Source: an uncultured virus (IMG/VR IMGVR_UViG_3300033630_000015)
Taxonomy: Duplodnaviria > Heunggongvirae > Uroviricota > Caudoviricetes
Strand: one strand, 5' to 3'
DNA: 20,000 nt
Virus record (IMG/VR): IMGVR_UViG_3300033630_000015
Shown one piece after another: positions 1 to 20,000 of the stretch. A program made the position numbers and the translations under genes. Each line of letters opens with the position of its first letter. Positions within the stretch are counted from its first letter, which is position 1. The notes below the pieces were generated by a model. It was given only the letters and a program-made list of their open reading frames with translations. It was not told where the DNA came from and made no database searches.

Positions 1-31
1 AATCCAGATCAAAGGAGACCGTAAACCGCAT
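1..31 (-). CDS. N-terminus of a gene running off the left edge (MRFTVSFDLD...)
   Basis: ATG at 31, just after the stop of 37..354; frame open to the window edge; fits the operon packing. Confidence 0.4.
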   Translation of the reverse strand, partial: MRFTVSFDLD

Positions 32-36
32 GCATC

Positions 37-354
37 TCATGGGTCTGGGACCTGAAATGAGATACTATGTTCGTAGTCTAAATTCTGCACCCAATTGCGA
101 ACTTCTGCGATCCTTTTTCTCAAAACGTCTACATATTCCGGAGTTCCGAATTTTGCGTATTCAAATTCAAATGTTGCACGCATATCTCCCTTTTCAAACC
201 AGGTGTTTCCGCCATTAAATATTCCTAGACCCCGCTCTCTATCAGTGTTTGTTAACAGTCTTGATGCAACGTACATAGGTGTTTCTTTACCATCAACGAG
301 CACTAACTCATATTTGTGCCCGTCTTTAATTCCGTCTACCAATGTTATTTCCAT
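37..354 (-). CDS. hypothetical protein (105 aa)
   Basis: ORF with GAGGTGA Shine-Dalgarno just upstream; packed against its neighbours. Confidence 0.85.
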   Translation of the reverse strand: MEITLVDGIKDGHKYELVLVDGKETPMYVASRLLTNTDRERGLGIFNGGNTWFEKGDMRATFEFEYAKFGTPEYVDVLRKRIAEVRNWVQNLDYEHSISFQVPDP

Positions 355-360
355 TTTATC

Positions 361-609
361 TCACCTCAACATTTCTTCAACTGCTATCTTTTTCCCGTTC
401 CAGCTGATCCAGACCGGGTGAAAGTTGCCGATTTGTCGGCCATTGCCTACCCGGTATTGGATCTCTCCGCTCGTTCGGTCCCTGATAAAAACATCAATTT
501 TTGTTCGGTCCCCCATTGCATTCAGGGTATAAACATCCCCAAACGCAACATCAAACTTGGTCCCATGATGCCAATTTGCGTTTCCTGGCGGAACTTTTCT
601 AATTTTCAT
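361..609 (-). CDS. hypothetical protein (82 aa, MKIRKVPPG...)
   Basis: Start moved to ATG 609 (AAGGTG upstream; short overlap with the previous gene); the longer TTG start overlaps 599..1042. Confidence 0.75.
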   Translation of the reverse strand: MKIRKVPPGNANWHHGTKFDVAFGDVYTLNAMGDRTKIDVFIRDRTSGEIQYRVGNGRQIGNFHPVWISWNGKKIAVEEMLR

Positions 610-1042
610 TGATAACACCTTGAAACCGGTATGGACCCCTGCGATTCTCAGCAATGCTTCTATCTGCTTGTGCCAGTTCCCCAGGGTTGTCAAATGACCT
701 GTAGAATACGAAATTCGTTTTGATCGCCCCTAGATTCTTGGAAAGGTTGGCCCCCATTCTTATCGAGGTGTCCAGTCCCACCGTTAAACCGCCTTCAATC
801 GGGATTATTATGTAGCAATGATCTCCAGGGCCGGGATCAGTTCGAACCACAATTTTAGGGTCATATCCATGATCTTTGAAAAATTGCCAATTGGCAGAGG
901 CCATGTCCGCGCAATCAAAGACATCATCCTCCCAGGGCTGGGTAAAATGATGAGAGTTGACCAGCTCTTCAACTTCCTCAAGATTGCCGGCAATGACTGT
1001 TGGTGTCAAACACAGCAATGCGATAACCCAAATGAATTTCAT
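599..1042 (-). CDS. putative secreted transglutaminase/papain-like cysteine protease
   Basis: Start ATG 1042 overlaps the upstream stop (ATGA); signal peptide MKFIWVIALLCLTPTVIA; FDCADMA (Cys), DHCYII (His) and GLDT (Asp) in transglutaminase-like order. Confidence 0.65.
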   Translation of the reverse strand: MKFIWVIALLCLTPTVIAGNLEEVEELVNSHHFTQPWEDDVFDCADMASANWQFFKDHGYDPKIVVRTDPGPGDHCYIIIPIEGGLTVGLDTSIRMGANLSKNLGAIKTNFVFYRSFDNPGELAQADRSIAENRRGPYRFQGVINEN

Positions 1043-1200
1043 CTTAGCCCCACCATGCGTCGCATAACCCAGATCAAATGTGTGGTTTTGAAAGTGGTAC
1101 ACATATCGAATTCATTGCTCCAATATCTAAAATCCTTCTGACTATGCACAAACGCAATGCATTTGACTAATTCTTCTTCACTTATTGTAAAAGGTTTCAC
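1039..1200 (-). CDS. small hypothetical protein (53 aa, MKPFTISEEELVKC...), not in the ORF track
   Basis: Translated by hand; GTG start after GGGGTGA; stop overlaps the next ATG; fills the gap. Confidence 0.65.
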   Translation of the reverse strand: MKPFTISEEELVKCIAFVHSQKDFRYWSNEFDMCTTFKTTHLIWVMRRMVGLR

Positions 1201-1206
1201 GACAAT

Positions 1207-1392
1207 TCACCCCACAAATACTTGATCCGCCACAATAGCTGCAATCTCGGATCGTTCTATAAATGAACCATTTGTACCAAACCCCACCGTGACGTTGCTA
1301 CCATGATTGTTTCTGATATTTTCAAGTTCATCTTTTGTGAGTTCATTTATAGTTATTTTAATGCCCGATTTCAAAACAACCAAATATCTCAT
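1207..1392 (-). CDS. small hypothetical protein (61 aa, MRYLVVLKSG...)
   Basis: ATG 1392 preceded by GAGAGGA; part of the operon. Confidence 0.75.
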   Translation of the reverse strand: MRYLVVLKSGIKITINELTKDELENIRNNHGSNVTVGFGTNGSFIERSEIAAIVADQVFVG

Positions 1393-1403
1393 TTTAAGTC
1401 CTC

Positions 1404-2177
1404 TCAATAGTTTTCATCTTCAACTCTCCTCTTCATTTCGTTGACCATGCCTATCTGCAATCTTACAGAAGTCAGATAAAATTTTACCTTGTCACCGTTT
1501 GGATCAGTTGCTGCCGATTCAATCAGAAGAATAATATTTGTTCTCAAGTTTCTGATCCAGTGTAAAACGTCTAGATCTGTTTCCTCTGTTTCCTTTTTGT
1601 ATAGGAAACGCATCAGTTCATTCATATCGGCAATCAGTGATGGCATGTTATCCTCGGGATAAAGCTGTTTCCACAGTTTGTTATATCTTTCTTCGATGGT
1701 TATATACTCATACGGGGCCTTACCGTCTTCGAAACACTCCTTTGGTAGACAATAAGCCATGAATCCGCGTTTTCCGTCTGCATCTGGTAAATAAACTGCT
1801 CCTGGCGCGCATGGTGAACAAAGTGGTCCGAGAGTAACATATGGAGATTCGGCAATGAATAGGTCATTGCCGATTAATTGTATTTTGTATCCATCGTGTT
1901 CATATAGTCTGGAATCTTCGCTTTCGTCCCAGTTTTCGAACATTTCTTCTGCGATTGATTCTTTTAATTTCTCGATTTCGGTTTCTTTATCCAATCCTCG
2001 TTCTTTTGCGAACTCTTTTATTGGTTCGAACAATTCGTCAATTTCAAGCTCGATTTCTTTTATTGCAAGGTTTTCCGAGTTATCATAAAATTCTTCGTAT
2101 GCGAACCAGGGGTCTAGATCGTGTAATGGTATCACCCCGTATCTGATGCCTGTTTTCGGATCTGTGTTTGGGATCAT
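1404..2177 (-). CDS. hypothetical protein with CSPCAPG motif, acidic (257 aa)
   Basis: ATG 2177 with GGGAGGT; long ORF; CxxC plus a YCL cysteine suggest metal binding. Confidence 0.85.
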   Translation of the reverse strand: MIPNTDPKTGIRYGVIPLHDLDPWFAYEEFYDNSENLAIKEIELEIDELFEPIKEFAKERGLDKETEIEKLKESIAEEMFENWDESEDSRLYEHDGYKIQLIGNDLFIAESPYVTLGPLCSPCAPGAVYLPDADGKRGFMAYCLPKECFEDGKAPYEYITIEERYNKLWKQLYPEDNMPSLIADMNELMRFLYKKETEETDLDVLHWIRNLRTNIILLIESAATDPNGDKVKFYLTSVRLQIGMVNEMKRRVEDENY

Positions 2178-2674
2178 GTTACCTCCCACTGCAATTCTTT
2201 GTCTGATAGCTTTGCATACTTTTCGAATGCTGTATCCAGTTCCAGCATGCTGAATCCGATGTCGGATAATCTTTTGCGGGTTTTGTTCAGTAGATTTCTG
2301 TGATACCAGCCTATGTCTGGATCATCACTCTCGATTCCCCACGCTGATTCATATATTGAGGTGCTTAAGGATTCTTTGTTTATCCGTATTTCCAAGTCAA
2401 TTTTTATGATGGCTCTCACGTAGTACCATTTATTGTCTAGCCAATCTTCGACGCGTTTTTTGTCTTCGTTTGCGTATCGGTATGCGTCTCGACGTTCTTT
2501 TCCCTTTAGATCGTGCCATTTTTGAATTGGTATTAACCAATGTTGACCAAGTTTTAATGCATTTGTTTCCCAGTGATCTGACAACTTTCCGTAGTCGTTT
2601 AACATGTAAATGTCATCATCAATTTCGTATTTTAAGAATATATCAACTATACGCAATTTTGCCTCCTTTTCCAT
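2174..2674 (-). CDS. hypothetical protein (166 aa)
   Basis: ATG 2674 with GAGGTGA; stop overlaps the next start. Confidence 0.85.
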   Translation of the reverse strand: MEKEAKLRIVDIFLKYEIDDDIYMLNDYGKLSDHWETNALKLGQHWLIPIQKWHDLKGKERRDAYRYANEDKKRVEDWLDNKWYYVRAIIKIDLEIRINKESLSTSIYESAWGIESDDPDIGWYHRNLLNKTRKRLSDIGFSMLELDTAFEKYAKLSDKELQWEVT

Positions 2675-2723
2675 GGCCGTCACCTCATTTGTCGTGTTGT
2701 TGTATCGCTTTTTCGATCACCAT

Positions 2724-3131
2724 TTACATTCTCTCCGTTTCCCATAACAAGGTCTCGTATGCTTCTTTTCCCAAGAAATTTTTCATGTTCAAAGACACAG
2801 CTTTCACATTGTTATATATTGTCTCAGCTCTTCTTAAACCAATATCATATCCATAATCGTTGGCCCAGTCTTCGAAACTATTCGAATTTTCGTATCCCGA
2901 TGCATCCGATGCAATGCAGTCTAGAACTTCGGATACTGTTGGTCTCTTTCCTTTGTGACCAATCCCTTTTGAAAAGTATGTCACAAACTCGTTTATTCCT
3001 TTTCCCGGCATGTGCAGCACAATTTCCCAATGATCTCCTTTGAAATCTGTCATATATGGGCTTTGATGTATTTTGTTGCATTCCTTCATTTTTATTCCAT
3101 GCATTTCAATGAACTCTTCAATCGTGGCCAT
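2724..3131 (-). CDS. hypothetical phage-type protein (135 aa; VLDCIASDA...FEDWANDYGYD)
   Basis: ORF with GGAGGT Shine-Dalgarno. Confidence 0.85.
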   Translation of the reverse strand: MATIEEFIEMHGIKMKECNKIHQSPYMTDFKGDHWEIVLHMPGKGINEFVTYFSKGIGHKGKRPTVSEVLDCIASDASGYENSNSFEDWANDYGYDIGLRRAETIYNNVKAVSLNMKNFLGKEAYETLLWETERM

Positions 3132-3151
3132 ATGTATCTCTACCTCCTGAT

Positions 3152-3192
3152 TGCCGCTCCCGGAGTCGAACCGGGCTAATACCTCGGCGGCT
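3152..3192 (-). ncRNA. 41-nt tRNA-like element (acceptor stem + T arm; no D or anticodon arm)
   Basis: AGCCGCC-GAGGTATTAG-CCCGG-TTCGACT-CCGGG-AGCGGCA: canonical T loop, 5-bp T stem, 5 of 7 acceptor pairs; intergenic. Confidence 0.7.
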
Positions 3193-3199
3193 ATTGTTT

Positions 3200-3640
3200 T
3201 TATTCCTCCGTTTGTTCTTCATTCTCAATAAATGCTTCTTCTGCGCAAGATTCCGAACAGAATTTTCCATAATCAGGATCTCCGTAGATTACGAAAAATT
3301 CTTTGTCATCTCTCGGTTTGCCACAGTGATCGCATTTTGGCAATGATTCGTAGTGCTTCTCGATATCCTTTCTCAGTTCATCAATATCTTGAGGTTCGCC
3401 CTCTACCATGTCAAAATGGCCAAACGCAATCCCTATTTCCTCATCAGGGTGATCGGCCTGCAATGCCTCTCTGACCTTGATCGCTGCGTCCAAGGCTTCT
3501 CTTGGGTCGTCGTATTCTCCTTCGCCTGGATAATCAGTGGCAAGCATATCTGAACCGGCGTAATCGATTCCTGGATATGCTATTTCTACCATATATTGTC
3601 CAGAGTAAAAATAATGTTGGCAATTTACGAAGTATGGCAT
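3200..3640 (-). CDS. acidic hypothetical protein with C-terminal treble-clef (TRASH/FCS-like) zinc finger
   Basis: CDHC...FCSESC; GAGGTGA upstream. Confidence 0.85.
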   Translation of the reverse strand: MPYFVNCQHYFYSGQYMVEIAYPGIDYAGSDMLATDYPGEGEYDDPREALDAAIKVREALQADHPDEEIGIAFGHFDMVEGEPQDIDELRKDIEKHYESLPKCDHCGKPRDDKEFFVIYGDPDYGKFCSESCAEEAFIENEEQTEE

Positions 3641-3646
3641 TTTTAA

Positions 3647-3898
3647 TCACCTCAGCTCCCATACATGAATTTCTTGTACTTCATCGGATTCTTCCATGTG
3701 TTCCATTCTGAGTTCGACGATAATCGTGCCGGCCAGCGTTGATTTGATTTCTGATATGATTGATCTATAGTCGTTTTCCCACTCATCTGCTCCCAGTTTC
3801 GATATGTGTCGGTCTAAGTCTCGTATTGCGGTTTCGTTGTTTTTATTTGCAATGTAGACGCCGGTATCTTTTCCGTCTTTGTAAACTTTAAAGATCAT
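3647..3898 (-). CDS. hypothetical protein, paralogue of 4417..4695
   Basis: Shares LDRHISKL, EWENDYR, EIKST, IIVExRMEH and MEESDE with 4417..4695. Confidence 0.85.
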   Translation of the reverse strand: MIFKVYKDGKDTGVYIANKNNETAIRDLDRHISKLGADEWENDYRSIISEIKSTLAGTIIVELRMEHMEESDEVQEIHVWELR

Positions 3899-3911
3899 TT
3901 TGATCTCTCCC

Positions 3912-4157
3912 TTATGTTGTCGATTGGCAGTCTACATGGTTTTTTATCTTTTTCACCAGTTCTATATTCAGCCTTTCAGCTTCGTCCATGTTTCCTATTC
4001 CCAGTAGACCCAATATCTCGCATAAACGGTCTACGACTTCTGTCAGTTCTTCCGCCATATCCGCATCGTCTTTAAAGGTCACAAGTAGTATATCTGTCGA
4101 ATATGTCAACATATTTGCATATCTCGATATCGCTTTTATCCGTTTATCCTCATCCAT
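3912..4157 (-). CDS. hypothetical protein (81 aa)
   Basis: ORF with GAGGTGA upstream. Confidence 0.8.
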   Translation of the reverse strand: MDEDKRIKAISRYANMLTYSTDILLVTFKDDADMAEELTEVVDRLCEILGLLGIGNMDEAERLNIELVKKIKNHVDCQSTT

Positions 4158-4192
4158 CTCAGGTCACCTCTTCGGCCAATCCAGGTTGTCAT

Positions 4193-4345
4193 TTATATCA
4201 TCACGCCTGTCAAAAATATGATAATTCCGACGATTGGCCCAAACTTGGAACCCCATCGTTCAAACCAGCTCCAGTGATTCGGACTGCCCATAAGAAGTAC
4301 CCATATAGTCATGAAACTGCTGATTGCCATTATGACAAGTTCCAT
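4193..4345 (-). CDS. small two-TM membrane protein (50 aa, MELVIMAISSFMTIWVLL...), not in the ORF track
   Basis: Translated by hand; two hydrophobic stretches; GAGGAG upstream. Confidence 0.65.
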   Translation of the reverse strand: MELVIMAISSFMTIWVLLMGSPNHWSWFERWGSKFGPIVGIIIFLTGVMI

Positions 4346-4346
4346 C

Positions 4347-4433
4347 TCAGGCCATCTCCTCGACCTCTTCATCGATCTCTTCTACCATCACCATTCCATC
4401 AACAACTGAACTTATTTCAACCCAGGTTGTCAT
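4347..4433 (-). CDS. acidic micro-ORF (28 aa, MTTWVEISSVVDG...)
   Basis: Translated by hand; GGTGA upstream; fills the gap between two genes. Confidence 0.4.
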   Translation of the reverse strand: MTTWVEISSVVDGMVMVEEIDEEVEEMA

Positions 4434-4695
4434 CTCTCACCAGCTCCCATATGTTAATTTCATCAATTTCATCAGATTCTTCCATATCAAGGTGTTCCAT
4501 CCTAATTTCGACGATAATTAATCCAAACGTGGTTGATTTGATTTCCGTTATGGTAAATCGGTAGTCGTTTTCCCACTCAACCATTGCTAATTTTGATATG
4601 TGCCTGTCTAGTTTACCTATCTTGGTCTTGTTGGGATCATCATGATTTATGTAATCCCCTGTAAATGTCCCGTTTTTGAAAATTTTAAATAACAT
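4417..4695 (-). CDS. hypothetical protein, paralogue of 3647..3898
   Basis: GGGAGG upstream; clear similarity to 3647..3898. Confidence 0.85.
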   Translation of the reverse strand: MLFKIFKNGTFTGDYINHDDPNKTKIGKLDRHISKLAMVEWENDYRFTITEIKSTTFGLIIVEIRMEHLDMEESDEIDEINIWELVRDDNLG

Positions 4696-4710
4696 TTTTT
4701 GTCCTCCCTA

Positions 4711-4869
4711 TTACCAGAACTCCGTATCTTTGGGGAGACGCTTATAACCATCCTGCGCTCTTAGACTAGCCCTGGCCTCTCTTTCGGATACTGGCTTATC
4801 AAATCTAAGATCATTGCAGTAAAGGCCCATTCCTGGCATCCTGAAGTGCCATAAGACTTTTTTATGCAT
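4711..4869 (-). CDS. small hypothetical protein (52 aa, MHKKVLWHFRMPG...), not in the ORF track
   Basis: Translated by hand; GAGGAG upstream; fills the gap. Confidence 0.7.
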   Translation of the reverse strand: MHKKVLWHFRMPGMGLYCNDLRFDKPVSEREARASLRAQDGYKRLPKDTEFW

Positions 4870-4871
4870 TA

Positions 4872-5171
4872 TCAACTCTCCTCGAAAGTTTCATCATGGA
4901 TCTCTGGGTGATCGCAATTACACTTTTGAATTTCAGCGTACTCGGCCCCATAACGATGTTCATTTCTCCCCGGCCAGTCCGCTTCATCCAGCTCAACATA
5001 ACCGCATTTCCGCAATTCTGCGGCTTTTACCCCATAACGGGGTAATTGAAAAACGTCTATCAGATCCCGGACTGCTTCGGAATATTTTTTGAAGCACGCC
5101 AGATGATCCGGGAGACATCCATGAGACCCGCTCATGGCGATATAGTGGGGTTTATTCTTCTTCGTCGGCAT
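4872..5171 (-). CDS. hypothetical protein (99 aa, MPTKKNKPHYIAMSGSHGCLPD...)
   Basis: Start moved to ATG 5171 (GGAGTTGA upstream); the longer start overlaps 5152..5358. Confidence 0.8.
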   Translation of the reverse strand: MPTKKNKPHYIAMSGSHGCLPDHLACFKKYSEAVRDLIDVFQLPRYGVKAAELRKCGYVELDEADWPGRNEHRYGAEYAEIQKCNCDHPEIHDETFEES

Positions 5172-5358
5172 GGTATTCTTCAACTCCTGATAATTTATAA
5201 AGGTCTTTCCAAAGTTTTTCACATCTTTCGCAGCGAACGAGCATCCATAACTCATCCCCATATCGTATATTTCCCGAATCGATCTCGTCAGATCCGCAAT
5301 ATGGGCAATGATTACCACCGTCTTTAAGATATTTGGCTTTGGCCTCATCAGAGATCAA
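5152..5358 (-). CDS. zinc-ribbon protein (68 aa)
   Basis: CPYCGS...CERC. Confidence 0.8.
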   Translation of the reverse strand: MISDEAKAKYLKDGGNHCPYCGSDEIDSGNIRYGDELWMLVRCERCEKLWKDLYKLSGVEEYHADEEE

Positions 5359-5360
5359 GT

Positions 5361-5576
5361 TTAATCATCCGCCGCATAATTTATGTCCTGGCCAAGCCTA
5401 AAGACTTGCTTTTCAAGGTATGGGATATTGCCGGAGATTCCGTAAATTGTGCCGTCTCGGGTTATAAAGATGGCTCCGATATCGTCATCAGCAATTCCCA
5501 GGTTAACCATGACAGCTTTGACATCTTGACTATCTGAGATGAGCTGGGCGTCTTGTGGAATATCTTTAACTTGCAT
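5361..5576 (-). CDS. hypothetical protein (71 aa)
   Basis: ATG 5576 with AGGGGA upstream; part of the operon. Confidence 0.75.
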   Translation of the reverse strand: MQVKDIPQDAQLISDSQDVKAVMVNLGIADDDIGAIFITRDGTIYGISGNIPYLEKQVFRLGQDINYAADD

Positions 5577-5682
5577 TATCAAATCCCCTGAATCGATCTA
5601 CAAGCTCATCGAATGTTTTGGTCCCGGCCATTGCTTGGAGAACTCTGGCCGCGCCGTTCGGAATATCGGCAATCTTCATCAT
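5566..5682 (-). CDS. micro-ORF (38 aa, MMKIADIPNGAA...)
   Basis: Translated by hand; GGAGG upstream; start overlaps the previous stop. Confidence 0.55.
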   Translation of the reverse strand: MMKIADIPNGAARVLQAMAGTKTFDELVDRFRGFDNAS

Positions 5683-5759
5683 TCTGCCTCCACGGAGATT
5701 CCCACAAGTTCTCCGGATTCCTCGTAGTATGTGACCCCATCGTAGGTGGCTGTGGTCAT
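5679..5759 (-). CDS. micro-ORF (26 aa, MTTATYDGVTYYEESG...)
   Basis: Translated by hand; ATG directly after the stop of 5760..6176; stop overlaps the next ATG. Confidence 0.5.
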   Translation of the reverse strand: MTTATYDGVTYYEESGELVGISVEAE

Positions 5760-6176
5760 TTAGGCCACAACCTTCGCACTGGGGAATGCCTCTGTTATGG
5801 CCTCATCATAAGGCCCGGCCCAAAATGGACTGTTTCCCGGAAGAGGATTCACAGGAGCGTTTACGTAGAATCTGAGCTTCTTGGCCTCTTTGAAGGCCCT
5901 GAGTTTGGTGAGAATGGCCTCATCAGGCTTGCCGCCTACGGTCTGAACCGCAATCATTGCTTTGCCCTTGTGTTCGTAGCGGACGATCAGCAATTTGCTG
6001 CTTGTCTTTTCGGCGGTGGGTTTGGGGGTTCTCGCTTTTTTGGTCTTGGGCTGTGTCTGGATGGGGGCCTGTGTCGCGGTGTTCGCAAATACGAGCATTG
6101 AGGTTAAGATGGCCTCATCATCTATTTTTTCGACAGTTTCAACTACCTTTTTTCTAAGTATGCTTATTTTGCTCAT
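5760..6176 (-). CDS. basic hypothetical protein (138 aa), first gene of the left array
   Basis: AAGGAGTGA Shine-Dalgarno; two domains joined by a K/P/T-rich linker. Confidence 0.85.
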   Translation of the reverse strand: MSKISILRKKVVETVEKIDDEAILTSMLVFANTATQAPIQTQPKTKKARTPKPTAEKTSSKLLIVRYEHKGKAMIAVQTVGGKPDEAILTKLRAFKEAKKLRFYVNAPVNPLPGNSPFWAGPYDEAITEAFPSAKVVA

Positions 6177-6189
6177 TTGGTATCACTCC

Positions 6190-7190
6190 TTTATTACTTT
6201 CCTGGAGGAATCTGAGTCGATTGCCTCATCAGGGTAATTAGGGGTCAGTGGACGATGCACCCAAAGGTTAGGAGGCCAATGGAAAAAGTGTCGCCCACTG
6301 TTGACGGGTTGTGAAGGGAGTTCAGCAATCCCGCCAATAGCAGTGTCCGGAATCGAACCGGAAGTATGCCTGCACTGCTTCTTTGCCGGAGCCCTGGCCT
6401 TCCCCTCGACCGGGACTCGTCGTCGTTATCGGTCCGGCGCTCGTATCTGGCCCGTTCGCTGTCGGCTACTTGGGCTATGCGAGCTAGATCAGAAGTAAGG
6501 GCATTTTTGGCCTTTGGCGACTACCCTATGGTTCGGCTGGGTTTTTGGTGAGATGGCGTCTCGAAACCCGGCTTACACTAATCGCCGCATCAGGGCTAGT
6601 CAAATCCTCTGAATCGATCAGATTTGGCCGTATCAGAGTTTGGTCAATCGGTTAGGTGGAAGGGGTTTCTTTTTCGACGGCATTGCAAAGGGGAATCTGC
6701 AATCGTGATCATTTTTCCTTCCTCGGCTCGTCACTCTGGACTGATCCATTGCTCCGATTGACTCCGAAGGGTTGATCTGACCTTTGAGCTTGTGGCTTTT
6801 GGGTGGAGCCATTGCCGTTTGTTGAGGTTCCGCCTCGACTTTAAGCCCAGCCTACGGAATGAATACCGATTTGCGGCTAGGACGGCTAACCATTGTTGCG
6901 CGGATTGATTGCTTTTGGCTTTTGGAGTCTGATGGAAAAATCGGGACTGGGATGCCATCTATTGCCCATATCCGTATTTCCTGCTCCGAAGTTGCTCTGT
7001 ATCACCTCGATTGATGCCTATCTGTTTTCATAAAGCCGATACCTGATGATATTGATTTTGATTAACCCCAAACCGCCCAGCAATGAAGATCTCATTTCCC
7101 CGGAATTCGGAGAGATCGCCGGTTTTGGCCTGCCTGCTCTATTTGGGATTTTGGTTTTGTGCTCCGGTGTTTGGTTATTCGCCTTCGCAC
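6190..7190 (-). ncRNA. candidate large structured RNA / ~1-kb structured leader
   Basis: No credible ORF; upstream TATA box; many nested helices, e.g. GTCAATCGG/CCGATTGAC (6754-6762/6643-6651), AGCCCTG/CAGGGCT, GGCGATTA/TAGTCGCC, CAGTGGGCGA/TCGTCCACTG, CTCTGA/TCAGAG, ATTGCA/TGCAAT, GATCTC/GAGATC. Confidence 0.65.
6339..6379 (-). ncRNA. 41-nt tRNA-like element (perfect 7-bp acceptor stem + T arm)
   Basis: AGCAGTG-CAGGCATACT-TCCGG-TTCGATT-CCGGA-CACTGCT, followed by A at the discriminator position. Confidence 0.8.
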
Positions 7191-7228
7191 AATACCTCTC
7201 TTAGGCCTTGAGGATATAAAGCTTGCTG
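7188..7228 (-). promoter_or_regulatory. archaeal promoter (BRE-like + TATA TTTATATC, predicted start about 7188-7190)
   Basis: GCAAGC-TTTATATC at 7226-7213 with TG initiator steps about 23-25 nt downstream; the same GCTTTATATC recurs at 7620-7629. Confidence 0.6.
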
Positions 7229-7461
7229 AACAACTATGCCCTACTGTGATCGATATGGTGATATCTTGTACGTTGATGTACATATTTGTACATTGGAAAG
7301 GATGGTTGGGGTGGTCGATTTCCGCGATGATGGCGCTTGATAGTGGTTTGATGTGGCGGGATGGCGACGAAAGGCGGAAAAATCGGCAACTGGCGGCTGT
7401 ATATATCATGTACGCACGCGTATATCTATATATAGGGGAGATATTGCCGCCTGTTATCGAT

Positions 7462-7537
7462 TATATGGGATATATGCGGTCGATGATGGCTACTGATAGC
7501 GATATATGGGATATATGTGAGATATGTGTGATATATT
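7462..7537. repeat. short GATATATG-type tandem repeats
   Basis: TATATGGGATATATG at 7462-7476 and 7503-7517, with degenerate copies to about 7537. Confidence 0.6.
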
Positions 7538-7619
7538 CGAAAATTAATAAAAATGAAAAAGATGAAACGAAAATTTTTAAAATGAAATTAATTCAATTTA
7601 CTATTATAGGGGATATCCT

Positions 7620-7629
7620 GATATAAAGC
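7620..7629 (-). promoter_or_regulatory. second GCTTTATATC TATA-like box
   Basis: Identical 10-mer to 7213-7222; also has TGTACA-like boxes upstream. Confidence 0.45.
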
Positions 7630-7767
7630 GATAAGGGGAGGGGCCAAATCCAAGTGCACAGAAATGGACATTGGCGGCGAGAGGTTGGCAATGGTGCTTG
7701 AAGATATGCATTGGGACCCGGAGATGTGCATTGATGTACGAATATGTACATTTTGGCGTTGGCAGTA

Positions 7768-7847
7768 ATATAACCCTAGAAATGCCTCAACCCGCCTACG
7801 GAACTATTGACTCACCAATGTACATATCTATCCATCTAGGGTTATAT
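7768..7847. repeat. perfect 13-bp inverted repeat, 54-bp spacer
   Basis: ATATAACCCTAGA (7768-7780) / TCTAGGGTTATAT (7835-7847). Confidence 0.8.
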
Positions 7848-8188
7848 GAGCGCCTTGTAGCCCAGATCTGAGCATGGTTGAAGAAGGCAATCCCGGTATG
7901 CCTGGCCTGGCACCCACATCCAGCAATCTCCTAATATCAAGTTCATATGAGGTTCATATCGTCACTAGCGATCGAATATGTACATTGCCGGGCTGGAATT
8001 ATCAGGAACGGCCCGATTCAAGCACCAATGCGCAAATATGTACATCAGGCCGCATATACCAGCATCCCCCAACCCGCGAGCGCGACAATGTACCTTTCCA
8101 GACATTAAACCCCCCATATTTCCACTAGTGTAAACCCCAAGACAATAATGCTCACATTAATACAATAACACACAGCAGCGACCGAATA

Positions 8189-8269
8189 GGTGCGCATTAG
8201 CGCACCCTTCCCCTCCCGTGGAGGGGATTGAGGGGAGGAACCAGAAAGCTCCTACGTCACTTTCCGGTT
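8189..8269. other. cluster of three adjacent hairpins
   Basis: GGTGCGC-atta-GCGCACC; TCCCCTCC-cgt-GGAGGGGA; AACCAGAAAG...CTTTCCGGTT. Confidence 0.65.
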
Positions 8270-8521
8270 GGGAAAAAAGATTGTATCAGAATCACATACC
8301 CCAACATAACCAAACCACAACCCAACCCTAAACCAAATAGCATAGCGCCATGCACCACAACAACCAGAACCAACAACCCACATAATACAATCTAACCCCA
8401 TCAACACCACTACAAATAATATCTACATAGCCTCGACCCTATAATAGAAAATTGGATTATTTTCGAAAAATTTCAAAAATTTTAGCAGATATCGATTTTA
8501 AAAAATAAATATCCGTTGACA

Positions 8522-8761
8522 TCATATCCACCGTAATCGATTTCTCACAAATCGCAACCAGTCGCGCACTTTGTCCATTATTCGACGTTCGTTGCCACCA
8601 TTTCTTGCCATTATCCTCAACTCCTCCCAATACAAATCAGTCTCAGCAACCATCTTCGTTCTCCAAGCCAGATACTCTTCCTCTGTCATATCATCAGGCC
8701 CAAACACAAGAACCCCATTAATTACCTCTGAAATCACGACGTGAACCTCCCATCCTTCCAT
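8522..8761 (-). CDS. hypothetical protein (79 aa)
   Basis: Last ORF of the right array; overlaps the end of the YkgJ gene. Confidence 0.7.
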   Translation of the reverse strand: MEGWEVHVVISEVINGVLVFGPDDMTEEEYLAWRTKMVAETDLYWEELRIMARNGGNERRIMDKVRDWLRFVRNRLRWI

Positions 8762-9183
8762 GCCCCAATATACCTCAGATAATCCTCAAGCTCAAGTATG
8801 CGCAGGTTAGTCACCTTTGCCAACTTAATAATCACGTCCTGGTCATCCATTTCAGGCAATTCGCCCGTTGATGTCTCGCAATAAATCGTAGGCCCAGCCA
8901 AATAAGGATACATCCTACAAATCAGAGGTCTACTCCGATATATCCGGCATCCATTTTGATAAAACTCACATGGGGCCACATTCCGCAACGTCAACCTCTC
9001 ATCATCCTTTGGATGCCTCATAAAATGACGTTTAGCCGCCAGTCTCATCGAAATCCTAAACCTTCTTGCAATTCTAAGCGCATCCCTTGGATATATGTCA
9101 ACAATTTTCGGTTCCTTGCAACACGTCCCACATCTCTTGCACTCGAAAAAGATCTGCCTAATAGCGCGCTCTTTCCAATTCAT
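8734..9183 (-). CDS. YkgJ-family cysteine-cluster (CxxCxxCC, Zn/Fe-S chelating) protein
   Basis: FECKRCGTCC, PCEF, CRIYRSRPLICRMYPY; ATG 9183 with GGAGGT. Confidence 0.9.
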   Translation of the reverse strand: MNWKERAIRQIFFECKRCGTCCKEPKIVDIYPRDALRIARRFRISMRLAAKRHFMRHPKDDERLTLRNVAPCEFYQNGCRIYRSRPLICRMYPYLAGPTIYCETSTGELPEMDDQDVIIKLAKVTNLRILELEDYLRYIGAWKDGRFTS

Positions 9184-9344
9184 ACCCCAACCTCCTTTCC
9201 ACAAAACGGGCAATACGTCAACTCATAATAAGCCATGTCTCGGCCAATCCACAACCTACCGTTGCGGCTTCTAACAACCAACGCATGAATCGCAGATTTC
9301 ATAGTTTCACAGCATATGCACATGACCATGCCTGGCACTTTCAT
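9180..9344 (-). CDS. small zinc-finger protein (54 aa, MKVPGMVMCICCE...YCPFCGK), not in the ORF track
   Basis: Translated by hand; ATGA overlaps at both ends; CxCC...CPFCG. Confidence 0.75.
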   Translation of the reverse strand: MKVPGMVMCICCETMKSAIHALVVRSRNGRLWIGRDMAYYELTYCPFCGKEVGV

Positions 9345-9760
9345 AGTTTAAAAGTCATCTCCTCGTCGTCATATTTAGGTTCCTTAATGGCAAAGAAGTC
9401 CTGCATGAACGGACTCACCATGGGCTCGGAAAATCCCTTGCGAACCCTGTCTCGACCGCAAACGACCATGTTTATGATCCAGGTTCCACTGCCCCGTACC
9501 CTGCGTTCTTGCCCACAGACAAGATGGGTTTTAGGCCGCGTGCATACCTCAATCTTGCCCACAAGGTGCTCCATATAACTCGGCAATACCCTGTTCTCGC
9601 TGTAGTCCTGTGCTAGTGAGGAGTTGCCGGGAATTTGCCCCCCATCCACAGTCTTTTGGTCAGTACTACTTTGCAAGTTCGTCATGCTCAACTTCAGCAT
9701 CGGAAAATCAAATTGAGGAACCTTACCAGAAGGAAGGCCCATAGACCAGAAATTATTCAT
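9341..9760 (-). CDS. hypothetical protein (139 aa)
   Basis: ATG 9760 with GGAGGT upstream. Confidence 0.75.
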   Translation of the reverse strand: MNNFWSMGLPSGKVPQFDFPMLKLSMTNLQSSTDQKTVDGGQIPGNSSLAQDYSENRVLPSYMEHLVGKIEVCTRPKTHLVCGQERRVRGSGTWIINMVVCGRDRVRKGFSEPMVSPFMQDFFAIKEPKYDDEEMTFKL

Positions 9761-10443
9761 CAAATACCTCCATTCATAGCGCACCAGGCCATCATAAACG
9801 GTTGAAAATGACCAGGATGCCCTCTTATGTACATTGGCTCAACGTGTTCAAAGAGTTTTCCAGCAATGTCTTGCTCATGATCTCGGAGCCATGTGGCTGC
9901 CTGTTCAATTTCCTCGCATATATGATCGCATGCACAGGAATCGCACCTTTTTCTGAACTCTTCTTCAGCGAGGTCAATGCCAATCAAAACATAGTCGGCC
10001 ATGTCTGGATCTGAATAAATCTCGTCAAGCGAATTATTCGCAGCTTCGAACTCGTTATTGGCAAAGATATCAACTTTCGAGATCGTCGTGACCTCATATG
10101 TCAGTCGATAATGTTTAGCCAAAACTCCAAGAGCAACCTCGCATCGTATAGCCAACGCAAGATTATCGTTCAAGTATTTCAGGAACGCATCAACCAGTTT
10201 GCAATACTCTACAAAAGCTTCTGGCGGGCAAGGTAGCAAAAAGGGCACTCTGCAATACAGGGATCTCTCATGGCAGCCCTCCCAGAAGAAATGGCTTATG
10301 TATCCGTCGTAATATAGCATGTACAACTGATCAACAAGTCCTCTCAAATATTGGACTATCTGGTCTGCGGTTGATACCCTCGCATCGAAATACAGGTTCG
10401 GTGTTCCGTTGGCCAGGATATCGGCAACTACTAGGTCATTCAT
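9760..10443 (-). CDS. hypothetical protein (227 aa) with CxxCxCxxxC cluster
   Basis: Start moved to ATG 10443, near the upstream stop; CDSCACDHIC. Confidence 0.8.
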   Translation of the reverse strand: MNDLVVADILANGTPNLYFDARVSTADQIVQYLRGLVDQLYMLYYDGYISHFFWEGCHERSLYCRVPFLLPCPPEAFVEYCKLVDAFLKYLNDNLALAIRCEVALGVLAKHYRLTYEVTTISKVDIFANNEFEAANNSLDEIYSDPDMADYVLIGIDLAEEEFRKRCDSCACDHICEEIEQAATWLRDHEQDIAGKLFEHVEPMYIRGHPGHFQPFMMAWCAMNGGI

Positions 10444-10747
10444 CTTTCTCAGCCGCCTTTCTGCAAGCGCATTCATGCATTTCAGAGATGTTTGATGGGT
10501 TTCTTTCGCACGCACATTTCCTCATGTTATCAGATATCCTTGTTATCGATGATTGCGGGTCTGTCCTCGGGTCTTCCCACTTGTGAGAATACTTGACATC
10601 TGTGACATTGCAACTGCTAACCGGTGGAAAGTTTAGCATGTTTTCTACATGTTTTTTTGCTTCTTCTTCACTATCTGCAACTACCTCGTACCCAACAATC
10701 TGATCGATTATTGTGACGGTATAATCTACCTTGTATATGTTGCTCAT
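10436..10747 (-). CDS. hypothetical protein (103 aa; VVADSEEEAK motif, C-terminal CAC repeats)
   Basis: ORF in the operon; GAAGGT upstream. Confidence 0.75.
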   Translation of the reverse strand: MSNIYKVDYTVTIIDQIVGYEVVADSEEEAKKHVENMLNFPPVSSCNVTDVKYSHKWEDPRTDPQSSITRISDNMRKCACERNPSNISEMHECACRKAAEKDE

Positions 10748-10820
10748 TGCTTTTTACCTTCATTGAGTCTGTGTTCTCGAATACTTGACGCCTTGCGGCT
10801 TACCAGGTATCTCATTTCAG

Positions 10821-10985
10821 TCACCTCATAAAGTCCCAAATTATTGCCATCAGGTACAGTCCCACCACGCTTATGATAATTGGAACTGCGTAGAAGATAT
10901 CGCCCGTGGTGACAATACCCAATATCGATATCCCAATGAATGCCAAAAATAGGATGGCAAATAAGGTCGTTACAAACTTAATCAT
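10821..10985 (-). CDS. small two-TM membrane protein (54 aa)
   Basis: ATG 10985 with GGAGGTGA; two hydrophobic helices. Confidence 0.8.
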   Translation of the reverse strand: MIKFVTTLFAILFLAFIGISILGIVTTGDIFYAVPIIISVVGLYLMAIIWDFMR

Positions 10986-10990
10986 CTCGG

Positions 10991-11179
10991 TCACCTCCAA
11001 AGTAAATACCAATCAGCAATCAGGGTGACTCCGAAGACCAGCCATAGCAGACGAAATGCCATTTGGCTCACTCTCGGACTTAATCTATCTTCGAATGAAT
11101 ACAGCGTCGCAAACCCCATAGCACATAGCTCGATCAATATCACACTTATCAGTATTACGATATCTGGCTGGCAAGTCAT
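10991..11179 (-). CDS. small two-TM membrane protein (62 aa)
   Basis: Two hydrophobic helices; part of the operon. Confidence 0.75.
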   Translation of the reverse strand: MTCQPDIVILISVILIELCAMGFATLYSFEDRLSPRVSQMAFRLLWLVFGVTLIADWYLLWR

Positions 11180-11237
11180 TTATCCGCCATCCGTTGGTCA
11201 CGATATTCTTTAAGTAGTCCCCACATCTCACCTTGGT

Positions 11238-11447
11238 TCATCTCCAATCGACCTCAGGATGCTCCATAACAAGCATGCGGCGGGCATCTTCGTAGAAATC
11301 TGGCATCATTGTATCGTCGGTCTCATAATCTGCCAGATCCCGTAGACGTTGTGCTCGTTCACATTTTGCGATCTTTTTGAGGGCGATGACCTGCGTTTCC
11401 AAATCTGCAATCCTGGTTTCAGGGTCCGTTATTTCATCCTTTGTCAT
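11238..11447 (-). CDS. hypothetical coiled-coil protein (69 aa)
   Basis: Start overlaps the upstream stop; AAGGA upstream. Confidence 0.75.
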   Translation of the reverse strand: MTKDEITDPETRIADLETQVIALKKIAKCERAQRLRDLADYETDDTMMPDFYEDARRMLVMEHPEVDWR

Positions 11448-11887
11448 TTCTGGTCCTTGTCGTTCTGCATTGATTTCGGTTTCTCACTGTCGCTAGTAGT
11501 TATACGGTAGTTGTTATCGTATGTATCAAAAAAATCTACTAGAACCCCGTCATGGACTACGTTTTGCTGTGCAATGCTTCTGAATCTGAATAGCAAAGCA
11601 GATATTAGTTCGAATATCATATCACGCTCGGCATCGTCATAACAACCACCAAATGCTCCTCCAAAGACGTCGCCTTCAATCAGGTCAGCATATATAAAAC
11701 TAGTGCGTATATGAAGCACATGAAGTCCCAGGTGTTCCGACATATATAGATGAGGACCGTTGAAATACTCACACTTGTCGAATATTTCGTGGAATGTTGG
11801 AAATCCAGATATACGCGATACGATTGGCACTTTATTGCCAACACTGTTGACCTTTGATGTTAATTCTATTACTGCCATTTTGTTCAT
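11444..11887 (-). CDS. hypothetical protein, paralogue of 12519..12890
   Basis: ATG 11887 after AAGGAG (11878 also possible); shares VSRISGFPT, EYFxGxH and VLxIRxSF. Confidence 0.8.
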   Translation of the reverse strand: MNKMAVIELTSKVNSVGNKVPIVSRISGFPTFHEIFDKCEYFNGPHLYMSEHLGLHVLHIRTSFIYADLIEGDVFGGAFGGCYDDAERDMIFELISALLFRFRSIAQQNVVHDGVLVDFFDTYDNNYRITTSDSEKPKSMQNDKDQK

Positions 11888-11966
11888 CTCCTTAGGTGAG
11901 CTGCAATCATGTCTATTGTGTGCGCCGTGCACAGTGGAACCTCTTTGAAGGATAACTCAAATTCGG

Positions 11967-12221
11967 TCATTTTATATCACCGAAATAGTTCTTGAACTCT
12001 TCAATCTCTTCTGGAGTTAGGAACTCATGCCATTTGACAGGGGTTAATCTGACAAGATTGCCGTCTCTTTCGGACTTGATCCAACCATCCTTTTCCAAGC
12101 GGCAAACTGATTTGAATACCTCAACTATGGACCATCCTAACTCTTTTGACAGCTCACGGATACTTGATCCTGGTTTTTCGTTTATCTTCTTGTATAGCCT
12201 ATAATCTATATCTGCTGACAT
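11967..12221 (-). CDS. winged helix-turn-helix transcriptional regulator (MarR/ArsR-like)
   Basis: PGSSIRELSKELGWS...VCRLEKDGWIKSERDG; GGAGGAG upstream. Confidence 0.88.
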   Translation of the reverse strand: MSADIDYRLYKKINEKPGSSIRELSKELGWSIVEVFKSVCRLEKDGWIKSERDGNLVRLTPVKWHEFLTPEEIEEFKNYFGDIK

Positions 12222-12223
12222 GT

Positions 12224-12517
12224 TTAATCTCCTCCATTTTTTATCCGGTCTAACTCTGTAATTATTTGAGCACGTTCTGTCGGGTCGTCAGTGTGATCGA
12301 GTTCTGTGTAAAGCTTTGCCATTTTGACAGCAGGGTGACGACTTGGCTTTCGTAACGACGGTAATGGTGGTACGCCAAGCTTATTGATTTTTACGACCCT
12401 GATCACATTGTCTTTTTTCAGGGCCTCCTGGATTGCGTCGTCCACCGTTTCGGCAATGATGATGCTTTTCTCGATGGTGATAGTTTTGACTTCGTATTGG
12501 ACTAGGTAGCTGCTCAT
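12224..12517 (-). CDS. hypothetical protein (97 aa)
   Basis: ATG 12517 with GGAGGATGA upstream. Confidence 0.75.
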   Translation of the reverse strand: MSSYLVQYEVKTITIEKSIIIAETVDDAIQEALKKDNVIRVVKINKLGVPPLPSLRKPSRHPAVKMAKLYTELDHTDDPTERAQIITELDRIKNGGD

Positions 12518-12518
12518 C

Positions 12519-12890
12519 TCATCCTCCGTGCCCATATACGCATCCATCGCCAGAAAAATCAATTGTCATGATCTCCGGTGGGTAGCGACTTGGCATAGAT
12601 CTCCATTTTTTCAGGAGGCTACTGATATGGGACATTAGTTTTCGAAGGACGTCTTCGTTCAATACCATCAATTCAGTGTGTTCTCGAATGTCTATGTCGA
12701 CAAAGCTGCTTCGAATACATAGTACGTTGCAAGGGATGCTTTCATCCATGCAAATATGGTCACCTTTGAAGTATTCTGGGCATGTTTTTAAGATTTCTTC
12801 CGTTGTCGGAAAACCAGAAATCCGGGAAACCATATACTTCTTTTTTCCCTGGTTATCTGATATTATTTCTATTACGATTTTTGGGGCCAT
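12519..12890 (-). CDS. hypothetical protein, paralogue of 11444..11887
   Basis: GGTGA upstream; shared VSRISGFPT motif. Confidence 0.8.
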   Translation of the reverse strand: MAPKIVIEIISDNQGKKKYMVSRISGFPTTEEILKTCPEYFKGDHICMDESIPCNVLCIRSSFVDIDIREHTELMVLNEDVLRKLMSHISSLLKKWRSMPSRYPPEIMTIDFSGDGCVYGHGG

Positions 12891-12896
12891 GTTTTT

Positions 12897-13169
12897 TCAC
12901 CATTTTTTAGATGCTTTGTCTAATGCTTCAATGCGTTTGATGTGTTCCTTTATACTTGAAATGGTCTCGGTGGCTTTCCGTAAGTCTGCCTCTTCCTTGT
13001 CCAGCAACCACTGCTTTGCTTCCTCGAATGTGTCGAATATAGATCTGTCATCGGAAATCTTTTTATGTTTTCGTCCATTGCTATCCGTAACATAGTGATC
13101 TGTTTCTGATATGATGTCGATAATTCTAACATCTCGAAATGCACGCCATGCGATGTATTTGTATTTCAT
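12897..13169 (-). CDS. hypothetical protein (90 aa; FDTFEEAK then coiled coil)
   Basis: AGGAG upstream; start overlaps the previous stop. Confidence 0.8.
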   Translation of the reverse strand: MKYKYIAWRAFRDVRIIDIISETDHYVTDSNGRKHKKISDDRSIFDTFEEAKQWLLDKEEADLRKATETISSIKEHIKRIEALDKASKKW

Positions 13170-13804
13170 TTCTTCAATACTCCTTTTTCGAGTTTTAGGT
13201 TTAGATCGGATATGACCGAGTTCTGGAAATTGGTGAAATAGTCTTGACTTGTGTGGTCTCCTCTGAGCAGTCTAATGGAAAAGCCCATGTCGATTATGGG
13301 TGAAAATGGGTCGATTATGGGAGGGTCTGATTCGTGGACTACATAGCGTATCTCAGTAACGTTGGGATCGAGTCTTTCGAGGTTCTGGACTACATTGTCG
13401 AATGCCTTGTTATCTCCTGTGTAGGAGTTATATAGCCAGCTTTCCAGGGATGTTTTGATGTCGAGGAAGACTCTGTCGAAACCTTCCGGGATGGGTCGGC
13501 AACCTGAGGTTTCAAGCCCGACTTTGAGACCCAGTGCATGACCCCAAATCAGCAATTCGAGACATACCTCAGGTTGCATGACAGGTTCGCCGCCAGAGAT
13601 GACCAGGGCCGATACGTAACGTCGGGAGGCTAGGATTTCTTGGGCTATGTCGTTGAAATCTACAAGACGTTCGCCGGTGCGTATTTTTTCGTTATGACAG
13701 TGAGGACAGGACATGGGACAACCTCTGAGAAAGACTACGTAGGAAGCGTGCCCCGGCCAGTCGATAGTGGACAGTTCATGACGACCGGCATAGTTCACCT
13801 GCAA
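13166..13804 (-). CDS. nrdG: anaerobic ribonucleotide reductase activase-like radical SAM protein
   Basis: STIDWPG...VVFLRGCPMSCPHCHN (CxxxCxxC), VISGGEP, VGLETSG, FLDIKT match the archaeal-type NrdG/PflA activase pattern. Confidence 0.85.
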   Translation of the reverse strand: MQVNYAGRHELSTIDWPGHASYVVFLRGCPMSCPHCHNEKIRTGERLVDFNDIAQEILASRRYVSALVISGGEPVMQPEVCLELLIWGHALGLKVGLETSGCRPIPEGFDRVFLDIKTSLESWLYNSYTGDNKAFDNVVQNLERLDPNVTEIRYVVHESDPPIIDPFSPIIDMGFSIRLLRGDHTSQDYFTNFQNSVISDLNLKLEKGVLKK

Positions 13805-13980
13805 TCCTCTTCCCCCAGTTCTACATCCTCCGGAGATAGGCGGCCAGTCGTAATCAGATATGAGGTTACGGTTGGTGGTATTACCTCTCCTTTGAAGAAC
13901 GTGATTTCTAACCGGTTCTTCACTTTAGCACTCAATGGCATAGAAGATGGTAAGTGGGACACATATTTAAGGCTTTTCAT
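13795..13980 (-). CDS. small hypothetical protein (61 aa)
   Basis: ORF leading into the nrdG-like gene; divergent from the exonuclease. Confidence 0.6.
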   Translation of the reverse strand: MKSLKYVSHLPSSMPLSAKVKNRLEITFFKGEVIPPTVTSYLITTGRLSPEDVELGEEDCR

Positions 13981-14023
13981 AGGATGCAAAAGAGTTATAC
14001 GAAAGGAACATAGAGAAGACTTT

Positions 14024-14713
14024 ATGCAAGACCCTGTTGTTATCGATATTGAGACTGTGCCTGGAACGTTAGAACAGATCCAGACCTATAAGGATGTTAA
14101 ATGTAGTAGATGTGATCATAACCCGGAAGATCATCCTAAGCAGAAGAAGGATTATTGTGCAGAATGTGATGAGCAGGCTGCCCTTAGATGGCATACCTCG
14201 CAGACTATTTGCATCACGGCTAAGCCTGTGGATATGGACGTGGCATGTTTTTGTGATCGCGATGAGGTAAAGGTGTTAGAGGATGCTTATGAGTATTTGA
14301 GTGAGATTAGGCCTGCAAAGTGGATTGGGTTCAATATTAAGGATTTTGATTTGATCCATTTGAAGATGAGGGGAATGGTTAATGATATTCCTTTCATTAA
14401 TATATTGCCGGTTGGAAAATATGATAAAAGATTGTATGATGTTTATGATGTACTGGTGGAGGGAAAGTGGAATAAGCAGCAATCGGCTACTTTGGAGATG
14501 TTTGCGGCAATGCTTGGGTTTAAAGAGCTGTTGTATGGAAGTGGTAGGGATGTTCCCAAATGGTTTGCTGAAGGAAAGATGGACGAGATCCGCAAGCACA
14601 ATATCGGGGATGTGTTGGCTACGGAGCAGCTGTATTTGAGGATTTGTGATGCAGAAACAAGGTATAGAAGTAGGGGTAGAAAAATAGATGATGAAGAGGT
14701 GTTTGCCCTCTAG
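14024..14713 (+). CDS. DnaQ/PolB-like DEDD 3'-5' exonuclease with inserted CxxC...CxxC motif
   Basis: ExoI VIDIET, ExoII GFNIKDFD, ExoIII HNIGDV; start ATG 14024 with TTATAC about 24 nt upstream; the ORF-track extension overlaps minus-strand genes. Confidence 0.88.
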   Translation: MQDPVVIDIETVPGTLEQIQTYKDVKCSRCDHNPEDHPKQKKDYCAECDEQAALRWHTSQTICITAKPVDMDVACFCDRDEVKVLEDAYEYLSEIRPAKWIGFNIKDFDLIHLKMRGMVNDIPFINILPVGKYDKRLYDVYDVLVEGKWNKQQSATLEMFAAMLGFKELLYGSGRDVPKWFAEGKMDEIRKHNIGDVLATEQLYLRICDAETRYRSRGRKIDDEEVFAL

Positions 14714-15289
14714 TTACATTTTTATCGGGATGCCTCTGAAGATGTAGCCCGGTGACTCGCCTGTTGGTGATGCAGAGGGTATTTCGGATGCCGGGATAGA
14801 TGAAACGGATTTTACAGTTGCTAATGTTATCGGTTTCTTTTCGGTTATGGCTACCGGGGTACGGGTTACAGGTTGTTCTTCGTGGACGGCAACTGTCCTC
14901 TTTATGGATGTTGTAACGCCTGAAGCAGGGGATATAGATATTCCACCGAGGACGACTGTTTCTGGTTTTTGAATAGCAATGGTTGGGGTTGAGACGGCTT
15001 TTTGAAATGTTGTAGGGGTAGAAGATATTGATGATGCAGATATGCCGCCGGTCGGGGATATGTCATGTTTTCCGGATGAGACTTCGGACGTAATGAGTTT
15101 TTTCTCGGGTGCAACAATGCCTCCTGTTGGGGATATTTTGAGGTAAGAAGTTGGAATAGATGAACGAGAGGATGCTGGGGTTTTTGAGGCGGTGGCTAGA
15201 GTTCTCGAAGTATTGGCTTCGTTCGAGACGGATTTGCCCTCGGAAGCTATTTTGGTAAGAAAAGCATGAAAAGGAGTGCGTCGGGCCAT
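14714..15289 (-). CDS. Ser/Thr/Pro-rich low-complexity protein with ISPTGGI repeats
   Basis: GGAGTGA upstream; ISPTGGI x2, ISPASGV, SPTGE. Confidence 0.8.
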   Translation of the reverse strand: MARRTPFHAFLTKIASEGKSVSNEANTSRTLATASKTPASSRSSIPTSYLKISPTGGIVAPEKKLITSEVSSGKHDISPTGGISASSISSTPTTFQKAVSTPTIAIQKPETVVLGGISISPASGVTTSIKRTVAVHEEQPVTRTPVAITEKKPITLATVKSVSSIPASEIPSASPTGESPGYIFRGIPIKM

Positions 15290-15295
15290 GCCCGA

Positions 15296-15706
15296 TCACT
15301 CCGGTGGATTAAGGACTTTGATGTCGAGTTCGGATTGCTCGAAGTTCTTGGCGGTGGCGTTGCCGATTATGCCGGACATTGCGCAGGTCTGATCTTCAAC
15401 AAAGTCTTCTCCTACGAGGGTGGCTATGTCGGCGGTTAGGTCCTGCTTTATGCCATCGAGGTCCTGAATTGTGTCACGGAGTATGGGTTTTACCAGACGA
15501 TAGGCATATTTTTTGGCTTCGTTGGCCTGGAATCCACTGCCGACACGATTGGACATGCCTTCCCGGATCTCGGTGTCAAGATCTTCAATCTCTTCGAAAA
15601 TCCTGGATACTTCACGGTCCATGCTTTCCTTAAATGCAAGTTTGATGTCAACTAATCGGCGACGTACTTTGTTAACATCTGTGTTATCCTTGACGATTTC
15701 TACCAT
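15296..15706 (-). CDS. hypothetical helical/coiled-coil protein (136 aa)
   Basis: ORF with TTTATCA 24 nt upstream of the ATG. Confidence 0.8.
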   Translation of the reverse strand: MVEIVKDNTDVNKVRRRLVDIKLAFKESMDREVSRIFEEIEDLDTEIREGMSNRVGSGFQANEAKKYAYRLVKPILRDTIQDLDGIKQDLTADIATLVGEDFVEDQTCAMSGIIGNATAKNFEQSELDIKVLNPPE

Positions 15707-15745
15707 GGTTAGGAGATTGGATTTAGAAGGTGATAAAGTTTTTGG

Positions 15746-15994
15746 TTAGATGTTGAGGGTTTCTTTCTTCAGGCCCTGGATGTTGCCTATCTGCAATTTG
15801 ATGCCGTGGCTGGCTATGAGAGCACGCGAGTTTTTGCTTAGGCTGTTGCTGGTTGCCTGGTTGATCTGGATGAGCTTGACTTTCTTACCGGCAATGGCCA
15901 GTATGTCATCGAAACTGGGACGAAATGACACTATCACGGCTTCTGTTTTGATGCTGGGGATGTCATCTGGGCTTGAAACTATTGTGGCTTTCAT
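15746..15994 (-). CDS. DUF1699-family protein
   Basis: MKATIVSS...VSFRPS..DI...IQI...LSK...GIKLQIGNIQG.KK matches my recollection of the Methanosarcinales DUF1699 pattern (VVSS...AFRPS...GDVWGHRK). Confidence 0.75.
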   Translation of the reverse strand: MKATIVSSPDDIPSIKTEAVIVSFRPSFDDILAIAGKKVKLIQINQATSNSLSKNSRALIASHGIKLQIGNIQGLKKETLNI

Positions 15995-16017
15995 GGTAAC
16001 TTAAGAAGAGATTAACC

Positions 16018-16024
16018 TATTTAA
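16018..16024 (-). promoter_or_regulatory. TATA box of a probable leaderless DUF1699 transcript
   Basis: TTAAATA 23 nt upstream of ATG 15994; no Shine-Dalgarno. Confidence 0.55.
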
Positions 16025-16046
16025 GGTTTAAGGTTGGAGGTGAGAA

Positions 16047-16075
16047 AGGATCGGGCTGAGAAGAGACCCGATCCT
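16047..16075. other. 9-bp perfect hairpin (terminator-like on the minus strand, or origin-associated)
   Basis: AGGATCGGG-N11-CCCGATCCT; followed by TTCTC on the minus strand. Confidence 0.55.
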
Positions 16076-16245
16076 GCATTTGGCCGTTGGACACACCAGC
16101 CATCCTTGATGATAACCGTCCGCAAGGACAAGGATAACTGTGATTTGAAGGTATTTCAAGTTTTTGGTAGGTGATGTGTTTGTGATGAATCGTGATAAAC
16201 TGTTTCGAGGTATCTTTTTGATACAAAGGGAAAAAAGGGCATTTT

Positions 16246-16570
16246 GTGTAACAACATGTAACATAAAATCGATTAGCGTTGAATACGTTACACTCGTTAC
16301 CCGTGTTTCCCCTGGTAAATGTAGAGATGTATAGAGAGAAAAGTCGTGTAGAATCATGATAGATTATAGTAGGTATATAATAACTATATTATATATTCTT
16401 CTTGATATTAGGTTGTCTTTGAGAGACTATGAGAGATACTAACTAGAAAGTTAAGTTACATATAATATATATATGTAATTAAGTGTAACACGTGTAACAG
16501 GTGTAACAGTATCTCTCTATATGTCGTTTTTCTTGGTTACATCTCTGTTACTCCGTTACGCATTATTACA
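16246..16570. other. probable replication origin: GTTAC/GTAAC iterons around an AT-rich palindrome
   Basis: GTGTAACA x3 at 9-bp period (16483-16509); GTTAC at 16287, 16296, 16455, 16536, 16547, 16555; TTACATATA/TATATGTAA palindrome 16456-16478; just downstream of the primase-helicase gene. Confidence 0.75.
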
Positions 16571-16687
16571 TGTAGAATAAAAATAACAGTGGACTACTAA
16601 ACCATGCGTAGATAGTGAAAATGCAATCGGATACAGGAAACCAGTAGAGTACAAAAAAGTGAAAAGAAATAACGGCAAGGCTTGTAT

Positions 16688-19390
16688 CTAAGAGACCTTG
16701 ACCGCCTGATATATCTTTTTCTCAAGGGTGTTTTCAGTATTTTTCAGGATTGGTCTGTTTAGATCTACCATGCCATAAACGGTATCATCAAGTAATATTC
16801 CTTCATTAAACACTAGCACACGGATGGTTTTATTTCCGCGACGCTTCGTCTTGACTCTCTTGCCATCGCTGCTGACTGTTATGTAGCCTCCTTCTTGGAG
16901 CTGCCTGTATAACGACGTAGACGAGATTGTCTGCGCCTGGGGTCCTAAGACCCGTCTGACCGCGTCTCTGGCCAAAATGGGTAATATAGCAACCTTTCCC
17001 ATGTCATTGTCACCTTCACCAAGACGCCATCCAATGATATTTAGGTCATTCTCGTTTTGGACTGGTCGATCAAGAACAACACACTTGCCGGATGATATCA
17101 ATTCTCGCAAGGTTTCAACAAACTGGGCTGCTTCAGTTGCATTTTCCGTGGTCATTGAGGTTTCAATAAGCAATGAAGCAAGACCTTTTTCAAAATCTTT
17201 GTTGTATTTTTTGATCACGGTTTTAAGGGGAGATTCCAACAACAGTTCCCATATCATTTTGAGAATGGATATTGTCGTCCCGACACGCCCAGGATTGATG
17301 CATCCCGATTCATTGGCCAAAGACACGAGAATTGACCTGTCTTCAATCCATCTATCCATGTCTATATCAATACCTGATATGTAATTACACCACATCCTGC
17401 CAACGGCTACGAGATTTTTATTTATTTCCTGCAATTTTGTCAGGTTAGTCTTATTTGGTTCTGTAGACCATTCGATTGGAATAAGTCGGGCCATGGTTGA
17501 CGCTTCCTCTGGCAAGTCCTCTCCTGTAACGATTAATGTTGTGGTGTGTTCTTTACTATCTTGAAGCCGGGCGTTTCGATTTGCTCGTTCTCTTTCCCGG
17601 CCTTCGAGAAGAACGTGAATTATTGACACGAATTTGGACGGACCGTCCTTTTGTGTCCCTTTGTAGTTGTCGATACCTGTTGGCAGGCAACCACATGCAG
17701 CAGCTACCAGTTGTATTGCTGTTCCAGTCGCACCTTCGCCCCATCGAAGTAGTGATTTTTCGCGCATAAACCCATTGCCATAGACGGCCAATGCGTGTTT
17801 TAGGGCCTCGGTTTTTAGACCACGACCAGAAGTGCCTATTAAAGCTATTCCGAAACGATCTTCTAAAAACCATCTGGCGCATACCGGGGATGCCAAACTG
17901 GTTGTAACAAGGATTGCTGCCTTGTCTGCTGGCCATGTTTTGAAGATCAGATCAAGGGCAACCATACCAAGCTGTTCATCTCCAGTCGACAGGTCTGCCG
18001 GGACCCTGCGCGACAAATTAAACTTGAAACCATCATCATCCAACCCAGGTATCGCAAGCCGGTCATTCACCCACATTGGCGCGTCTACTGATATCAGTTT
18101 TTTAACATCTATGGTCAGGTCTTGGATCATCTCAGCGCAGAGATCGCGAATTTTGTTTCTCGCGCCGAAATGAGACATCAAAATGCCGCGCAGCTTTCTT
18201 TTATCTGCAAAATCACGACCAGAAACAGTACATCTAAACCTATGGCCATCATTGCTGCCAGCTCCTTCAAGGGTAAACGTCGCCTCTCCACTTTCGTCCC
18301 TGGTTTCCTCTGTTATGACACAATATCCATCACAGACTATTGCTTTTACTGGTTTGTCCTCCTTGCCTTTTTTCAGGACTTTTTGATAGGTTCTTAGATC
18401 AGAATCAACGCCCGGCATGCCGAAAGGTAGGTCGTCTGACCATCTTCGGACGTTTTCTGGTATAATTGGTGCAATGTCGTCGTCCATCTTTTTCACAACC
18501 ACTGGTTCTTGTAGATCCGGGATATTGAATCCGCGTTCTCTCGCTATGTTGATCACTTGGGCAAGTTGCTGTCCTGTCAGGCACCCTTTTCCAGCCGCTT
18601 TGCAGGTGATTATCCCTTCTTCAACTGCCAGCCATTCGAGCGGCCCGCCACCGCTTTTGTGTCTGAAACAGTGCCAACAATTTTTTGAAGTATTGACTGA
18701 GAAATTCTTGCCATGCTTGGAATCATGTTTTGGATGACTTCCGAACACCTCTGAGCCCTTTCTTTCTTTGATTCTAAGCGGCCAGGCTACTTGATCTATT
18801 GGTATGAGATTGCCGATAGAAGATCCACCGTGCGGTGTTTTGCATTTCTTGGATGTCCGTGGATCTTCTTTTTTCACGAATGGCTTGATCAGTTCTAGTA
18901 GAAAGTCTTTATCTACGGTAGCAATAGGAACATCTGCAATCACTTTATAATAATTACCATTAGGATGTAACGACCCTGGTCCAACGACCTGCTCACCAAG
19001 CGCCTGTATTTCCCCCAAATGCAGGGGATCTCCATCGAGGTCCTTCAACTCAGGGTCTTCGAGTACCATTTTATCTTTGAAACCCCTGCATAGCAGATAA
19101 AAATGCTTTCCTCCGCGTCCTGTTTCCACCGTAAAAGTTTCTGGTATCTGATTTATGATATTTAATTCTTCCAATCTTGGCAGGTCGTCCACATCGAAGA
19201 CGATTAAATGACCTATTCCAGTGACAACGCCGTAATTATGTCCTTCAGCAAGATATCCGGCCATTACAGGATGCTTATAATCGTAATTTGCGTCGGTTGT
19301 CCATTTGTAACCTATGGGCTTCTTGGTACCGTTTAGAATCGGGACAAACCTAAAGCCTTCTTTCCGTAGCTGCGGAGGTATTTTATTCAA
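16688..19390 (-). CDS. replication protein: N-terminal bifunctional primase-polymerase, CHC2-like zinc finger, DUF927-like/P-loop helicase region, probable C-terminal wHTH
   Basis: YGVVTG, IVFDVDD, TVETGRGGKHFY, VVGPGSLHPNG (prim-pol); HPKH...WHCFRHKSGGG; IALIGTSGRGLKT (Walker A-like), TGIDN (Walker B-like), LIVTGE, ARL; true start may be ATA 19414. Confidence 0.9.
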   Translation of the reverse strand: MNKIPPQLRKEGFRFVPILNGTKKPIGYKWTTDANYDYKHPVMAGYLAEGHNYGVVTGIGHLIVFDVDDLPRLEELNIINQIPETFTVETGRGGKHFYLLCRGFKDKMVLEDPELKDLDGDPLHLGEIQALGEQVVGPGSLHPNGNYYKVIADVPIATVDKDFLLELIKPFVKKEDPRTSKKCKTPHGGSSIGNLIPIDQVAWPLRIKERKGSEVFGSHPKHDSKHGKNFSVNTSKNCWHCFRHKSGGGPLEWLAVEEGIITCKAAGKGCLTGQQLAQVINIARERGFNIPDLQEPVVVKKMDDDIAPIIPENVRRWSDDLPFGMPGVDSDLRTYQKVLKKGKEDKPVKAIVCDGYCVITEETRDESGEATFTLEGAGSNDGHRFRCTVSGRDFADKRKLRGILMSHFGARNKIRDLCAEMIQDLTIDVKKLISVDAPMWVNDRLAIPGLDDDGFKFNLSRRVPADLSTGDEQLGMVALDLIFKTWPADKAAILVTTSLASPVCARWFLEDRFGIALIGTSGRGLKTEALKHALAVYGNGFMREKSLLRWGEGATGTAIQLVAAACGCLPTGIDNYKGTQKDGPSKFVSIIHVLLEGRERERANRNARLQDSKEHTTTLIVTGEDLPEEASTMARLIPIEWSTEPNKTNLTKLQEINKNLVAVGRMWCNYISGIDIDMDRWIEDRSILVSLANESGCINPGRVGTTISILKMIWELLLESPLKTVIKKYNKDFEKGLASLLIETSMTTENATEAAQFVETLRELISSGKCVVLDRPVQNENDLNIIGWRLGEGDNDMGKVAILPILARDAVRRVLGPQAQTISSTSLYRQLQEGGYITVSSDGKRVKTKRRGNKTIRVLVFNEGILLDDTVYGMVDLNRPILKNTENTLEKKIYQAVKVS

Positions 19391-19465
19391 CGCTCTTTCA
19401 AACGCTGGGTCTATTCAGATCCCTCCGAAACGCTTATAAGTAATCAATGACTTCTTCATGCTTGA

Positions 19466-19666
19466 TCACTTGTGGCCGGGGTTTATCGCTTGACTCCGGC
19501 CAACTCTCCTGGATACTCTCTTATGATGGGCTCGGATGCCATCGATGAGCATTCTACGGATTACTTCACCGGCTACTTTGTCTTCTGCCTGCGCTATGTC
19601 TTGTATTATCTGGTGCGTCGCGCTATCGCACCGAACGCATATGGTTTTCTCTAATTTGTTGCGCAT
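19466..19666 (-). CDS. ribbon-helix-helix (CopG-like) DNA-binding protein
   Basis: KTICVRCD strand, then two helices (IQDIAQAEDKVAGEVIRRML); directly upstream of the replication gene; TTGATATA 23 nt before ATG 19666. Confidence 0.75.
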   Translation of the reverse strand: MRNKLEKTICVRCDSATHQIIQDIAQAEDKVAGEVIRRMLIDGIRAHHKRVSRRVGRSQAINPGHK

Positions 19667-19727
19667 AACCAATGGGTTGTATTTTGGGGTATATCAAGTT
19701 TGCGCGTGTAATACATTTTCACAGTAA

Positions 19728-19771
19728 ATCACCAAGGAGGCCCGTCCCCTTCAGGGGGCGGGAGGAATTGG
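19728..19771. mobile_element. IS200/IS605-family end-like hairpin
   Basis: TCAC-CAAGGAGG-CCCGTCCCC-TTCA-GGGGGCGGG-AGGAATTG resembles the CAAGGA...CCC-TTCA-GGG...AGGAATTG subterminal motif of IS605/IS1341-type ends as I recall it. Confidence 0.55.
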
Positions 19772-19816
19772 GTACACTTCCCAGTTTACTTTCGCTCTGC
19801 TCTGCATACCTATTTA

Positions 19817-19999
19817 TCATATCAAATCCATCTCCTGTATGTACTTGGGCATCTCAGGCACCCACTGGGTAAACCGTTCGATGCTGATCCTGTACGGCTC
19901 TGCCAGACTCTTGCCCGAAAGGGAACGGCTGAAATACGATTTGAAACCGTCTTTGGCAGATCTGAGGCCAACGTTCCAGCAAGACTGGGACCTCTGCAG
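19817..19999 (-). CDS. possible C-terminus of a gene entering from the right edge (...FKSYFSRSLSGKSL...PKYIQEMDLI)
   Basis: 60 open codons; weak resemblance to a Y1 transposase C-terminus; plus-strand frames are also open here. Confidence 0.3.
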   Translation of the reverse strand: MQRSQSCWNVGLRSAKDGFKSYFSRSLSGKSLAEPYRISIERFTQWVPEMPKYIQEMDLI

Positions 20000-20000
20000 A

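Follow-up and report, generated by a model that had tools for sequence, protein, structure and literature searches.

What does a virus encode in about 1 kb of DNA that holds no credible open reading frame? The window analysed here is the whole 20,000-nucleotide stretch from an uncultured member of the Caudoviricetes (IMG/VR record IMGVR_UViG_3300033630_000015), and the question is raised by positions 6283–7220, read on the minus strand. A first-pass annotation, made from the letters alone, had proposed a large, ornate RNA outside the known families, carried by an archaeal virus-like element; the Rfam, covariation and RNA-library results described here agree with that proposal. The stretch is free of ORFs and holds a structured non-coding RNA that is conserved across homologues. 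On balance, and by a little better than an even chance, we read it as the gene of a large (~0.65–0.9 kb), highly structured RNA without a protein product, which would act in trans in digester viruses of 60–75 kb.

The lack of a credible ORF over ~1 kb was borne out in all 15 sequences available, the window and 14 homologues: each frame of both strands contains 7–21 stops. The longest ORFs within the RNA stretch (40–120 aa) lie at different positions in different homologues, and a conserved open frame was found in none of the 15. Indels among the homologues are mostly of 1–2 nt. A decayed gene, which the annotation had named as an outcome that would speak against its proposal, is contradicted by the stops that riddle every frame in all homologues. 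The RNA is present in one copy per genome. We searched the window and four homologues (L016, L023, L034 and L027) with cmscan against all 4227 families of Rfam 15 at E ≤ 1. As the annotation had expected of a novel RNA, no family matched it; the homologues returned zero matches, and the sole match in the window was a chance-level sR2 elsewhere. The models for GOLLD, for ROOL, and for RNase P RNA, group I and II introns and SRP RNA were all without a match in these five sequences. Neither ARAGORN nor Rfam reported a tmRNA in the window, where both acceptor strands lie within 41 nt of each other at the 3' side of the RNA.

The homologues comprise 13 distinct close variants, termed lineage A, and two distant lineages, B and C, which share 54–67% identity with lineage A. 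In all three lineages the RNA lies between an iteron-rich, origin-like region and one gene of 138 aa, and both synteny and the promoter block are kept. A core of ~450 nt with at least 12 helices is common to A, B and C; the peripheral domains vary by lineage. The stretch was carried by 20 of the 24 runs listed (16 studies; digester, wastewater, biogas and landfill samples), among them six RNA-library runs from five studies. No match was found among 50,697 phage records, either by blastn ('distant') with the RNA or by tblastn with the prim-pol/helicase; five scans of viral contigs returned the same 3–4 contigs each time and nothing further, and a protein atlas gave no usable match. Six of 21 metagenome loci (L017, L019–L022 and L030) were dropped as chance matches of an 18-mer. 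One 2.4-kb copy was located, by a genome-contig scan, on a single short contig of a MAG labelled Alphaproteobacteria; we take that contig to be mis-binned and reject Alphaproteobacteria as the host.

Table 1. Features of the RNA locus and its surroundings (positions in the window).
Feature	Positions	Strand	Remarks
Promoter-like block, TTGTTCAGCAAGC then TATA-like box TTTATATC	7213–7233	−	box at 7220–7213
Predicted primary transcript, ~905 nt	6283–7190	−	both ends putative
5' domain, five nested helices, 30 pairs	7064–7150	−	lineage A only; absent from B and C
GAGGTGAT, 5' edge of conserved core	7001–7008	−	invariant in 15 of 15 sequences
Hairpin Pa, long, irregular, 19 pairs, conserved loop	6921–6990	−	core; 10 of 19 pairs change on both sides (A, B, C)
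Three-way junction Pb	6814–6886	−	core; closing stem, 7-bp arm with inner hairpin, 7-bp hairpin
Hairpin Pc, C-rich loop	6793–6811	−	core; 3 of 5 pairs change on both sides (B, C vs A)
Lineage-A multi-branch domain	6616–6782	−	encloses invariant hairpin Pe
28-nt block AATGGATCAGTCCAGAGTGACGAGCCGA with bulged hairpin Pe	6723–6750	−	identical in lineages otherwise 54–67% alike
Hairpin Ph, 10-nt loop ATTTGACTAG (6605–6596)	6590–6612	−	3 of 6 pairs change on both sides
Domain Pi/Pj/Pk: 8-bp stem, 7-bp stem, 4-bp hairpin	6516–6586	−	A, B, C
Two-tier hairpin Pl/Pm	6439–6484	−	2 of 13 pairs change on both sides; 100% of cells paired
tRNA-like minihelix	6338–6379	−	lineage A only; absent in B and C
3' trailer: 14-pair hairpin (6337–6301), 4-bp hairpin (6299–6287) into T5 (6287–6283)	6283–6337	−	
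Downstream gene, 138 aa	5760–6176	−	co-conserved, same position in A, B, C
ORF-poor upstream region	7234–8520		repeated ATGTACA-type motifs, GATATAT repeats, AT-rich stretch

The annotation had called for a covariation test among homologues, and its result was strong: compensated pairs exceeded both shuffled and slid controls in three counts. In a curated, full-length model of the 13 lineage-A sequences (195 pairs in 34 helices), 97.6% of cells are paired, against 93.3% in shuffles, and both sides change at 44 pairs, against 21.2 in shuffles and 2–9 in slid controls; none of 500 shuffles reached 44. On one of five measures, that of further standard pair types, the model did not stand out (73 vs 75.8; 462 of 500 shuffles reached its value). 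Because a handful of haplotypes, combined as mosaics, make up the lineage-A sequences, the independent events behind these numbers are fewer than the cell counts suggest. When A, B and C were combined, 25 of 58 pairs were compensated in the 5' half of the core (11.7 in shuffles, 2–5 in slid controls) and 23 of 42 in the 3' half (7.8 and 3–5), counts biased in the model's favour, since both core alignments were fitted to the covariance model. RNAalifold gave 27 compensated pairs out of 239 among six close sequences, and a comparison of B with C alone gave 28 out of 143. Two core covariance models built on lineage A only recovered B and C at full length, the first at 110.9 and 96.3 bits and the second at 37.4 and 39.5 bits, with E-values from 2e-30 to 1e-9.

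Folding energy gave a different answer. The annotation had looked for a fold more stable than that of shuffled sequence, and this was not observed: positions 6380–7190 gave z = −0.58, with 6 of 20 shuffles folding equally well, and three sub-domains (z = −1.48, −0.61 and −0.49) did not go beyond their shuffles either. In an A-rich RNA we give this test less weight than compensatory changes, and its z-scores were counted neither for nor against the RNA. Of the four tests proposed at the outset (Rfam, covariation, presence in RNA libraries and folding energy), the RNA passes three and fails in folding energy.

The individual helices named in the annotation, counted as 11, fared unevenly, eight being supported and three not. 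Homologue alignments support GATCTC/GAGATC, GCCGT/ACGGC, CTAGCC/GGCTGG, GAGG/CCTC and TGGCT/AGCCA, the 9-bp helix that encloses ATTGCA/TGCAAT, and GGCGATTA/TAGTCGCC, GGGTTT/AAACCC and GCTCG/CGAGC; GCCC/GGGC is compatible with them and is invariant, hence without covariation. GATGG/CCATC, CTCTGA/TCAGAG and AGCCCTG/CAGGGCT are broken in variants, and give way to the hairpin at 6612–6590, with its conserved 10-nt loop, and to TCGGA/TCTGA.

The domains listed in Table 1 differ in how they vary. The 5' domain changes on both sides at 13 of its 30 pairs, with 95–100% of cells paired, and its outer 10-bp helix occurs as four different compensated haplotypes. GAGGTGAT is identical to a Shine-Dalgarno-type site that genes of this virus use, and the same 8-mer precedes the ATG of the ORF at 3200–3640; in lineage A no start codon follows it at a usable distance. 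Several candidate internal partners of GAGGTGAT can be drawn, among them the invariant CCATCTCACC block, which lie beyond the reach of covariation. Pb shows both-side changes at 12 of its 22 pairs, with 95–100% of cells paired across the three lineages. The multi-branch domain, made up of an outer 6-bp helix, TCGGA/TCTGA, the 9-bp helix, GAAGG/CCTTC and the ATTGCA hairpin, changes on both sides at 8 of 43 pairs (94–100% of cells paired); the matching region of B and C is shorter and built differently. Within it, all seven pairs of Pe are invariant, and exact matches of 29–30 nt are the sole blastn similarity between A and B or C inside the RNA body. The loop of Ph is conserved in A, B and C, reading ATTTRACTAG across lineages. 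Pi/Pj/Pk, whose 4-bp hairpin sits inside the invariant block CGAGAnnCCATCTCACCA (6563–6546), changes on both sides at 14 of 19 pairs, with 97–100% of cells paired in all three lineages. B and C have a two-tier hairpin comparable to Pl/Pm, with compensations of its own, which the covariance model left unaligned. Longer-range contacts may also exist: TTCATTGCT could pair with AGCAATGGA, as a long-range or pseudoknot interaction; AGGG/CCCT could pair across the Pi stem, in a register that is ambiguous in the alignment of B and C; and a further candidate, GCCCT/AGGGC, never varies.

The annotation had placed TTTATATC just upstream of the RNA, and its core, TTATAT, proved to be unchanged in all 15 aligned sequences of A, B and C; the TTGTTCAG block upstream of the box is conserved in B and C too. 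No sigma-70-like site was found in 6100–7400, and YTTATAT occurs no more often than expected in the window (5 matches vs 7.4). Judged by these motifs, transcription would start ~24 nt downstream of the box and end at the T5 run that follows the 4-bp hairpin of the trailer. Oligo-T brings about transcription termination in archaea, and hairpin and T5 together are likely a termination signal; a scan for terminators of bacterial type found nothing. The trailer shows a both-side change at one pair and one-side changes at two, with 100% of cells paired.

The RNA body was covered by contigs of all four RNA runs examined, from four studies. This agrees with the transcription that the annotation had looked for, with the qualification that these contigs carry no strand and that RNA libraries can contain DNA. 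Cover extended over 6416–7172 in X17, over 6422–6791 and 6988–7127 in X18, over 6516–7076 in X19 and over 6036–7357 in X15. Little or no contig cover was seen in X17, X18 and X19 at 6211–6411 and 7216–8220, gaps that carry no evidential weight. Near the 3' side of the RNA, contigs of these three runs stop at 6416, 6422 and 6444. These stops are not taken as a mapped RNA 3' end, nor the cover as a sign of higher expression than that of the neighbours; the loose end at 6416 is consistent with a different allele, and that at 6422 is adapter sequence.

The annotation had also described a mini-tRNA directly after the RNA. An acceptor/T-arm minihelix does stand at 6379–6338, but it is not called as a tRNA by ARAGORN, which found no tRNA or tmRNA gene in the window, and the Rfam tRNA model was likewise without a match. 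It has the parts by which we define such an element, of the type that RNase P or the CCA enzyme takes as substrate: an acceptor stem of 7 bp (6379–6373 with 6345–6339) set on a T stem of 5 bp, a 7-nt T loop (TTCGATT; arm at 6362–6346) and an unpaired nucleotide after the stem, the A at 6338. The linker, of 10 nt, is variable. There is neither a D arm nor an anticodon arm; the minimum-energy fold of 6330–6382 shows the acceptor stem and T arm only, not a full cloverleaf. Across 11 sequences the stems stay constant while the linker changes. An A–U first pair and a free A behind the stem are features reminiscent of initiator tRNA in archaea. The release of an 810-nt RNA by RNase P at the minihelix, as the annotation had predicted, can be neither general nor essential to the family, since the minihelix is missing from B and C although both carry the RNA.

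In the 138-aa protein, a basic disordered linker connects helices at the N-terminus to an alpha/beta domain at the C-terminus. The protein has 29 relatives at 60–95% identity, of which P0013–P0028 are the more distant ones (60–75%). It matched no Pfam family and, in a profile search, no PDB sequence (0 matches); its structural model (pLDDT 78) gave best fold matches that are weak, toward eIF1/aIF1/SUI1, and a Pfam scan of 25 family members at E ≤ 10 did not return SUI1. On the other side of the RNA, the ATGTACA-type and GATATAT motifs recur upstream in B and C as well, and GC and AT skew switch sign within the ORF-poor region, which has the appearance of an origin of replication or a control region. 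As for the host, the relative G001 encodes MC1 (PF05854; E 3.7e-19 and 8e-21; 70.1 bits, above the cut-off). Among 14 control genomes, MC1 was found in Haloferax volcanii and Methanosarcina acetivorans only. MC1 is an archaeal chromatin protein, and its presence in this relative supports an archaeal host, most likely a methanogen among the MC1-bearing archaea.

The order of events that we propose is as follows: the RNA would be transcribed from its own conserved TATA-type promoter and, in lineage A, transcription would stop at the hairpin and T5. Host RNase P and tRNase Z could then cut the lineage-A minihelix from between body and trailer, which would free an RNA body of ~770–810 nt. The RNA might act in trans during infection as a stable scaffold or decoy, in the manner of GOLLD and ROOL, probably with the co-conserved neighbouring 138-aa protein as its partner. 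Host or viral partners may make contact at the invariant single-stranded elements of the RNA, namely the Shine-Dalgarno-like GAGGTGAT, the 28-nt block with its hairpin, the loop ATTTRACTAG and the CCATCTCACCA block. The fixed place of the RNA, upstream of one gene and beside iterons, fits a role in cis equally well.

Two such roles deserve to be weighed, both of which we regard as unlikely. The RNA could be a giant cis-acting leader, the 5' UTR of the mRNA of the 138-aa gene, regulating it through sensing of a ligand, a protein or the ribosome, or through processing. It always lies directly upstream of that gene on the same strand in A, B and C; B and C show no obvious terminator between the two, and one X15 contig (6036–6492) joins the trailer to the beginning of the gene. 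Against this, lineage A interposes the minihelix, the 14-pair hairpin and the hairpin with its T5 run, and the gene has its own Shine-Dalgarno site ~100 nt past that run; B and C have an AT-rich, TATA-like stretch, read by eye, in the same interval. To our knowledge, known leaders are also far smaller than 650–900 nt with at least 12 conserved helices. A replication-linked RNA, whether primer precursor, copy-number regulator or origin-opening transcript, as at some plasmid origins, is no more probable. In all three lineages its promoter adjoins the repeated motifs (ATGTACA-type and GATATAT) and the AT-rich stretch, and strand composition switches at the iteron region. Transcription, however, would run away from the iterons; neither priming nor transcriptional activation calls for a core of ~450 nt with lineage-specific peripheral domains; signals of RNase H type or for primer processing are not evident; and the region is itself only a putative origin.

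That the RNA is a ribozyme, self-cleaving, splicing or other, for instance a highly diverged RNase P RNA or an intron relative, is very improbable. Its size, the invariant nucleotides of its junctions and loops, and the tRNA-like element adjoining it in lineage A would suit such an activity; yet no Rfam ribozyme, intron or RNase P model matched at E ≤ 1, removal of the RNA restores no flanking exon-like reading frame, and the contigs of the RNA runs show no joint across it. Hardly credible at all is a stretch without function, a decayed gene or spacer whose helices arose by chance or by recombination among few haplotypes. The equality of folding energy with shuffles and the mosaic of few alleles in lineage A would fit it, but compensated pairs lie far above shuffled and slid controls in three separate counts, B and C at 54–67% identity keep the same helices with different letters, the 28-nt block is identical across lineages, and no homologue has an open frame.

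A more specific form of the trans-acting RNA is a long shot: RNA and 138-aa protein could together form a viral ribonucleoprotein that captures the translation-initiation machinery of the host. GAGGTGAT, an orphan Shine-Dalgarno site in lineage A, would be offered to the small ribosomal subunit, the lineage-A minihelix would serve as an initiator-tRNA-like element, and the protein would add a domain with weak fold matches to initiation factor 1 (eIF1/aIF1/SUI1). If true, this would be a new viral route to seize ribosomes or keep them sequestered, and an RNA of the large ornate kind would thereby gain a function, consistent with the ribosome binding reported for GOLLD (10.1101/2024.12.08.627333).

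Several known systems invite comparison with this RNA. GOLLD is an ornate RNA of ~800 nt, encoded by bacterial phages and prophages and without an assigned function; one part of it is conserved universally, its 5' part less so, and it is associated with tRNA sequences, sometimes located in a linker (10.1101/2024.12.08.627333). The present RNA likewise combines a core that is conserved with a 5' domain confined to one lineage and an element resembling tRNA. It differs in matching no Rfam model at E ≤ 1, in its apparently archaeal rather than bacterial host, and in having a minihelix, in lineage A only and with no tRNA gene in the window, where GOLLD has a full tRNA. ROOL, from bacterial phages and prophages, is likewise large and ornate and often lies near tRNA islands; neither a function nor a protein partner is known for it (10.1101/2024.12.08.627333). 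The two are alike in being large, ornate and virus-encoded; they differ in that the present RNA has no Rfam match, apparently belongs to another host domain and always adjoins the gene of a specific small protein. A further trait of GOLLD and ROOL is self-assembly into a homo-oligomeric cage.

In the eukaryotic MALAT1/mascRNA type, a tRNA-like structure directly downstream lets RNase P set the mature 3' end of the RNA. Lineage A likewise has a tRNA-like structure directly 3' of a long structured RNA, but the element lacks D and anticodon arms and is absent in B and C, and its cleavage is a prediction. The phi29 pRNA and ColE1 RNA II, of 120–550 nt, have roles in packaging or priming; like them, the present RNA is a structured RNA of a virus or plasmid with its gene near a replication origin (here a putative one), but it shares no sequence or structure likeness with them and matches no Rfam family. 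Large folded RNAs to which no function has been assigned, such as GOLLD, ROOL and OLE, are a major open puzzle of microbial RNA biology. So far we know of them only in bacteria and their phages, and the literature searched, with incomplete coverage, held no description of a large ornate RNA in an archaeal virus. The family described here joins a defined core, optional domains and a fixed gene neighbour as a possible protein partner to a predicted tRNA-like processing signal in one lineage, and it may bear on the effects of viruses on methanogens in biogas reactors. It is widespread in anaerobic digesters, from which material and metatranscriptomes are easily obtained, and the function of ornate viral RNAs thereby becomes directly testable in a new host domain.

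The sequence between the 138-aa gene (5760-6176, minus strand) and about position 8520 of the window contains no credible ORF. G+C content is 0.50-0.52 across 6000-7000, compared with about 0.42 in the surroundings, and the minus strand of this part is rich in A + C. In all 15 homologous sequences, comprising lineage A (the window RNA and its close variants) and the distant lineages B and C, each frame of both strands carries 7-21 stop codons; the longest ORFs (40-120 aa) occur at differing places, and indels inside lineage A are mostly 1-2 nt. The stretch is non-coding, and the first-pass annotation was right to describe about 1 kb free of credible ORFs. Each genome carries one copy of the RNA.

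Homologues were collected by several routes. The RNA region of a related 60-kb virus record (G001) is 86% identical to the window, and four IMG/VR contigs of 61-76 kb were reached via the downstream 138-aa protein. An 18-mer of the most conserved block, used as a metagenome probe, returned 21 loci: 10 close variants (79-97% identical), three of lineage B, two of lineage C, and six that were rejected as chance matches. A scan of genome contigs yielded one further close variant, a 2375-nt contig with the RNA (L035) that is 99% identical to the L005 variant; it belongs to a MAG labelled Alphaproteobacteria, probably through a binning error. After duplicates were dropped (L025 and L029 equal L002; L033 and most of L026 equal L001; L032 equals L023; in the RNA part only, L028 and L031 equal L016), the working set comprised 13 sequences of lineage A (two truncated at the 3' end), one of B and one of C. 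By blastn, A has just one exact block of 29-30 nt in common with B/C, plus an extra weak promoter-region match with C only (L023, L032); in model-fitted alignments, identity between A and B/C is 62-67% for the 5' core and falls to 54-59% over the 3' half. All three lineages have the same gene order: ATGTACA-type repeats, TTGTTCAG..YTTATAT, the ORF-free stretch, and a homologue of the 138-aa gene. In B and C the ORF-free, A/C-rich stretch is about 650 nt and the downstream homologue is 44% identical.

Covariation provides the evidence for structure. With six close sequences, RNAalifold predicted 239 pairs, of which 27 show compensatory double changes; when B was compared with C alone, 28 of 143 pairs were compensated. 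A nested model was then curated by alignment columns and counted against shuffled and slid controls. At full length, with 13 lineage-A sequences whose cells are not independent events because the lineage is a mosaic of few haplotypes, it holds 195 pairs in 34 helices: paired cells reach 97.6% (93.3% shuffled), 44 pairs changed on both sides (21.2 in shuffles; 0 of 500 reach 44), and the covariation score is 0.175 (0.096 shuffled). With partners slid by 1-3 columns, both-side-changed pairs fall to 2-9 and pairing to 32-49%. Further pair types did not exceed shuffles in this model (73 versus 75.8; 462 of 500 shuffles reach 73). Two covariance models were also used. R1, built from lineage A alone (6722-7016, 58 pairs), recovers both distant lineages full-length, scoring 110.9 bits for B and 96.3 for C; R2 (6381-6615, 42 pairs) scores 39.5 bits for C and 37.4 for B. 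In the resulting alignments, which are fitted to the very model they count, R1 has 95.6% of cells paired (86.6% shuffled) and 25 of 58 pairs compensated (11.7 shuffled; 2-5 slid), and R2 has 98.4% paired (89.7%) and 23 of 42 compensated (7.8; 3-5 slid). B and C are poorly aligned over the Pl/Pm part, and alignment A9 also includes four 23-nt chance fragments. The first-pass annotation had looked to both covariation and folding energy for its proposed RNA of about 810 nt; the former was borne out in the full-length, R1 and R2 counts, the latter was not, the minimum free energy of 6380-7190 being no better than that of shuffled sequence (z = -0.58; 6 of 20 shuffles fold at least as well). The RNA is structured, with a conserved core and a modular periphery.

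Features of the RNA locus, related genes of G001, and contig cover in RNA-library runs (X15, X17, X18 and X19)
Feature	Coordinates	Strand	Remarks
Promoter-like block	7233-7213	-	conserved; then variable leader
5' domain, five helices	7150-7064	-	lineage A only
GAGGTGAT	7008-7001	-	invariant; start of A/B/C core
Long hairpin Pa	6990-6921	-	core
Short helix	6920-6888	-	core; never varies
Three-way junction Pb	6886-6814	-	core
Hairpin Pc	6811-6793	-	core
Multi-branch domain enclosing Pe	6782-6616	-	extra in lineage A; B, C build differently
28-nt block with bulged hairpin Pe	6750-6723	-	core; invariant
Hairpin Ph	6612-6590	-	core; conserved loop ATTTRACTAG
Domain Pi/Pj/Pk	6586-6516	-	core; invariant block CGAGAnnCCATCTCACCA
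Two-tier hairpin Pl/Pm	6484-6439	-	core
Variable hairpin	6415-6403	-	lineage A
Minihelix	6379-6338	-	lineage A
14-pair hairpin	6337-6301	-	lineage A
4-bp hairpin leading into T5	6299-6283	-	lineage A
MC1-type archaeal chromatin protein	L038:15735-16172		G001
3141-aa PEGA-domain protein	L036:3768-13193		G001
X17 contig	6416-7172		
X18 contigs	6422-6791 + 6988-7127		
X19 contig	6444-7076		
X15 contigs	whole region		

The outer 10-bp helix of the 5' domain occurs in four different compensated versions. The 3' parts are lineage-specific: B and C have none of the lineage-A elements there and end in a different hairpin beside an AT-rich stretch. An 8-nt inverted repeat, TTCAGCAA (7223-7230) and TTGCTGAA (6312-6319) on the minus strand, has one copy immediately before the TATA box and the other in the 3'-hairpin loop; it brackets the whole unit and is invariant in lineage A, but may be chance because B and C lack the 3' copy. 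Eight of the eleven helices named from the sequence alone were right (GCCC/GGGC is compatible with the model and never varies); changes on one side only disrupt GATGG/CCATC, CTCTGA/TCAGAG and AGCCCTG/CAGGGCT, which were rejected, while the competing Ph and TCGGA/TCTGA stay paired through changes. The "mini-tRNA" has an acceptor/T-arm fold (7-bp acceptor stem, 5-bp T arm, loop TTCGATT, 10-nt linker), with invariant stems and a variable linker, but is not a tRNA gene by ARAGORN or Rfam; ARAGORN found no tRNA or tmRNA anywhere in the window.

The stretch 6250-7250 was found in 20 of 24 listed runs (16 studies), from bioreactor, wastewater, biogas, landfill and digester samples. Six positive runs, from five studies, are RNA libraries (word shares 0.42-0.63), and contigs of four RNA runs, each from a separate study, were compared over 4000-10000; in every case they cover the RNA body. 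Contigs do not reveal strand, transcript ends or expression level, and DNA may be present in RNA libraries; the minus-strand coverage sought by the first-pass annotation is therefore matched only as presence in RNA libraries, not as proven transcription.

The RNA would be transcribed from its own TATA promoter, in lineage A would terminate at the T5 run, and its minihelix would be cut by host tRNA-processing enzymes; partners would probably make contact at the invariant single-stranded and loop elements. The 8-mer GAGGTGAT also forms the ribosome-binding site of ORF 3200-3640, and the corresponding sites of several other window genes are similar to it. Since no start codon follows it in lineage A, it may be an orphan Shine-Dalgarno-like site or be paired internally, and the RNA holds several candidate partners. 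We judge a trans-acting scaffold or decoy, possibly complexed with the neighbouring protein, to be the likeliest role, at slightly better than even chances; a giant cis leader ahead of that co-conserved gene is improbable, and a ribozyme much more so. A non-functional stretch is the least credible reading of all.

A role linked to an origin, about as improbable as the leader, touches on the upstream region. The ORF-poor 7234-8520 holds at least six ATGTACA-type repeats, a GATATAT cluster and an AT-rich stretch (about 7540-7610), and GC and AT skew switch sign within it; its motifs also precede the RNA in B and C, and its sequence suggests a replication origin or control region. GCTTTATATC occurs again at 7621-7629, also on the minus strand and some 400 nt upstream of the RNA's TATA-like box; this additional copy may act as another promoter, with transcription running through the repeat region. 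Contigs over 8074-8450 have the highest depth figures in X15, and two hairpins at about 8180-8230 show, by eye, compensating stem changes relative to the L035 variant; this part may encode another small structured RNA, or else form a structured 3' end of the upstream operon.

Window gene products include a prim-pol/helicase, a PolB-type exonuclease, a QueE-like radical-SAM protein and many unknowns. Two paralogous small ORFs of 83 and 92 aa (3647-3898 and 4417-4695, minus strand) are clearly similar in sequence; X15 and X18 contigs skip 178-188 nt between 4162-4167 and 4341-4356, and variants without the segment between the paralogues probably exist. Thirty further G001 ORFs gave PEGA domains, a nuclease, a helicase and a clear MC1 match (E 3.7e-19; 70.1 bits in a six-frame search), with no capsid or terminase family in the Pfam scan. 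Of 14 control genomes, just two, those of Haloferax volcanii and Methanosarcina acetivorans, contain the MC1 family. MC1, the TATA-type promoter, the failure to find sigma-70-like sites in 6100-7400, and habitat together point to a methanogen as the putative host.

No Rfam family (4227 searched, permissive E <= 1) matched the RNA region, in keeping with the novelty proposed earlier. The sole match in the window, to the archaeal C/D-box sRNA family sR2 (4345-4395, minus strand), lies inside ORF-dense sequence, is weak (21.3 bits, where the gathering score is 42; E 0.62) and is probably chance. A literature search returned no account of large structured RNAs in archaeal viruses, which is no proof, most subscription journals being outside its coverage. 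Large structured RNAs of this kind form a real, new family, carried by putative methanogen viruses, and experiments on it are well worthwhile. GOLLD and ROOL are described as large ornate bacterial-phage RNAs of unknown function, often near tRNAs, that form cages, with GOLLD reported to bind ribosomes (10.1101/2024.12.08.627333). The window RNA is neither, as had been supposed, since the Rfam models give no match, and its apparent host domain also differs; GOLLD and ROOL are its nearest analogues.
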